Assembly (NCBI GenBank): GCA_963727825.1
Contig: CAVSHO010000008.1
Coordinates: 96,001 to 160,000 of the forward strand
DNA from: Ignavibacteriota bacterium
GTDB taxonomy: Bacteria; Bacteroidota; Ignavibacteria; UBA10030
DNA: 64,000 nucleotides
Reading direction: 5' to 3'
The translations under genes were made by a program, and so were the position numbers. The notes beneath the pieces were generated by a model, which was not told where the DNA came from, did no database searches, and was given only the letters and a program-made list of their open reading frames with translations. Below, one piece after another: positions 1 to 64,000 of this stretch (its first letter is position 1; each line of letters starts with the position of its first letter).

Positions 1-250
1 GGAATTTGTAGATAATATCTTGACGAAGATTACATTGCCGGGTTCAATTGCATTGGCTGCTGTTGCCATACTTCCGACGCTAATGATGAAATTGGGAGTG
101 ACACCGGGTTTTGCTCAGTTCTTCGGCGGAACAAGTTTGCTTATTGTGGTGGGCGTTGCGCTTGATACACTCCAACAAGTTGAATCGCATCTGTTAATGC
201 GTCACTATGATGGATTTATGAAGAGTGGAAAACTTCGAGGGAGACGATAA
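1..250 (+). CDS. secY: Preprotein translocase SecY, C-terminal part (truncated by window start)
   Basis: FGGTSLLIVVGVALDT and HYDGFMK SecY C-terminal motifs; precedes map-infA. Confidence 0.96.
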   Translation, partial: EFVDNILTKITLPGSIALAAVAILPTLMMKLGVTPGFAQFFGGTSLLIVVGVALDTLQQVESHLLMRHYDGFMKSGKLRGRR

Positions 251-265
251 GCCTCGAATTATAAA

Positions 266-1027
266 ATGATTTCTTTGAAATCACTTGAAGAGATTGAGTT
301 AATTCGTGAAAGCAGCAGAATAGTTGCTGATGTGCTCAAATTGGTAGGTGCTCAAGTTAGGCCGGGTATAACGACATTAGAACTTGATCACGCAGCAGAA
401 GATTATATTCGCTCGATGGGCGGAGAGCCGGCGTTTAAAGGATACGGGTGGGATAAAAGTAATTTATTTCCAGCGACACTCTGTATGTCGATAGACGAGG
501 AAGTTGTGCACGGCATTCCAAGCAAGCGTGCATTAAAAGATGGAGAATTATTATCCATTGATGTCGGTGCAAAGAAGAATGGATTTTATGGAGACGGTGC
601 TTGGTCTTTCGCTGTTGGTGAAGTCTCTGAAGAAAAGCAGCGATTAATGCGCGTGACTGAAGAATCGCTATTAATAGGAATTGAGCAAGCAGTTGTCGGT
701 AATAGAGTGCATGATATTTCGAGTGCGATTCAGCAGTACGTAGAAGCTAATGGGTTTTCGGTAGTTCGTGATTTAGTCGGACATGGCGTTGGAAGGAAAT
801 TGCACGAAGAACCATCTGTTCCAAATTACGGCGAGCCGGGGACAGGAGCAGTTTTGAAAAATGGAATGACGCTTGCTATCGAACCGATGGTTAACGCGGG
901 AACTTGGCACGTGAAAGTAGCAGCTGATGGTTGGACAGTCTTTACAGCAGACGGAAAACCGTCGGCACATTTTGAACATACGGTAGCGATTAAAAACGGC
1001 AAGGCAGAAATTCTCACCTTGTCCTAA
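266..1027 (+). CDS. map: Methionine aminopeptidase type I
   Basis: VVHGIP, SIDVG, GHGVG, AIEPM, AHFEHT metal-binding motifs; canonical context. Confidence 0.97.
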   Translation: MISLKSLEEIELIRESSRIVADVLKLVGAQVRPGITTLELDHAAEDYIRSMGGEPAFKGYGWDKSNLFPATLCMSIDEEVVHGIPSKRALKDGELLSIDVGAKKNGFYGDGAWSFAVGEVSEEKQRLMRVTEESLLIGIEQAVVGNRVHDISSAIQQYVEANGFSVVRDLVGHGVGRKLHEEPSVPNYGEPGTGAVLKNGMTLAIEPMVNAGTWHVKVAADGWTVFTADGKPSAHFEHTVAIKNGKAEILTLS

Positions 1028-1033
1028 GTAAGA

Positions 1034-1252
1034 ATGGCGAAGCAAGGACCGATTAAAGTTGATGGAGTGATAACGGATACGCTGCCTAATGCAACGTTCC
1101 GGGTAAAACTTGACAATGGTGTAGAAATCTTTGCTCATATCTCCGGCAAAATGCGGATGCATTATATTAAAATTCTTGTCGGAGATCGTGTAACAGTGGA
1201 AATGTCGCCGTATGATTTATCTAAAGGTCGGATTACATATCGGTATAAATAA
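1034..1252 (+). CDS. infA: Translation initiation factor IF-1
   Basis: 72 aa, AHISGKMR and [13 protein letters not shown]. Confidence 0.98.
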
Positions 1253-1310
1253 AATTCAAAATCGAAAGTTCAAATTTCTGGATTTTGGAAGTGCAAAAGA
1301 GGAACATTAA

Positions 1311-1424
1311 ATGAAAGTTAGATCATCGGTAAAGAAGTTGTGTGAAAATTGCAAGATTATTCGGCGTAAAGGTGTCGTTCGAATTATCTGCAAGAACCCG
1401 AAACACAAACAGCGGCAAGGATGA
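1311..1424 (+). CDS. rpmJ: 50S ribosomal protein L36 (not in the ORF track)
   Basis: Manual translation [37 protein letters not shown]; Zn-ribbon CxxC..CxxxxH; GAGGA upstream. Confidence 0.97.
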
Positions 1425-1442
1425 TAAACAAGGAGTAAAGAC

Positions 1443-1826
1443 GTGGCTCGTATTGCTGGGGTTGATTTACCTAAAAATAAATGTACTGAAATTGGTCTTA
1501 CTTATATTTACGGTATAGGCCGCTCCACGGCGCTGGAGATCCTTGAAAAAACAAAGATCGATGGTGCCAAAAAGGTTGGTGATTTGAATGACGAGGAAGT
1601 AGCGGCAATTCGTGCCGTCATTCAATCCGACTTTAAAGTGGAAGGCGCACTGCGGAGTGAGAATCAGCTCAACACGAAGCGGTTGATGGATATTGGCTGT
1701 TACCGCGGTTTGCGCCATCGCAAAGGCCTGCCGGTTCGTGGACAGAGAACCCGAACTAATTCCCGTACAAGAAAAGGTAAGAGAAAGACGGTTGCCGGCA
1801 AGAAGAAAGCACTCGAGAAGAAGTAA
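1443..1826 (+). CDS. rpsM: 30S ribosomal protein S13
   Basis: [27 protein letters not shown]; GTG start with AAGGAG RBS. Confidence 0.98.
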
Positions 1827-1862
1827 TTATTTTGTAGAGATTCTTTCAAAAGGATAATTTCA

Positions 1863-2258
1863 TTGGCTAAACAAACAGCACCAGTTACTAAGAAAAAAAA
1901 GAAAGTGCATGTTGATGTAAACGGAAAAGCGTTCATCAAAGCGACTTTCAACAACACAATCGTTACACTGACGGATACATATGGCAATGTTATCGCCTGG
2001 TCAACGTCTGGCAAAAACGGATTCAAAGGATCACGGAAAAGCACTCCATTTGCTGCCCAAGTTGCCGCTGAAGCAGCTGCAAAAGAAGCGCGCGATCTTG
2101 GACTTCGCCGTGTTGAAGTATTTATTAAAGGACCGGGCGGCGGACGAGAAGCAGCTGTGCGCTCATTGCAAACCGCTGGGCTGGAAGTGACATTGATTCG
2201 TGACATTACGCCAATTCCGCACAATGGATGCCGTCCACCAAAACGTAGAAGAGTTTAA
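1863..2258 (+). CDS. rpsK: 30S ribosomal protein S11
   Basis: [25 protein letters not shown]; TTG start. Confidence 0.98.
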
Positions 2259-2341
2259 AACAATTGACGATTGTGTGATTTCCGATTTGATGATTGAATC
2301 GAAAATCGAAAATTGAAAATCGAATATTATTTAGGAGAATT

Positions 2342-2971
2342 ATGGCAAGATACATTGATGCCAACTGCAAGCAGTGTCGTCGGGAAAAACAAAAATTGTT
2401 CCTAAAAGGAACAAAGTGCTTGACGGAAAAGTGTCCGCTTGAAAAGAGGAATTATGCACCGGGTCAGCATGGCCAATCTCGTCGATCGCGGATTTCTGAA
2501 TATGGCGTACAATTGCGTGAGAAACAGAAAGTGCGCCGGATGTATGGAATTCTGGAAGCGCAATTCCGAAATTATTTTCATCGGGCATCTCAGCAGTCAG
2601 GTCGTACCGGCGATGCTTTGGTGAAGATGCTAGAGCGCCGAATTGATAATGTCATTTATCGGTTAGGTTTTGCGCCATCGCGCAAAGCAGCGCGGCAACT
2701 AGTTGTCCATCGACATTTTATGGTGAACAATCAGATTGTTGACGTTCCGTCATATCTTATCAACCCTGGAGATGTCATTCAAGTACGGGATCATGCCAAG
2801 AAATTGGCTCTTATCCACGATGCTATGAAACGCGTGAAAGACACTTCGATGCTGCCATGGTTGAGTATTGATAAAGCGACTATGACCGGTACATTTTTGA
2901 ATATTCCGGAGCGAGCAGATATTCCATTGAATGCAAATGAACAATTGATTGTTGAGTTGTATTCAAAATAA
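2342..2971 (+). CDS. rpsD: 30S ribosomal protein S4 (Zn-binding CxxC type)
   Basis: MARY..CKQCRRE, QLREKQK, IVELYSK; ATG at 2342 after AGGAG preferred to TTG at 2294. Confidence 0.97.
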   Translation: MARYIDANCKQCRREKQKLFLKGTKCLTEKCPLEKRNYAPGQHGQSRRSRISEYGVQLREKQKVRRMYGILEAQFRNYFHRASQQSGRTGDALVKMLERRIDNVIYRLGFAPSRKAARQLVVHRHFMVNNQIVDVPSYLINPGDVIQVRDHAKKLALIHDAMKRVKDTSMLPWLSIDKATMTGTFLNIPERADIPLNANEQLIVELYSK

Positions 2972-3038
2972 TTAAGAAAAATCTAACTATGAGACAGAAA
3001 CTTTTATCCGCCTCGATGAACTCGGGAAAAGGAACACT

Positions 3039-4022
3039 ATGAGTACCCTGCAAATGCCTGAAAGAGTCGAACTGGAACAGTCGACATATTCCGTTACCTC
3101 GGGAAGATTTACACTTCAGCCGTTGGAAAAAGGATTTGGAGTGACAATTGGAAATTCTATGCGCCGCGTATTATTGTCATCGTTACCGGGCACGGCGATT
3201 ACTGCAATTCGTGTAGAAGGAATTCACCACGAATTCTCTACAATTAAGGGAATGGTTGAAGATGTATCGGATTTTATTCTGAATCTGAAACAACTTCGAA
3301 TAAAACCGATTAACAAAAAAGCGACAAAAGTGATGATGCATGTGAAAGGTCCCGGTGAATTGAAAAGTGGTGACCTTCAAAAGTTTTCGTCAGAAATCGA
3401 AGTTTTGAATCCGGATTACCATCTGGCTTCTTTGAATAAAGATGCGGATTTCGAGATTGAATTACGGTTGGGTCGCGGAAAAGGGTATGTTCCTGCCGAA
3501 GAGAATAAATCGGTAGATCTACCGTTAGGAACAATCGCAATCGACTCGGTCTTTACACCTATAGTAAATATACGATATACGGTTGAGCCTACACGAGTTG
3601 GCGGGCAGACTGACTTTGAGAAGCTTATTCTTGATGTTGAAACCGATGGTTCAATAACTCCGGAAGAAGCGGTGACTTATGCGGCAAAAATATTACGAGA
3701 TCACTTGCAGCTCTTCATCAACTTTGGTATAGAACCGGAAGCAGAAAAAGCGGAAACAGAACAAGAAGCAGAAATTGGTAGAGTACGGAAAGTTTTAAAA
3801 ATGTCCGTTGATGAATTGGAATTATCAGTACGTTCGCACAATTGTTTACGTTCAGCCAATATCAAAACGTTAGCAGATTTAGTGCGGCGCAGCGAATCTG
3901 AGCTTTTAAAATTCCGCAATTTCGGACGCAAATCTTTAGCAGAACTTTCCGAGATAGTTGAACAGCATGGATTGATATTCGGAATGGATGTGGACAAGTA
4001 TTTGAAAGAAGGTAACGACTAG
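3039..4022 (+). CDS. rpoA: RNA polymerase alpha subunit
   Basis: PLEKGFGVTIGNSMRRVLLSS, ELSVRSHNCL, NFGRKSL. Confidence 0.98.
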   Translation: MSTLQMPERVELEQSTYSVTSGRFTLQPLEKGFGVTIGNSMRRVLLSSLPGTAITAIRVEGIHHEFSTIKGMVEDVSDFILNLKQLRIKPINKKATKVMMHVKGPGELKSGDLQKFSSEIEVLNPDYHLASLNKDADFEIELRLGRGKGYVPAEENKSVDLPLGTIAIDSVFTPIVNIRYTVEPTRVGGQTDFEKLILDVETDGSITPEEAVTYAAKILRDHLQLFINFGIEPEAEKAETEQEAEIGRVRKVLKMSVDELELSVRSHNCLRSANIKTLADLVRRSESELLKFRNFGRKSLAELSEIVEQHGLIFGMDVDKYLKEGND

Positions 4023-4043
4023 GTCGTAGAAGGAAAGTGGAGT

Positions 4044-4604
4044 ATGCGTCATCAGAACTCAGGACGAAAACTTAAACGGACAAGCAGCCATCGCAAAGCT
4101 ACACTTGCAGCATTGTGCACTGCTTTGATTGTCCACAAGAGAATTAAAACCACCGTTGCGAAAGCAAAGGAAACGAGAATGTTCGTGGAGAAAATTATCA
4201 CGCGGGCAAAGAACGCTGTTATTACGGAAACTGCACCTGATAAGAAAGATATTTCTGCGCGACGTGAAGTATTTGCGGCTCTAAGAAACAAAGAGGCAGT
4301 ATCTATATTGTTCAAGGACGTTGCACCAAAAGTTGCTACACGCACAGGTGGATACACACGGGTCGTTAAACTTGGCAGGCGATTAGGTGATGGTGCTGAG
4401 CTTGCAGTGTTAGAACTTGTCGATTTTAATGTTGGTCAGGAAAAATCAGCAGTAAAGGCGGCGAAAAAACCTGCTTCTCGTAAGAAGAGCGCGTCAAAAA
4501 CAAAGAAGAGAACAGATGCGACAACTGGCTCTGAAGTGACTGAGAAGGTGACAAAAAACGCACCGGAAACTAATGCGGGATCACCACCGGTTGTTGAGGA
4601 ATAA
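4044..4604 (+). CDS. rplQ: 50S ribosomal protein L17 with Lys/Ala-rich C-terminal extension
   Basis: [27 protein letters not shown]. Confidence 0.97.
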
Positions 4605-4614
4605 TATGGGGAAC

Positions 4615-4651
4615 AAAAAAGGATAGCATATTGCTATCCTTTCTTGCTTTT
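4615..4651 (+). terminator. Intrinsic terminator after rplQ
   Basis: AAAGGATAGCA-tat-TGCTATCCTTT hairpin followed by a T-rich tract. Confidence 0.75.
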
Positions 4652-4669
4652 GTTGTGTAGGAGAAAAGT

Positions 4670-5299
4670 ATGCTTAAGATTGCATCAGCAGAATTTTTAC
4701 AGGGCGTCATCGATCTTCGACAACTTCCGAAGAACGAATTACGCGAGATCGTGTACATTGGACGATCAAATGTTGGCAAGTCATCTTTGTTGAATAAAAT
4801 GTGCAACAAGAAGAACCTTGCACGCACTAGTAGTATTCCAGGAAAGACTCGCGAGATTAACTACTATATTATCAACAACGATTTCTATTTTGTTGATTTG
4901 CCGGGATATGGATACGCCAAAGTACCTGAGCAAATGCGCGCAGGTTGGAAGAAGTTGATTGAAGATTTCTTGAAGCGCGGTGAACCAGTTGTTTTAGCAA
5001 TGCAGTTGATCGATTCACGCCAAGAGCCAACGCCGTTAGACTTGATGATGATGGATTGGTTAGAGTATTATGAAGTACCTTATTTACTTGTTCTTACAAA
5101 AGCAGATAAGCTGCCGTTTAGTAAATTAGGGAAGCAAATTGAAATGTATAAAGAGCGTTTCCAAAACCAGTTAACAGGTGGATGTTGTCGCGGTATTGTG
5201 CCCTTTTCAATTGTAAGCGGTGATGGACGAACGGAGTTGCTAAAATATATTGATATGCATTTACAAACCTCACCTAAAAAGAAAAAAGTAGCTGTTTAG
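4670..5299 (+). CDS. engB: Ribosome biogenesis GTPase YihA/YsxC
   Basis: GRSNVGKSS, PGKT, DLPGYG, TKADK G1-G4 motifs. Confidence 0.96.
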   Translation: MLKIASAEFLQGVIDLRQLPKNELREIVYIGRSNVGKSSLLNKMCNKKNLARTSSIPGKTREINYYIINNDFYFVDLPGYGYAKVPEQMRAGWKKLIEDFLKRGEPVVLAMQLIDSRQEPTPLDLMMMDWLEYYEVPYLLVLTKADKLPFSKLGKQIEMYKERFQNQLTGGCCRGIVPFSIVSGDGRTELLKYIDMHLQTSPKKKKVAV

Positions 5300-5327
5300 C
5301 TGCTTTATAATACTTCATTTTTCAGAC

Positions 5328-5359
5328 GACCTCGGCCTAAACAGCCGCGGTCTTTTTTT
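5328..5359 (+). terminator. Intrinsic terminator after engB
   Basis: GACCTCGGC...GCCGCGGTC imperfect stem followed by a T7 run. Confidence 0.65.
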
Positions 5360-5546
5360 CTCTGCCGGGTAGTAAAATATCTCTCTTATTGTTCCCCGGG
5401 TCTAATACCCTATTGTTCGCATTATTATTATCGTCCTGATATAATCGGGGGGGAATGCAGAGCGATTGCCCCCCGCTATCTTTATTTACGCAATAATTCT
5501 TCATCAAATTGAGTATATAAAATTATTAACATTTATGAAAAAGAGC

Positions 5547-5575
5547 TTGACAAACAATGCAACAAGATATATATT
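5547..5575 (+). promoter_or_regulatory. Sigma70-type promoter upstream of the TonB-dependent receptor operon
   Basis: TTGACA-17 nt-TATATT. Confidence 0.6.
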
Positions 5576-5777
5576 CTGTAAACCAATCAATCGCACACAT
5601 TTAAGAAGGAGGTGAAGCGATTCCTTGTGAGTATTTATATGTATCACAAGGATATACCTAATCAGTTTTGCGAACAATTTTCTTTCCAAGCTCGTTGAAT
5701 TTGTTGTCTCATTCGGGCCATTTATTAAAACCCCTTAGTTCTAAACTTAACTCTCCATATATAAAGGAGGTTTTTGT

Positions 5778-8700
5778 ATGCAACAAAAATACTGGTTAAC
5801 CCTACTCCTGTTATTGCTAGTGCCAGGAGTTATGTTTGCGCAATCTGGTAAAATCCGAGGAACGGTTGTAGATTCAAAGACAAAAGAACCGCTGGTCGGT
5901 GCGAATGTCGTGCTTGAAGGTACGAGCTACGGAAGTTCAACTGATATTCAAGGTAAGTATACTATTTTGAATGTTCCGGTAGCCACGTATTCCATTAAAG
6001 CAACATATATTGGATACCGGCAGATGACGATATCTAATGTCCGTGTAAACTCTGATTTAACAACCGAAGCTAATTTCCCTCTGCCATCGGAAGATGTGCA
6101 GGTCGAAGCGGTGGAGATCGTTGCAGAGCGACCGTTGATAACTAAATCTTCGACGAATGCAGTTAGTATCTTGGATAATGTAAATATTGAACAGCTGCCT
6201 GTTCGTAATCTTACCTCAGTGTTTTCGTTACAAGCTGGTGTAGTTCAACGAGGTTTAGATGCGAATGGAAATGCGAATCTCTATATTCGAGGTAGCCGTG
6301 CAGATGAATCGGGATTTCAAATTGATGGGATGTCTGTCAACAATGTCTATGCAGGTGGCCGTGCAGTTGCAGTTAACAATGAGGCAGTTGAACAGGTTCA
6401 AGTACAAGAAGGCGGTTATTCTTCCGAATTTGGCGGCGCAAATGGTGGACTTATCAACATGCAGTTAAAGACCGGCCAAGAACATTTACGAGCAACTTTG
6501 CAAGCAGAGACCGATAATTATACATCTCAAGGGCAAAAATCCCTTGGAGGATATTCCTATGGGTATTCTGATTATGTGGGAACAGTAGGCGGGCCGATTG
6601 GGAGCGAGAAGATTCGTTTCTTTGCAAGTATTGAAAACCAATTTTATCGGGATCCGAATACACGCTATTGGGATGGCTATAATTTCACAGGAAACAACGC
6701 TGTCGTTACTTCGGCAGCCGACGCTGAAACGCACCCAGGAACTATACAATCCGATACGTTGAATTTAGCATATCAAGCCGGTAATATGCTTGGTGGCCAG
6801 CAAAATGATTATACTTATACAGGAACTCTTTTATTTGATCTTGGTGAATATCAAATACGGGGATCAGGCTCCTATCATACACGTGATGCAAGAACTTCTG
6901 CTGGTTTTGGTAATATATTAAATTTAAGTCGATTACCTCTTATACAAAATTATGATGGATTTAGCAATATTAAAGCGACAGCATTTCTTACACCCAAAAC
7001 ATATGTCGAAGCTAATTTTAATTATATGGCTTCAGACGCAAAGACTATGGATCCGTATTTTAAGGATAACTTTAGTCTATATGCCGATTCTGCAGCTAAC
7101 GCTCCACTAGGGTATATATTTGGCTATTCTGGTCAACCCTATTTACCATGGAAAATCGGCGGTGGTGGACAAGCCTCAGATGCTCTTGTAAATCAACCCG
7201 GTACTCCTACTACAGGGTATACAAACCAATCACAACAATCGGTAGGCGGACGCCTTGATTTCTTTTCGCAAGCCGGTAATCATGCTGTGAAAGTGGGCGG
7301 CGAATATACACGTTATACGATCAGGCGCTATGCCATCAGCGGCGGTGATGCAAATAACAGAGCAGGCATCAACGATATTCATTCGCAAGGATATTTGTCT
7401 GACACATCAGACATCGAACGGCAAGCCTTTTTAATGGCATCAGGGACAGTCAATAATTTTGGATATGATGCCCTTGGCAATTCTATCGATGGTAATCAGT
7501 ATGTCAACGGCAATCTGTTCAACTTAGGCCCTCGACATCCGCAATTTGGTGGCGCCTATATTCAAGATAAAATTGAATTATCTGATATTGTGTTAAATAT
7601 TGGCGTACGGTACGATTATATTAATACCGATAATATAAAATATAAAGATCCCACGAATCTGCATGTTATAAGTTCGTTGGGTATTGTTTCCAGCGCTGAT
7701 ATCGAGAACGCACCTGTGGCGCAGCAGATCAGTCCTCGTTTGGGATTTGGTTTTCCCGTAACGGATAAAACAATGTTCCATGCACAATATGGAAAATTCA
7801 TTCAACAATCAGAATTATCAGATACTTATGCTGGGTTGGGATTGGCGACGTATTATATATCCGGAGGTAACTTTATCCAGTTCCCATTAGGATATGGTCT
7901 GAAACCGGAACGTTCAACGCAATACGAAGCTGGATTTTCTCAACAGATCGCTGATAACGCTTCATTTGATATAACGTTTTTCTATAAAGATGTGCAGGAT
8001 GCAATTCAATACGCCAACATATATCCGGCTGCAGGTGCTACGATAAAATCGTATCCTGCATATATCAATGGAGATTTTTCTACATCGAAGGGATTGGAGT
8101 TTAAATTCACAATGCGTAGAACGAAACGTGTTCAATTGCAGATGAATTACACTTATACAAATGGACAAGGAACTGGTTCTAACTCAAGCGACTTAGCCGG
8201 TGCGGCATATAATGGTTATGTTCCTAAAATGATTTTCCCGTTCTCTTATAACCAAGCGCACACAGGGAATGTATCATTGGATTATCGCTTCGGTCAAAAC
8301 GATGGCGGCCCAATTCTGCAACGACTTGGATTGAATCTCCTATTCACTTTTGGCAGCGGATATAATTTTACACAGGAAAATGTCTCGGGGAATTTATATA
8401 GCGGAGCAGAAACAGACGTACGTAATCGAATTCCCGTTGAAAACATTGGAGGCTCTACAACGCCAGCAACGTACGAATTGGATCTCCGCATTGATAAAAC
8501 CGTATCAATTGGTTTTACAGATGTAAATTTCTATATATCTGTTCTTAATTTACTTAATACACAAAATGTTGTTTCAGTCTTTGCTCGAACCGGTGATCCC
8601 GCAGACGATGGTTGGTTAGCTTCGGCTTCCGGCATACAAGAAGCGAGTGGTGCGACGAACCCTGCACAATATGCTGCCATTTATCAAGCACGATATTTGG

Positions 8701-8789
8701 GGAATAATGTTACTACGGGTAATGGTAGCTTTGGAAGTAATTATGGCGCTCCTCGTCAAATCCATTTTGGTATGAAACTTGAATTCTAA
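5778..8789 (+). CDS. TonB-dependent receptor with N-terminal carboxypeptidase-regulatory-like domain
   Basis: Signal peptide; GKIRGTVVDSKTKEPLVGANV; plug motif YIRGSRADE..IDG, GGYSSEFG; C-terminal PRQIHFGMKLEF; AAGGAGG RBS. Confidence 0.92.
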   Translation: MQQKYWLTLLLLLLVPGVMFAQSGKIRGTVVDSKTKEPLVGANVVLEGTSYGSSTDIQGKYTILNVPVATYSIKATYIGYRQMTISNVRVNSDLTTEANFPLPSEDVQVEAVEIVAERPLITKSSTNAVSILDNVNIEQLPVRNLTSVFSLQAGVVQRGLDANGNANLYIRGSRADESGFQIDGMSVNNVYAGGRAVAVNNEAVEQVQVQEGGYSSEFGGANGGLINMQLKTGQEHLRATLQAETDNYTSQGQKSLGGYSYGYSDYVGTVGGPIGSEKIRFFASIENQFYRDPNTRYWDGYNFTGNNAVVTSAADAETHPGTIQSDTLNLAYQAGNMLGGQQNDYTYTGTLLFDLGEYQIRGSGSYHTRDARTSAGFGNILNLSRLPLIQNYDGFSNIKATAFLTPKTYVEANFNYMASDAKTMDPYFKDNFSLYADSAANAPLGYIFGYSGQPYLPWKIGGGGQASDALVNQPGTPTTGYTNQSQQSVGGRLDFFSQAGNHAVKVGGEYTRYTIRRYAISGGDANNRAGINDIHSQGYLSDTSDIERQAFLMASGTVNNFGYDALGNSIDGNQYVNGNLFNLGPRHPQFGGAYIQDKIELSDIVLNIGVRYDYINTDNIKYKDPTNLHVISSLGIVSSADIENAPVAQQISPRLGFGFPVTDKTMFHAQYGKFIQQSELSDTYAGLGLATYYISGGNFIQFPLGYGLKPERSTQYEAGFSQQIADNASFDITFFYKDVQDAIQYANIYPAAGATIKSYPAYINGDFSTSKGLEFKFTMRRTKRVQLQMNYTYTNGQGTGSNSSDLAGAAYNGYVPKMIFPFSYNQAHTGNVSLDYRFGQNDGGPILQRLGLNLLFTFGSGYNFTQENVSGNLYSGAETDVRNRIPVENIGGSTTPATYELDLRIDKTVSIGFTDVNFYISVLNLLNTQNVVSVFARTGDPADDGWLASASGIQEASGATNPAQYAAIYQARYLGNNVTTGNGSFGSNYGAPRQIHFGMKLEF

Positions 8790-8792
8790 ATA

Positions 8793-11700
8793 ATGAAAAC
8801 ATTTAGGAGTAAGACTATGATAGTATCACGAATATTGAAAGTGTCTTTCCTTATTCTTTTCATGACAGGATTGGTAATTATGCCGATCTCGGCAAAAAAC
8901 AAAGACAACACACCTGTGAAAGGTTTGAGAAAGACAGCAACGAACGATGTTTATCATCCAATGTTGATTAATAATATTTTTAATTATTACTCTAACAACG
9001 GCGATGGCTCGTTCAATAACTTCAGCTCTACCAGTGAAGGATTTGAATTTCCCAAGGGAGATAATTTGGCAACCTGTATCTTTGAAGATGGCATTGTCTG
9101 GGGTTGCCACCAAGGCGGACAACTAAAGGTTGGAGGTTCAACTTATTGGCATGGGCTACAAGCTGGACCGATTATTACGCCTGGTACAGCAACAACAGAT
9201 CCTGTTGCGGATGATCCTTCAAATCCAGCAAATAGGTTATTCCGGGTTCGTCCTGATTTAAAACCAATTTCGGGTGTTACTGACCCGGATGATCCAGCAG
9301 CAGCCGGCGAATTAGCGATTGTTCAAAATTCAGAGGTTCCTTTAATTGGACGGTACGAATCAGGAATTAAAGCAGAAGCTATATTGGCACAATACTGGGC
9401 AGATTGGAATGAATGGCCTGCAGCATTAGGCGCTCCCTTTATTGATGTGAAGGGCAATGGCGTGTACGACCCAACGGTTGACATTCCCGGTGTTCCACAA
9501 GCAGATCAAACTATGTGGTATGTAGCCAATGATCTTGATAAGGTGAGGGTCAATACTTTGGCCGGTTCTACGCCCATCGGTCTTGAAATGCAGAAAACAA
9601 TTTGGGCATATAACCTTAATGGAGCATTAGCGAATACAATTTTTGCAAGCACTAAGATAATTAATAAAAGCGGCAAAGAATTAGATTCTATGTATGTCGC
9701 CCAGTGGACTGATCCTGATCTTGGTGATGCAAACGATGATTTTGCTGGATGCGATACAATAAGAAGTTTAGGATACATTTATAATGGAGAAGCCACAGAT
9801 GCCAATTTTGCTGCATATAACCTTGTAGTTCCAGCTGCCGGTTTTGACTTTTTCCAGGGACCAATAGTGCAGGGGGCAGCAACGGATACTGCAATTTTTG
9901 ACTTGAAGTACCGTCCTGGTTTCAAAAATCTTCCTATGACGGCATTTAATTACTTTATTAATGGTAATGCAACCTATGCTGATCCGGCTAATGCATCGTA
10001 CAGTGGAACAATCTCATGGTACAACCTCCTCCGAGGTTTAGTTGGGACGACAGGTGCACAATATATTAATCCGATCACAAAATTACCAACACCCTTTGTA
10101 TTGAGTGGAGATCCGGTTGCAGGTACAGGCTGGATAGATGAAAATATGGGTGATCGTCGAGAATGCCTATGCAGTGGTCCATTTAAGATGGTTCCGGGTG
10201 TCAGTGATACACAAGAAGTTGTTGTTGCAAACATTGCAGCCCGCGGAGCGGATTATCTCTCCAGCGTGACGCAATTAAAAGCTGCAGATGATTTTGCTCA
10301 AAATATTTATAATCGTTTATTTAGTTTTCCTACTGCACCAGCACAGCCCAAATTACAAATTGTGGCATTGGATGGAAAGGTTGTCTTAAATTGGGGCGAT
10401 CCTGTAGCTGCAACAGCAACGGAGAGCCAAAATGCAAATGGCTATACGTTTGAAGGGTATAACATATGGCAATGTCCGACGAACTCATCTGGTGGTGCAA
10501 AATTACTTGCGACATACGACGTTGTTGATTCTGTTGCGGTAATTTGGGATAATGTGTATGATCCTGCTTTAGGCGCAAAAATTTATAAACCAGTCCAGTT
10601 TGGTACAAACTCTGGACTTGTTCGAACATACCAAATTACGAAAGATGCGGTCAAAGGCGGTGGATTAATAAACGACCGCAATTACTATTTTGCTGTAACA
10701 GCGTATAATTTTAATCCTACACCTACGCTGTTAGGAGCAAGTCTTGAAAATGCCATAACCCCTGTAACAGTAGTACCACAAGCAACATTACCGGGAGTAG
10801 TTTACACTCAAAAATATGGTGATACGCTGGTTGTGGCTCACGGCAGCGGTGTCAGCGATGGCACTGTGTTAGTAACTGTAATTGATCCCAGTGCATTGAC
10901 AGGCGATAACTATAAGGTGACATTTGATGCATCGGGCTTGTGGTCATTGATCGATGTGACGAAAGGCACTACGTTGCTGACTAAGCAAGCACAAAGTGCT
11001 ACTGGTTCAGTACCCGGCGGTTTTGTAGTTGATGGAATGCAGGTCACAGCTTTTGGGCCACCTCCAGGTATGAAAGAATTTCTAATACCTTCAGGTACCC
11101 GACGGTTTTCTCCTGTTGGAGGATATACAGGGCTTGGACTTGAGGGCTTCAGCAGTGCTGGTGATCCGACTGCATACGACCCGACAGCTGGTACTATTGG
11201 TATGGCTGGCAGTTTTCTCTTCGGAGGAATTGGCACTACTTTAACTACATCACAATATCATACGGTTCTGCTAAAAATGGCACCGGTTCCTGATCCCGTA
11301 ACTCTCTGGGATCCTAAGGCAACACCAACGGATGCGAATTATTCAAAAGCATATCGCTATTTACGCCATGCTGCTACTTCTTATGGGGTTGCAGATCCTT
11401 CGTTTGCTCCCTGGATTATCAATACAGTGGGTACATATCCTTATCAGGATTTCAATTATGCTGTTCCATTCTCTGCGTGGGATATGGATGTTACTCCACC
11501 TATGCGGCTTGCGGTTGGTTGCTTTGAGAACAACGCAACAGGTGCTTCAGTCGATGGCCGGTATTGGCCGCCACTGACGACTGGCGACAATACGGTGAAT
11601 CGTGAATTCTGCTTTATTTGGAGCAAGCCCTATTCAACTACACCGGATCCGACATTACAGATCGATATATATGCGAATACATCGACGCCAATGATGTGGA

Positions 11701-12179
11701 TAATGACATGTAATCGACGGAACGATCCACCGTACTTAAGCGGTGATGCAGCAAATGGAGATCAATTTGAAATCGTTGCAAATCATCCCAACGTTGCTGC
11801 CGATGTATTTACGTTTACATCTGTCGCTGGCGCAGTTAGTAGCTCGCAGGCGCTATCTGATGTAGCGAAGATTAATGTCTTTCCCAATCCGTACCTTGGC
11901 TTTAATAAATTAGAGCCTTCGAATTATGTAAGGTTTGTTACCTTTACGCACTTACCTCAAAAGGCTACAATCCGAATTTATAATCTCGCAGGTATTCTTG
12001 TTCGTACCATTGTGAAAAATGATAAAGGCCAATTAACAACATGGGATTTACAGAACGAATCAGGATTCCCTGTTGCATCGGGTATGTATGTCGCATATAT
12101 TGACCTGCCTGATATTGGTACAACAAAGACTCTAAAACTTGGTATTATTCAAGAACAAGAATTCTTGCATCACTTTTAA
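8793..12179 (+). CDS. Large secreted protein with FN3-like region and T9SS-type C-terminal sorting domain
   Basis: Signal peptide; VVLNW..FEGYNIW..YYFAVTAY; C-terminal VFPNPY..IRIYNLAGILVRTI..WDL..VASGMY; start may be the downstream ATG near 8817. Confidence 0.8.
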   Translation: MKTFRSKTMIVSRILKVSFLILFMTGLVIMPISAKNKDNTPVKGLRKTATNDVYHPMLINNIFNYYSNNGDGSFNNFSSTSEGFEFPKGDNLATCIFEDGIVWGCHQGGQLKVGGSTYWHGLQAGPIITPGTATTDPVADDPSNPANRLFRVRPDLKPISGVTDPDDPAAAGELAIVQNSEVPLIGRYESGIKAEAILAQYWADWNEWPAALGAPFIDVKGNGVYDPTVDIPGVPQADQTMWYVANDLDKVRVNTLAGSTPIGLEMQKTIWAYNLNGALANTIFASTKIINKSGKELDSMYVAQWTDPDLGDANDDFAGCDTIRSLGYIYNGEATDANFAAYNLVVPAAGFDFFQGPIVQGAATDTAIFDLKYRPGFKNLPMTAFNYFINGNATYADPANASYSGTISWYNLLRGLVGTTGAQYINPITKLPTPFVLSGDPVAGTGWIDENMGDRRECLCSGPFKMVPGVSDTQEVVVANIAARGADYLSSVTQLKAADDFAQNIYNRLFSFPTAPAQPKLQIVALDGKVVLNWGDPVAATATESQNANGYTFEGYNIWQCPTNSSGGAKLLATYDVVDSVAVIWDNVYDPALGAKIYKPVQFGTNSGLVRTYQITKDAVKGGGLINDRNYYFAVTAYNFNPTPTLLGASLENAITPVTVVPQATLPGVVYTQKYGDTLVVAHGSGVSDGTVLVTVIDPSALTGDNYKVTFDASGLWSLIDVTKGTTLLTKQAQSATGSVPGGFVVDGMQVTAFGPPPGMKEFLIPSGTRRFSPVGGYTGLGLEGFSSAGDPTAYDPTAGTIGMAGSFLFGGIGTTLTTSQYHTVLLKMAPVPDPVTLWDPKATPTDANYSKAYRYLRHAATSYGVADPSFAPWIINTVGTYPYQDFNYAVPFSAWDMDVTPPMRLAVGCFENNATGASVDGRYWPPLTTGDNTVNREFCFIWSKPYSTTPDPTLQIDIYANTSTPMMWIMTCNRRNDPPYLSGDAANGDQFEIVANHPNVAADVFTFTSVAGAVSSSQALSDVAKINVFPNPYLGFNKLEPSNYVRFVTFTHLPQKATIRIYNLAGILVRTIVKNDKGQLTTWDLQNESGFPVASGMYVAYIDLPDIGTTKTLKLGIIQEQEFLHHF

Positions 12180-12235
12180 TTATTGCTTAATTGAATAAGA
12201 TGATTACAAAAATGAAAATTAAAAGGAGATTCTTA

Positions 12236-13282
12236 ATGAAAAGCCCTATAAAGCAAGCTATTGCTTTCGGAGTGCTCTTTGGGTTGATTCTGCTGTCATC
12301 TGCATATGCAGGCGATGTTAATCGAACCGGTACTGCAGGTGCGCAAGAATTATTGATCCCTGTAGGTGCTCGCGATCTCGCCCTTGGCGGTAGTAGCGTT
12401 GCATTAACAAATGGAGTTGATGCAATTTATTGGAACCCGGCTGGGTTGTCTAGAATAAATTCGGTAGAAGCTATGTTCTCTCACCTCAATTATATCGCTG
12501 ATATTGGAGTAGAATACGGTGCCATCGGTATTAATGCGGGTGATTTTGGAAATCTGGGATTTTCTATGAAGTCAATAAATTTCGGGGACATACCTGTTAC
12601 GACAGAAGATTTACCAGATGGTACCGGTCAAACATATTCGCCGGCTTATTTAACATTGGGCGCGACGTATGCTCGGATGTTAAGTGATCGTATTTCAGTT
12701 GGCGCTACGGTGAATATTATAAATGAATCCATTATGAATACTTCCGCAAATGCCGTAGGATTCGATATTGGCGTGCGGTATGATGGGATCGGGACACCGG
12801 GATTAAATCTTGCAGTCGTTTTGAAGAATGTGGGAACGAATATTTCCTATAGTGGAGCTGGCTTATACCGAACAGGAACCACTACAGACGATCTTCGTGG
12901 CCAACAAATTTACTCATTAGTCGCTTCCACTGCAGAACTTCCTTCCCAGATGGAAATTGCATTAGCGTACAATTATAAATTGGACGAAAAAAATCAGATA
13001 TCAGTATTTGGCGACTTTGAAAACAATAATTATTCAACCGATGTATGGAAATTCGGTGCAGAATTCGCTTTTCAAGATCTTCTCTTCTTGCGAGGTGGAT
13101 ATACCTTTGCACCAAATGATCCAAAAGATGCAACAGGCGCAGCATCGTATTTGTATGACTATACAGCAGGTGCTGGTATAAAATACGACCTCGGTGGAGT
13201 AACTATTGGAGTTGATTATGCTTACCGTCATTTAGTTCAGATGAGTGCGAACAATGTCATATCAGTAAAAATCGGAATCTAA
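12236..13282 (+). CDS. PorV/PorQ-family outer-membrane beta-barrel
   Basis: GTAGAQELLIPVGARDLALGG and AIYWNPAGL motifs; ATG 12236 after AAGGAG. Confidence 0.88.
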   Translation: MKSPIKQAIAFGVLFGLILLSSAYAGDVNRTGTAGAQELLIPVGARDLALGGSSVALTNGVDAIYWNPAGLSRINSVEAMFSHLNYIADIGVEYGAIGINAGDFGNLGFSMKSINFGDIPVTTEDLPDGTGQTYSPAYLTLGATYARMLSDRISVGATVNIINESIMNTSANAVGFDIGVRYDGIGTPGLNLAVVLKNVGTNISYSGAGLYRTGTTTDDLRGQQIYSLVASTAELPSQMEIALAYNYKLDEKNQISVFGDFENNNYSTDVWKFGAEFAFQDLLFLRGGYTFAPNDPKDATGAASYLYDYTAGAGIKYDLGGVTIGVDYAYRHLVQMSANNVISVKIGI

Positions 13283-13305
13283 TAGTCAACTTTGATGTAT
13301 TAATG

Positions 13306-13339
13306 AAGAGGGTTGGAGTTGTTTATCCAACCCTTTTTT
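13306..13339 (+). terminator. Intrinsic terminator closing the TBDR-CTD-PorV operon
   Basis: AGGGTTGGA...TCCAACCCT stem followed by a T run. Confidence 0.8.
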
Positions 13340-13360
13340 ATTCTTCTTTGGGTTTAATAC

Positions 13361-13469
13361 CACGCCGCTTGCGGCGTCATTCCCGTCCCGACAAAGTCGG
13401 GAGGAATCCAAAACGTTAGACTCCCGCGTACGCGGGAGTGACAAAATACTTCGTCCCGCTATGCGGGAC
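13361..13469. repeat. Cluster of REP-like palindromes
   Basis: CGCCGCttGCGGCG; GTCATTCCCG..GGAATCC..ACTCCCGCGTACGCGGGAGTGAC doublet; nested TCCCGACaaaGTCGGGA; GTCCCGCtatGCGGGAC. Confidence 0.75.
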
Positions 13470-13503
13470 TGCAAGGATGTTTATTTTCAATATTAGGGTT
13501 AGT

Positions 13504-15792
13504 ATGCATTATAGAAAATTATTTCTCATCATTGGTTTTTGGATCTGTGTTAGTTCAGATATATATTCCCAAGAGATATCTCCACTACTTCCGGATACTG
13601 GGCAATTGGCGGTTGTTCAAAAGAAGATCGATCTTCGCGGGGGATTAGTTGTTCTCTCGATTGCGATTGCACCTGGTTTTGAAGATATGCCTACTCTCGC
13701 ATATTTTCGCCTGAAAAAGGGAGCCGAAATAGGATGCGTATATATTACTAATGGAGAAGATTTTCCAGATTATGAATTCGGAAAGAATGCGTACGAAACA
13801 GCTAAACAAAGAAAGGAAGAGGCATATCAAGCCATGTCTTTGCTAAATGGCGAAGCATTCTTTTTGAATGTTCCTGCTTTTATGTGTTTGTCGATTGAAG
13901 ATGATACCGCTGAAATTGGAAAATATTTTCTAAAACTTGATAAAGTAATCTCTGAAATAAAACCTGACGTAATATTGTTAAATTCTGATTATATCTTTTG
14001 GAAGGGAAAATCAAAACGATTGCAGGCGATAGAGAAAAATGTTGAAGCGACTCTTAGCCGATTAAAAAAAACGAATCAATGGAATGATTTAAAAATATTC
14101 GCACAATCAAACGAAAATAGCAAGGGAGATCTAATTCAAGTCGGCGAGTATAATATTCCGAGAAAGAAAACTTACCGGGATATTGCTGAAGACATTAAAA
14201 TGCAATATAGAAGTCTGAAGACTTGGTTTTCTATTTGGAAAGATTCCTACAAACCGCGTTATATCTCTGTATATCCAAAAAGGAATAACCAACCAAGACT
14301 GTCTGAGATTAATTCTCCGGTTATTCCTCCAAGACTTACAGAAATCGCTTCGGCTGTAAAAGAGATAGCTGAATCGGAAGAAAGACGATCATCCGAAAAC
14401 CAACTTAATCATTTGTACGAGACAATTTCAAAGATCGATTTTTTCATTAACCATATTCAAAAAACTCTTAGTCTACAAGAAAAGAAACTTCTTCTCTTTT
14501 GGAAGGATAAAATAGAAGAATACAGATGTGTATTACATAATGTGTTTATCCCGTATATTCTGCGGAATAAAGAAGTAACCGCTTCGCAATTATTTTTCGT
14601 AAAAATAGGTTCCTTGGATCCGTGGATAAAAAATGGAAATACTCATCTGTTATTTCCTGGAGTTATTGAACGGAAATGGTTAGTGGACACTAGGCAAGAC
14701 TATTCATATCCATTGTTGCCGGATACTACTTGGCGTATTATATCACCCGATGTGTTTCCATTAACTTCGCCTGTGAATGAACCTGGATATAACGCTCTGC
14801 AAATGAGGAATAAATTCACGTTTATGGTAGTGCACCAAGAAGAACAAGTATTAGATAATTTTGTCTATCAAAAGGATATTCCTCTTATAGCCGTGTCACC
14901 TCACTCCCTTGAAGTGTTAACTCCTTATTTGTTTGCAAACCGTGATAGCACTGTAGTTATTAAAATTACGAATAATGTTTTCAATGCAATGAAAGGAGAA
15001 TTACAGGCAGAGGATTCATTGGTTTCTATATTGCCGCATAGCATTTCACTCCCTCCTAAATCAACAATGATAGATAGTCTAATGCTACATTGGAAGGGAA
15101 AATATTTTGATGGTGAGCACGAAGTCATTCTCAAAAGCAAAAAGAATAATTCGTTTGGAAGTTTTATCTATAAAGGATTAGGAATAAACACAGGAGCGAA
15201 ACAATCGGTTGGCGTTTTCTCGATGATTGATCGAACTCCTCTATTATTTGCCTTGCAGCATATGGGTTATGCCTCTATTGATCTTGATACTGCAAATATA
15301 CGATGGTCTGAAAATATTTCTACTGTTATCATAGATGAGGAGTCCTCGAAGAATATCAACTCTAATCCTAATGTGAAGAAAAAAATAAGAGATTGGATAT
15401 GGGCGGGCGGTAAATTAGTAGTATTGCCACAGTATATTCCTCATACAAGTCAAGTACCGGATGATTCAGTAGTTTTTAGTTACAATAACTCAGTCATTTC
15501 GATGCATAATATAAATGTAGATACTACTCAATTTCTATTCCATTATCCAAATATTATAGATATCATGAAATGGCAAAATGCAGGTTCGGTTATTTCCTAT
15601 GGTGAAATTCATATTAAGATGAATATGCCAGTTAATATTCCTATTACATCTCAAAGCACAAGAATGCCCCTTATGGTATTTCGTCATTATGGTCAAGGGG
15701 TTATCATATATATAGCATTAAATTTGCATCCCCAGCTGCTCACTATTCAACCAGAAGCATATAAATTTCTTGCGAATATCTTGAGTAATTGA
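13504..15792 (+). CDS. Exported PIG-L/LmbE-deacetylase-like multidomain protein, metal motif degenerate
   Basis: VLSIAIAPGFED in place of VLxIxAHPDDE, then YITNGE and RKEEAYQA; C-terminal WIWAGGKLVVLPQY..YGQGVIIY..PEAYKFLANILS typical of long Bacteroidota PIG-L proteins; start uncertain. Confidence 0.6.
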   Translation: MHYRKLFLIIGFWICVSSDIYSQEISPLLPDTGQLAVVQKKIDLRGGLVVLSIAIAPGFEDMPTLAYFRLKKGAEIGCVYITNGEDFPDYEFGKNAYETAKQRKEEAYQAMSLLNGEAFFLNVPAFMCLSIEDDTAEIGKYFLKLDKVISEIKPDVILLNSDYIFWKGKSKRLQAIEKNVEATLSRLKKTNQWNDLKIFAQSNENSKGDLIQVGEYNIPRKKTYRDIAEDIKMQYRSLKTWFSIWKDSYKPRYISVYPKRNNQPRLSEINSPVIPPRLTEIASAVKEIAESEERRSSENQLNHLYETISKIDFFINHIQKTLSLQEKKLLLFWKDKIEEYRCVLHNVFIPYILRNKEVTASQLFFVKIGSLDPWIKNGNTHLLFPGVIERKWLVDTRQDYSYPLLPDTTWRIISPDVFPLTSPVNEPGYNALQMRNKFTFMVVHQEEQVLDNFVYQKDIPLIAVSPHSLEVLTPYLFANRDSTVVIKITNNVFNAMKGELQAEDSLVSILPHSISLPPKSTMIDSLMLHWKGKYFDGEHEVILKSKKNNSFGSFIYKGLGINTGAKQSVGVFSMIDRTPLLFALQHMGYASIDLDTANIRWSENISTVIIDEESSKNINSNPNVKKKIRDWIWAGGKLVVLPQYIPHTSQVPDDSVVFSYNNSVISMHNINVDTTQFLFHYPNIIDIMKWQNAGSVISYGEIHIKMNMPVNIPITSQSTRMPLMVFRHYGQGVIIYIALNLHPQLLTIQPEAYKFLANILSN

Positions 15793-15947
15793 TCGTAGGG
15801 AATATATTGCGTATAATTATTATATTTTACTTTTATGTTTTTCAAATAGTTTGCTGTCTACAATATAGTTTGTTCATCTCATTAAATATTCCCGTTATTA
15901 AGAGATTTATTTTCAGTTCAATTGTGATTTAATAAGAAAGCTGAATA

Positions 15948-17324
15948 ATGAAGAAAATTATTTTCCTTTATATCCTCCTTGCCTTGTTTTATCAGTGGAA
16001 TGATAAAACGACAATTCTCAACGCCCAAAAAAATAATAGGTTTACAATCAATGCAGTTTTTGACAGATTCTGGCAAACGGATTCTACTTCATTCCTTGAA
16101 ATAGCGACTGAATGTTATCCTCGTCAAGTCTTGTTGAAAAGAGATTCACTGGGATACCACGGGAATGTCGAATTTCGCATTACAATTCAAAATACCGCCG
16201 ATGGGAAAATTATTCAGGCTGATCGGTTTTATGTCCCTGTTTACATACAAGATACTTCTGCAGCCGCGGTATCAAAATCGCTATTAAGCAAAGTGACCTA
16301 TGTCTTAAAACGTGGTTCATACTCGGTTGCATTGTATGGATTTGACAGCGGTGACATTTCGCGGAGGGATAGTGCACGTTTTGTTATTGATATCCTGCCG
16401 AGACCAAGTACCGTTGTTCTCAGCGATCTGGAATTATGCGCTAACATTGTTGAATCGACAGATAAAACGGATGTTTTTTATAAAAATTCGTATCGTGTAA
16501 TTCCTAATCCGAGCCTTGTTTTTGGCTCAAGCGGATCCCCCGTCGTATTTACTTATTCAGAGCTATATAATCTTCAAAATGGATTTATCTATTCAATAAA
16601 ATTGCAAATTATTGATTCGAGGGGACTGGTCTGCAAACAACGAACACGATTGCGTAAATTCTCAATAAATAATGCAGTTGATATTGCAATGCTCAATATC
16701 ACATCCCTTGTCTCCGGGAGATATATTTGTCAATATATATTATCAGATACCTTGGGACACGAGATTACGCGATCGCAGAAAAAGGTTTTCATATATAATC
16801 CAAATGTTCAACCCCTGGCCGCAGTAAAATATTCTGCGAAAGGGGCAGAATTAGCAGGCCTTTCTGATGATGAATTAATAGATGAATTCCGGAAGCTAAA
16901 ATATCTTGTAAATGATGACATGATTAGAACTTTTAATAAAATCTCGTCACAGGATGGAAGACGGGAATTTTTAGCAAGATTTTGGACAGATGTTGAGAGC
17001 GGACAACATGAAGGAATCGATTTCACCCGTACAATCTTTTTGGATCGTATTATCACTGCTAATCAACGATATCATGCGATGGGAAAAGAGGGCTGGCTGA
17101 CGGACCGAGGTCGTGTGTATTTGCTGTACGCCGAACCAGATGAAGTTGAACGATTCCCTAGTTCGAGTGTGAATAAGCCTTATGAAATTTGGCACTATAA
17201 TCAGATCGAAAGTGGTGTTATTTTTGTCTTTATTGATAGATCGGGATTGGGAAACTATACACTTGTCCACTCTACGAAACGTGGCGAAATCCAGGATGAA
17301 TCATGGCAAAAATATTTGCAATAA
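15948..17324 (+). CDS. GWxTD domain-containing protein
   Basis: FLARFW..GWLTDRGRVYLLYAEPDE..PYEIWHY..FVFID; signal peptide. Confidence 0.9.
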   Translation: MKKIIFLYILLALFYQWNDKTTILNAQKNNRFTINAVFDRFWQTDSTSFLEIATECYPRQVLLKRDSLGYHGNVEFRITIQNTADGKIIQADRFYVPVYIQDTSAAAVSKSLLSKVTYVLKRGSYSVALYGFDSGDISRRDSARFVIDILPRPSTVVLSDLELCANIVESTDKTDVFYKNSYRVIPNPSLVFGSSGSPVVFTYSELYNLQNGFIYSIKLQIIDSRGLVCKQRTRLRKFSINNAVDIAMLNITSLVSGRYICQYILSDTLGHEITRSQKKVFIYNPNVQPLAAVKYSAKGAELAGLSDDELIDEFRKLKYLVNDDMIRTFNKISSQDGRREFLARFWTDVESGQHEGIDFTRTIFLDRIITANQRYHAMGKEGWLTDRGRVYLLYAEPDEVERFPSSSVNKPYEIWHYNQIESGVIFVFIDRSGLGNYTLVHSTKRGEIQDESWQKYLQ

Positions 17325-18178
17325 TTCTTAGTGTATTTATTGGGTTGGTTTCAGCATTCGCTCAATCGGTTGATTCTGTTCTAGTTGAAGATTATTCCAT
17401 TGGTTCATTCCAGCGAGCGACGCGCATTGTGCCGGGGACAAACGGAGCAATATATATTCTCGACTCGGACGAAAATAAAGTATTGTTTTTTTCTAATCTT
17501 CAAGATACTCCAAAAACTATTGGAGGGTTTGGCTGGTCGTCTTCTTCATTCGATAAACCCACAGGTGTTGCAACGGATGGAGTGAATGTATACATCTCTG
17601 ATTTTGGCAATCATCGAATTCAGCGGTTCGATCGAGATCTCAATTATATATCATCACTTTCAACCAGAGATACTTCCGATGTTAGCTCTCGGTTTGGTTA
17701 TCCTCTTGATGTTGCCTTATCTGAGTTTGGAGATATATTTATCCTGGACGGTGAAAATATCCGCGTGATGAAGTTCAATGCTCAGGGTCTCTTCGAACGT
17801 GCATTCGGTGATATAAATGCCGGGAAGGGTAAGCTTCAGAATCCAGTGAAACTTATTGCAACAAATTCTCGCATTTTTGTTGGTGATAAAAACAAAGTAA
17901 TTGTATATGATTATTTCGGCAATTATCTCGGAAGCATCGGTGAAGGTATTATTAATAACCTCATTGGTTTTACGATTTTGACAAACGGACTTCTTGCCGC
18001 ATCAAACAACATGATCTTGTGGTTTACACGAGAAGGTGATTTGCAAAAGTCTTCTTCGCTCGATAATATTATTTCAGGAGAACGAATTGACCAAATCCAG
18101 GATGTCGCTTGTAATGGCAAACAATTATTTATCCTTTCACCACACAAGATTCATGTGTTTAAGATGAGTAATAATTGA
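17303..18178 (+). CDS. Secreted NHL-repeat beta-propeller protein
   Basis: FDKPTGVATDG.NVYISDFGNHRIQRFD, YPLDVAL..GDIFILD repeats; signal peptide. Confidence 0.82.
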   Translation: MAKIFAIILSVFIGLVSAFAQSVDSVLVEDYSIGSFQRATRIVPGTNGAIYILDSDENKVLFFSNLQDTPKTIGGFGWSSSSFDKPTGVATDGVNVYISDFGNHRIQRFDRDLNYISSLSTRDTSDVSSRFGYPLDVALSEFGDIFILDGENIRVMKFNAQGLFERAFGDINAGKGKLQNPVKLIATNSRIFVGDKNKVIVYDYFGNYLGSIGEGIINNLIGFTILTNGLLAASNNMILWFTREGDLQKSSSLDNIISGERIDQIQDVACNGKQLFILSPHKIHVFKMSNN

Positions 18179-18274
18179 TTCCCTTATGCCAAATCTTGAC
18201 ATTCGTTTTTAATTATCCTAATTTTATGCAGTATTATTGATAAATCCACTACCCACTTTTAAGGAGGAAACACT

Positions 18275-18706
18275 ATGGCATCTAAAAGCGTTAATAAAAT
18301 CATTCTTATAGGAAATCTTGGACAGGATCCCGAGCTGCGGTATACAAGCAGTGGCGTTGCGGTGGCGTCATTTTCGATGGCGACCAGTGAATCATGGAAA
18401 GATCAGGATGGGAATGTTCAGGAAAAAACCCAATGGCATAAACTTGTTGCGTGGAGAAAACTTGCTGAAATTGTGGGTGAGTATTTGAAAAAAGGCAGCA
18501 AGGTATATGTTGAAGGGCGTATACAATATCGAACTTATGATGATAAGAATGGTGTTAAACGGGATGTCACAGAGATTGTTATAGATCAGATGCTTATGTT
18601 GGATTCTAAAGGTGCAAGTCATGCAAATGGAGCGCCTGCTTCTGCGCCATCGCAGCCTCAGACTGAAGATGTTGGTCCAGATAAAGCAGATGATTTACCA
18701 TTCTAA
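18275..18706 (+). CDS. ssb: Single-stranded DNA-binding protein
   Basis: [27 protein letters not shown], acidic DDLPF tip; AAGGAGG RBS. Confidence 0.97.
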
Positions 18707-18715
18707 ATACCGTAC

Positions 18716-18747
18716 AAGCCCTGTATTCTTTAGAATACAGGGCTTTT
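18716..18747 (+). terminator. Intrinsic terminator after ssb
   Basis: AAGCCCTGTATTCT-tt-AGAATACAGGGCTT perfect stem plus T tract. Confidence 0.85.
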
Positions 18748-18776
18748 CGTTTCTCAATTCATTTTTTTCTTCTCTT

Positions 18777-20492
18777 ATAAATCCTCGAATTATTAATATT
18801 ATCTTTTTCTGCCTTATTTTTTTCTTGGTTCAACCATCCTTTTCCGGTGTTGCTGACAATCATATTAAGAAGACGACTAGGACTAAGCAAGGAATGGTTG
18901 TCACATCGGAACCGAATGCATCGCATGTAGGTATTCAAATCCTGAAACAGGGTGGAAATTCCATAGATGCAGCAGTCGCCGTCGGATTTGCCCTTGCTGT
19001 GACACATCCACAGGCAGGCAATATCGGAGGAGGAGGTTTCATGGTGATCCGTATGGAAGATGGAACCACAACGACATTTGATTATCGTGAAAAAGCTCCA
19101 GCGAAATCTACAAAAAATATGTTCCTTGATGATAAAGGGAACTATCTCCCGGAGAAAAGTCAGGAGGGATATTTAGCATGCGGTGTCCCAGGGTCAGTCG
19201 CCGGAATGCTGCTTGCTCTTGAGAAATTTGGAATACTAAGCAGAGCACAAGTTTTGCGACCGGCCATTGAACTTGCTATGAAAGGATTCAGAGTTAGTGC
19301 ACCATTTGCTCGAGATCTTAACTTTGCATTGGAAAATTATGGAAAGTATCCGGCCACGAAAATTTTATGTTCGTATAATGGTAAACCATACAAAAAGTGT
19401 GATATATTTATTCAACCCGATCTTGCAAGAACTTTAAAACGCATAGCAATAGATGGAAGGGATGGTTTCTATAAAGGTGAAACTGCAAGGCTCATCGTTG
19501 CCGAGATGAATCGCGGCGGCGGATTGATCACGTTTGATGATCTTGCTTCGTATAAAGCGATCGAGCGATCTCCTTTGCGGGGAAGTTACCGCGGATATGA
19601 GATAATCTCTATGGGACCTCCAAGCTCTGGTGGTGTGTTGTTGATTCATATGCTTAATCTTTTAGAGAAATATGATATTGCCGGATCTGGGTTCGGTTCA
19701 GTTAATTCCGTAAGCATTTTGACAGAAACAATGAAGCTAGCATATGCGGACCGGGCCGAATTTCTTGGAGACCCCGATTTTTTCCATGTCCCGGTCAAAA
19801 TCCTTCTCTCAAAATCCTATGCCGATGAACGTAGGAAGCTAATTGTACCGGAAACAGCAAAACCGAGTACAACTATCTCTCATGGGGTTATCATCCAAAC
19901 AGAACATAATGAGACCACACACTATTCAATAATCGATCGATGGGGAAATGCGGTGAGCACAACTACAACGATCAATGGATGGTTCGGGAATGGTGTTGTT
20001 GTTGATGGTGCAGGATTCTTTTTGAATAATGAAATGGATGATTTTTCCGCTAAACCCGGTGTACCAAATATGTTTGGCGTTATAGGTGCAGAGGCTAATG
20101 CAGTTCAGCCGAATAAACGAATGCTTAGCAGCATGACACCAACGATTGTTGTGAAGGATAAAAAGCCTTTCCTCATTCTGGGCTCACCCGGCGGATCAAC
20201 GATCATTACGACAGTTTTACAAGTGTTGATGAACGTAGTGGACTATGGCATGAATCTCAGACAAGCGGTTGACGCGCCGCGAATTCATCATCAATGGTTA
20301 CCTGATACGCTTTGCTATGAGCAGTCGGCCTTTTCGAAAGATGTAGCTCAAGAATTGAAGCGTCGTGGTTTTGTTTTGGCAGAGCGACCGGGGCATCAGG
20401 GTAGAGTAGAAGCAATTATGATTAACCCGAATAATGGATTGTACCTGGGAGTTTCTGATTCCAGGGGATATGGTTTAGCAGTTGGATATTGA
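18777..20492 (+). CDS. ggt: Gamma-glutamyltransferase (start codon uncertain)
   Basis: GGNSIDAAVA, GNIGGGGF, autoproteolytic ETTHYS, NNEMDDF, RMLSSMTP, GSPGGS. Confidence 0.93.
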   Translation: MNPRIINIIFFCLIFFLVQPSFSGVADNHIKKTTRTKQGMVVTSEPNASHVGIQILKQGGNSIDAAVAVGFALAVTHPQAGNIGGGGFMVIRMEDGTTTTFDYREKAPAKSTKNMFLDDKGNYLPEKSQEGYLACGVPGSVAGMLLALEKFGILSRAQVLRPAIELAMKGFRVSAPFARDLNFALENYGKYPATKILCSYNGKPYKKCDIFIQPDLARTLKRIAIDGRDGFYKGETARLIVAEMNRGGGLITFDDLASYKAIERSPLRGSYRGYEIISMGPPSSGGVLLIHMLNLLEKYDIAGSGFGSVNSVSILTETMKLAYADRAEFLGDPDFFHVPVKILLSKSYADERRKLIVPETAKPSTTISHGVIIQTEHNETTHYSIIDRWGNAVSTTTTINGWFGNGVVVDGAGFFLNNEMDDFSAKPGVPNMFGVIGAEANAVQPNKRMLSSMTPTIVVKDKKPFLILGSPGGSTIITTVLQVLMNVVDYGMNLRQAVDAPRIHHQWLPDTLCYEQSAFSKDVAQELKRRGFVLAERPGHQGRVEAIMINPNNGLYLGVSDSRGYGLAVGY

Positions 20493-20549
20493 ATTGCATG
20501 TTTATTGGAAGTTCAGTACGTTTACGATAATATAATTCGTTCTTTTAAT

Positions 20550-20766
20550 TCTCAGTTCTGGTGTCCCGTTGAATGGTATTCAACGGGATGAAAAGGGAAT
20601 TCCGTGATCCGCATTCGGTGGAAAGTCGGAAGCTGCCCCGCAACTGTAATTCCGATTCTGTTTTATACAGAATTATATTTTCGATTTAAAAAGTCACTGT
20701 GGCCCCCAAGGGGCCATGGGAAGGCAAGTTGAAAATCGGAAGAGCCAGGAGACCTGCCAGAACTAT
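20550..20766 (+). ncRNA. Cobalamin (AdoCbl-class) riboswitch
   Basis: P1 AGTTCTGG/CCAGAACT, AAAAGGGAA, GCCCCGCAACTGTAA, GTCACTG..GGGAAGG, B12 box AGCCAGGAGACCTGCC; upstream of a TonB receptor. Confidence 0.95.
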
Positions 20767-20818
20767 TTGCCTCAAGACCTTCGAGGGAAGGTGATTCACG
20801 CATTTTTTTAATGAGTGT

Positions 20819-20857
20819 GAAGCCCCAATCTTTAATGAAGGTTGGGGCTTTTTTTTA
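20819..20857 (+). terminator. Attenuator terminator (riboswitch expression platform)
   Basis: AAGCCCCAATCTT...AAGGTTGGGGCTT stem plus T8, between aptamer and start codon. Confidence 0.8.
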
Positions 20858-20886
20858 TTCACACAACAACAAGGAAGGATGTACTG

Positions 20887-22779
20887 ATGAAGCAACACTT
20901 ATACATAATTTTATATTGTCTGCCGTTTTTCGTAGCGCATGGTTTGCCAATTGCAAGTGACGAAGATTCAACGCGCACATACAACACACAGGAAATGGTC
21001 ATTACTGCAACGCGAAGCACTATTCAATCTCAGGATTCACCTTCACCAGTAACTATATTATCGACAGAAGATATTCAACGCACCAACGGCAGTTCTGTAG
21101 CTGATGTACTTCGATCATCTGAGAGTCTTTTTCTTAAGGATCAGGGACCAACTGCCTCGTTAAAAACACTTTCGTTTCGTGGAATGGGAGCAGAAGATAT
21201 TCTCGTTCTCCTGGATGGAACTCGAATTAATAATTTTCAGAATGGCCAAGTAGATTTCAGTCTCATTCCTATGACAGATATCGATCATATTGAAGTTGTA
21301 CGCGGCGGGAGTTCAGCTTTGTACGGAGCTGATGCTCTTGGCGGTATTATCAACATTATTACTCGCCGTCCTGTGGATACACTTCAAATGCATGCGGATA
21401 TTTCAGAGGGCTCTTTTGATTATCAACGATATACCTTCGAAACGCGCGGCCGCATCGACGGTCTTGGTTTAGTGTTTGGAGTAATGCATGATCAAGCACA
21501 CGACGACTATCCATTTAATCTTCAGCGCATCGGAATGGCTGATACGACCGAACGACGAACGAATTCTGATTTTACTCGCACACAATTGTATCTTAACTCA
21601 GATTATTCTTTTGACGAACAAGCAAATATGAATTTATCGATCCAGCGAGTAAAATCTAATCAAGGGGTTCCTGGTCCATTGCCGTCCTTGTACCCATTCC
21701 GGCAGGATGATGATGCGATCACAAGCGTTGTCGTATTTCACGATAATCATTTCAATGGAATTGTTTTCAGTCTGAATATGGGACTTACCTATGATCTTGA
21801 AATGGCATATTCTCAGACAAAAACAATTTTGGAGACAATCAATCCTCAATTCCAATGGATTGCTTCTTCGTGGGACCGCCTGATCATCGGTGCAGAATAT
21901 ACAGAAGGTCATTTGGAAGGGTTCTTCCCTGATGCAGTGATTAAACGGTTGCAGCGTTCGGCGTATGTTTCAAACGAGATGCTCTTTCAACGCGAGTCAC
22001 TTTATCTCGATCGTTTTTCCTTCTATCAATCTATACGATACGATGATCTCTCGGAAGGGACGAATGCAACTTCACCAAAGATTGGTCTTAATGTGCGCAT
22101 TCTTCGTGATTGGGATTCACGAATTCGAGTCAGTTATGGCAAAAATTTTCGTATGCCCACGTTTAACGATCTTTATTATCCTGCTCCTTATGGAAATCCA
22201 TTGTTGAAACCGGAGCATTCCGACTGCTATGATATTGGATTGGAAACAGCATTTGATCATTCGGGAATGCACCAGCTCAGCCTTACATATTTCACTATTG
22301 ACACAAAGGATCGGATATTGCTCAACGCTGCATACTTCCCCGAGAATGTTCCACAGGTTCAAAGTACGGGTATCGAAGGGCGATATGAATTTCGGCTCCC
22401 AAGTAATATACTGATGGCATTTGCAGATGTCACGTTTAATAATGCAATTCAGAAAAGTTCGGATTCTACAGATGGCAAACACTTGGTCAACAATCCTAAG
22501 GAGGTGTGTTCATTTGGAACTTCTCTTCGTATGTGGAGCTTGAATGTGAATATTACCGAGTCTTATACTTCGGAACGATTTACTGCAGAAGATGAATCTG
22601 CATGGTTACCGCATTATTGGCTTATGGATTTTAATCTTTCGACAGTATTTGCACTGCAACATATTCGAATTAATCTTCGAGCAGAAGTTAGCAATGTTTT
22701 TAACAATGATTACCAGATTCTTGAGGGCTATCCTATGCCAGGTCAATCCTTCCGGTTTACTGTTGGTATCGATTATTGA
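20887..22779 (+). CDS. btuB: BtuB-like TonB-dependent cobalamin receptor
   Basis: VITATR plug start, IEVVRGGSSALYGADALGGIINIIT, C-terminal FTVGIDY; under a B12 riboswitch. Confidence 0.85.
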   Translation: MKQHLYIILYCLPFFVAHGLPIASDEDSTRTYNTQEMVITATRSTIQSQDSPSPVTILSTEDIQRTNGSSVADVLRSSESLFLKDQGPTASLKTLSFRGMGAEDILVLLDGTRINNFQNGQVDFSLIPMTDIDHIEVVRGGSSALYGADALGGIINIITRRPVDTLQMHADISEGSFDYQRYTFETRGRIDGLGLVFGVMHDQAHDDYPFNLQRIGMADTTERRTNSDFTRTQLYLNSDYSFDEQANMNLSIQRVKSNQGVPGPLPSLYPFRQDDDAITSVVVFHDNHFNGIVFSLNMGLTYDLEMAYSQTKTILETINPQFQWIASSWDRLIIGAEYTEGHLEGFFPDAVIKRLQRSAYVSNEMLFQRESLYLDRFSFYQSIRYDDLSEGTNATSPKIGLNVRILRDWDSRIRVSYGKNFRMPTFNDLYYPAPYGNPLLKPEHSDCYDIGLETAFDHSGMHQLSLTYFTIDTKDRILLNAAYFPENVPQVQSTGIEGRYEFRLPSNILMAFADVTFNNAIQKSSDSTDGKHLVNNPKEVCSFGTSLRMWSLNVNITESYTSERFTAEDESAWLPHYWLMDFNLSTVFALQHIRINLRAEVSNVFNNDYQILEGYPMPGQSFRFTVGIDY

Positions 22780-22836
22780 TTTGGTTCAACAAAAAAATTC
22801 ATGTATTTTACTTCAGTTCATATTTATGGAGGATTT

Positions 22837-23358
22837 ATGCGTAACATTCTTATTGGTTCTACTCTTATTCTTATAGCGGCACTGTCTCGTCTTCTACCGC
22901 ATCCGGCTAACTTTACTCCAATTGCAGCGATGGCATTAGCTGGAGGAGTTTATTTTAATAAACGAATTGCTCTTATTGTTCCACTTGCCGCTCTTTTTAT
23001 TAGCGATCTATTTATTGGTTTCCACGATACAATTTTCTTTGTATATGGAAGTTTTATCTTGATTGGATTCATAGGGCTCTGGTTAAAATCGCATAAGAAA
23101 CCATTACCGATTTTTGGGGCAGCATTGTTAAGTTCAGCTCTGTTTTTTGTCGTTACAAACTTTGGTGTATGGCTTACAGGCGGAGGTTGGTTCTATCCCA
23201 AAACATGGCAAGGTTTAATTGAGTGCTATATGCTTGCAATTCCATTCTTCCGAAATACGATTGCTGGAGATTTAATTTACACTGCTGTTTTGTTTGGTTT
23301 GTTTGAATTATCTCAATATGCTTTACAATTATTAGAGAAGAAAACTGCCCAAATATAG
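22837..23358 (+). CDS. Small polytopic membrane protein (DUF6580-like), putative cobalamin transporter component
   Basis: SRLLPHPANFTPIAAMAL, FFVVTNFGVW, CY..AIPFFRN; multiple TM segments; GGAGG RBS; follows btuB. Confidence 0.7.
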   Translation: MRNILIGSTLILIAALSRLLPHPANFTPIAAMALAGGVYFNKRIALIVPLAALFISDLFIGFHDTIFFVYGSFILIGFIGLWLKSHKKPLPIFGAALLSSALFFVVTNFGVWLTGGGWFYPKTWQGLIECYMLAIPFFRNTIAGDLIYTAVLFGLFELSQYALQLLEKKTAQI

Positions 23359-23385
23359 TAAAAAAACAAATCGTTAAGATATATG

Positions 23386-23429
23386 AACGTCAGGTTAGCC
23401 CCATAGATGCTGATCTGGCGTTCTTTTTT
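23386..23429 (+). terminator. Intrinsic terminator after the B12 operon
   Basis: GAACGTCAGGTTAGC...GCTGATCTGGCGTTC stem plus T6. Confidence 0.7.
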
Positions 23430-23699
23430 ATAGATCAGTTAATGTCCGTAATTGTCCAATTTTGATTGCATTCCCTTGTTATTTAGGACTTGTTTTCACT
23501 TTTTCTAATGTAGCTTTTTATAGAAAAAGGTTTATATTGAACACCACAAAACTATAACGTAATTACGTCTCCGAAAATAGAATTTGTGTTGCGATTCTCC
23601 ATTCATAGTTTCCAGCAAAATCACATTCGCATAAGACCGCCCTTTGTAAGCATTTTTGTGGAGACAAATCACAGCAATGATTGAGGTAGAAAGGAAGTC

Positions 23700-25040
23700 A
23701 TGTCTGATTATATCAACAAAGTAATAGCACAAGTTAAAGCGAAAAACTCCAATGAGCCGGAGTTTCATCAAGCAGTGGAAGAAGTATGTGAATCTTTAGA
23801 GCCGGTTTTCGCACGTCATTCGGAATATCAAGCGGCACGAATCCTTGAGCGTATGGTCGAGCCGGAACGCACCATTATCTTTCGTGTTCCATGGATGGAC
23901 GATCAAGGGGATATTCATATCAACCGTGGATTTCGCGTGCAGATGAACAGTGCAATCGGTCCATACAAAGGTGGATTGCGTTTCCATCCATCTGTGACGC
24001 TAAGCATCTTGAAGTTCCTTGCATTTGAGCAAGTATTCAAGAATAGTCTTACCACACTGCCGATGGGTGGAGGTAAAGGAGGCTCAGATTTCAATCCTAA
24101 AGGAAAAACCGATAATGAAGTTATGCGTTTCTGCCAAAGTTTCATGACGGAATTATACCGTCATATTGGTGCGGATATAGATGTGCCTGCCGGCGATATT
24201 GGAGTGGGCGGGAGGGAAATCGGATTTTTGTTCGGACAATATAAACGACTCACGAAGGAATTTAACGGTGTGTTGACCGGCAAAGGATTGAACTGGGGCG
24301 GCTCGCTTATCCGGCCTGAAGCAACAGGATTTGGAGTCGTTTATTTTGCGGAAGAAATGTTGAAGACCAAAGATATGAGCATTGCAGGAAAAACGGTTGC
24401 AGTTTCCGGCTTTGGTAATGTCGCTTGGGGCGCAGTTACAAAAGCGAGCCAATTAGGCGGTAAGGTGGTGACGCTTTCCGGTCCGGATGGATTTGTATAC
24501 GATCCGGACGGCATCAAAGGCGAGAAGATAGATTATATGCTTGAATTGCGGTCGAGCGCAAAGGACGAAATAAAATCTTACGCAGATAAATTCAAAGTAC
24601 AATTCTTCGCAGGTAAGCGGCCGTGGGGTTTGAAGGTTGATGTTGCAATCCCTTGCGCAACTCAGAATGAATTAGATGAGAATGATGCGAAAGAACTTGT
24701 AAAGAATGGTTGTGTCTGCGTATGCGAAGGGGCGAATATGCCAACGACCATGGAGGGCTTCAAAGTGTTTCATTCGTCTGGAATATTGTTTTCTCCAGGT
24801 AAAGCGTCCAATGCCGGCGGTGTTGCGACCTCAGGATTGGAGATGAGCCAGAACAGCATGCGCTTACCATGGCCGAAAGAAGAGGTTGACACCCGGCTGC
24901 ATCAAATTATGAAAAGTATTCATGCTACTTGTGTACAGACAGCAGAACGTTTTGGTGAACCGGGGAACTATGTAATAGGTGCAAACATTGCCGGCTTTCT
25001 GAAAGTCGCCAACGCGATGCTCGAACAGGGCTTGGTATAA
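23700..25040 (+). CDS. gdhA: NADP-specific glutamate dehydrogenase
   Basis: GPYKGGLRFHP, LPMGGGKGG, DVPAGDIG, RPEATG, SGFGNV, EGANMP. Confidence 0.96.
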   Translation: MSDYINKVIAQVKAKNSNEPEFHQAVEEVCESLEPVFARHSEYQAARILERMVEPERTIIFRVPWMDDQGDIHINRGFRVQMNSAIGPYKGGLRFHPSVTLSILKFLAFEQVFKNSLTTLPMGGGKGGSDFNPKGKTDNEVMRFCQSFMTELYRHIGADIDVPAGDIGVGGREIGFLFGQYKRLTKEFNGVLTGKGLNWGGSLIRPEATGFGVVYFAEEMLKTKDMSIAGKTVAVSGFGNVAWGAVTKASQLGGKVVTLSGPDGFVYDPDGIKGEKIDYMLELRSSAKDEIKSYADKFKVQFFAGKRPWGLKVDVAIPCATQNELDENDAKELVKNGCVCVCEGANMPTTMEGFKVFHSSGILFSPGKASNAGGVATSGLEMSQNSMRLPWPKEEVDTRLHQIMKSIHATCVQTAERFGEPGNYVIGANIAGFLKVANAMLEQGLV

Positions 25041-25157
25041 CAGAAAGATGTTTAATATTCTATATGTTAAGACAACTGGCGCCCTTATCTTTGATTGCAT
25101 GAATTACAGTGCAATGATGAAGTCGCCATTGTTTTTTTATTTTTGAGTGAATAAAGA

Positions 25158-28142
25158 ATGAATCGTATAAAGCAATTATCAACAGAAGATATTTATGGAG
25201 GTCGCATCAAGTCGTTTCAAAAGTTGATGCGTTTTAAGGTAAGAGATATTCTGCTCGTCGCCAGTCTCTATGACCAATATCTTTTTGAAGAAGACGGCAG
25301 ATTGTATGAATTGATTCGGCAGGAATTTCAGGTTCTCAATCTAAGCCATCCGCCAGAGATCACACATGTGACAAGCGGAGAGGAGGCGATTGAACTTCTC
25401 ACTTCCGGTGAGAATTTTGATCTCGTTATTACAACATTACACATTGAAGATATGCCGGTTATTCGGTTTGCGCAGGAAGTTCGGCAAACAGGCCTCGATA
25501 TTCCAATGATACTGCTGGCGTATGATAATCGTGAGAAAAAGGAAATCATCTCCAACTTCGATACATCTGTATTCGACCGCATCTTCATCTGGCATGGGGA
25601 TTACCGTTTGCTTATTGCGATGATTAAGTATGTTGAGGACAAACTCAATGTTCAAAGCGATACCGCAACGGTCGGAGTACAGGTCATTATTCTTGTAGAA
25701 GACGACATTAGTTTCTATTCTTCCTATCTGCCACTCCTCTACACACAAATTCTTAACCAGTCACAGCGGCTTATTTCAGAAGGTATTAATCTTACACATA
25801 GATTTCTAAGAATGCGTGCGCGGCCGAAGATATTGCTATGCTCGACGTATGAAGAAGCATGGTCATGCTTCGAAAAGTATGAAGAGTATGTGCTCGGCGT
25901 TATTTCGGATATCGACTTTCTTCACAATGGCGAAAAAGATCCAAATGCCGGGTTTACGTTCGCTGAATCGGTGCGGAAGAGAAAAGATGACATTCCCATT
26001 CTTCTGCAGTCGGGTGATACGCAAGCGGCAGCGAAAGCGTCTGAACTTGGCGCGGGGTTTTTACAAAAAGGTTCACCGACATTATTGCATGATCTTACAG
26101 ATTTTGTAATGACGCATTTTGGATTTGGGGATTTTATTTTTCGCACTCCAGACGGAATGGAAGTTGGAAGAGCCGTAAACTTAAAACAATTCGAAGAGCA
26201 GCTTCAAACAGTTCCCGATGAATGTATTCAATTCCATGCAAGGCGGAATCATTTCTCGAATTGGCTTAAGGCGAGGACTGAATTTTGGTTAGCACATAAA
26301 CTTCGCCCACAAAAAGTGGAGGACTTCGCAACTATTAAGGAACTACGGGATGATTTGATTGGTGCTCTGCGATTGTATCAAGAGACCCGCCAACGCGGCA
26401 TCATTACGGAATTTTCCAGAGAATCATTCGATCCTTTGAATAGTTTTGCACGCATTGGTACGGGGTCGGTCGGCGGCAAAGCACGCGGGTTAGGATTCGT
26501 TAATACTCTTATCAATGACTACAATTTGCGCGATAGATTTGAAGGTGTGGAAATATCAGTTCCTTCGGCGGTTGTCGTTGCCACAGATGTCTTTGATAAA
26601 TTCATTCGAGAGAACAAGCTAGATAGAGTTGTTCTTGAAGCAAAGAACGATGAAGAACTTCTTCAGAGGTTTGTCGATGCACCTTACTTCCCACCTGATG
26701 TGGTTTTCAAACTGATAGATTTTCTTAATGTGTCACAAGAGCCGCTTGCTGTGCGCTCATCGAGTTTATTGGAAGACTCGCAATATCAACCGTTTGCAGG
26801 TGTGTACCAGACTTACATGATTCCGAATAATAATTCCGATCCGGAAATCCGGCTGAAAGAATTGTTGGAAAGCATTAAACTTGTCTACGCATCAACCTTT
26901 TCAAAAAAAGCAAAAGATTATATGAAGGCGACACCGTACCGCTTGGAAGAAGAAAAGATGGCAGTCATCATCCAGCGAATGGTCGGAACGTCGCATCACA
27001 ATAGATTTTATCCGGAGTTTGCCGGTGTGGCAAAGTCATATAATTTCTATCCTGTGCCGCCACAAAAGTCTGAAGATGGAATTGTGCAGGTGGCTTTAGG
27101 ATTAGGATTCACGGTGGTAGAGGGGCGCAACTCCGTGCGTTTTTGTCCTAAGTTCCCGCGCCATTTATTGCAGTTCTTTTCAACGAAAGAAACCATTCGC
27201 AATGCCCAACAAGGGTATCTTGCGCTCGATCTAACATCAACATTCAGTCATGAAAATCATGAAACACCGGACGTAATGATAAAGTATTATGATCTAAGCA
27301 CAGCAGAAGAAGATAATACACTCTATTATGTCGGTTCCACGTACTCGCCCGAAGATGATTCGGTGTACGATGGCGTATCACGCACGGGCAAGCGTGTGGT
27401 GACGTTTGCTCCGGTGCTAAAGCATAAAATATTCCCATTGCCTGAAATTTTAGATTTGATTCTTGATATGGGAACTTGGGGAATGGGTACGCATGTCGAA
27501 ATAGAGTTTGCCGTCAATATGAACACGCCGACTGGTATGCCAAAAGAATTTGCAATGCTCCAGATCCGTCCATTAGTGATGAGTCTTGAATTTGAAGAGC
27601 TTGATGTCGATCAATTCATTCGTGAAAATCTTATTTGTCAAAGCGAACAAGTGCTTGGCAACGGTGCCATACAAGATATTTATGATGTTGTGATCGTGGA
27701 TGCAGAACGGTTTGAGAGATCAAAAAGCAAAGAGACTGCTCGAGAAGTCAGCGAGATTAATGCACGGCTGCTTGCGGAGAATAGACCATACGTGCTGATT
27801 GGTATGGGAAGATGGGGGAGTATGGATCCGTGGCTTGGTATTCCGGTTACATGGGATCAAATTTCTGGCGCGGCGGTAATTGTTGAATCAGGTTTCAAAG
27901 ACATCGATGTGACGCCATCGCAAGGGTCACATTTCTTTCAAAACATTACATCATTTCGTGTCGGTTACTTCACTGTGGACGCTGCGCACCGCCTTGGTTT
28001 TATTGATTGGGAATGGCTGAAATCTCAACCCGCATTAAAGGAGTTGAAATATATCCGCCATCTTCGGTTTGAAAAATCTATCATTGCAAAAATTAATGGT
28101 CGAAAGAATAAAGGCGTGATAGTAAAACCGGGTAAGAAATGA
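25158..28142 (+). CDS. Receiver-like domains fused to a PEP-synthase/PPDK N-terminal ATP-grasp domain
   Basis: IILVEDD receiver; GSVGGKARGL, PLAVRSSSLLEDS, FAGVY, MAVIIQ, EIEFA, LQIRP; no phospho-His swivel motif (GGxTSHAA) seen. Confidence 0.85.
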   Translation: MNRIKQLSTEDIYGGRIKSFQKLMRFKVRDILLVASLYDQYLFEEDGRLYELIRQEFQVLNLSHPPEITHVTSGEEAIELLTSGENFDLVITTLHIEDMPVIRFAQEVRQTGLDIPMILLAYDNREKKEIISNFDTSVFDRIFIWHGDYRLLIAMIKYVEDKLNVQSDTATVGVQVIILVEDDISFYSSYLPLLYTQILNQSQRLISEGINLTHRFLRMRARPKILLCSTYEEAWSCFEKYEEYVLGVISDIDFLHNGEKDPNAGFTFAESVRKRKDDIPILLQSGDTQAAAKASELGAGFLQKGSPTLLHDLTDFVMTHFGFGDFIFRTPDGMEVGRAVNLKQFEEQLQTVPDECIQFHARRNHFSNWLKARTEFWLAHKLRPQKVEDFATIKELRDDLIGALRLYQETRQRGIITEFSRESFDPLNSFARIGTGSVGGKARGLGFVNTLINDYNLRDRFEGVEISVPSAVVVATDVFDKFIRENKLDRVVLEAKNDEELLQRFVDAPYFPPDVVFKLIDFLNVSQEPLAVRSSSLLEDSQYQPFAGVYQTYMIPNNNSDPEIRLKELLESIKLVYASTFSKKAKDYMKATPYRLEEEKMAVIIQRMVGTSHHNRFYPEFAGVAKSYNFYPVPPQKSEDGIVQVALGLGFTVVEGRNSVRFCPKFPRHLLQFFSTKETIRNAQQGYLALDLTSTFSHENHETPDVMIKYYDLSTAEEDNTLYYVGSTYSPEDDSVYDGVSRTGKRVVTFAPVLKHKIFPLPEILDLILDMGTWGMGTHVEIEFAVNMNTPTGMPKEFAMLQIRPLVMSLEFEELDVDQFIRENLICQSEQVLGNGAIQDIYDVVIVDAERFERSKSKETAREVSEINARLLAENRPYVLIGMGRWGSMDPWLGIPVTWDQISGAAVIVESGFKDIDVTPSQGSHFFQNITSFRVGYFTVDAAHRLGFIDWEWLKSQPALKELKYIRHLRFEKSIIAKINGRKNKGVIVKPGKK

Positions 28143-28216
28143 TAAATGATAACTGGAAAGTAAAAGTATTAAATGAATCAGCTGCTTAAGTAAAATTTCA
28201 AATCTACGGAGTCTTT

Positions 28217-30241
28217 ATGAAATTCTCATTAACCTTCCTTGTTGCATTTCTTTTTACAATTTTAGCCTATGCACAACCCAAGCGAGCCATCACATTCGAT
28301 GATCTTATAAGCTTCGGACGCGTCTCCGATCCTCAGATATCTCCGGATGGGAAAACCGTCGCGTTCGTTGTTACCTGGCAGTTGAAGGAGGAAAATAAAT
28401 CTACCAGCAACATTTATTTAGTTAGTGTCACTGGTGGCGACGCCCGACAGCTTACTAATGCCAAAGACGGAAACAATTCTCCGCGCTGGATGCCAGATGG
28501 GAAAACCATTGCCTTTATTTCAACACGCGATGGTGGATCACAAATATGGACAATTCCTGTCAACGGTGGAGAAGCAAAGAAAGTATCACATATAGCAACT
28601 GAAGTGTCCGGACTTATCGTTTCTCCAGATGGGAAATGGTTTGCGTTTTCTTCGGATGTTTATCCTAATTGTTTGGATGAAGATTGTAACGCGAAGCGGC
28701 TTGAAGCTGTTGAGAAGAGCAAGGTGAAAGCGAAAATACTTACCACTTTACCGTATCGAGTTTGGAATTCATGGAAAGACGGCAAGCGCAGCCATTTATT
28801 TGTCATGCCAGCTAATGGTGGCAAATCAACTGACGTGACACCTGGAGAATTCGATACGCCGCCTATCGATCTTGGCGGCAACTGGGATTATGCTTTCTCA
28901 CCAGACAGCAAAGAAATCGCATTCACAAGAAATCCAGACACACTTATTGCTGTAAGTACAAACAACGAAATTTATATTGTTCCGGTGACTGGTGGAACGC
29001 CAAAGAACATTTCAAATAATCCCGCCAACGATAGTCAGCCGTTATATTCGCCTGATGGTAAATATATTGCGTATCGAATGATGAGACGGGCAGGATTTGA
29101 AGCAGATCGTCGCGAGCTTGTTCTTTTTGAACGTGCGTCAGGAAAGCTCATCAATCTTACTGGAAAGTTTGATTACAGTATCAACAATGTCATCTGGTCA
29201 CCGGATTCGAAATCGCTTTTCTTCAACGCTGATGACAAAGGCAGTGTTTCGATTTTTAGGGTGACAGTGAATGACAAAAATGTAACAACGATTCTTGATA
29301 ACGGTCTAAATGCCTCATTGCAATTAACGCCCGATGGTAAGACATTGGTCATTGCGGAAGAAAATGTTAAAACACCAACAGAACTTTTTAAAATGGATTC
29401 CGATGGCAAGGGCTTGAAGCAGATCACTTTTATCAACTCAGAAAAGATTTCCCAATTGGAGATGAATTCATTGGAGAATTTCTGGTTTGATGGAGCCGCG
29501 AAAACACGTGTACAGGGATTCTTATTAAAGCCGCCATTTTTCTCTGCTAAAAACAAATATCCGCTAATCTTTCTCGTCCATGGCGGACCGCAAGGGCAAT
29601 GGGGTGATGAGTTCCATTATCGGTGGAATGCTCAGATGTTTGCATCGCGCGGGTATATTGTGATAATGATTAATCCGCGCGGCAGTACTGGCTACGGACA
29701 GAAATTTACAGATGAGATTAGCAAAGACTGGGGAGGTAAAGTATACGAGGATTTAATGAAGGGATTGGATTATGTGCTGAAAAATTATTCATTCATAGAT
29801 AGCAATCGAATGGCAGCAGCTGGCGCTTCGTACGGCGGTTATATGATGAATTGGATTCTTGGACATACGGATCGCTTTAAGTGTATTGTTTCACATGATG
29901 GTGTTTTCAATCTGGCAAGTGCATACGGAACGACAGAGGAGCTTTGGTTCGACGAGTGGGAATTTGGCGGAACGCCATACGCGAATCCGGAGTTGTACAA
30001 GAAGTGGTCACCAATGGAATTTGCGCAGAATTTTAAGACACCGACACTCGTTATTCATGGTCAGCAGGATTTTCGACTTGATGTCAGCGAGGGATTCCAA
30101 TTGTTTACAGCACTCCAGCGGCAAGGAGTGAAATCGAAGATGCTGTATTTCCCGGATGAATTTCACTTTGTCATAAAACCGCAAAATGCCGAGTTGTGGT
30201 ATAAAACAGTGTTAGATTGGATCGATGAAAATACAAAGTGA
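28217..30241 (+). CDS. Secreted S9-family peptidase with PD40 beta-propeller
   Basis: SPDGK repeats, VHGGP, GASYGG nucleophile, D and FPDEFH triad residues. Confidence 0.93.
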   Translation: MKFSLTFLVAFLFTILAYAQPKRAITFDDLISFGRVSDPQISPDGKTVAFVVTWQLKEENKSTSNIYLVSVTGGDARQLTNAKDGNNSPRWMPDGKTIAFISTRDGGSQIWTIPVNGGEAKKVSHIATEVSGLIVSPDGKWFAFSSDVYPNCLDEDCNAKRLEAVEKSKVKAKILTTLPYRVWNSWKDGKRSHLFVMPANGGKSTDVTPGEFDTPPIDLGGNWDYAFSPDSKEIAFTRNPDTLIAVSTNNEIYIVPVTGGTPKNISNNPANDSQPLYSPDGKYIAYRMMRRAGFEADRRELVLFERASGKLINLTGKFDYSINNVIWSPDSKSLFFNADDKGSVSIFRVTVNDKNVTTILDNGLNASLQLTPDGKTLVIAEENVKTPTELFKMDSDGKGLKQITFINSEKISQLEMNSLENFWFDGAAKTRVQGFLLKPPFFSAKNKYPLIFLVHGGPQGQWGDEFHYRWNAQMFASRGYIVIMINPRGSTGYGQKFTDEISKDWGGKVYEDLMKGLDYVLKNYSFIDSNRMAAAGASYGGYMMNWILGHTDRFKCIVSHDGVFNLASAYGTTEELWFDEWEFGGTPYANPELYKKWSPMEFAQNFKTPTLVIHGQQDFRLDVSEGFQLFTALQRQGVKSKMLYFPDEFHFVIKPQNAELWYKTVLDWIDENTK

Positions 30242-30317
30242 AAAACAAGTAAATAGGAAGTATTTTAAGCGGCTGGTTACGAATACCGGTTTACCAATAA
30301 AAATGGAGGAATTTGCA

Positions 30318-31946
30318 ATGAAGAAATTCAAAGCAACGAAGAAAATTGGAAAGAAAACTGTTCCCAGGCGTAAACCTATCTCCAAAGTTAACCGAACAGT
30401 TCAGAAAAACATTCTTCCAAAAATGTTGCAATTCAAAGAAAGTATGTTGACTCTCATTAGTGAGACCTCGACAAATTTACCACCAGATATTAGGCGTGCG
30501 TTAAAATGGGCGATTGAACGCGAAACACCGGGAAGTCAGGCGATGCTGGCATTGCAGGCAATGGCTATCAATACCGATATGGCGTGTGATAACGAAGCAC
30601 CCATCTGTCAAGACACTGGAATGCCAACCTTTGAAATAAAAACACCGGCTGGTACTAACCAGATTCTAATGCAGAAAGAAATTAAGGAGGCGATCGTTAA
30701 GGCGACTAAAATTGGTAAACTCCGTCCCAACGCTGTTGATTCTCTCACAGGCAAAAACAGCGGTAGCAATCTTGGAGATGGTTTTCCGGTGATGCATTTT
30801 GAACAGTGGGAGGAAAAAGAAATTGAAGTGCGATTGATTCTAAAAGGCGGCGGATGCGAGAATAAAAACATTCAATACTCTGTGCCATGCGAGTTGCCCA
30901 ACCTCGGCAGGGCAGATCGCACGATGGATGGCATCCGCAAGTGTTTGCTTCATGCTGTCTGGCAGGCGCAGGGGCAAGGATGCAGCGTTGGTGCAATCGG
31001 TGTTGCTATCGGTGGAGACCGAGCATCTGGTTATCAATACGCTAAGCAGCAACTCTTCCGCGTGCTCGACGACATCAATCCCAATCCGGAACTCGCAAGA
31101 CTTGAGGACTACGTTTTACAAAACGCCAATAAACTTGGAATCGGCACCATGGGATTTGGAGGATTGTCAACGCTCATCGGCTGCAAAATAGGTTCTTACC
31201 ATCGCTTACCTGCAAGTTTTTTTGTAACGGTGGCTTACAATTGTTGGGCGTATCGACGGCTCGGTGTGATTTTGGATGCGAAGACCGGAGCGATTAAGCG
31301 TTGGCTTTACAAGGAAGATACGCCGGTAATGCGAATGGCAAAAGAAGAAAGTCTGCCGCTGACGGGGCGTGAGATTCCGCTTACGATGCCTTTGTCCGAG
31401 GATCAAGTGCGCGCGTTAAAAGTTGGCGACGTTCTATTGTTGAGCGGTGCGATGCACATGGGACGCGATGTTCTTCATCATCATTTAATGACAAACGACT
31501 CGCCAGTGAATCTCGATGGCGGCGCGATTTATCATTGCGGTCCAGTCGCACTTAAAAAAGGTGACAAATGGTTTATGAATGCAGCCGGTCCGACAACAAG
31601 TATTCGTGAAGAGCCATATCAAGGTGAAATCATTCGCAAATTCAAAGTGCGAGCAGTTATCGGTAAAGGTGGAATGGGCGCAAAAACACTCGCTGCTTTA
31701 AAAGAAGTTGGTGCAGTATATTTAAGCGCAATCGGCGGTGCGGCGCAATATTATTCTAAGTGCATTGAAGAAGTAGAAGGTGTCGATTTTCTGGAATTTG
31801 GCGTGCCTGAAGCGATGTGGCATGTGCGTGTTAAAGACTTTCCCGTAATTGTCACGATGGATGCCCACGGCAACAGTCTCCATGCGGATGTGGAGAAAGC
31901 TTCGGCAGAAGAACTTGCGAAATTTTCAGAACCAGTGGCTATATAG
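30318..31946 (+). CDS. Class I (Fe-S) fumarate hydratase, fused alpha/beta
   Basis: PICQDTG, KGGGCEN, AGPTTSIRE, IGKGGM, VTMDAHGNSLH; ATG 30318 after GGAGG. Confidence 0.92.
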   Translation: MKKFKATKKIGKKTVPRRKPISKVNRTVQKNILPKMLQFKESMLTLISETSTNLPPDIRRALKWAIERETPGSQAMLALQAMAINTDMACDNEAPICQDTGMPTFEIKTPAGTNQILMQKEIKEAIVKATKIGKLRPNAVDSLTGKNSGSNLGDGFPVMHFEQWEEKEIEVRLILKGGGCENKNIQYSVPCELPNLGRADRTMDGIRKCLLHAVWQAQGQGCSVGAIGVAIGGDRASGYQYAKQQLFRVLDDINPNPELARLEDYVLQNANKLGIGTMGFGGLSTLIGCKIGSYHRLPASFFVTVAYNCWAYRRLGVILDAKTGAIKRWLYKEDTPVMRMAKEESLPLTGREIPLTMPLSEDQVRALKVGDVLLLSGAMHMGRDVLHHHLMTNDSPVNLDGGAIYHCGPVALKKGDKWFMNAAGPTTSIREEPYQGEIIRKFKVRAVIGKGGMGAKTLAALKEVGAVYLSAIGGAAQYYSKCIEEVEGVDFLEFGVPEAMWHVRVKDFPVIVTMDAHGNSLHADVEKASAEELAKFSEPVAI

Positions 31947-31977
31947 TCAATAAACATAGATTAAAGGGCTATTCTCA

Positions 31978-32265
31978 ATGACAGAAGAAGAATACAGGAG
32001 CAAATGGAAAGACACCGGACCTATTGAAATCAAAATGATTGAGAAGCATGGCAAATGTAAACATCAATTAGGTGATACTTTTCAATATAAAACTCCTTAC
32101 GAGAGACCCAATGAGGTTTGTTTTGCTCTGCTTCACATTCTTGATTTGTATACATGGCGAGTTTTACAAGGTTTCCCTTCATGGGAAAAGGACGATGGAA
32201 ATGTGTACCGTATTCATTGTCCTTCAAAACTTGGGACAGTTTGGGAAATGAAGAAACCGAAATAG
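31978..32265 (+). CDS. Small Cys-containing hypothetical protein (TIGR04076-like)
   Basis: GKC..GDTF..VC..H..IHCP pattern recalled from this family; not verified. Confidence 0.55.
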   Translation: MTEEEYRSKWKDTGPIEIKMIEKHGKCKHQLGDTFQYKTPYERPNEVCFALLHILDLYTWRVLQGFPSWEKDDGNVYRIHCPSKLGTVWEMKKPK

Positions 32266-32270
32266 TTTCT

Positions 32271-32765
32271 ATGCCGAAAGAAGATTATCCAATTACATCT
32301 GCGGTTAGATTGCTTCGAGAGAAAAATATTGCGTTTGTTCCTTTTCTCTTTCGTTATGAGGAACATGGAGGCACGCACCAATTTGCAGCAGAGTTTGATG
32401 TGCCCGATCATCAAGTTATCAAAACATTAGTCTTTGAGACGGACCAGAAGAAGCCACTATTAGTGCTAATGCATGGCGACCGGGAAGTTTCCACGAAGCA
32501 GATGGCACGCATCATCGGGGCAAAACAAGTAACACCGTGCGATGCCAACACTGCACAACGCCACACCGGTTATCAATTTGGTGGGACAAGCCCGTTCGGA
32601 ACGCGGCACCAATTGCCTGTGTATGTGGAAAAGACTATATTGGATTTACAAAAAATCTACGTCAATGGTGGAAAACGCGGCTTCATTGTTGAGATCGCTC
32701 CACATGATCTTTGCGCAGTAGTAGAAATCAAAGAAATTGAAGCGGCTATTCTTTCCAACTCATAA
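32271..32765 (+). CDS. ybaK: YbaK/EbsC aminoacyl-tRNA deacylase
   Basis: VIKTLV, TGYQFGGTSPFG, NGGKRG; ATG 32271. Confidence 0.9.
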   Translation: MPKEDYPITSAVRLLREKNIAFVPFLFRYEEHGGTHQFAAEFDVPDHQVIKTLVFETDQKKPLLVLMHGDREVSTKQMARIIGAKQVTPCDANTAQRHTGYQFGGTSPFGTRHQLPVYVEKTILDLQKIYVNGGKRGFIVEIAPHDLCAVVEIKEIEAAILSNS

Positions 32766-32777
32766 GCAGGTGAAGAT

Positions 32778-34019
32778 ATGGAATTAGGAACAATTGAATG
32801 GACCGTACAGCTTCGATTCATTATAGCTCTTGCACTTGGCTTTCTTGTTGGCCTCGAAAGAGAAAGTATAAAGGTTGACCAGAAGCTTGTTTTTGGCGGA
32901 GTACGCACACATCCTATCATCAGCATGTTTGGTTTCGGATGTGCATGGTTATATCAGATTGGGGCTACTGCTATGCTGCCAGTCGGATTATTGGCAATTG
33001 CCTTACTAACAGGAATTGCTTACGTTGCCAAAATTCGTGTCGATCGTTTTGGCACAACGAGCGAGGTTTCTGCATTACTTACATTTATAACAGGCGCTTT
33101 GGCAATGCTGGTAGATGTATGGATCGCCATGGCGTTAGGCGTCATAAATACCATGTTGCTTTCGGAAAAAGCAATGCTCGAATCCTACGTAGAACGACTT
33201 AGTAAAGTGGAATTCTTGGCAACAATTAAATTTATTTTAGTGACTGTAATTATTTTACCTGTTCTACCAAATCATGAATTCACACAATTCCATATCAATC
33301 CATTCAAAGTCTGGCAAATTGTTATCATCGTTTCCACTTTGGGATTCGTTGGATATTTCCTGGAGAAAAGGTTTGGATCCAAATTAGGTTTATGGATGTC
33401 GGGAATATTTGGAGGCATTGTTTCCAGTACGGCGGTAACTCTTTCTGTTGGAAGAATGGCGCGGAATTATCCTGCTCGTGGAAGTACTGCATTGCAGGCG
33501 TCGTTGCTTGCAAGCAGTGTCACATATTTGCGTACATTAGTACTTATCTGGTTTATTAATGGCTCGTTTCTTCCGAATCTTTGGCCGCGCTTTGTCTTTC
33601 TTTCTTTTGTCGGTATTGTGTTATCTATTAGGATGTTTAAAAAGGAACCACCGGTATCAGAATCCGTGATGCCTGAAATGCAAAACCCATTTGAAATTCG
33701 CCCGGCAATTGGATTTGCCATCCTATTTATTCTTCTCTCCGTAGTGACCGGATTTGTGAAAACTACAATGGGAAATTCCGGTTTATTAGGTTTAGCGTCT
33801 ATCGTTGGTGTATCAGATATCACTCCTTTCATCCTCTCAATAGTTCAGGGATTTAATGGAACGGCGCATATCTATACGTCAGCGATTATTCTTGCATTGA
33901 TGAGTAATACTATTGCCAAAGGCATATATTTTGGAAGCCTTTCCCCGACGACGAGAAAAGAAGCTATATTGAAATATTCCATATATGCAGTACTCCACAT
34001 CCCCTTCGTAATCTGGTGA
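32778..34019 (+). CDS. MgtC/SapB-family membrane protein with DUF4010
   Basis: ALGFLVGLERE, GGVRT, ILPVLPN, GGIVSSTAVT, NPFEI. Confidence 0.88.
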   Translation: MELGTIEWTVQLRFIIALALGFLVGLERESIKVDQKLVFGGVRTHPIISMFGFGCAWLYQIGATAMLPVGLLAIALLTGIAYVAKIRVDRFGTTSEVSALLTFITGALAMLVDVWIAMALGVINTMLLSEKAMLESYVERLSKVEFLATIKFILVTVIILPVLPNHEFTQFHINPFKVWQIVIIVSTLGFVGYFLEKRFGSKLGLWMSGIFGGIVSSTAVTLSVGRMARNYPARGSTALQASLLASSVTYLRTLVLIWFINGSFLPNLWPRFVFLSFVGIVLSIRMFKKEPPVSESVMPEMQNPFEIRPAIGFAILFILLSVVTGFVKTTMGNSGLLGLASIVGVSDITPFILSIVQGFNGTAHIYTSAIILALMSNTIAKGIYFGSLSPTTRKEAILKYSIYAVLHIPFVIW

Positions 34020-34075
34020 TGAAAGAATAGAGTGATTAAGAGACCGGCATAGATAAATCCATCAGCAAGACAGTC

Positions 34076-35155
34076 ATGATATTCTCTAAAATATTGATGT
34101 TTGGAGTTTTATTAATTGTTTGTTTACTGTCGTTATCCTGTTCGACAACATCATATCGAGATGTATATCCTATGCTTATTGATGGTAAATACGATTCCGA
34201 ATTTCCTTATCGCGGATGTTCCGAACAACTTGAACAGATTTCAGAATCTGTGAGAATGATCAATTGTATTGCATATTATAAAAGCTTGGTCTTTCCGTTA
34301 GAGGCAAAAGTTCGCATAAATAATATTCTTGATCCATTTCTCAAAGAGAAAGCAGAAAAAGAAGTGTACTTGAATCAAACTGCATCAGGAAGTGCGACAG
34401 TGATATATTGCCAGAATATTAGGATTGCATTATTGACGTGTGCACATGTTGTCGATTTCAGTGATACGATTTTTACTTTTTATCGCGGAGAAGACAAGAA
34501 ACCAACGGAATTTATTCAAAGTATAGCTGTGAAAGATCACCAAACAAACTACGTCGCGTCTATTCAAGGATTGAATAATTTAAAAATCTTATTGTTCGAT
34601 AGAGAAAATGATTTAGCGCTTCTTGGGCAGGAAATTGATCCCACAATTGCTCCTACTATTACTGTATTTAAGTATCCGATAGGAAAGGCGAAGGAACTTG
34701 AGTGGGGAGCGTTTGTGTACCTGTTTGGGTACCCTTCTGGATATCGGATCGTGACAAAAGCAATCGTCAGCAGTCCTAACCGAGACAAATATGGATCATT
34801 CTTGACTGATGCTGTTTTCAGTAGAGGATTCAGTGGCGGCATTGTGCTTGCCATCCGCGATGGCGTTCCGAATTTTGAATTGGTTGGATTGATGAAATTA
34901 GTTCCGGGACATCAACAATATTATTTGACTCCTGCTAAGGCAGGGGAACAGGTCGATTTTGATTCCAATATTCCATTCAAAGGCGATGTTTATGCCGAAA
35001 GCCGGATGGATATTATTTATGGCATAGCTCCGGCAATTCCAGCAGAATTGATTGTTGATTTTCTGCAAACAAATCAGCAGAAACTTATCGACGCAGGATA
35101 TGATTTACGGTCTTTTCTCGAACGCCCGTCATTCGCAAAACCAGTAAATAAATGA
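34076..35155 (+). CDS. Lipoprotein with trypsin-like serine protease domain
   Basis: Lipobox SLSC; LLTCAHVV, NDLALL, GFSGG give a His/Asp/Ser triad; GYP motif. Confidence 0.75.
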   Translation: MIFSKILMFGVLLIVCLLSLSCSTTSYRDVYPMLIDGKYDSEFPYRGCSEQLEQISESVRMINCIAYYKSLVFPLEAKVRINNILDPFLKEKAEKEVYLNQTASGSATVIYCQNIRIALLTCAHVVDFSDTIFTFYRGEDKKPTEFIQSIAVKDHQTNYVASIQGLNNLKILLFDRENDLALLGQEIDPTIAPTITVFKYPIGKAKELEWGAFVYLFGYPSGYRIVTKAIVSSPNRDKYGSFLTDAVFSRGFSGGIVLAIRDGVPNFELVGLMKLVPGHQQYYLTPAKAGEQVDFDSNIPFKGDVYAESRMDIIYGIAPAIPAELIVDFLQTNQQKLIDAGYDLRSFLERPSFAKPVNK

Positions 35156-36465
35156 ATTTTGTAGAAAGCATACGCAAAGCTGGTGTTGTTGGATGCGGCG
35201 GTGCCGGATTTCCATCAGACGTTAAAGCTGCAACGAAAGTAGAGATTGTAGTTGCGAACGGGGCGGAGTGTGAACCGCTTCTTCACAAAGATTTAGAATT
35301 GATGATGCGTGAGCCGGAAGCAATAGTGAGTGGAATGAAACAGTTGATGTCTGTGACCGGTGCGCAACGCGGAATTATTGGTGTGAAAAAGAAGCATGAA
35401 GATAAATTAGATGGAATAAGATTAGCTTTGCACAGTACGAACATCACGTTGCAATTTCTTGGAGATTATTATCCTACAGGCGATGAATATGTGCTTGTTT
35501 ACGAGACGACGAGACGTCTTATTCCTCCACAGGGAATTCCTCTCGATGTCGGTGTTGTTGTAAACAATGTCGAAACTCTTCGGAATCTTCATCTCGCAAT
35601 GCAAGATCATCCATTCATCACAAAATATATTTCCATAGCTGGCGCTGTTGTACATCCTTCCACATTTGAAGTACCTGTTGGCATTTCATTCGCCGATGTT
35701 ATTGAAGCGGCGGGCGGCGCTACAGTTCCTGATTATGCAGTGTTCGTAAGCGGAATAATGATGGGAAAACTCGAAACAGATCTGGCGCTTCCGGTCACCA
35801 AAACCTGCGCGGGATTAGTCATTCTTCCGATGAGTCATCGTCTTGTGCAGAGAAAAAGTTTAACGATGGATGCTATGCTTCGTATTGGAAAATCAGCATG
35901 TGACCAATGCAGTTTCTGCACGGAGTTCTGTCCTCGCTACTTATTGGGTTACGGAGTTCAACCGCATAAAGTAATGAGGAGTCTGTCATTTACAGCCACT
36001 GGGGATGATAATTGGAATCAATGGGCTCAATTATGCTGTGCGTGCGGTTTGTGCACATTGTATTCCTGTCCGGAAGATTTATACCCGAAGGAAGCATGCG
36101 ATAAGGCAAAAAGTGATTTACTTGCAAAAAGAATAAAATGGAATGGCGACCGTGATGTTCACATTCATCCCATTTTTAATGGACGGCACGTCCCGTTAAA
36201 GAAACTGATAGAAAAACTGGGAATAGGAAAATATGATGTATCGGCGAAATTTGTTGAAAAAAAGTTTATCCCCAATCAAGTTCGATTGCCCTTGTTGCAG
36301 CATCTTGGAACACCTGCAAAAGCATTAGTGTCCATCGGACAGCAGGTGAATGCCGGCGAAGTTGTAGCGGATATACCAGAAGGAAAACTTGGTGCATGTA
36401 TTCATGCGAGCATCGATGGAAAAGTGGAAACAATAGATGGCGAGATTGTCATTGAACGAACTTGA
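35152..36465 (+). CDS. PduS/RnfC-like flavin and 4Fe-4S oxidoreductase
   Basis: AGVVGCGGAGFP, NGAECEPLL, YPTGDE, SLBB region, CDQCSFCTEFCP and CCACGLCTLYSCP, C-terminal IHASIDG sandwich barrel. Confidence 0.88.
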   Translation: MNFVESIRKAGVVGCGGAGFPSDVKAATKVEIVVANGAECEPLLHKDLELMMREPEAIVSGMKQLMSVTGAQRGIIGVKKKHEDKLDGIRLALHSTNITLQFLGDYYPTGDEYVLVYETTRRLIPPQGIPLDVGVVVNNVETLRNLHLAMQDHPFITKYISIAGAVVHPSTFEVPVGISFADVIEAAGGATVPDYAVFVSGIMMGKLETDLALPVTKTCAGLVILPMSHRLVQRKSLTMDAMLRIGKSACDQCSFCTEFCPRYLLGYGVQPHKVMRSLSFTATGDDNWNQWAQLCCACGLCTLYSCPEDLYPKEACDKAKSDLLAKRIKWNGDRDVHIHPIFNGRHVPLKKLIEKLGIGKYDVSAKFVEKKFIPNQVRLPLLQHLGTPAKALVSIGQQVNAGEVVADIPEGKLGACIHASIDGKVETIDGEIVIERT

Positions 36466-36484
36466 AAGATGAAATGACTATGGA

Positions 36485-37036
36485 ATGGAAATGAACGCTA
36501 TTGGATTAATTGAATTAACAAGTATTGCGGCTGGTTTCAATACTGCTGATGCAATGCTGAAAGCATCATCTGTTACATTATTACTTTCGCGCAGCATATG
36601 TTCCGGCAAATATATTGTGCTTGTTGGAGGCGATGTGGCAGCCGTCCGTGCAAGTGTTGATGCAGGAAAAGAAGCAAGTAAAGGGATGATCGTGGATACA
36701 TTTGTCATTCCCAATGTTCATCAGGATGTATTTCCGGCTATTTCTGGCACTGTACAAATTCAAATGCTCGAAGCACTGGGTATTGTAGAATCGTTTAGTG
36801 TCGCTTCATTAATCGAAGCGGCGGATGCCGCCGTGAAAACCGCCCGCGTTAAATTGATAGAAATTCGTTTGGCGATGGCGCTTGGCGGCAAAGCTTTTGT
36901 CACGATGACCGGTGATGTTGCTTCTGTTAAGTCGGCGGTAGATGCGGCGGCGGTGGTGTGTTCAGAACGAGGATTATTAGTAAATAAAGTCGTTATTCCA
37001 AATCCATGTAAAGAATTGTTGAAAGAAATTGTCTAA
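36485..37036 (+). CDS. PduT-like tandem BMC-domain shell protein (BMC-T)
   Basis: Two BMC repeats (AIGLIELTSIAAG..ADAMLK; ALGIVE..AADAAVK); SICSGKY with the pore Cys; LGGKAF. Confidence 0.92.
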   Translation: MEMNAIGLIELTSIAAGFNTADAMLKASSVTLLLSRSICSGKYIVLVGGDVAAVRASVDAGKEASKGMIVDTFVIPNVHQDVFPAISGTVQIQMLEALGIVESFSVASLIEAADAAVKTARVKLIEIRLAMALGGKAFVTMTGDVASVKSAVDAAAVVCSERGLLVNKVVIPNPCKELLKEIV

Positions 37037-37107
37037 TTTCCCAAAATGAACTTTTTTCTATTTCCAACGTAGTACTGTGCGTGAATAGAACATCAAAAAC
37101 AAATACA

Positions 37108-38232
37108 ATGCCTCCTCGATTGCCTCTTTTCCTTCAAAGCTTGCACAACATTCTTACCCGCGATCTAACGTGGGATGATCTGAATAAGTCACTTAACGAA
37201 GACATGCGTGGAATGTACGAATTCTATGCACGCAGTATGAAATCCGTTGAGGGAGAACGAAATGGAATTAAACGATCGATTAAATTCGTATGGCATCTCT
37301 TTGTTGCCTTCCTATTAAAACTCACGCCGCCGCGACGATTAATGTATGCCATCGCCTTTGTGTTTATTATTGTTGCAATGTCAGAGGGCAAGGCTGCATC
37401 CGCGATATATTCTTTTATCATCGTTACATTTTTATTGGCGATGGAACTTGCTGACAAACTAATTACAAAGGATGAGTTGAGTGTTGCACGAGACATTCAA
37501 CTTAGTCTTCAGCCGACCAGTGACGTGAAGATTGCCGGATATGAACACGTCGCGCATAGCGAAGCGGCGAAGCAAGTCGGCGGTGATTATTATGATATTC
37601 TCAATCTTCCGGATTCCAGTACTTTGGCTATTATTGGAGATGTTTCCGGGAAAGGTATTTCATCGGCGCTTTATGTGGTGAAGATGCAGACCGCTCTTCA
37701 GCTCTTTGCAACTGAAACAAACGATCCACGAGAATTGCTTATTCGGCTTAATTCGCATGTTTACGGGCAGCTTAAACGAAATTATTTCCTTTCACTATTC
37801 TTGGTAAAGCTGTATTCAGATGGAAATGTGGAATTGTGCCGCGCAGGTCATCCACCGGCGTTGTTGCGCAGAGCGGTTGATAATTCTGTTACTTGGCTGA
37901 AGCCAAATGGCATTGCTGTCGGAATGGCTCCCTCATCTAATGGCGGAGTTGACTCTCAACAGAAGATTACTTGTTTTAGTAGTTCACTTGAAACGCAGTC
38001 TATTAAATTGGAGCAAGGCGATGTTCTTTTCCTTTTTACAGATGGCGTGATCGAATCGGTTGATACAGACGGGAAAGAATATGGGCTGGATCGAATTGCT
38101 GAGTTGATAAAATATTGCTCAGGAGAAGCCATAGAACAAATGCGGCAATATATTATTACCGAACTTTCTCGATATCGTGCAGGAACAGACCTGAGAGACG
38201 ACACTACATTTGTGCTGTTAAAGCGGACGTAG
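37108..38232 (+). CDS. Membrane-anchored SpoIIE/RsbU-type PP2C phosphatase
   Basis: ARDIQ, VGGDYYD, GDVSGKG, AGHPP, FTDGVIE, DDTT; two TM segments. Confidence 0.9.
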   Translation: MPPRLPLFLQSLHNILTRDLTWDDLNKSLNEDMRGMYEFYARSMKSVEGERNGIKRSIKFVWHLFVAFLLKLTPPRRLMYAIAFVFIIVAMSEGKAASAIYSFIIVTFLLAMELADKLITKDELSVARDIQLSLQPTSDVKIAGYEHVAHSEAAKQVGGDYYDILNLPDSSTLAIIGDVSGKGISSALYVVKMQTALQLFATETNDPRELLIRLNSHVYGQLKRNYFLSLFLVKLYSDGNVELCRAGHPPALLRRAVDNSVTWLKPNGIAVGMAPSSNGGVDSQQKITCFSSSLETQSIKLEQGDVLFLFTDGVIESVDTDGKEYGLDRIAELIKYCSGEAIEQMRQYIITELSRYRAGTDLRDDTTFVLLKRT

Positions 38233-38236
38233 CTAA

Positions 38237-38959
38237 TTACGGATTCTTCTTGTCGGCGGAAGACTTGCCTAAACCATTCTGTACCCTTAGTAATTCACTC
38301 ACTTTCAAAAATATGAATCCTTTAGCGTGAAGTGCTTGAATAATTTCTGGCAATGCTTCGGATGTGTGCCAACCACGACCATTCACGTGCATCACTATAA
38401 TACTACCATTTCGCACACAAGAAACGACGTAATGAATAAGGCGTTCTCGCGAGATTGTAGAGTCTGGATCGCCGGATGCGAGATCGTACATCACCGTTGT
38501 GAGACCAATATTATTTACGATATTTTCTATTCGTTGATCTGTCTCACCATACGGCGGTCGAAATAGTTTTGACGAAGCTCCAGTAATATGTCTCAATAAA
38601 GATTCCGTTTGTTCCAATTCTTGCCTAATACTATCCTCAGAGATATTTAAACAGTGCGGATGCGAAAAACTGTGATTGCCTAACTCAAATTCTGGCACTA
38701 ATGCAAGTTTCTTCACCTCGTTTTTGTGTTTTATAATCCATTTGCCGCTTAGAAAAAACGTCGCAGGCACCCCAGAATCGACAAGAATTTGAACTATGCG
38801 TGCATCAAATCCGCCGTGTGTGGAAGAAGGGCATGCATCGAACGTCAGGGCAATTTTCTTTTCATGCCTGGAACCATGAAATAGTGCTTGTGCATCGGCT
38901 TGTATAGATTGCAATAAAATAATGCCAAGAATAATGATAAAACGGGAAAACGGTATCAT
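38237..38959 (-). CDS. Exported polysaccharide deacetylase (CE4/NodB)
   Basis: IALTFDA, ATFF, GNHSFSH, FRPPYG, IIVMH. Confidence 0.9.
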   Translation of the reverse strand: MIPFSRFIIILGIILLQSIQADAQALFHGSRHEKKIALTFDACPSSTHGGFDARIVQILVDSGVPATFFLSGKWIIKHKNEVKKLALVPEFELGNHSFSHPHCLNISEDSIRQELEQTESLLRHITGASSKLFRPPYGETDQRIENIVNNIGLTTVMYDLASGDPDSTISRERLIHYVVSCVRNGSIIVMHVNGRGWHTSEALPEIIQALHAKGFIFLKVSELLRVQNGLGKSSADKKNP

Positions 38960-38981
38960 AAATTATAAAAGTTAGTGTATA

Positions 38982-39010
38982 TAAAAATGCCTCTTGTTAA
39001 ATCAAGAGGC
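38982..39010 (-). terminator. Intrinsic terminator downstream of the small ORF
   Basis: TGCCTCTTG-6nt-CAAGAGGCA stem followed by a T run on the minus strand. Confidence 0.7.
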
Positions 39011-39038
39011 AAGTATTTAGTTCAATATATATTCATGT

Positions 39039-39212
39039 CTAATGAAATGAATGTCCTCCTCGAACATGACCTGCCGTAACACTCAAGCCAATGCGTTGTC
39101 GGTTCGTTATTTGATTTTTGAGTTTTAACTTGAACTCTGTGCTTCCCAGTCTATGCTGGAGCATTTTGTTGTTTTTTTGCTCCTTTGGCGTCTGTAAGTT
39201 TGTAGATTTCAT
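39039..39212 (-). CDS. Putative 57-aa basic small protein
   Basis: AAGGAGGAG RBS just before ATG; own terminator; no recognisable family. Confidence 0.5.
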   Translation of the reverse strand: MKSTNLQTPKEQKNNKMLQHRLGSTEFKLKLKNQITNRQRIGLSVTAGHVRGGHSFH

Positions 39213-39365
39213 TAACTCCTCCTTATGTTTATAAAAGAATGAACTAATGAATTTAGTTATCTGCAAAATGATACTGACTTGCTAACTAATTGTCAAGTGA
39301 TTGCATATAATTTATATTTGCTCGGCGGACACTTTTTCTCTATATTTCAATATGGAATGATAAGC

Positions 39366-39437
39366 GCTGAAGTAGCTCAGTGGTAGAGCAGCGGTTTCGT
39401 AAACCGCAGGTCGTGGGTTCAACTCCCACCTTCAGCT
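39366..39437 (+). tRNA. tRNA-Thr(CGT)
   Basis: Acceptor GCTGAAG/CTTCAGC, anticodon arm GCGGT-TTCGTAA-ACCGC, T arm GTGGG-TTCAACT-CCCAC; CCA not encoded. Confidence 0.96.
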
Positions 39438-39566
39438 CTAAATCTCGGTTACTTAAATTCAACTATCTTTCAAAGGCGGTCATTTTTCTTTGACATTATT
39501 AGGTATTACAACTTTGCAACTTTCCTTACAACCGAATTATCTTTCCAATAAATGAGGATTGGCACT

Positions 39567-39932
39567 ATGGTAACAACAATTCTGGTCGTTGACGACGAAG
39601 ATGCTGTCCGAAAATCAATCGCCTTTGCATTGAAACAAAAAAGAGGATTTGATGTCCTTGAAGCTGGAGATGGTCTTGTTGGCCTTGAACTCGCCAAAAG
39701 GCAAAAACCAGACCTTATAATTAGCGATGTGATCATGGATAATTTAAATGGATTTATGATGTTGGAATCATTGCGTGAGGATCCAGAGACTGCCCAGATT
39801 CCGGTTATTATGATGACAACTCCTGCCCTAGGCGCAGGAGCTTGGAAATCCGGTGTTGCAACAGAATATCTAGAGAAAGGATTTACCTTAGATGAACTTC
39901 TCGTTGTTGTTGATAAAGTCTTAAAGATTTAA
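39567..39932 (+). CDS. Single-domain response regulator (CheY-like)
   Basis: ILVVDDE, PDLIISDVIM, IPVIMMT, YLEK. Confidence 0.9.
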   Translation: MVTTILVVDDEDAVRKSIAFALKQKRGFDVLEAGDGLVGLELAKRQKPDLIISDVIMDNLNGFMMLESLREDPETAQIPVIMMTTPALGAGAWKSGVATEYLEKGFTLDELLVVVDKVLKI

Positions 39933-40096
39933 TCTACTCACGGAGTAAGCTGTTCTTGATATATTTAGGGGTTTTTGGAAACTAAAGAAAAATTATAATT
40001 CAAATCTTAACTTCTACCTTCATATAAACATGAATTTATTATCAATCCGCCACAGGCGGTTTATTTTTGTCTTTTATAATAAAATGATTATTCACA

Positions 40097-40660
40097 ATGT
40101 CATTTTTTGAAATTATTCTTATAGCGCTCGGTTTAGCGGCGGATGCATTTGCGGTTTCAATAGCTGCCGGAGCAACAGGTGCAATGCGCGGGCATCGCGC
40201 TATGCTGCGATTATCGTTTCATTTTGGACTTTTTCAATTCATAATGCCCATTCTTGGTTGGTTAGTAGGTCTCAGTATTGAAAGATATGTCCAATCATTC
40301 GATCACTGGATTGTGTTTGGACTGCTTACCTGGGTTGCTGTCCGAATGATTCGATCTGCACGAGCAGACGAGAAAAGCGTTTTTCGACAAGATCCAAGTC
40401 GGGGAACGATGTTAATAGTTCTTTCGGTAGCGACAAGCTTGGATGCGTTGGCGATTGGATTGAGTTTGGCGCTTTTGCGAGTCTCCATCTGGTATCCCTC
40501 AGCTGTGATCGGTGTTGTTACTGGTGCGACATCATTCATCGGTATTTTGCTTGGTCAAAGATTTTCAAAAAAATTCGGTAGAAGGGCAGCAGAAGTGGGA
40601 GGTGCGTTACTTATTGCTATTGGCGTCAGAATTCTTTTAGCTCACATTTTTTCTCTCTGA
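40097..40660 (+). CDS. mntP: Manganese efflux pump MntP
   Basis: LAADAFAVSI, FGLFQ, DHW, ATSLDALAIG. Confidence 0.9.
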   Translation: MSFFEIILIALGLAADAFAVSIAAGATGAMRGHRAMLRLSFHFGLFQFIMPILGWLVGLSIERYVQSFDHWIVFGLLTWVAVRMIRSARADEKSVFRQDPSRGTMLIVLSVATSLDALAIGLSLALLRVSIWYPSAVIGVVTGATSFIGILLGQRFSKKFGRRAAEVGGALLIAIGVRILLAHIFSL

Positions 40661-40696
40661 ATCCTGCTGTCGCTAAAAGAGTATACAAGAAAAAAT

Positions 40697-40807
40697 GGTA
40701 GTGTCTCAGTTTCGTGCGGTCAGGACTTACGTCCTGACCGATCCTGTTGGATGTCAGGAGGAAACTCCTGACATCACTCGCCATTAACATTAAATTGAGA
40801 CACTACC
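40697..40807. mobile_element. MITE/REPIN-like element
   Basis: 16-bp terminal inverted repeats GGTAGTGTCTCAGTTT / AAATTGAGACACTACC (1 mismatch) enclosing two related hairpins CGGTCAGGAC..GTCCTGACCG and GATGTCAGGAG..CTCCTGACATC. Confidence 0.75.
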
Positions 40808-40869
40808 GAAAAAATGATTGATTGTGGTGGCATCTTTTCATAATTTAATTTGGCTTTATAGTTTTTTGA

Positions 40870-42288
<1,419 letters not shown>

Positions 42289-42290
42289 TT

Positions 42291-42701
42291 ATGGCAGATA
42301 AGACTTTCCATTTGGAAATTGTGACACCAAAACGTATTGCGTTCAAAGGTGAAGTCGTAAGTTTTAGTGCGCCGGGCGTTGACGGTGGATTTCAAGTCCT
42401 TCATAGTCATGCACCATTACTTGCATCCGTGAAGATTGGAAAAGTAAAGATTATCGAGACTAGCGGAACTGAATCTCACTATGCTATTTCAGGTGGGTTT
42501 GTTGAAGTGAGAGAGAACAACGTAATTCTATTGGCAGAAACGGCTGAGCGGACGGATGAAATTGACGTAGAGCGAGTGAAAGCGGCGCGCGATCGTGCAT
42601 TGAAACGGTTAGCTGAAAAATATCCCAATACCGATATTGAACGTGCAAAACTGGCTCTTTATCGTGCCCTAAACCGTTTAAAGATTGCCGACGCAAATTA
42701 A
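42291..42701 (+). CDS. atpC: F1 ATP synthase epsilon subunit
   Basis: LEIVTP, HAPL, SGGFVEV, helical C-terminus. Confidence 0.95.
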   Translation: MADKTFHLEIVTPKRIAFKGEVVSFSAPGVDGGFQVLHSHAPLLASVKIGKVKIIETSGTESHYAISGGFVEVRENNVILLAETAERTDEIDVERVKAARDRALKRLAEKYPNTDIERAKLALYRALNRLKIADAN

Positions 42702-42705
42702 CTTG

Positions 42706-42737
42706 AAACCCACCGAGAAATTCAGTGGGTTTTATTT
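42706..42737 (+). terminator. Intrinsic terminator after atpC
   Basis: AAACCCAC..GTGGGTTT stem plus T-rich tail. Confidence 0.65.
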
Positions 42738-42765
42738 GTTAGAAATTCCGGTATAGGAATCAGAA

Positions 42766-43917
42766 ATGATTGCGGGAATTGAAACCTATAAGAACAGGCC
42801 TACGCGTGCAGAAATATCATTTGAAAATTTGCGCAATAATTTTTCTATCGTCAAATCATTAATAAACAAAGATGTAAAAATAATGGCGATGGTGAAGGCA
42901 AATGCGTATGGGCATGGGCTTTATGAAATTTCCAGCGAGCTTTTAAACCAAGGCGTTGACTATTTAGGGGTAGCAGTTCTCGAAGAGGGAGTATATTTAC
43001 GAGAACGTGGAATTACCGCCCCAATTCTTGTGCTTGGGTCAATCAATGTAGACCAAATTGCTGATTTTATTACTCATGACATTGAAATTACAAGCTCATC
43101 AATTGACAAATCGATTGCCATTGCCGCTGTGGCAAAAGAGATGCGGAAAGCCGCATCGGTTCATTTAAAAATCGATACCGGAATGGAACGAATCGGTGTA
43201 CATTGGTATAATGCCAAACAATTCATCGAAAAATCATACGAGTTGGAATCAATCAAGATAAAAGGTATATTCTCGCATCTGGCAAAGGCAGAATCGGATG
43301 CCGATTTTACGGTACAACAATTGAACCGCTTTGAATCGGTATTAAATAGCATGGAGAAAAAGGGGCTTCTCCCCGAGCTCGTTCACCTTGCCAATTCTGC
43401 CGGGATCATAAATTATAAGGATTCGCATTATTCGATGGTGCGGCCGGGAATTATGTTGTACGGATATAACCCGAACGGGTATCTGCCAGATGTTACGTTT
43501 AACGGGGAAAAATTGAAGCCGGTGATGACGCTGAAAACAAAAGTTTCTTTTTTTAAGGTAGTTCCTGCACATACAGGAATAAGTTATAACCATACTTACA
43601 TTACGAATGATCAAACGCGTATCGTTACGCTTCCCGTAGGATATGGAGACGGATATTTTCGTCTGCTTTCGAATAAAGGCGTGGTTATTATTCGTGGAAT
43701 AAAATATCCAGTGGTAGGATCGGTGTGCATGGATCAATGCATGGTAGATATTGGTATGAGTGGAACTGCGTATAACGGCGATGACGTTTTGCTTTTTGGT
43801 AATATGGATAACTTTACGATCCCGCTTGAATCCCTCTGCGATAAAATCGGGACGATCACATATGAGTTTCTATGCGGGATCAGTTCACGTGTTCCACGAA
43901 TCTATAGGACAATATGA
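42766..43917 (+). CDS. alr: Alanine racemase
   Basis: MVKANAYGHG, KIDTGMER, GYGDG, CMDQ, TITYE. Confidence 0.96.
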   Translation: MIAGIETYKNRPTRAEISFENLRNNFSIVKSLINKDVKIMAMVKANAYGHGLYEISSELLNQGVDYLGVAVLEEGVYLRERGITAPILVLGSINVDQIADFITHDIEITSSSIDKSIAIAAVAKEMRKAASVHLKIDTGMERIGVHWYNAKQFIEKSYELESIKIKGIFSHLAKAESDADFTVQQLNRFESVLNSMEKKGLLPELVHLANSAGIINYKDSHYSMVRPGIMLYGYNPNGYLPDVTFNGEKLKPVMTLKTKVSFFKVVPAHTGISYNHTYITNDQTRIVTLPVGYGDGYFRLLSNKGVVIIRGIKYPVVGSVCMDQCMVDIGMSGTAYNGDDVLLFGNMDNFTIPLESLCDKIGTITYEFLCGISSRVPRIYRTI

Positions 43918-44780
43918 GCCGCACTCAGCAATACATCTCCATTCTTCTCGAGCGTTTGCCAAAATATGAACTTCGCTCGTACGAACATCAGACTACTCTT
44001 GATCGAATTCGTGATCGAGTTTCGTCCACTTCAGATATTCATGCAGAGCTTCTAAAACTGTATCAAGTAAAGGGCTGTGCTGATTTTGCCCTTAGTTTAA
44101 TGTGGATTGCGGACAAAGTAGAGAAGGATTCTACTAAAGAAGAATCAACGATCGATGAAGAGACGCTCGTGTTTTCTAAGTTCCGACAGGCAGTTGGAGA
44201 TGTATCAACCCCGGAGCAAGAATCGAATTCTGACGGAACGACATTTGACACTCCTGGTTCGCAAGAATTTGGATCGATACCGTCATCTGAGCCAAAATTA
44301 GAATTCGATCTTTCATCACCGCCGGAATTTGGATCAATTCCTGCACCGGAGCCGACAATAGATGCGATTTTTGGTACGGCAGAACAAGCTCCTGAAATAA
44401 CACAGTCGACGAGTGGCGGTTCAACTTCTGAAAATAAACAAGAACTTAGTTTTGCACTCTTGCTGGAACAATTTTTAGAAGCCGTACAAAGCGGCAATGA
44501 TGTCCGAACAAAGTTGTTATCTGATATTTTAAGCGAATGCAATACAGTACTTGCCTCTGGCTCTGAACCAGAAGATTACAAGCAGTTTTGTAAGTTGCTT
44601 ACGGAATTTCTTCAGTATATCTCAAATAACCAATACCTCGATGATGTCCGCGTGATGAATATCCTTTCCAATATTCAAGATCCATTCGCTCAATGGGCAC
44701 GAAGCAAACCAAACGATCGAACTGGCGTCTTGGATTCGGTAAATGATATTCTCCGCGATTTTAAAACAATGTTTGAATAG
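43914..44780 (+). CDS. Hypothetical protein: two helical regions joined by an acidic Pro/Ser-rich linker
   Basis: 288 aa ORF overlapping the alr stop by 4 nt, 5 nt before manC. Confidence 0.75.
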   Translation: MSRTQQYISILLERLPKYELRSYEHQTTLDRIRDRVSSTSDIHAELLKLYQVKGCADFALSLMWIADKVEKDSTKEESTIDEETLVFSKFRQAVGDVSTPEQESNSDGTTFDTPGSQEFGSIPSSEPKLEFDLSSPPEFGSIPAPEPTIDAIFGTAEQAPEITQSTSGGSTSENKQELSFALLLEQFLEAVQSGNDVRTKLLSDILSECNTVLASGSEPEDYKQFCKLLTEFLQYISNNQYLDDVRVMNILSNIQDPFAQWARSKPNDRTGVLDSVNDILRDFKTMFE

Positions 44781-44785
44781 GGAAT

Positions 44786-45877
44786 ATGAATCAACCTAAT
44801 ATCTACGCAGTAATAATGGCGGGTGGTGTCGGATCGCGTTTCTGGCCTCAAAGTCGTGAACGATCACCCAAACAAGTTCTCGAAATTGTCGGTTCTGGTT
44901 CCATGATTTCCAATACCATTGCGCGCATTCAGCCGTTGGTTCGAGCAGATAAAACATTGGTTGTGACGAATAAGCTTCAAAAAGATATCATCCACAAACA
45001 AGTGCCTTCATTACCTCTGCAAAACGTGCTTACTGAACCACTTGGAAGGAATACAGCGCCTTGTATCGGACTTGCCGCGAAATGGATTAACCACTATGAT
45101 CCAGACGCTATTATGGTAATTCTTCCAGCAGACCATATAATTCGGGACACGGAAGAATTTTTACACGTGCTCCAACGTGCTATTCACGTAGCACAGGAAA
45201 GTGACGCGTTGGTGACTATAGGTATTAAACCAACACACCCAGAAACGGGATATGGTTATATCCAGTTTGAAGATTCTTCAGAAACGAATCCGTATACAGC
45301 AGATGGCATTTACCGGGTGAAGACATTTGCAGAGAAGCCAAATCTTGAAACAGCAGAAAAGTTTCTAAAGAGCGGCGACTTTCTTTGGAACAGCGGGATG
45401 TTTATCTGGAAGACGAGTGTAATTTTGCAGGAAATTGAAAAACATATTCCAGAACTTGGCGAACAGTTGACAAAGTTAGAACATGCAATTGGCACAGAGA
45501 CTTACCAAGCGACTCTTGAACGCGTATACGGAGTCATTCGCAGCATCTCCATCGATTATGGCGTAATGGAAAAAGCATCGAAGGTTTTTGTGGCAAAAGG
45601 AGATTTCGGATGGAGTGATGTCGGTTCGTGGGATGAAGTGGTTCGCCTAACACCAATCGATGGGGAGGGCAATGCACTACGTGGGACAGTTATTGTAAAA
45701 GACTCACATCGAAATTATATTGACGCAGGCGACAAAGTGGTAGCTACGATTGGCATTGAAGATGTCATCGTGGTAGCGACAGATGACGCTGTGTTGATCT
45801 GTAAAAAAGGAAGATCACAAGATGTTAAGGAGGTTGTGGATTTCCTCCGGCGAAAACAAATCAATGGACTGTTGTAG
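44786..45877 (+). CDS. manC: Mannose-1-phosphate guanylyltransferase
   Basis: MAGGVGSRFWP, EPLGRNTAP, PADH, ETGYGYI, FAEKP, WNSGMF, SIDYGVMEK, WSDVGSW. Confidence 0.95.
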   Translation: MNQPNIYAVIMAGGVGSRFWPQSRERSPKQVLEIVGSGSMISNTIARIQPLVRADKTLVVTNKLQKDIIHKQVPSLPLQNVLTEPLGRNTAPCIGLAAKWINHYDPDAIMVILPADHIIRDTEEFLHVLQRAIHVAQESDALVTIGIKPTHPETGYGYIQFEDSSETNPYTADGIYRVKTFAEKPNLETAEKFLKSGDFLWNSGMFIWKTSVILQEIEKHIPELGEQLTKLEHAIGTETYQATLERVYGVIRSISIDYGVMEKASKVFVAKGDFGWSDVGSWDEVVRLTPIDGEGNALRGTVIVKDSHRNYIDAGDKVVATIGIEDVIVVATDDAVLICKKGRSQDVKEVVDFLRRKQINGLL

Positions 45878-46343
45878 ACAATGGGTGATTTGGGTTCTGT
45901 GCTGTGCAACAACCTTTCTGCTTGTTAGCTGCACTTCAACACCGAGATTTGCGGGGCGAGGTGAACAGCAATACGGCGAACGCAAACCGACGGCACAAAC
46001 TGAACAACCTATTCATCACGATTCGGGGAAAATTCTGCTAACGATCGAAGGAATTGCTTCCTATTATGCAAATGATTTTAATGGCAAGCAGACCTCGAAC
46101 GGTGAGATCTTTGATATGAATGCACTCACCGCTGCGCATCGGACATTTCCATTCGGGACAAAAGTGCGAGTGACAAATTTGGAGAATAATAAAATCGTTG
46201 TGGTACGTGTCAACGATCGCGGGCCCTTTAAGGAAGGGCGAATGATGGATTTATCGATGGCCGCAGCTAAGGAAATAGATTTAATTGGTACTGGTACTGC
46301 GCGTGTGCGCTTGGAAGTGCTGGAATGGGGAAATGGACAATAG
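45864..46343 (+). CDS. rlpA: RlpA-like lipoprotein (DPBB lytic transglycosylase)
   Basis: Lipobox LVSC; GIASYY, TSNGE, TAAHRT, VNDRGPF, DLS. Confidence 0.9.
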   Translation: MDCCRQWVIWVLCCATTFLLVSCTSTPRFAGRGEQQYGERKPTAQTEQPIHHDSGKILLTIEGIASYYANDFNGKQTSNGEIFDMNALTAAHRTFPFGTKVRVTNLENNKIVVVRVNDRGPFKEGRMMDLSMAAAKEIDLIGTGTARVRLEVLEWGNGQ

Positions 46344-46349
46344 AATACC

Positions 46350-47024
46350 TTGAAACGTCCTTTGATTACTGAACGAGATGTGGTTGATGCTGCAAGGCTT
46401 GGAACAAAGGTACTTAAGATCCAACCAAATTCTATCATAACTGCCGCCGCTAAAGAAAAAGCCCAGAGATGCAACATCGAGTTCTCCGTCCAGGCACAAA
46501 GCATAAAAATTTCATCAGTATCTAATCAAAAGACAATTTCCGAGATACAATCTCAGATATCTCGAAAAAAACCGATGACGATTGCAATTGGTTCTGATCA
46601 TGGCGGTTTCGCGATGAAGGAAGCTCTCAAAATATATCTCGCGGAACAAGGGAATCAAATTATCGATGTGGGGACAGATTCCGAACAACCGTGCGATTAT
46701 CCTGATTTTGCCTATGCCGTAGCATCTCTTGTTTCTTCAAACAAAGCTGAACGCGGTATTATGATTGATAGCGTCGGTGTGGCATCGGCAATTGTAGCCA
46801 ATAAAGTGCCTGGCGTGCGTGCGGTTCCTTGTTACGATGAGTTTGTGGCGCGCAGTAGCCGTGAGCATAACAATGCTAATATTCTTACACTTGGCAGTAA
46901 AGTTTTAGGAATTGAAATGGTGAAATCAATCGTCAATCTTTGGTTAGATACTCCTTTTGCCGGTGGTAGGCATTTACCCAGAGTGAATAAAATCGGTGAT
47001 GTTGAAAAGCGATTTTTTAAGTAA
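46350..47024 (+). CDS. rpiB: Ribose-5-phosphate isomerase B family protein with ~75 aa N-terminal extension
   Basis: IAIGSDHGG, DYPDFA, ANKVPGVRA, HNNAN, FAGGRH; TTG start. Confidence 0.9.
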   Translation: MKRPLITERDVVDAARLGTKVLKIQPNSIITAAAKEKAQRCNIEFSVQAQSIKISSVSNQKTISEIQSQISRKKPMTIAIGSDHGGFAMKEALKIYLAEQGNQIIDVGTDSEQPCDYPDFAYAVASLVSSNKAERGIMIDSVGVASAIVANKVPGVRAVPCYDEFVARSSREHNNANILTLGSKVLGIEMVKSIVNLWLDTPFAGGRHLPRVNKIGDVEKRFFK

Positions 47025-47054
47025 TTCCAATAGGAAATATCCTATAAATTCTAG

Positions 47055-47087
47055 ACCGCATAACCTTACATTGATGCGGTTTTTTTA
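47055..47087 (+). terminator. Intrinsic terminator after rpiB
   Basis: ACCGCAT...ATGCGGT stem plus T run. Confidence 0.7.
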
Positions 47088-47106
47088 TTAAATTTAGAGT
47101 AATGAA

Positions 47107-47328
47107 ATGAAGTTCAAAATTACAGTCAAACCGAATGCAAGAAAGAACGAAGTTATACGAATCGCCGATGGCACACTCGTTGTTCATGTTGCTGTGCCGC
47201 CAATTGAAGGGAAGGCAAACGAGAAAGTGATAGAAGTTTTATCAGAATATTTAAAAAAGCCCAAGCGATCCATTTCTATTGTTTCTGGTTTCAGAGGAAG
47301 AGACAAAATTATTGAAATCGAGGGATGA
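47107..47328 (+). CDS. DUF167 (YggU) family protein
   Basis: VKPNA, PPIEGKAN, IVSG..R.K. Confidence 0.88.
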   Translation: MKFKITVKPNARKNEVIRIADGTLVVHVAVPPIEGKANEKVIEVLSEYLKKPKRSISIVSGFRGRDKIIEIEG

Positions 47329-47499
47329 AGATAAAACTTATTGTGGCGAAAATTGGCAAAAAACGCACATCTATTTCTGAACATACCAACCGTTATTGAT
47401 TCAAGCAATAGAATTGGCTATATTGGATTTGCAATGGAACGCAAATGGAAAATTGAGCGTTCTTAGAATAACGGATGTTAAACAACTTCGGAAGACTTA

Positions 47500-48261
47500 A
47501 TGACTATTGCTGAAAATGGGAAAGGGCTGAAATTTTGCAGTCCTTTAGTGGCATTTTTTTTAATTCTAAGTTCGTTTATGCTATTTGGGTGTTCGCAGCA
47601 AGTAACGAGCGCGAAATTTGTTCAAAAAGCCGGAAGCTCCATTGAAGATATAACCGAAAGCACTATCCCTTCACAGCCATCTCCATTTGCATCGATGAGT
47701 ACAGCTGGTTTGAATCAATATATTCCATTGGTAAAAAAATACTCAGAAGAGTATAAAGTCGATTGGATATTGGTTCTGGCTGTAATGAAGCAGGAATCAA
47801 GATTTGACAATGAAGCAGTTAGCTATAGAGGCGCATATGGATTGATGCAAATCATGCCCCTAACGCAAATTGAAATTGCAGAAAAGATAGGCGTAGATGA
47901 AGCATCTACACCGCGTAATAATATCAAGGCAGGCATCTATCATTTGAAATCGCTCTTTTCTATGTTTAAAAATATACAAAGGGAAGATAGAATTTGCCTT
48001 ACTCTTGCTGCGTATAATGCCGGACTTGGACGCGTGCAGGATGCTCAGAAGATAGCTGCCTATATGGGAAACGATCCTCATAAATGGTCTTCCATTAGCA
48101 CAGCACTTCCATTTCTATCGATAAAGAACTACACTTTGCATAACCGTATTTGGAGTACGGGCTGCCCTCCTAACGGATATTTGCACAGCGCGCGGCAGAC
48201 AATTGAATATGTTGATAACATTATGAGTTGCTATGACCGTTACAGTTTGGCATTAAAGTAA
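47500..48261 (+). CDS. Lytic transglycosylase (MltF-like SLT domain), probable lipoprotein
   Basis: KQESRF, GAYGLMQI, AAYNAG; LFGC lipobox. Confidence 0.88.
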   Translation: MTIAENGKGLKFCSPLVAFFLILSSFMLFGCSQQVTSAKFVQKAGSSIEDITESTIPSQPSPFASMSTAGLNQYIPLVKKYSEEYKVDWILVLAVMKQESRFDNEAVSYRGAYGLMQIMPLTQIEIAEKIGVDEASTPRNNIKAGIYHLKSLFSMFKNIQREDRICLTLAAYNAGLGRVQDAQKIAAYMGNDPHKWSSISTALPFLSIKNYTLHNRIWSTGCPPNGYLHSARQTIEYVDNIMSCYDRYSLALK

Positions 48262-48425
48262 CATTATAAAAATCAACACAATTCTTTACTTTCCATTTGA
48301 GGTTCCTGTATTAATAAACAATTCCATTGGACTGCGCCGTTTGTTATGCAATACCATCTTTGTTGTTTTTCTCGTGTTCTTGTCTCTTTCATAGAGATCG
48401 ATTTCTAGAAACCACAAGAAACAGC

Positions 48426-48454
48426 TTGACATTTAGGCGTGGTAGATATATATT
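48426..48454 (+). promoter_or_regulatory. Sigma70-type promoter upstream of the decayed OMP gene
   Basis: TTGACA-17 nt-TATATT. Confidence 0.55.
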
Positions 48455-48535
48455 TTTCATTATCTTCGACTGACAATTTCATGTATGGATTAAACCACAA
48501 TTTCTAATTTCACTAACCTAATAAGGAGATATACA

Positions 48536-49143
48536 ATGAAACACATTCTATAGTATTTCGCGATTGCATTGTTAGCTTCGTTTGCACTCAGCGCAATCAG
48601 TTTGGGGACAGATCGCCTATAAAGTCAGCTGGTGGTCAGGTGTAGAACTTGCTTTACCAATAGGTGATTGGGTTGATGCGTTTAGGACGGGTTCATCATC
48701 ATGTTTACGGTTTATTCCTGGCAAAATATGGCTAAATCAGAATATTTTCGTTGTAGGTCAATTGGGATATACAATGTGGCAGTTAAAAGACTATGCAGCT
48801 GGGTATTCCGGAAGGGTTCAACATTCCTTTGAAATTGCTAAATGGACGTAAAGTTATATTATTATTGAGCAAGCAAGTGCTCATGTCTTTTATGAGCTTG
48901 GTCCAAATTGGAATTCATTCCGTATAGCACAACAACTACTTGGATCTGCAATTCCTTCAGTTACTTATTTTGAATTCTATCCCCGGTACTGCTGTGGTGA
49001 TGTGACAAGTAGCGCTAGCAAATTTGTCATTAATCTTGGTGTTGGTTATCAATTTTCCCAATTTTGATGCTACATGTGAAATATGCATTAATGGCGATAT
49101 AAGCTATCTTGCCATTAATGTGGCATATGTAGTTCCATTGTAA
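48536..49143 (+). pseudogene. Decayed small outer-membrane beta-barrel gene
   Basis: AAGGAG RBS, MKHIL*YFAIALLASFALSAISLG signal peptide with an internal stop, fragments GVELALPIGD, VGQLGY, FVINLGVGYQF and a terminal YLAINVAYVVPL*, separated by frameshifts. Confidence 0.7.
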
Positions 49144-49172
49144 TTTCTTAGTAGCCATCGAATAGCGAAGAC

Positions 49173-49209
49173 AAGGGAGAAAATCGAAAGGGTTTTTCTC
49201 CCTTTTTTT
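49173..49209 (+). terminator. Intrinsic terminator after the OMP pseudogene
   Basis: AAGGGAGAAAA..TTTTCTCCCTT stem plus T7. Confidence 0.75.
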
Positions 49210-49217
49210 ATCTCCAT

Positions 49218-49265
49218 AACCTTGTCAAGGTCACAATGGTTAATCAAAGAAACCTTGACAAGGTT
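49218..49265. repeat. REP-like inverted pair
   Basis: ACCTTGTCAAGGT ... ACCTTGACAAGGT; each half is itself palindromic and they are mutually inverted. Confidence 0.6.
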
Positions 49266-49319
49266 TCCAAGGTTTCGGTTTTTGGAAGGCTGCTTTTTAT
49301 TTTGTATCTTACATTTACC

Positions 49320-50846
49320 ATGAAAGAATTCGCTATCGCAGAAGGAAAGCCACGCTGTCATTGCGGCGTTTTTGGAGTGTTCGGTCATCCAGAGGCATCT
49401 GTATTTTGTTACTACGGCTTGCACGCCCTTCAGCATCGTGGACAAGAGGCGGCAGGAATTGTTTCCAGCGAGTGGCCTGAGGATCCCATCGTAGGGGATG
49501 CAGAACAGCGGCAAAAGAAGAAAAGACACTTCAATATTCAAAAAGGCATCGGGCTTGTTGCAGATGTTTTTAAGGATGAAGACATCCTTCGCAAAGATCT
49601 TAAGGGCAATGCCGCGATCGGACACAACAGGTATTCCACAACAGGTTCTTCTGATAACAAATCTAATATTCAGCCCTTTGTGGTGAACTACAAGACAGGT
49701 AATCTTGCACTCAGCCATAATGGGAATCTGACCAATTACCGAATACTCCGCCATCAGCTTCAAGAAGATGGAACGATTTTCCAGTCAACTTCTGATAGCG
49801 AAATCATCTTACACCTCATTGCTCACAGCAAACAAAAAGAGCAAATTCTTCAAATTAAAGAAGCTCTGGATGTTGTGGAAGGCGCTTATTCACTTGTCAT
49901 TCTAACGGATGATAGTTTGATTGCTGCGCGCGACCCTCACGGATTTCGCCCTCTCGCACTTGGCAAAGTAGATGGAGCGTACGTCGTTGCTTCAGAAACT
50001 TGCGCTTTCGATATTAATGGTGCTGAATACTTACGCGATATTGCACCCGGCGAAATTGTGGTGATAGATAAAGATGTGGTCGCGACAGGAAATGTTAAGT
50101 CGTACTGGGTTTCCAAGAAATCTTCACAGCCGCATCATTGTATTTTTGAATATATTTATTTTGCGCGTCCGGATAGTAAAGTTTTCGGGGTCAATGTTGA
50201 TAAAGTGCGTCGCAAATTAGGAAAACTTCTTGCCAGCGAAAATCCGATAATACAAGAATCTGCTGATGATAAAATAATCGTTATTAGCGTTCCTGATTCC
50301 AGTAATACCTGTACTCTTGGATATGTTTCCGAAAGCAATAAGCAAGGATTAAAAGTAAAATTAGAACTTGGCCTTATCCGCAATCACTATGTTGGGCGCA
50401 CCTTTATACAGCCGCAGCAGAATCATCGCGAGTTGAAAGTGAAGGTGAAATTCAACACTGTGAAGGGAGTGTTGAAAGATAAGAAAGTCGTAATTGTTGA
50501 TGATTCAATTGTTCGAGGGACAACATCAAAATTGTTGGTGAAGATGATTCGAGAGGCGGAACCTAAGGAAGTGCACTTTCGCATTTCCAGTCCACCTATA
50601 AAATTTCCATGTTATTACGGAATGGATTTTCCAAGCCGCGAAGAATTAATTGCAAACAGATTAAATGGTGACATCGAAGCCATTCGGCAGGAATTAGGTG
50701 TCAACAGTCTTTCCTATCTGCCGATGGAAAAACTTCTTGCATCAGCTCCGACGGAAGAAGGCAAACATTATTGCACGGCTTGTTTCAGCGGCAACTATCC
50801 AGTGCCTATAGATCCGGAAGCGGAAAAGAACGAAAACGATCAGTGA
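49320..50846 (+). CDS. purF: Amidophosphoribosyltransferase
   Basis: Propeptide then CGVFG, LQHRGQE, GHNRYST, HNGNL, CIFEYIYFARPDS, VDDSIVRGTT, CTACF. Confidence 0.97.
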   Translation: MKEFAIAEGKPRCHCGVFGVFGHPEASVFCYYGLHALQHRGQEAAGIVSSEWPEDPIVGDAEQRQKKKRHFNIQKGIGLVADVFKDEDILRKDLKGNAAIGHNRYSTTGSSDNKSNIQPFVVNYKTGNLALSHNGNLTNYRILRHQLQEDGTIFQSTSDSEIILHLIAHSKQKEQILQIKEALDVVEGAYSLVILTDDSLIAARDPHGFRPLALGKVDGAYVVASETCAFDINGAEYLRDIAPGEIVVIDKDVVATGNVKSYWVSKKSSQPHHCIFEYIYFARPDSKVFGVNVDKVRRKLGKLLASENPIIQESADDKIIVISVPDSSNTCTLGYVSESNKQGLKVKLELGLIRNHYVGRTFIQPQQNHRELKVKVKFNTVKGVLKDKKVVIVDDSIVRGTTSKLLVKMIREAEPKEVHFRISSPPIKFPCYYGMDFPSREELIANRLNGDIEAIRQELGVNSLSYLPMEKLLASAPTEEGKHYCTACFSGNYPVPIDPEAEKNENDQ

Positions 50847-51398
50847 TGCATCGCTATTTCACAATTTCTAATCTTCTTAGTGCAAGCCGCATCTTTTTGG
50901 TAATCCCAATGGGATATTGCCTTGTCTTGGATTTTCCGTCTCATCGTTTGTGGACCGCAGGAATTATTGTTATCGCAGTTGCAACAGATTTTCTTGATGG
51001 ATTTCTTGCAAGGAAATTGCACCAAGTAACCGACCTTGGCAAAGTTCTAGATCCTGTGGCAGATAAAATTGGAATTGGTATTTATGCTGTGTTGATTGCA
51101 TGGACAGGCGACGTACCAGTGTGGTTTGTGGTATTTGTTCTTCTGCGGGACCTTTTAATATTTAGCTGGTGGATTATACATACATCGAGCGAAAAAAATT
51201 ATACCGCAATCCAATTGGCCCGGCAAAATTGCTGTCACACTTATTGGATTAGTTTTTTTCTTGGGTACAATTCAAGTTGGTGCACTGAGTCACCTTTTCA
51301 TCTATACGCTTTGCGCAAGTGTTGTTATGATGTTATGGTCGATGGTGAGTTATGCGCAGAGGTTATTTATTGGCAGGAATATTGAGGTGATGAAGTAA
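50846..51398 (+). pseudogene. CDP-alcohol phosphatidyltransferase (PgsA-like) with one apparent frameshift near 51161
   Basis: TDFLDGFLAR..GKVLDPVADK motif; removing one T at 51161-51163 restores RDLLILAGGLYI..QSNWPGKIAV.. to a stop at 51396-51398; may be a sequencing error. Confidence 0.8.
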
Positions 51399-51400
51399 CC

Positions 51401-52342
51401 ATGGGACTTTTTACTACACTCTCCAAACTTAAAGCCGGACTTGCTAAGACGAGGGATTCGATCGTCAACAAAGTGCAACAACTTGCCGCGACAAAGAGCA
51501 CGATCGACGATGAAATGTTAAATCAATTGGACGATATTTTAATAGCCGGTGATGTTGGCGTGCAGACAACGAATGTTATTTTGTCTCACTTGGAGCGACG
51601 CGTAAAAGAAGATAAGTACGAATCTGCATCTCAGCTTATTTCTTTATTGAAGGAAGAAGTAGAAGCAATTCTGCACGTTGACGAGGGAAAAGAGTTTTCC
51701 TTGAAAGTGCTGCCTATATCGACAAAGCCGTTCGTTGTGATGGTTGTTGGGGTGAATGGTGCAGGAAAAACGACGACTATCGGCAAGATGGCATATCAGT
51801 ACCGCCAAGCAGGCCATAAAGTTGTGATAGGAGCAGCGGATACTTTTCGTGCGGCGGCGAATGAACAACTCGAAATCTGGGCGCAGCGTGCCGGTGTAGA
51901 TATTATTCAGCAATCACACGGTGCAGACCCGGCGTCAGTCGCATTTGATGCAATTAACTCGGCACTATCGAAGCAGGCAGATGTTGTGATCGTAGATACA
52001 GCTGGGCGCCTACATACAAAAACAAATTTGATGGAAGAGTTGAAGAAGATAAAACGAGTGATGGCAAAACGTTTACCCGGTGCTCCGCATGAAGTATTGT
52101 TAGTACTTGATGCAACGACTGGACAAAACGGCTTACAACAAGTGAAGCATTTTACCGAAGCCGTCGAAGTAACCGGATTAGTGCTGACAAAGCTTGATGG
52201 CACAGCAAAAGGAGGGATTGTGCTTGCCATCAACAATGAGATGAAGATGCCCGTGAAGTTTATTGGCGTTGGCGAAAAAATTGACGATCTTCAAGTATTT
52301 AACTGCCGTTCATTTGTCGATGCGTTGTTTGAAGGAAACTGA
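51401..52342 (+). CDS. ftsY: Signal recognition particle receptor FtsY
   Basis: GVNGAGKTTT, DTFRAAA, DTAGRLH, TKLDGTAKGG. Confidence 0.97.
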   Translation: MGLFTTLSKLKAGLAKTRDSIVNKVQQLAATKSTIDDEMLNQLDDILIAGDVGVQTTNVILSHLERRVKEDKYESASQLISLLKEEVEAILHVDEGKEFSLKVLPISTKPFVVMVVGVNGAGKTTTIGKMAYQYRQAGHKVVIGAADTFRAAANEQLEIWAQRAGVDIIQQSHGADPASVAFDAINSALSKQADVVIVDTAGRLHTKTNLMEELKKIKRVMAKRLPGAPHEVLLVLDATTGQNGLQQVKHFTEAVEVTGLVLTKLDGTAKGGIVLAINNEMKMPVKFIGVGEKIDDLQVFNCRSFVDALFEGN

Positions 52343-52423
52343 ATTGAAGATAGAAAGTAGAAGGAATTAGGTAATGGGTTGAAATTGTATTATCATTTTT
52401 AAATTTTCATTTATAATTCAAAC

Positions 52424-54292
52424 GTGCCTCTTAAAATTCACATATTATCACCTGAGTTATCCAACAAAATAGCCGCAGGTGAAGTAGTGCAACGTCCATC
52501 AGCTGTCGTCAAAGAGTTAATTGAGAACTCCCTTGATGCTAAGGCGACACACATCAGCATTATTGTCAAAGATGCAGGTAAAGCATTAATCCAAGTAGTG
52601 GATGACGGCGAAGGAATGTCTGAACAGGATGCATCGCTAGCATTCCGGAGGCATGCCACGAGCAAGATCCATTCGGAAAGCGATCTGGAAGAAATTCGGA
52701 CGCTCGGATTTCGCGGCGAAGCGCTCGCTTCTATAGCGGCGGTTGCACAAGTAGAATTAAAAACTCGGACAGATTCTGATGATCTTGCAACGCATATTAG
52801 GATTGAGGGCAGCGAGAATATAGAGAAATCCAAGTCAGCGCTGGAACGCGGTACAAATATTACAGTTCGCAATTTATTCTACAATACTCCGGCGCGGCGC
52901 AATTTTCTAAAAACACGACATACCGAGCTTAAGAACATAACCGATGTTATTGTTAGAATGGCAATTGCCTATCCTGAAGTTGAATGGTTTTATAAAAGTG
53001 ACGATGAAATCATACTCGATTTGAAATCGCAAACTATTGAAGGGCGAGTGAAAGAAGTATTTGGTAAGTCACAATTTGAGTCAATGTTCAAATTTGACGA
53101 TACTAACGAATTAATGACGGTGAACGGATTCCTCGGCAAACCGGATTTCGCACGTAAAAGCCGCGTAGAGCAATTTGTCTTTCTAAACCGAAGATTTATT
53201 TTCAGCAGAATGATTAATCATGCGGTTTTTCAGGCATATGAACATATGTTAGAGAAAGGATCATTTCCGTTCTTTATCCTAAATCTTACAATTGATCCCA
53301 GAAAAATTGATGTCAATGTCCACCCATCGAAGATGGAAGTAAAGTTTGAAAACGAATCGAATGTCTATCGCATTATACTCTCTGTTGTGCGAAAGGCACT
53401 TGCGGCAAATGATTTAATTCCATCGATGGCGTTTCGTGACGGAAACGCAGTTTCGCCGTTTGATGCTAAGTTCCAATTTAGTGAACAAGCGTGGAAACGA
53501 GGAGCTATTGACCAAACTAGCGCACCGGTGTTTCCACTTCGACCCGATATTCGGTCTAGTGAGCAATCATTGCCGATAACGCCTAATATAATTGGCCTTG
53601 AAGATATTCGATCTTCTGATCCCAACCCGGAATCTCCGTTGCCGTTCGATATGCCTGCCTCGTCATCCTCAATCAATCGTATCCTTGCGCAAAGATCGGC
53701 GCTGGATCAATCGCAGATGCCGGAGAGCAAGCCGATTTGGCAAGCGCACAATAAATATATTATTTCACAGATTCATAACGGATTGATGATTATTGATCAA
53801 CACGCTGCGCACGAACGGATTCTTTATGAGCACGTGATGGCGAATTTCGAGAACACTTTGCCATCGTCGCAGCAGCTTCTTTTTCCAGAAACAGTTGATC
53901 TGGGCGCAGGCGATTATTCGTTGGTAAAAGAATTAATGCCGGATCTGTTGCGTCTTGGATTCGACATGCGGCTATTCGGGAAAAATACGGTTGTAATAGA
54001 CGGTATTCCTGCAGATGTAAGAATTGGGAAAGAAAGAAAAATCTTGCAGGAGGTGCTGGATGAATTCAAAAACAACGAGCACTCCGGTATGAAAGATGTA
54101 CGCGACAATCTGGCAAAATCTTTTGCATGCAAAGCGGCGATTAAGGCTGGAGACAGATTAAACGTGACAGAGATGGTTGTGTTGATCGAACATTTATTTC
54201 TTGCTAAAATGCCGTACGTATGTCCACACGGTAGACCGGTGATTGTGAGAATTCCATTGGAAGAACTCGACAAGCGATTCGGAAGAACGTAA
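52424..54292 (+). CDS. mutL: DNA mismatch repair endonuclease MutL
   Basis: IAAGEVV, HATSKI, GFRGEAL, DVNVHP, DQHAAHER, ACK, CPHGRP. Confidence 0.97.
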   Translation: MPLKIHILSPELSNKIAAGEVVQRPSAVVKELIENSLDAKATHISIIVKDAGKALIQVVDDGEGMSEQDASLAFRRHATSKIHSESDLEEIRTLGFRGEALASIAAVAQVELKTRTDSDDLATHIRIEGSENIEKSKSALERGTNITVRNLFYNTPARRNFLKTRHTELKNITDVIVRMAIAYPEVEWFYKSDDEIILDLKSQTIEGRVKEVFGKSQFESMFKFDDTNELMTVNGFLGKPDFARKSRVEQFVFLNRRFIFSRMINHAVFQAYEHMLEKGSFPFFILNLTIDPRKIDVNVHPSKMEVKFENESNVYRIILSVVRKALAANDLIPSMAFRDGNAVSPFDAKFQFSEQAWKRGAIDQTSAPVFPLRPDIRSSEQSLPITPNIIGLEDIRSSDPNPESPLPFDMPASSSSINRILAQRSALDQSQMPESKPIWQAHNKYIISQIHNGLMIIDQHAAHERILYEHVMANFENTLPSSQQLLFPETVDLGAGDYSLVKELMPDLLRLGFDMRLFGKNTVVIDGIPADVRIGKERKILQEVLDEFKNNEHSGMKDVRDNLAKSFACKAAIKAGDRLNVTEMVVLIEHLFLAKMPYVCPHGRPVIVRIPLEELDKRFGRT

Positions 54293-54352
54293 GAGATGCA
54301 ATCTTTGCGGTGGATATGAATCACCTTTCAATAGATTAAGGAGAGAGGTGCA

Positions 54353-55258
54353 GTGAAAAAGAAAATTATCGGCGCCTTTAATTTATTACGACCTGCCCAA
54401 TGGCTGAAAAATGCTTTTCTCTTCGCCCCGCTTATTTTCTCGAAGCATTTATTTGAGGCTACATACTTCTGGCGGGAAACGCTTGCATTCTTTGGTTTCT
54501 GTCTTGTCTCCAGTATCGTGTATATTATCAACGACATTGCAGATAACGAAGCAGATAAACTCCATCCTATTAAAAAAAACCGTCCCCTTGCATCTGGGCT
54601 TCTTCGTCTGTCTGATGCTGTTTGGGTTGTTCTGATTTTACTTCTTTTTGTCATCTATTTAATTCCATATTTGAATTTGCAGTTCTGGTACACAATTATA
54701 CTCTACGGATTTTTGAATTTTGCTTATTCGTTCTGGTTGAAACAAATTGTTATAGTAGATGTGTTTATAGTCGCGGCCGGATTTATGCTGCGTGTTCTTG
54801 CCGGTGTTTTTGCTATAGAAGTCGAGATTTCTTCATGGTTAATATTGTGTACACTCTTTGTCTCAGTGTTCCTTGCGATCTCCAAACGACGCGGCGAATT
54901 GATGCTTAGTGCCGCAACCGATTCTTATACTTCGCGTCCGGTGTTGAAGCAGTACGATGTATCATTCTTGGATCAAATTATGACAGTGGCAGCGTCTGGA
55001 ATGGCTATTTCGTACGCCCTCTATACTGTTGCCGAACGAACAGTGACGATTTTTGGAACAGAAAATCTTATCTTCACTACGGTGTTTGTATTATTCGGTA
55101 TTTTTCGGTACATATTTCTTATGCGAAGTCGAAAAACAGATGATAACCCGATGCACTTGTTGCTAAGCGATGTACCGTTGATCGTAAACATTCTGTTATG
55201 GTTCATTATCTGTGTATTAATAATTTATTATCACGATACAACCAGATGGATTTTTTAA
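54353..55258 (+). CDS. UbiA-family polyprenyl-phosphate phosphoribosyltransferase-like protein
   Basis: RPAQWLKN, INDIAD..D..HP.K..RPLASG, YSFWLK, LRVLAG, KRRGEL. Confidence 0.87.
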   Translation: MKKKIIGAFNLLRPAQWLKNAFLFAPLIFSKHLFEATYFWRETLAFFGFCLVSSIVYIINDIADNEADKLHPIKKNRPLASGLLRLSDAVWVVLILLLFVIYLIPYLNLQFWYTIILYGFLNFAYSFWLKQIVIVDVFIVAAGFMLRVLAGVFAIEVEISSWLILCTLFVSVFLAISKRRGELMLSAATDSYTSRPVLKQYDVSFLDQIMTVAASGMAISYALYTVAERTVTIFGTENLIFTTVFVLFGIFRYIFLMRSRKTDDNPMHLLLSDVPLIVNILLWFIICVLIIYYHDTTRWIF

Positions 55259-55259
55259 T

Positions 55260-56402
55260 ATGAAATTACCGGAACCGAAATCTCCAAAGAGAATTACCAA
55301 TCTTCCAACTTGCACACCGAAAGTAGCTGTTGTTAAAACGACGCCTCAGACAATTCTGGAAGATATTCAACGTGCAATGGAACTTGCCGGAATAAAGAAT
55401 GCACTGGAACCCGGCACAACTACAATTCTGAAAGATAATATCTCATGGCATTTCCCCTTCCCCAGTGCAAATACAACGCCATGGCAACTTGAGGGGACAA
55501 TTCTTGGTTTGCAAAAAAATGGTTTTAACGAAGTTGTGTGTGTGCAGAACCAAACAGTTGTAACGGATGCATTCAAAGGTGAAGATCTGAACAAATATAT
55601 GCCGTTGTTCAAAAAATATCAGATTCCAGTTCTCTTCAACTTCAAAGATGGTGATATGAATTGGGTTGATTATAAACCAAAATCACCTATGCTTATTCTC
55701 GATCAAATCTATCGTGACGGAATTCGTATCCCTGATTATTTTTTTAATAAAAATATTCTTCATTTACCCACCATAAAATGTCATATTCATACAACAACCA
55801 CTGGAGCGATGAAAAACGCATTTGGAGGATTGCTCAATACTTACCGTCATTATACGCATACATGGATTCATGAAACACTTGTGGATTTATTGGCGATACA
55901 AAAGGAGGTACACTCTGGAATATTTGCTGTCATGGATGGCACGACGGCCGGCAATGGTCCTGGACCTCGGACTATGATTCCTGTAGAAAAAAATGTTATC
56001 CTCGCGAGTGCTGATCAAGTAGCGATCGATTCCGTTTCTGCAAAAATGATGGGATTTGATCCGCTTTCTATTAAATACATCAATCTTGCAAATCAATGCG
56101 GGTTGGGTTGCGGTGATCCACGGGAAATTGAACTTGTCGGAGATGACATCTCTAACACGAATTGGAATTTTTCTGTCGGCACAAATGCTGTAAAAATTGC
56201 GGCTGCAATATTCTGGTTTGGTCCATTAAAACGAATACAGAGTTTTTTCTTCCGAACACCTGTTGTTCATCTATTCATTCTAGGCTCGGAAATCTACCAT
56301 GATTATTACCGATGGATGCTGATTGATCGACCTGTTTATAAGAAGTGGCTGAAACAGTCGCAGTGGGGAAAACTTTTTGCATCATACCCGCCAATCGGAT
56401 AA
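55260..56402 (+). CDS. DUF362 domain protein (putative Fe-S)
   Basis: LKDNISWH, LPTIKCH..TTTGAMKNAFGG, MDGT.AG.GPGP, ASADQVAID. Confidence 0.8.
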   Translation: MKLPEPKSPKRITNLPTCTPKVAVVKTTPQTILEDIQRAMELAGIKNALEPGTTTILKDNISWHFPFPSANTTPWQLEGTILGLQKNGFNEVVCVQNQTVVTDAFKGEDLNKYMPLFKKYQIPVLFNFKDGDMNWVDYKPKSPMLILDQIYRDGIRIPDYFFNKNILHLPTIKCHIHTTTTGAMKNAFGGLLNTYRHYTHTWIHETLVDLLAIQKEVHSGIFAVMDGTTAGNGPGPRTMIPVEKNVILASADQVAIDSVSAKMMGFDPLSIKYINLANQCGLGCGDPREIELVGDDISNTNWNFSVGTNAVKIAAAIFWFGPLKRIQSFFFRTPVVHLFILGSEIYHDYYRWMLIDRPVYKKWLKQSQWGKLFASYPPIG

Positions 56403-56408
56403 TGATTT

Positions 56409-57305
56409 GTGAGTGAAATGCAGCTGACATCCCGAACACGCGCAGAATCATATCTTTTTTCCTTAACCATCATCTGGGGCAGCACTTTTGTTCTGACTAA
56501 ATTCATTCTCGAGAATGCTTCTCCTTTTGTATATGTCGCCATTCGTTTTTTTATAGCATCACTTTTGTTTATCGCACTCTTCTTCCAAAGACTGCGAACA
56601 ATTTCGAAAGATGGAATCGCTAAAGGTTTGATTCTTGGTGTGTTGTTGTTTCTAGGCTTTATGCTGCAAACAATCGGGATGAAATTTACGACTGCTTCAA
56701 AATCTGCATTTGTCACAGGGCTAATGGTTGTTTTCACGCCAATATTTCAGCTCGTCATCGAGCGCAAGGCGCCAAAAACAGGAAATATTATCGGCGTTGT
56801 GATAGTTGCCATTGGTTTATATCTGTTGACGTCTCCTAAAGGATCAGAGTTTAATATTGGTGATGCGCTGACTCTCGTTTGCGCTGTTTTGTTCAGCATT
56901 TACACCGTTTATCTCGGTATCTTTGGCAAAGAACATGACCCCGCACATTTGACTTTCATACAGTTTGCTTCAACGACGATTTTGGCTGCCATAGCGATTC
57001 CGTTTTTAGAAATAGCGCGTTTAAATCTGACTTTCAATTTTTCATTAAACCTTGCATATTTAGCGATAATGCCGACTGTTGTTGCGTTATATATAATGGC
57101 AAAATATCAAAAGTACACTACACCGACACGGAGTGCAATTATCTATTCGATGGAACCGCCAATTGCAGCAATATTTGCTTTTTTTATTATTGGCGAACAA
57201 ATTGGAATGATTGGAGTCATTGGAGGTATGCTGATTCTATCCGGTTTGATAGTATCGGAGTTATCGGATGTTATTTTTACACGCAAAGAAAAAGAATTAC
57301 GTTAG
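56409..57305 (+). CDS. EamA/DMT family transporter
   Basis: IWGSTF, IRF, QTIG..TTASKSAF, GDALTL, MEP; about 10 TM segments. Confidence 0.9.
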   Translation: MSEMQLTSRTRAESYLFSLTIIWGSTFVLTKFILENASPFVYVAIRFFIASLLFIALFFQRLRTISKDGIAKGLILGVLLFLGFMLQTIGMKFTTASKSAFVTGLMVVFTPIFQLVIERKAPKTGNIIGVVIVAIGLYLLTSPKGSEFNIGDALTLVCAVLFSIYTVYLGIFGKEHDPAHLTFIQFASTTILAAIAIPFLEIARLNLTFNFSLNLAYLAIMPTVVALYIMAKYQKYTTPTRSAIIYSMEPPIAAIFAFFIIGEQIGMIGVIGGMLILSGLIVSELSDVIFTRKEKELR

Positions 57306-57432
57306 AATTTTTCGGTTAATTCAGCCTATAGAAGAATTTAGTGACATGTGTCAAGTAAAAGAATGGGTTCTATGGAAAAATAGTTTATTCAGTACTTGCG
57401 GATTTCAAAACCGAAAAGTATATTAAGCAGGT

Positions 57433-57858
57433 ATGAAATCGAGGCGGTAAATATTTTTTCCTGATAATTCATTCTGGTGAGTATTTAGCAGGACTTTGCT
57501 ATTTGCGCAAAATTATCCACTCCGCGTATCACTGGGGTTCAATCTGTGCAAAACGATTGTATTAGGGTCTTATTAGATTGGACAATCGGGTCAGGGAACG
57601 GTATTAGTTCTTATGAAATATATAGAAGCACTGGCAGTGATCGAGTTTTCAGCCATATAGGCGATACGTTAAAAGGGGGCATTATATTTCATCGATAATA
57701 ACAGACTTATATAAAACAACAGATACAATTTTTGCTATAAAGTAACAGCAATTGGTTCAAGTGATTCACGAACAAGTGACGTTGTGGGTGTATCTTACAA
57801 CAGCACAAGTTCAGTGGGAAAACGCACATGGGGCAGCATCAAGGCGATGTTCCGCTGA
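57433..57858 (+). pseudogene. Decayed small secreted FN3-like protein ending in TWGSIKAMFR
   Basis: Fragments VLLDW..SYEIYRS and YKVTAIG..SSVGKRTWGSIKAMFR* separated by stops and frameshifts. Confidence 0.6.
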
Positions 57859-57887
57859 AGTTTTTGATTCGGTATAGATTTTTTATC

Positions 57888-57914
57888 AAGCGATCGTTCT
57901 GCATCGCTTTTTTT
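57888..57914 (+). terminator. Intrinsic terminator before maf
   Basis: AAGCGAT..ATCGCTT stem plus T7. Confidence 0.55.
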
Positions 57915-57929
57915 GTTTTAGGCGGTTCA

Positions 57930-58529
57930 ATGAAACCTTTGATTCTTGCATCTCAATCACCACGAAGAAAAAATCTGCTAAAGCAAATCGGGATGAAGTT
58001 TCGTGTTATTCCAAGCCGAGCAGCAGAAGTTTTCTCTTCTCGTCAAAGTCCGGGTGAAAACGCTCAACGCATTGCTCTGGAAAAGGCGACAGATGTTGCT
58101 GTTCGTCTACGAAGAGGAATTGTAATTGGCGCGGACACGATTGTTGTTCTCGATCATCATGTTCTCGGTAAACCGAAATCCAAAGACGATGCAAAACGGA
58201 TGCTAAGATTGTTAAGCGGGCGCGAGCATTCGGTCTTTACTGGATTTGCGTTGAAAGATGTGGAAAGTGGAAAGTATACAGCAGGAGTTGAAGAAACAAA
58301 AGTCCGCTTTCGAAAATTGAACGAGAAAGAGATTACTGATTACGTTAATAGCGGTTCACCTATGGATAAGGCAGGTTCATACGGAATTCAGGATGATTTT
58401 GGAGCTGTCTTCATCGAGCGGGTGAACGGATGTTTCTATAATGTTGTTGGATTCCCGCTTGCGCGTTTTTATTCAACCTTCCAACAATTTACAGCTGATT
58501 TGAAAACTTTTTCGGAAAGAAAAATATAA
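57930..58529 (+). CDS. maf: Maf nucleotide pyrophosphatase (YhdE type)
   Basis: LILASQSPRR, IGADTIV, LGKP, DKAGSYGIQ, NVVG; ATG 57930. Confidence 0.95.
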   Translation: MKPLILASQSPRRKNLLKQIGMKFRVIPSRAAEVFSSRQSPGENAQRIALEKATDVAVRLRRGIVIGADTIVVLDHHVLGKPKSKDDAKRMLRLLSGREHSVFTGFALKDVESGKYTAGVEETKVRFRKLNEKEITDYVNSGSPMDKAGSYGIQDDFGAVFIERVNGCFYNVVGFPLARFYSTFQQFTADLKTFSERKI

Positions 58530-58557
58530 AATCAAAAAAGGAAGTGGAAGAATTAGT

Positions 58558-58591
58558 AAAAAAACCCGTCGAGAAATACTTGACGGGTTTT
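58558..58591. terminator. Bidirectional terminator between maf and the cold-shock gene
   Basis: A7-CCCGTC..GACGGG-TTTT between convergent genes. Confidence 0.8.
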
Positions 58592-58608
58592 GCATTGTTG
58601 AAGATTTC

Positions 58609-58812
58609 TTAAGCAGGTTTTACAACTTTTACCGCCTGTAATCCTTTGGGGCCCTGTTCAACTTCGAACTCTACTTTATCGCCTTCGTTAAGCGTTTTGT
58701 AGCCGTCTCCATTGATGGACTTGTAATGCACGAATACGTCTTCACCGCTTTCCCGTTTGATGAAGCCATACCCTTTTGTATTATTGAACCACTTTACTGT
58801 ACCCTGTTCCAT
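58609..58812 (-). CDS. Cold-shock protein
   Basis: GTVKWFN, KGYGFI, DVFVHY, GPKGLQA. Confidence 0.96.
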
Positions 58813-59060
58813 ACGGGTTCATCCCCTCGATGCATTTAACATCACACCGTAACTTTGTCTCTCACTGAAAAAGATGTAACGAATGCCTCACACCTCTCTT
58901 GCTCAGCTTACAGGCATCGGAGCCACATAATAGAATTAATAACTGGCGACGCGACAGCTAAAACAAATGGCGACAAAACAAAATCGGTGCAGTGAACTAC
59001 GATTAAATATTACAATTTCGTGAATTAAAATGCAAGTGGTAGCATGGTCTTTCGTTTTGT

Positions 59061-61412
59061 TTACTCTTCATCTGACAGCCAGATATTATATTCCTCAATT
59101 TCAGATTTGGTTTCTGCTGCTTCCGGTGCAATTTTTCGAGTTAGAATATGGATGCCTTCGTCAGAAAAACCAAACATTTCATCTAAAGTGAAAATTCGTT
59201 CAAATGCCGCCGATTCAAAAAACTCTCGGAATTTGCCAGCAGCTTCGTGCAAACGAGCTAAATAATAAGCTGTATTTTCGTCCGGCTGATTAGGATTCCA
59301 TTCATCAACTAAACGAGAGGAATGAGTGAGCGTGGCACCCGAATCGTTTCCGGTAACATAATAAGAGATTTTTGAATTTGCTTTGACGAAGAGACTTGAA
59401 CGCACTACAGCTTCCATTGCTGGCGACGTGGCGATTTGGCCGGAAAGCATTTCTTTCTGGTAAGTTTCCGTGTCTATGCGGACAATATCTGTGCGGCAGA
59501 AATCTATTGGTGTCCATTTATGCTGCGTCACTTGTGTATGTGCCGTAGCATATGCATGGTGCATCCGTTTTAAGTCGTTTGTCAGTAGACATTCAATCAT
59601 CCGCTGAATAAATACTCTCAGGAAACGCTCCATCCCGCGAGAAATAAGGTTATTTCCCTTGATAAAAACATTGTTGTTCTGATCCAGTAAGGCATAATTA
59701 TTTTTTCGATAGCTAAACATTTGTTTGTAGCAGTATGATAATACAAGCTTGGTTCTTTCCGGCAAAGTATTTGATAACCGTTCAATAAAGTTCTTCTGAT
59801 TTGATTCACCGACAATATTATTTGGCGGTAGAAAAAAAAGACCATTGCCGTCAGATTGGATTATTGTTGCGTTAAAAAGTTCAATTTGGTGTAGAATTTC
59901 TTCCATAATCTGACGACTTGAGGTCAGGGCAATTTCAGCTTGTTCAGGATCGTTGAACAAGCCGCGAGCAGAACCGATGTAGAGATAAAAAGAATCAATG
60001 AGACGTTTAACTGCTTTCAACTGAGATAGCGAATCTTTGGACTCCAGTGTCTCGCTTTTCATAAGACCGGTCTTGTCTTGCTGCAAAACTGAGAGACATG
60101 TAAGAAGGTGAAGAAAAACATTTAACTCATCTGTCTTTGGCTTGATATTCTGACGTAACAATATGGAAGAATGGATCCCAGCTAATTCAACATACATAAC
60201 ATCGGAGAAAACGCCTGTATGGAATATTTCCGAAGAGATTGTCATTGAGCGGGAATTATCGTTCGCTCTGGGGACTGAGTGTCGTTGACGAACGTATTCT
60301 CTTAACATCAGAGATTCAATTCGTGAGGCTGCGCTAAGTTGAGTTAACATTCGATAATTGAATGGACACATTTGTGCAAGATAGAACAGCGGCGGCGAGA
60401 GAGAGTCATAAAGATCGCGTGCAATGCGTACATTGCGTAGAGATTGATTTATAATATTCTCCGGCCGATGATTCCATTCCTCAAATATCCTCTGTGCAGG
60501 AATAGTTTTCTCTGTGCCGATTGTAATACCAAAATGTTTTGCCAATGAAGTGAGCGTAAACGACTGTTCAATTCTTTTAGCATCAATTTCCGATTCTGCC
60601 AATGTTAGAAGATCAACCAAATGCCTGCCGAAAACATCAAAAGAGAACCATTCACTTTCTCCTGCATTGGTGGCACTATATCCAGTCGGTGTTCGCATGT
60701 CACTGCCATCTCTACCTATCGCTAGCGGGATTTGTGAACGTTCGCAGGCGCGGTTGAGTGCTGGTAAAATTGTTCCAAACAAATCATATCCGTCTATGAC
60801 ATCGGGGTTAATCGTGTTGATGTGTTGTATACAACGTTCTAACACATTTCGTTCATCGTGCTTTTGAGTGCTGAATGTATATTCGCTTCCATCGCTTGCA
60901 GCGAGAGTGATAACAAGAATTTTTTCTCCAGAAATTTTCCTGTTCCGTTTTTTCCCGGCTGCGGTTGCGAATTGAATGTCCACATGAAGCCGCACGAGTT
61001 CTTCGAACTTCATTCCTTTGAATAATGTGATACCGGATTGCAGAAGGAACTGGCGCACTGCGTCTGCGCGAACAAGAATTTCTCTAAATTCCTGATAAGA
61101 TAAAATGCGCGGCGAATGGTCTTTGTTGTATTGACGCAGAATGAAATGTACCGCTTCCCACATCTCGCTCCAGCGCGTGAAAGCAGCTATATAACGATAG
61201 TAGTTCCTGCCGGCAAGCTTTTTCAACCAGAATTTTTTTGGGAAATCTTTGATAAGTGCTTCATCGGAAAGAAAAAAGAAAGGGAAGAATTCCACATCCT
61301 GATGCAGAACCTTCCCCTCAACTCGTTTGTATAGTCTGATTGTCTGATCGTTCAGCTGTTGGACAGCGACGATGCGCTCTTCGGTATTATATCCATAGAG
61401 CAGATTGTCCAT
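59061..61412 (-). CDS. Family B DNA polymerase homologue, predicted catalytically inactive
   Basis: PolB layout (Exo DIQ, INPDVIDGYD, GRHLVD; motif B KRLIDSFYLYIG; KNNYAL..IKG..RG) with motif A as ELAGIHSS and motif C as SDGNG. Confidence 0.8.
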   Translation of the reverse strand: MDNLLYGYNTEERIVAVQQLNDQTIRLYKRVEGKVLHQDVEFFPFFFLSDEALIKDFPKKFWLKKLAGRNYYRYIAAFTRWSEMWEAVHFILRQYNKDHSPRILSYQEFREILVRADAVRQFLLQSGITLFKGMKFEELVRLHVDIQFATAAGKKRNRKISGEKILVITLAASDGSEYTFSTQKHDERNVLERCIQHINTINPDVIDGYDLFGTILPALNRACERSQIPLAIGRDGSDMRTPTGYSATNAGESEWFSFDVFGRHLVDLLTLAESEIDAKRIEQSFTLTSLAKHFGITIGTEKTIPAQRIFEEWNHRPENIINQSLRNVRIARDLYDSLSPPLFYLAQMCPFNYRMLTQLSAASRIESLMLREYVRQRHSVPRANDNSRSMTISSEIFHTGVFSDVMYVELAGIHSSILLRQNIKPKTDELNVFLHLLTCLSVLQQDKTGLMKSETLESKDSLSQLKAVKRLIDSFYLYIGSARGLFNDPEQAEIALTSSRQIMEEILHQIELFNATIIQSDGNGLFFLPPNNIVGESNQKNFIERLSNTLPERTKLVLSYCYKQMFSYRKNNYALLDQNNNVFIKGNNLISRGMERFLRVFIQRMIECLLTNDLKRMHHAYATAHTQVTQHKWTPIDFCRTDIVRIDTETYQKEMLSGQIATSPAMEAVVRSSLFVKANSKISYYVTGNDSGATLTHSSRLVDEWNPNQPDENTAYYLARLHEAAGKFREFFESAAFERIFTLDEMFGFSDEGIHILTRKIAPEAAETKSEIEEYNIWLSDEE

Positions 61413-61415
61413 TCA

Positions 61416-62180
61416 TCATTTCTTGAGCTTATCTACGTTTAAAAACGGCGTCAATAAATCGATAGGCACGGGAAAGATTGTCGTGGAATTATTTTCTGTG
61501 GCGATCTCACGAAGCGTCTGCAGATAGCGTAATGTCAGTGCACTGGGTTGTTCGGCGAGCACTTTTGCTGCATCGGATAACCGCTGTGATGCCTGAAATT
61601 CTCCTTCTGCTGCGATAACTTTCGAGCGGCGTTCACGCTCTGCTTCCGCCTGTTTTGCCATTGCTCGCTGCATTTCTTGTGGTAAATCGATTTGTTTCAC
61701 TTCGACATTGGAAACCTTTACGCCCCAGGGTTCCGTATGACTGTCGATAATTTGCTGGAGTTTCTGATTAATTTTGTCACGCTGCGAAAGAAGATCGTCC
61801 AGTTCGGATTGTCCCAATACGCTTCGCAATGTGGTTTGCGAGAGCTGAGAAGTAGCAAACAAATAGTTTTCGACTGATACGATGGCCTTCTCTGGTTGCA
61901 TAACGCGGAAGTAGACGACAGCATTCACTTTTAGGGAAACGTTATCCTGTGTGATGATATCTTGCGGCGGTACATCCATCACTACAGTCCTCAGACTCAC
62001 TTTTACCATTCTTTCAATAAATGGCCACAACCAAATGAGACCAGGCCCGCGTACACCGACCATTCGTCCGAGCCGGAAAACAACACCACGCTCATACTCA
62101 CGAAGGATTTTAACCGAATTTGCAATAACAATTACTGCGAAAACAATGAGAACAAAGAATAAAACACCTGTCTGTTCCAT
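61416..62180 (-). CDS. Stomatin-like SPFH (slipin) protein
   Basis: [46 protein letters not shown]. Confidence 0.95.
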
Positions 62181-62189
62181 AAGAACTCC

Positions 62190-63479
62190 TTATGTTGATG
62201 ACTTGACTTGTTCAACCCTGAGTTTCAGGTTTTGAATTTCTACGACACGAACACGCTCACCTTTAGCTATTTTACCGCTTGTAGATTCTGCATCCCAGAG
62301 TTCACCCTGCACGCGGATGGTGCCTTCCGGATTAAGCAAAGAAAGTGTTTCACCAATTTCACCAATTATTCCTTCTTTTCCGGTAGTTGGTTTATTCCGC
62401 TGCACTTTTAGGCCTAATCCCAGCAAGAAGACAAAAAAGAATGTCGTGATGGCCACGCTGGCTACAATAACGACCCATGAGATTTCAACAAATTCAAGAA
62501 CACTTGATGTACGAATGAGCATAATAGACCCCAAAAAAAGTGAAACAGCGCCGCCTATAGCGAGCATACCATGGCTTACGATTTTTATTTCGAGCAGAAA
62601 GAGGATGATACCAAAAATTATTAGTGCAAGTCCGGCGTAGTTAATTGGCAAAGTATGCATTGTATAGAATGCGAGCACCAAACTAATAACGCCAACAATG
62701 CCGGGGAAAATAGAACCCGGATTGTACAATTCGAACATCAATCCATAAACGCCGAGCATAAATAAAATATAGGCGATGTTTGGGTCACTGAGAATGTCGA
62801 GCATTTTTTCCGCCCATCCCATTTCCATGGGTTCAATCCGCGCACCTTTGGTATGTAATGTCACAATTCCACCTACTGTTTCGACTTTTTTACCGTCAAT
62901 CTGAAAGAGCAGATCATCGAGATTCTTCGCAATGAGATCGATAACATTTGTGTCAAGTGCTTCGGTTTCGGTAATAGCTTGACTTTTACGGACAGCATCT
63001 TCTGCCCATTTCAGGTTGCGGTTTCGTTTTTCGGCGATCGTGCGGATGAATGCAGCCGCATCATTTGTGACCTTTTCAGCCATTACCGAATCCATTTTAC
63101 CCTGCATATCTACCGGATGAGCAGCTCCGATATTTGTTCCTGGTGCCATCGCGGCAATGTGCGCTGCCATAGTGACAAACACTCCTGCAGAACCCGCATG
63201 TGCACCACTAGGAGCAACATAGACAACGATTGGAATTTTTGAATCTAGGATAGCGCTTACTATATTTCTGGTAGATTCAAGCAATCCGCCTGGTGTATTC
63301 ATTTCTATGATGAGACATTCAGCGTTTTTATCTGCGGCGCTTTCGATGCCGCGCTCGATAAATGCGGCCGACGCTGGATTGATTGCCCCATCGATTTTCA
63401 GCAAAATAACACTTTGCGAAAAAATGATAGTGGGGAGGATAATAATGAAAACTATAGGAATAAATAAACGGTGGAACAT
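62190..63479 (-). CDS. nfeD: NfeD long-form membrane serine protease (stomatin partner)
   Basis: NTPGG, AGSAG, PGTNIGAAHPV, TM region with ELYNPG, C-terminal OB fold GELW; ATG 63479 after GGAGG. Confidence 0.93.
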   Translation of the reverse strand: MFHRLFIPIVFIIILPTIIFSQSVILLKIDGAINPASAAFIERGIESAADKNAECLIIEMNTPGGLLESTRNIVSAILDSKIPIVVYVAPSGAHAGSAGVFVTMAAHIAAMAPGTNIGAAHPVDMQGKMDSVMAEKVTNDAAAFIRTIAEKRNRNLKWAEDAVRKSQAITETEALDTNVIDLIAKNLDDLLFQIDGKKVETVGGIVTLHTKGARIEPMEMGWAEKMLDILSDPNIAYILFMLGVYGLMFELYNPGSIFPGIVGVISLVLAFYTMHTLPINYAGLALIIFGIILFLLEIKIVSHGMLAIGGAVSLFLGSIMLIRTSSVLEFVEISWVVIVASVAITTFFFVFLLGLGLKVQRNKPTTGKEGIIGEIGETLSLLNPEGTIRVQGELWDAESTSGKIAKGERVRVVEIQNLKLRVEQVKSST

Positions 63480-63583
63480 TTTAATATTCCTCCATCCGGT
63501 GCAGGTGTTAGTTGGACTTGCTTTTTTCGATGAAAAAGAAATAATACCGCTGCCGGAATAAATTACTACAATAGCGACATCAG

Positions 63584-63655
63584 TGCGGAGAGAGTGGGAT
63601 TCTCCCAAAGGGATTCCTCAAGAAACTGAAAGTTTCTTGAGGAAGAACCCACGGT
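63584..63655 (-). repeat. Duplicate of the tRNA-Ser 3' end (30 nt) split by a 42-nt palindromic insert
   Basis: Plus-strand TGCGGAGAGAGTGGGATTC (63584-63602) and GAACCCACGGT (63645-63655) together match 63903-63932 exactly. Confidence 0.9.
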
Positions 63656-63900
63656 TATTGGATTATTCCTTCATTCCTTAACCATCGATAACCGGAAATT
63701 GACTTATAGAAATTCTCTCTCTGAATGGCTTCAGCCCTTGTTAAAAATTCTTCACTGTAATGCAAGTTGTATGGTCGATGGCCTTTTGTATATCGAACCT
63801 TACCATTATTGTGTTGATTTAAACGATGATTGATATTTTCAGCTGAGCCATAGTAATATGTTCCATCTTTCTGGCTTCGCAATATGTATGAATAATACAT
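63655..63900 (-). CDS. Small GIY-YIG nuclease family protein
   Basis: YSYILRS..YYGS..RLNQHN.G..YTK..RPY.L.YSE..A..RE..K pattern, 81 aa. Confidence 0.92.
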   Translation of the reverse strand: MYYSYILRSQKDGTYYYGSAENINHRLNQHNNGKVRYTKGHRPYNLHYSEEFLTRAEAIQRENFYKSISGYRWLRNEGIIQ

Positions 63901-63904
63901 TTTG

Positions 63905-63991
63905 CGGAGAGAGTGGGATTCGAACCCACGGTACCCTTACGGATACACTACCTTTCCAGGGTAGCCAATTCAACCACTCTTGCATCTCTCC
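63905..63991 (-). tRNA. tRNA-Ser(GGA)
   Basis: Acceptor GGAGAGA/TCTCTCC, anticodon arm CTACC-CTGGAAA-GGTAG, long variable arm, GTGGG-TTCGAAT-CCCAC; CCA not encoded. Confidence 0.96.
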
Positions 63992-64000
63992 AAGTGATCA

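Follow-up and report, generated by a model that had tools for sequence, protein, structure and literature searches.

Among the family-B DNA polymerases of bacteria, G3 ranks second in size, and in print it is a group of high-fidelity enzymes with intact sites. Its exonuclease and polymerase sites are described as conserved (Kazlauskas et al. 2020, PMC7544198; 2026 re-survey, PMC12926913), at least in those parts of the two surveys that deal with the group, and the genome table of the 2026 survey (PMC12926913) includes two Ignavibacteria species only. A full-text literature search turned up no account of dead G3 forms in bacteria. Here we describe P0001, a homologue with degenerate sites from an order of Ignavibacteria-like bacteria. 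It shares its length, domain order and locus with bacterial G3 (the EpsilonN-like clade), but differs from the enzymes of those partial accounts in that the sites conserved there are degenerate and the signature Glu of the group is replaced by Gln. A preliminary description of this DNA had claimed that such a dead form was undescribed in this lineage, and the conserved sites recorded in the G3 surveys, as far as their accounts extend, are in keeping with that claim.

Several described proteins resemble P0001 in part. In archaeal PolB2 and bacterial G2 (Dpo2-type) proteins the exonuclease domain is likewise dead and motif C departs from the canonical form, and these proteins were once called 'inactivated'; PolB2 was predicted to be inactive from its motifs and, in the excerpts that treat it, was later reported to be active. 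PolB2 retains, however, the Asp of motif A and the second Asp of motif C, and P0001 loses exactly these two. The C-terminal module of Pol epsilon combines a full PolB fold and two inactivated sites with a structural role, as we suggest for P0001, and the relevant passage of the 2020 survey gives it as essential in yeast and as binding CMG (PMC7544198). That module is eukaryotic, fused to an active module and equipped with Zn-finger C-terminal domains, whereas P0001 stands alone. ImuB and the iPolY proteins of bacterial mutasomes are dead polymerase homologues serving as clamp- and partner-binding adaptors, and iPolY have clamp and RecA-NT motifs according to the corresponding section of the 2026 survey (PMC12926913). 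The analogy is functional only: these proteins have a Y-family fold and are encoded with ImuA/DnaE2 or RecA partners, whereas P0001 belongs to family B and no such partner genes were found among its neighbours. Chordopoxvirus F12 and the helicase-fused PolBs of Polintons are, in the limited account available, family-B proteins exapted after catalysis was lost, much as we propose here, but these are proteins of viral origin, either strongly diverged or fused, and none has replaced a cellular enzyme as its orthologue.

The P0001 gene lies in a stretch of 64,000 nucleotides (the window), and its features are collected in Table 1. The minus strand of the interval holds an ATG start and 783 codons with zero stops, while the plus strand has stops throughout; the unbroken 783-codon frame had been noted in the preliminary description, with the strand left unstated. 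The same description took the product to be a full-length homologue of family B, and phmmer, AlphaFold2 and Foldseek all agree. A phmmer search of the PDB matches archaeal PolB with E ~2e-17. The AlphaFold2 model (pLDDT 85.5, pTM 0.80) is matched by Foldseek to archaeal PolB at E 6.5e-38 over ~790 columns, that is over the full length, with TM up to 0.75, and over ~780 aa it shows the five domains of the family: an N-terminal domain, exonuclease, palm, fingers and thumb. Matches this strong to family B go well beyond what chance would give. Pfam assigns it 0 families, the DNA_pol_B models PF00136 and PF03104 remaining below the gathering threshold, and an intact orthologue scores above threshold for both models; the miss is consistent with the loss of motifs.

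Table 1. Features of the P0001 gene, its product and its neighbours, in window positions.
Feature	Residues	Position	Strand	Remarks
Whole ORF		59061..61412	-	783-aa family-B (G3-group) DNA polymerase homologue, exonuclease and polymerase sites degenerate (P0001)
N-terminal domain	1-135	61008..61412	-	most conserved part; mean dN/dS 0.078
Former 3'-5' exonuclease domain	136-345	60378..61007	-	
ExoI = DIQ	145-147	60972-60980	-	aligned opposite DIE
ExoII = GYDLFGTI	208-215	60768-60791	-	aligned opposite GHN(I/L)xxFD
ExoIII = QSLRN	323-327	60432-60446	-	aligned opposite YALDD
Former palm and fingers	346-610	59583..60377	-	
Motif A = ELAGIHSS	409-416	60165-60188	-	aligned opposite DVESLYPS
Motif B = KRLIDSFYLYIG	469-480	59973-60008	-	recognisable, altered
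Motif C = SDGNG	520-524	59841-59855	-	aligned opposite VDTDG
Thumb domain	611-735	59208..59582	-	conserved in dead forms
LDEMFGFS C-terminal motif	743-750	59163..59186	-	DDLFGFS in intact relatives
IWL motif	777-779	59076..59084	-	within acidic, disordered C-terminal tail, pLDDT ~31
SPFH/Band-7 (stomatin-like) gene		61416..62180	-	directly upstream; gap from its stop to the polymerase-like ATG 3 nt
NfeD membrane protease gene		62190..63608	-	first of conserved NfeD-SPFH-PolB block
Cold-shock protein gene (PF00313)		58609..58812	-	downstream, same strand; syntenic in family

The motifs were assigned by alignment with relatives that are 36-45% identical and bear the canonical motifs, and the assignment is secure because this intra-family alignment is unambiguous, unlike a manual guess. 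Each of the five degenerate motif strings given in the preliminary description is present at verified coordinates, and its conclusion that both active sites are degenerate holds in this alignment. The exonuclease has lost three of its four catalytic carboxylates (E147Q, D215I and D327N), with D145 remaining, and the carboxylate sets that mark an enzyme in ExoI (DxE), ExoII (NxxxFD) and ExoIII (YxxxD) are broken. The polymerase site carries D409E, T522G, D523N, N473D, G477L, R444Q, K448T and K571N, R444 and K448 being fingers residues and K571 a palm residue; the motif A Asp, the Asp pair of the motif C DTD and the KxxxNSxYG pattern of motif B, by which an active polymerase is recognised, are not retained. 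Around motif C, P0001 reads IIQSDGNG against IEVDTDG in the relatives. Motif B departs from the relatives by N473D and G477L, to which most clade members add Y476H. The earlier observation that motif B and the thumb motifs stay recognisable was right for both, and the thumb is conserved, but motif B is no longer intact.

P0001 belongs to a dead clade of 50 sequences in which R444, K448, N473, Y476 and K571 are replaced. The motif A Asp has given way to Glu in 45 members, Lys in three and Thr in one, and is Asp in the last. Its first motif C counterpart, D521, is present in 47/50, and the second Asp in 17/50, with Q, R, N and other residues elsewhere; within one clade this second position takes D, N, E, Q, R, H, G or V. 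Other substitutions are fixed clade-wide: E409 (90%), D473 (82%), H476 (90%), P393 (94%), E395 (96%) and N587 (100%). From these residues we predict that P0001 is catalytically inactive.

A search with P0001 gave a single match in each of 177 genomes among the 201 of the order, and none in the other 24. The nearest relatives have the G3 signature, a Glu before the DTD of motif C (EVDTDG), and intact G3 genes of sister genera occupy the same locus, in the order NfeD-SPFH-PolB-Csp. We place P0001 in the bacterial G3 group as a single-copy, positional orthologue, on the basis of EVDTDG in its best homologues outside the clade, the shared locus and the single copy per genome. It does not show the hallmarks of PolB2/G2 (second Asp only in motif C, ExoIII absent, a position nested within archaeal B2, iRadA and PPB2 as partners); its neighbours are NfeD, SPFH and Csp, and a distinct PolB2 gene exists elsewhere in the genome.

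We classified 157 genome-encoded orthologues of the order, with 22 low-scoring genomes of the sample set aside. All motifs are present in 97 (intact), 28 lack the exonuclease carboxylates only (exo-dead), and 32, from 15 genera in 3 families, lack both sets (dead), although 10 of these 32 calls are Asp/Glu swaps only. Every pol-dead orthologue surveyed (32) is exo-dead as well. The gene tree has at least 6 state changes. A mixed gene tree clusters the dead forms, but long-branch attraction may be responsible, and we do not take the clustering as a sign of a single origin; by identity, every dead genus stands closest to the family it belongs to, which argues against one origin. The dead form is found in 11/11 genomes of P0001's genus, with open frames of 780-783 codons, and likewise in the sister genus; these sequences and the 50 metagenomic clade members are stop-free, 779-797 aa long and 54-89% identical. 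Their clade is monophyletic (support 100/100) and sits on the longest inner branch, which measures 0.65. In genus g6 nothing is left of motifs A, B and C, but the frames are still open (761-828 aa) and encode a DLFGF/LFSF-type motif in 5/5 and IWL in 3/5.

The P0001 gene is maintained by purifying selection. Within the genus, dN/dS is 0.11-0.18 (16 unsaturated pairs, bootstrap upper bounds <0.35), and in the former catalytic core it is 0.13-0.19. Median values across the survey are 0.133 for dead (19 pairs), 0.093 for exo-dead (5 pairs) and 0.076 for intact orthologues (22 pairs). These comparisons across orthologues uphold the earlier suggestion of a gene under selection rather than in decay.

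We compared 15 dead with 46 intact genera, scoring the positions that are conserved in the intact genera. The dead genera keep 19/19 of these positions in the N-terminal domain, 21/26 in the thumb and 3/4 in the C-tail; the corresponding figures are 18/67 for the exonuclease, 7/27 for the palm with motif A, 3/33 for the fingers and 10/35 for the palm with motif C. The dead forms are thus constrained above all in their N-terminal domain and thumb and in their C-terminal peptides. In family-B polymerases the N-terminal domain grips the single-stranded template and the thumb grips the duplex. As for the peptides, IWL is common to intact and dead orthologues of the order, F747 is invariant in an alignment of 50 sequences (A1), and F747 and F749 each occur in 100% of 56 intact and 100% of 50 dead-clade sequences. 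LDEMF (743-747) resembles the bacterial clamp-binding consensus QxxLF, making it a candidate motif of this kind. Residues 741-760 are modelled at pLDDT 74-88, a moderate confidence, and on this model 743-750 may belong to the fold instead of forming a free peptide. Complex prediction for the beta-clamp dimer (alignment A2) with residues 725-783 scored 0.13, where the mark is 0.32, a result that counts neither way.

Our preferred reading, to which we give a probability of about 0.6, is that P0001 is a selected pseudo-polymerase with a non-catalytic role in binding DNA or a partner. A single-copy G3 polymerase gene would have been inherited vertically and, in P0001's genus and its sister genus, would have lost its proofreading site and then its polymerase site. 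The folded five-domain protein would have been retained, with DNA synthesis and degradation most likely gone, and would act through its N-terminal domain, its thumb and two docking-like C-terminal peptides, one of them clamp-motif-like. Its putative role would be to bind DNA junctions or a partner and to act at primer ends as a placeholder, adaptor or sensor, on a logic analogous to that of ImuB or of the C-terminal half of Pol epsilon, which is inactive; the pattern of domain conservation lends support to the scaffold or sensor role inferred in the preliminary description. In one order, a fifth of the surveyed orthologues are without their polymerase and proofreading sites, yet purifying selection persists, which points to an unrecognised non-catalytic role of a cellular replicative-type polymerase in bacteria. 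A broader and more tentative proposal is that the G3 protein of this order has a second, non-catalytic function, seated in the N-terminal domain, thumb and C-terminal peptides, which is the chief target of selection. Catalysis might then have been shed stepwise, proofreading first, at least six times, giving a radiation of pseudo-polymerases in which the site of the P0001 clade was refitted with a conserved Glu/Asp/His set, maybe as a metal or nucleotide sensor.

The residues at the former polymerase site could also be read as those of a protein that is still an enzyme, either a low-fidelity or unusual polymerase or a nucleotidyl-transferase, with Glu409, Asp521 and, in some members, Asp or Glu at 523 as metal ligands. 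The prevalence of Glu409 and Asp521 in the clade would suit this, as would the 4/11 genus members whose triads (E-D-D, E-D-E or E-T-E) are acidic at the catalytic positions 409 and 523, and the purifying selection on the core; archaeal PolB2, once wrongly called inactive, sets a precedent. Active family-B enzymes can be without the first motif C Asp, as the pertinent part of the 2020 survey states (PMC7544198). PolB2-type and primer-independent enzymes of this sort retain the second Asp, however, at least those covered there, and it is the second that varies here; P0001, with the first present and Asn at the second, has the opposite pattern. Given also that the dNTP-binding residues are lost together, that so little of the fingers is conserved across dead genera, and that g6 retains the gene although none of the motifs A, B and C can be recognised there, we consider surviving catalysis unlikely. 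The constraint on the core, at a dN/dS far from 1, and the substitutions fixed clade-wide in or near the pocket fit a remodelled pocket with a function of its own as well as they fit a mere scaffold. Such a pocket would bind a ligand or metal, whether to sense a nucleotide or small molecule or to carry out new catalysis, and P0001 would be no passive scaffold. The fixed residues are clade-specific, however, and because the other dead lineages (genera g6, g8, g13, g14 and g18, and those of f5) have unrelated sequences at these positions, there is no common new pocket; we think this account quite unlikely.

The locus itself raises the possibility that P0001 partners the upstream NfeD-SPFH membrane pair, for example in membrane microdomains, and that this partnership, not DNA transactions, is what is selected. 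The short SPFH-polymerase interval contains no terminator-like site, and SPFH lies upstream at 30/30 of the first loci examined and at 113/152 of the surveyed loci with room for it (dead 30/32, exo-dead 26/28, intact 57/92). Promoter and terminator scans gave counts no higher than in shuffles. This adjacency is unrelated to the dead state, because intact loci have it too and most of family f7, where G3 is intact, is without it. We know of no link between SPFH or NfeD proteins and a polymerase, and regard a membrane partnership as very unlikely. A pseudogene in slow neutral decay, its frame open by chance, might be suspected from the failure of the Pfam models, the long stem branch and a dN/dS ~1.8-fold that of intact orthologues. 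The confident AlphaFold2 model speaks against decay, and the stop-free frames throughout the genus, sister genus and metagenomic members, together with dN/dS figures of 0.11-0.19 whose highest bootstrap value is 0.42, refute it, making this reading hardly credible.

The second PolB of the genome, on another contig (C1; PF00136 search), is of the PolB2/G2 type, with the motif A Asp kept in DFASMYPS and the second motif C Asp in HGIIDC. It is 83-92% identical within the genus, against 59-86% for the P0001 orthologues, and has local matches only, at 23-31% identity, to intact G3 of other genomes. PolB2 is present in 45/60 genomes of the family and 167/201 of the order irrespective of G3 state; family f8 has it in 43/44 genomes, and all 35 G3 genes surveyed there are intact. 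Its presence being unassociated with G3 state, we rejected a takeover by PolB2 as the reason why G3 catalysis was lost. Searches of the same genome found no active G3 paralogue, PF00136 giving PolB2 only and P0001 one match. The idea in the preliminary description that P0001 might partner an active paralogue therefore does not stand, and its likening of P0001 to 'inactivated archaeal PolB2' is dated, PolB2 now being reported, in the part of the literature available, to act in translesion synthesis.

The dead forms are natural separation-of-function variants from which the function of G3 could be learnt, and they call for caution in annotation pipelines that label such genes 'DNA polymerase'. 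PADLOC gave a sole match, to a 'homing endonuclease' model (E 1.4e-10), the matched part overlapping the polymerase region; a link of P0001 to anti-phage defence was rejected, as this lone match is not evidence of defence. One metatranscriptome run, an RNA library whose contigs are not proof of transcription, contains contigs from a relative that are 87-89% identical to window positions 59065-59495, 60045-60480, 60623-60835 and 61002-61424.

The gene for P0001 is open on the minus strand only, starts with ATG and keeps the unbroken 783-codon frame that the preliminary description had reported; its G+C content is 0.417, that of the window 0.415. The five degenerate motif strings quoted there were all found in P0001, with their coordinates checked. 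A Pfam search of P0001 returned no family, and NCBIfam only Pol II models, partial and far below threshold. Using phmmer against PDB sequences, archaeal PolB matches P0001 in two stretches (E about 2e-17), and these alignments place motifs A and C where they had been placed before. Structure modelling, proposed as a check, recovered the family-B fold: the AlphaFold2 model, built from an alignment of 50 sequences, has a mean pLDDT of 85.5 and a pTM of 0.80, and Foldseek aligned it over about 790 columns with archaeal PolB structures (best E 6.5e-38), with a TM of up to 0.75 to P. abyssi PolB in editing mode. P0001 is certainly homologous to family B.

Coordinates of the polymerase-like gene, its motifs, its neighbours and the second family-B gene
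Feature	Sequence or product	Position	Strand	Remarks
P0001 gene	783 aa	window 59061-61412	-	
ExoI	DIQ	P0001 residues 145-147		
ExoII	GYDLFGTI	P0001 residues 208-215		
ExoIII	QSLRN	P0001 residues 323-327		
Motif A	ELAGIHSS	P0001 residues 409-416		
Motif C	SDGNG	P0001 residues 520-524		
SPFH gene end	TGA, then second in-frame TGA	window 61413-61418	-	
Cold-shock gene	67 aa	window 58609-58812	-	PF00313, E 6e-30; downstream, same strand
PolB2/G2-type gene	772 aa	locus L001 1300-3618 = contig C1 of the window's genome, about 28480-30798	-	PF00136; context in locus L032

Searched against 5.8 billion proteins, P0001 had 205 matches, whose sources are labelled in that search as Ignavibacteriae, Ignavibacteriales and Bacteroidota MAGs. 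Proteins P0002-P0057, 54-89% identical to P0001, have the same degenerate motifs, while relatives at 36-45% identity mostly carry DVESLYPS, KILINSFYGYLGY and (I/V)EVDTDG, a subset of them also LDIET, GHNIxxFDLP and YALDD. These relatives thereby bear the signature of the bacterial G3 group, a Glu before DTD; G3 is described as related to the active half of Pol epsilon (Kazlauskas et al. 2020, PMC7544198). Within the order, P0001 has a match in 177 of 201 genomes, in most of them exactly one. Matches at 59-86% identity are confined to the window's genus (10/10 other genomes, 780-783 aa, no stops), a genus that an ML tree built from 29 genome-encoded proteins recovers as a clade with 100/100 support, its stem (0.65) being the longest inner branch; the remaining genera of the family lie at 33-45%, and the sister genus (genome G207) has a dead form, degenerate at both sites, of 782 aa and 55% identity. 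In 24/201 genomes, including 4/4 of family f6, the P0001 query found no G3 match. Depending on the lineage, the G3 gene in this order is therefore intact, retained in a dead form, or missing from the matches to this query.

The metal ligands of the polymerase site, as in RB69 and phi29, are the motif A Asp and the second motif C Asp. We compared 50 full-length members of the dead clade with 56 polymerase-intact relatives. Conservation reaches 93% or more in the intact relatives at 152 positions, of which the clade keeps 100; the 52 changed positions cluster at 386-415 (motif A), R444 and K448 (fingers), N473, Y476 and G477 (motif B), T522 and D523 (motif C) and K571. At the motif A Asp position 45 members have Glu, 3 Lys and 1 Thr, and 1 retains Asp; the first Asp of motif C is retained in 47/50 and the second in only 17/50. 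Active primer-independent PolBs without the first motif C Asp have been described (PMC7544198), so the Asp lost in the dead clade is one that those enzymes retain. We infer from these alignments that activity has been lost in the dead forms, because metal ligands and dNTP-binding residues are lost jointly.

To see how widely this holds, G3 loci from 155 genomes among the 177 with a match (the 22 lowest-scoring were left out) and two further family members were classified by alignment columns, using the polymerase triad D409/D521/D523 and the exonuclease set D145/E147/D215/D327. All motifs are intact in 97/157, the exonuclease alone is dead in 28/157 and both sites are dead in 32/157; a dead polymerase with an intact exonuclease occurs in 0/157. 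The dead forms span 15 genera in three families: f1 (the window's genus 11/11, g6 5/5, also g8, g13, g14, g18, g24 and g103), f5 (g45, g65, g70, g83 and 1/2 in g85) and f7 (g76 and 1/2 in g53); in family f8, 35/35 are intact. Residue 409 or 523 is non-acidic in 22/32 dead forms, and the 10/32 with Asp/Glu swaps only are borderline calls. On a FastTree of all 157 sequences the polymerase state has to change 6 times and the exonuclease state 8 times. Every dead genus is closest in similarity to sequences of its own family, which suggests that the sites were lost in situ more than once, proofreading before polymerisation. A second dead lineage, genus g6 (loci L033-L037; genomes G156, G092, G038, G120, G112), has gone much further: its frames of 761-828 aa are still open, but motifs A, B and C can no longer be recognised in them. 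Its orthologues are only 28-36% identical to an intact orthologue, and they retain a DLFGF/LFSF-type motif in 5/5 and IWL in 3/5.

Among 1.84 billion cluster representatives there were 1232 matches at E <=1e-3. An alignment of 115 sequences, each 650-900 aa long, comprised 113 of the 150 best matches together with the query and an intact reference; 31/115 are polymerase-dead, a cluster count that favours fast-evolving forms and is not a frequency. All exonuclease carboxylates are present in 3/31 (P0133, P0141, P0198), the state that is absent from the 157 genome-encoded orthologues. Many G3-like representatives are 1000-2057 aa long (P0146, P0150, P0164, P0194, P0197, P0210, P0259 and others) and match in two stretches, suggesting that inteins or fusions interrupt the polymerase. 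The only PADLOC match, a 'homing endonuclease' model, was probably built on such an interrupted protein; a defence role for P0001 was tested and rejected.

That the gene is under selection, as had been proposed, is upheld by Nei-Gojobori dN/dS, and neutral decay is not seen. Sixteen within-genus pairs with unsaturated dS (0.13-1.14) give 0.110-0.182; for five pairs all bootstrap 95% intervals lie below 0.35, the largest single bootstrap value being 0.42. Across the order (same-genus, same-state pairs, dS 0.1-1.5; dS in g6 is too saturated), the median is 0.133 for dead forms (19 pairs from four genera, range 0.11-0.195), 0.093 for exonuclease-dead forms (5 pairs) and 0.076 for fully intact forms (22 pairs, range 0.036-0.176). 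Therefore, constraint on the dead forms is relaxed about 1.8-fold and the gene is still far from neutral.

Conserved positions kept in dead forms (one sequence per genus, 15 dead vs 46 intact; conserved, >=90% of intact genera; kept, >=80% of dead genera) and mean within-genus dN/dS
Region	Positions kept	Mean dN/dS
N-terminal domain	19/19	0.078
Exonuclease	18/67	0.166
Palm/motif A	7/27	
Fingers/motif B	3/33	
Palm/motif C	10/35	
Palm/fingers		0.156
Thumb	21/26	0.132
C-tail	3/4	0.163

In family-B structures the N-terminal domain binds template and the thumb binds duplex. Two C-terminal motifs are also common to intact and dead forms: (D/E)(D/E)(L/M/I)FGF at 743-750, and IWL(D/A)E inside a disordered acidic tail. 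F747 is invariant in the 50 sequences of the AlphaFold2 input, and F747 and F749 are each present in 100% of the 56 intact and 100% of the 50 dead-clade sequences. The 743-750 motif resembles both the clamp-binding consensus QxxLF quoted in a 2026 survey (PMC12926913) and the xxSLF motifs that its supplement lists for Ignavibacteria DnaE1, making it a lead as a candidate clamp-binding site.

The best-supported reading is that the dead G3 protein would be a folded, non-catalytic family-B module that retains a template-binding N-terminal domain, a duplex-binding thumb and putative docking peptides, and would serve as a DNA-junction- or partner-binding factor; DNA binding, clamp binding and a cellular role we likewise infer. 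Because the old core is still constrained in the window's clade and carries fixed substitutions there (E409, D473, H476, N587), the old active site may have an altered pocket function. A non-catalytic module had earlier been suggested as partner of an active paralogue, and for G3 this found no support, the search of the window's genome having turned up no intact G3 copy. Pseudo-polymerases are a known kind, the inactivated PolBs described including archaeal PolB2, the C-terminal half of Pol epsilon, poxvirus F12 and Polinton fusions; PolB2, once called inactive, is now reported to be active in translesion synthesis. The inactivated G3 form is a new variant: in agreement with the preliminary description, full-text literature searches and the G3 sections of both surveys gave no report of it, and the genome table of the 2026 survey lists only two species of Ignavibacteria (PMC12926913).

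The only PF00136-positive gene of the window's genome is of PolB2/G2 type, with DFASMYPS as motif A, HGIIDC with a single Asp as motif C, and without exonuclease motifs. Such a gene was found in 167/201 genomes of the order, and, after a presence survey over family and order genomes, PolB2 as a replacement enzyme for dead G3 was rejected. Upstream of it lie a 269-aa ORF without Pfam match, a putative iRadA candidate, and a DUF559 protein. In-frame stops in some PolB2 orthologues of the order (G021 2 TAA, G018 1 TGA, G151 1 TAA, G099 1 TAA) may reflect broken genes or faulty assembly.

At the P0001 locus, NfeD and SPFH genes precede the polymerase-like gene in 30/30 first loci examined, and a cold-shock gene and a convergent Maf gene follow in most of them. 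Whether the SPFH-NfeD pair goes with the dead state was examined across the surveyed loci, and such a link was rejected. Only 3 nt separate the SPFH stop from the P0001 ATG in the window, and the tandem in-frame TGA that fills this spacer suggests that the two genes are translationally coupled. The cold-shock protein is 82-98% identical across the family, a much higher conservation than that of the polymerase-like gene.
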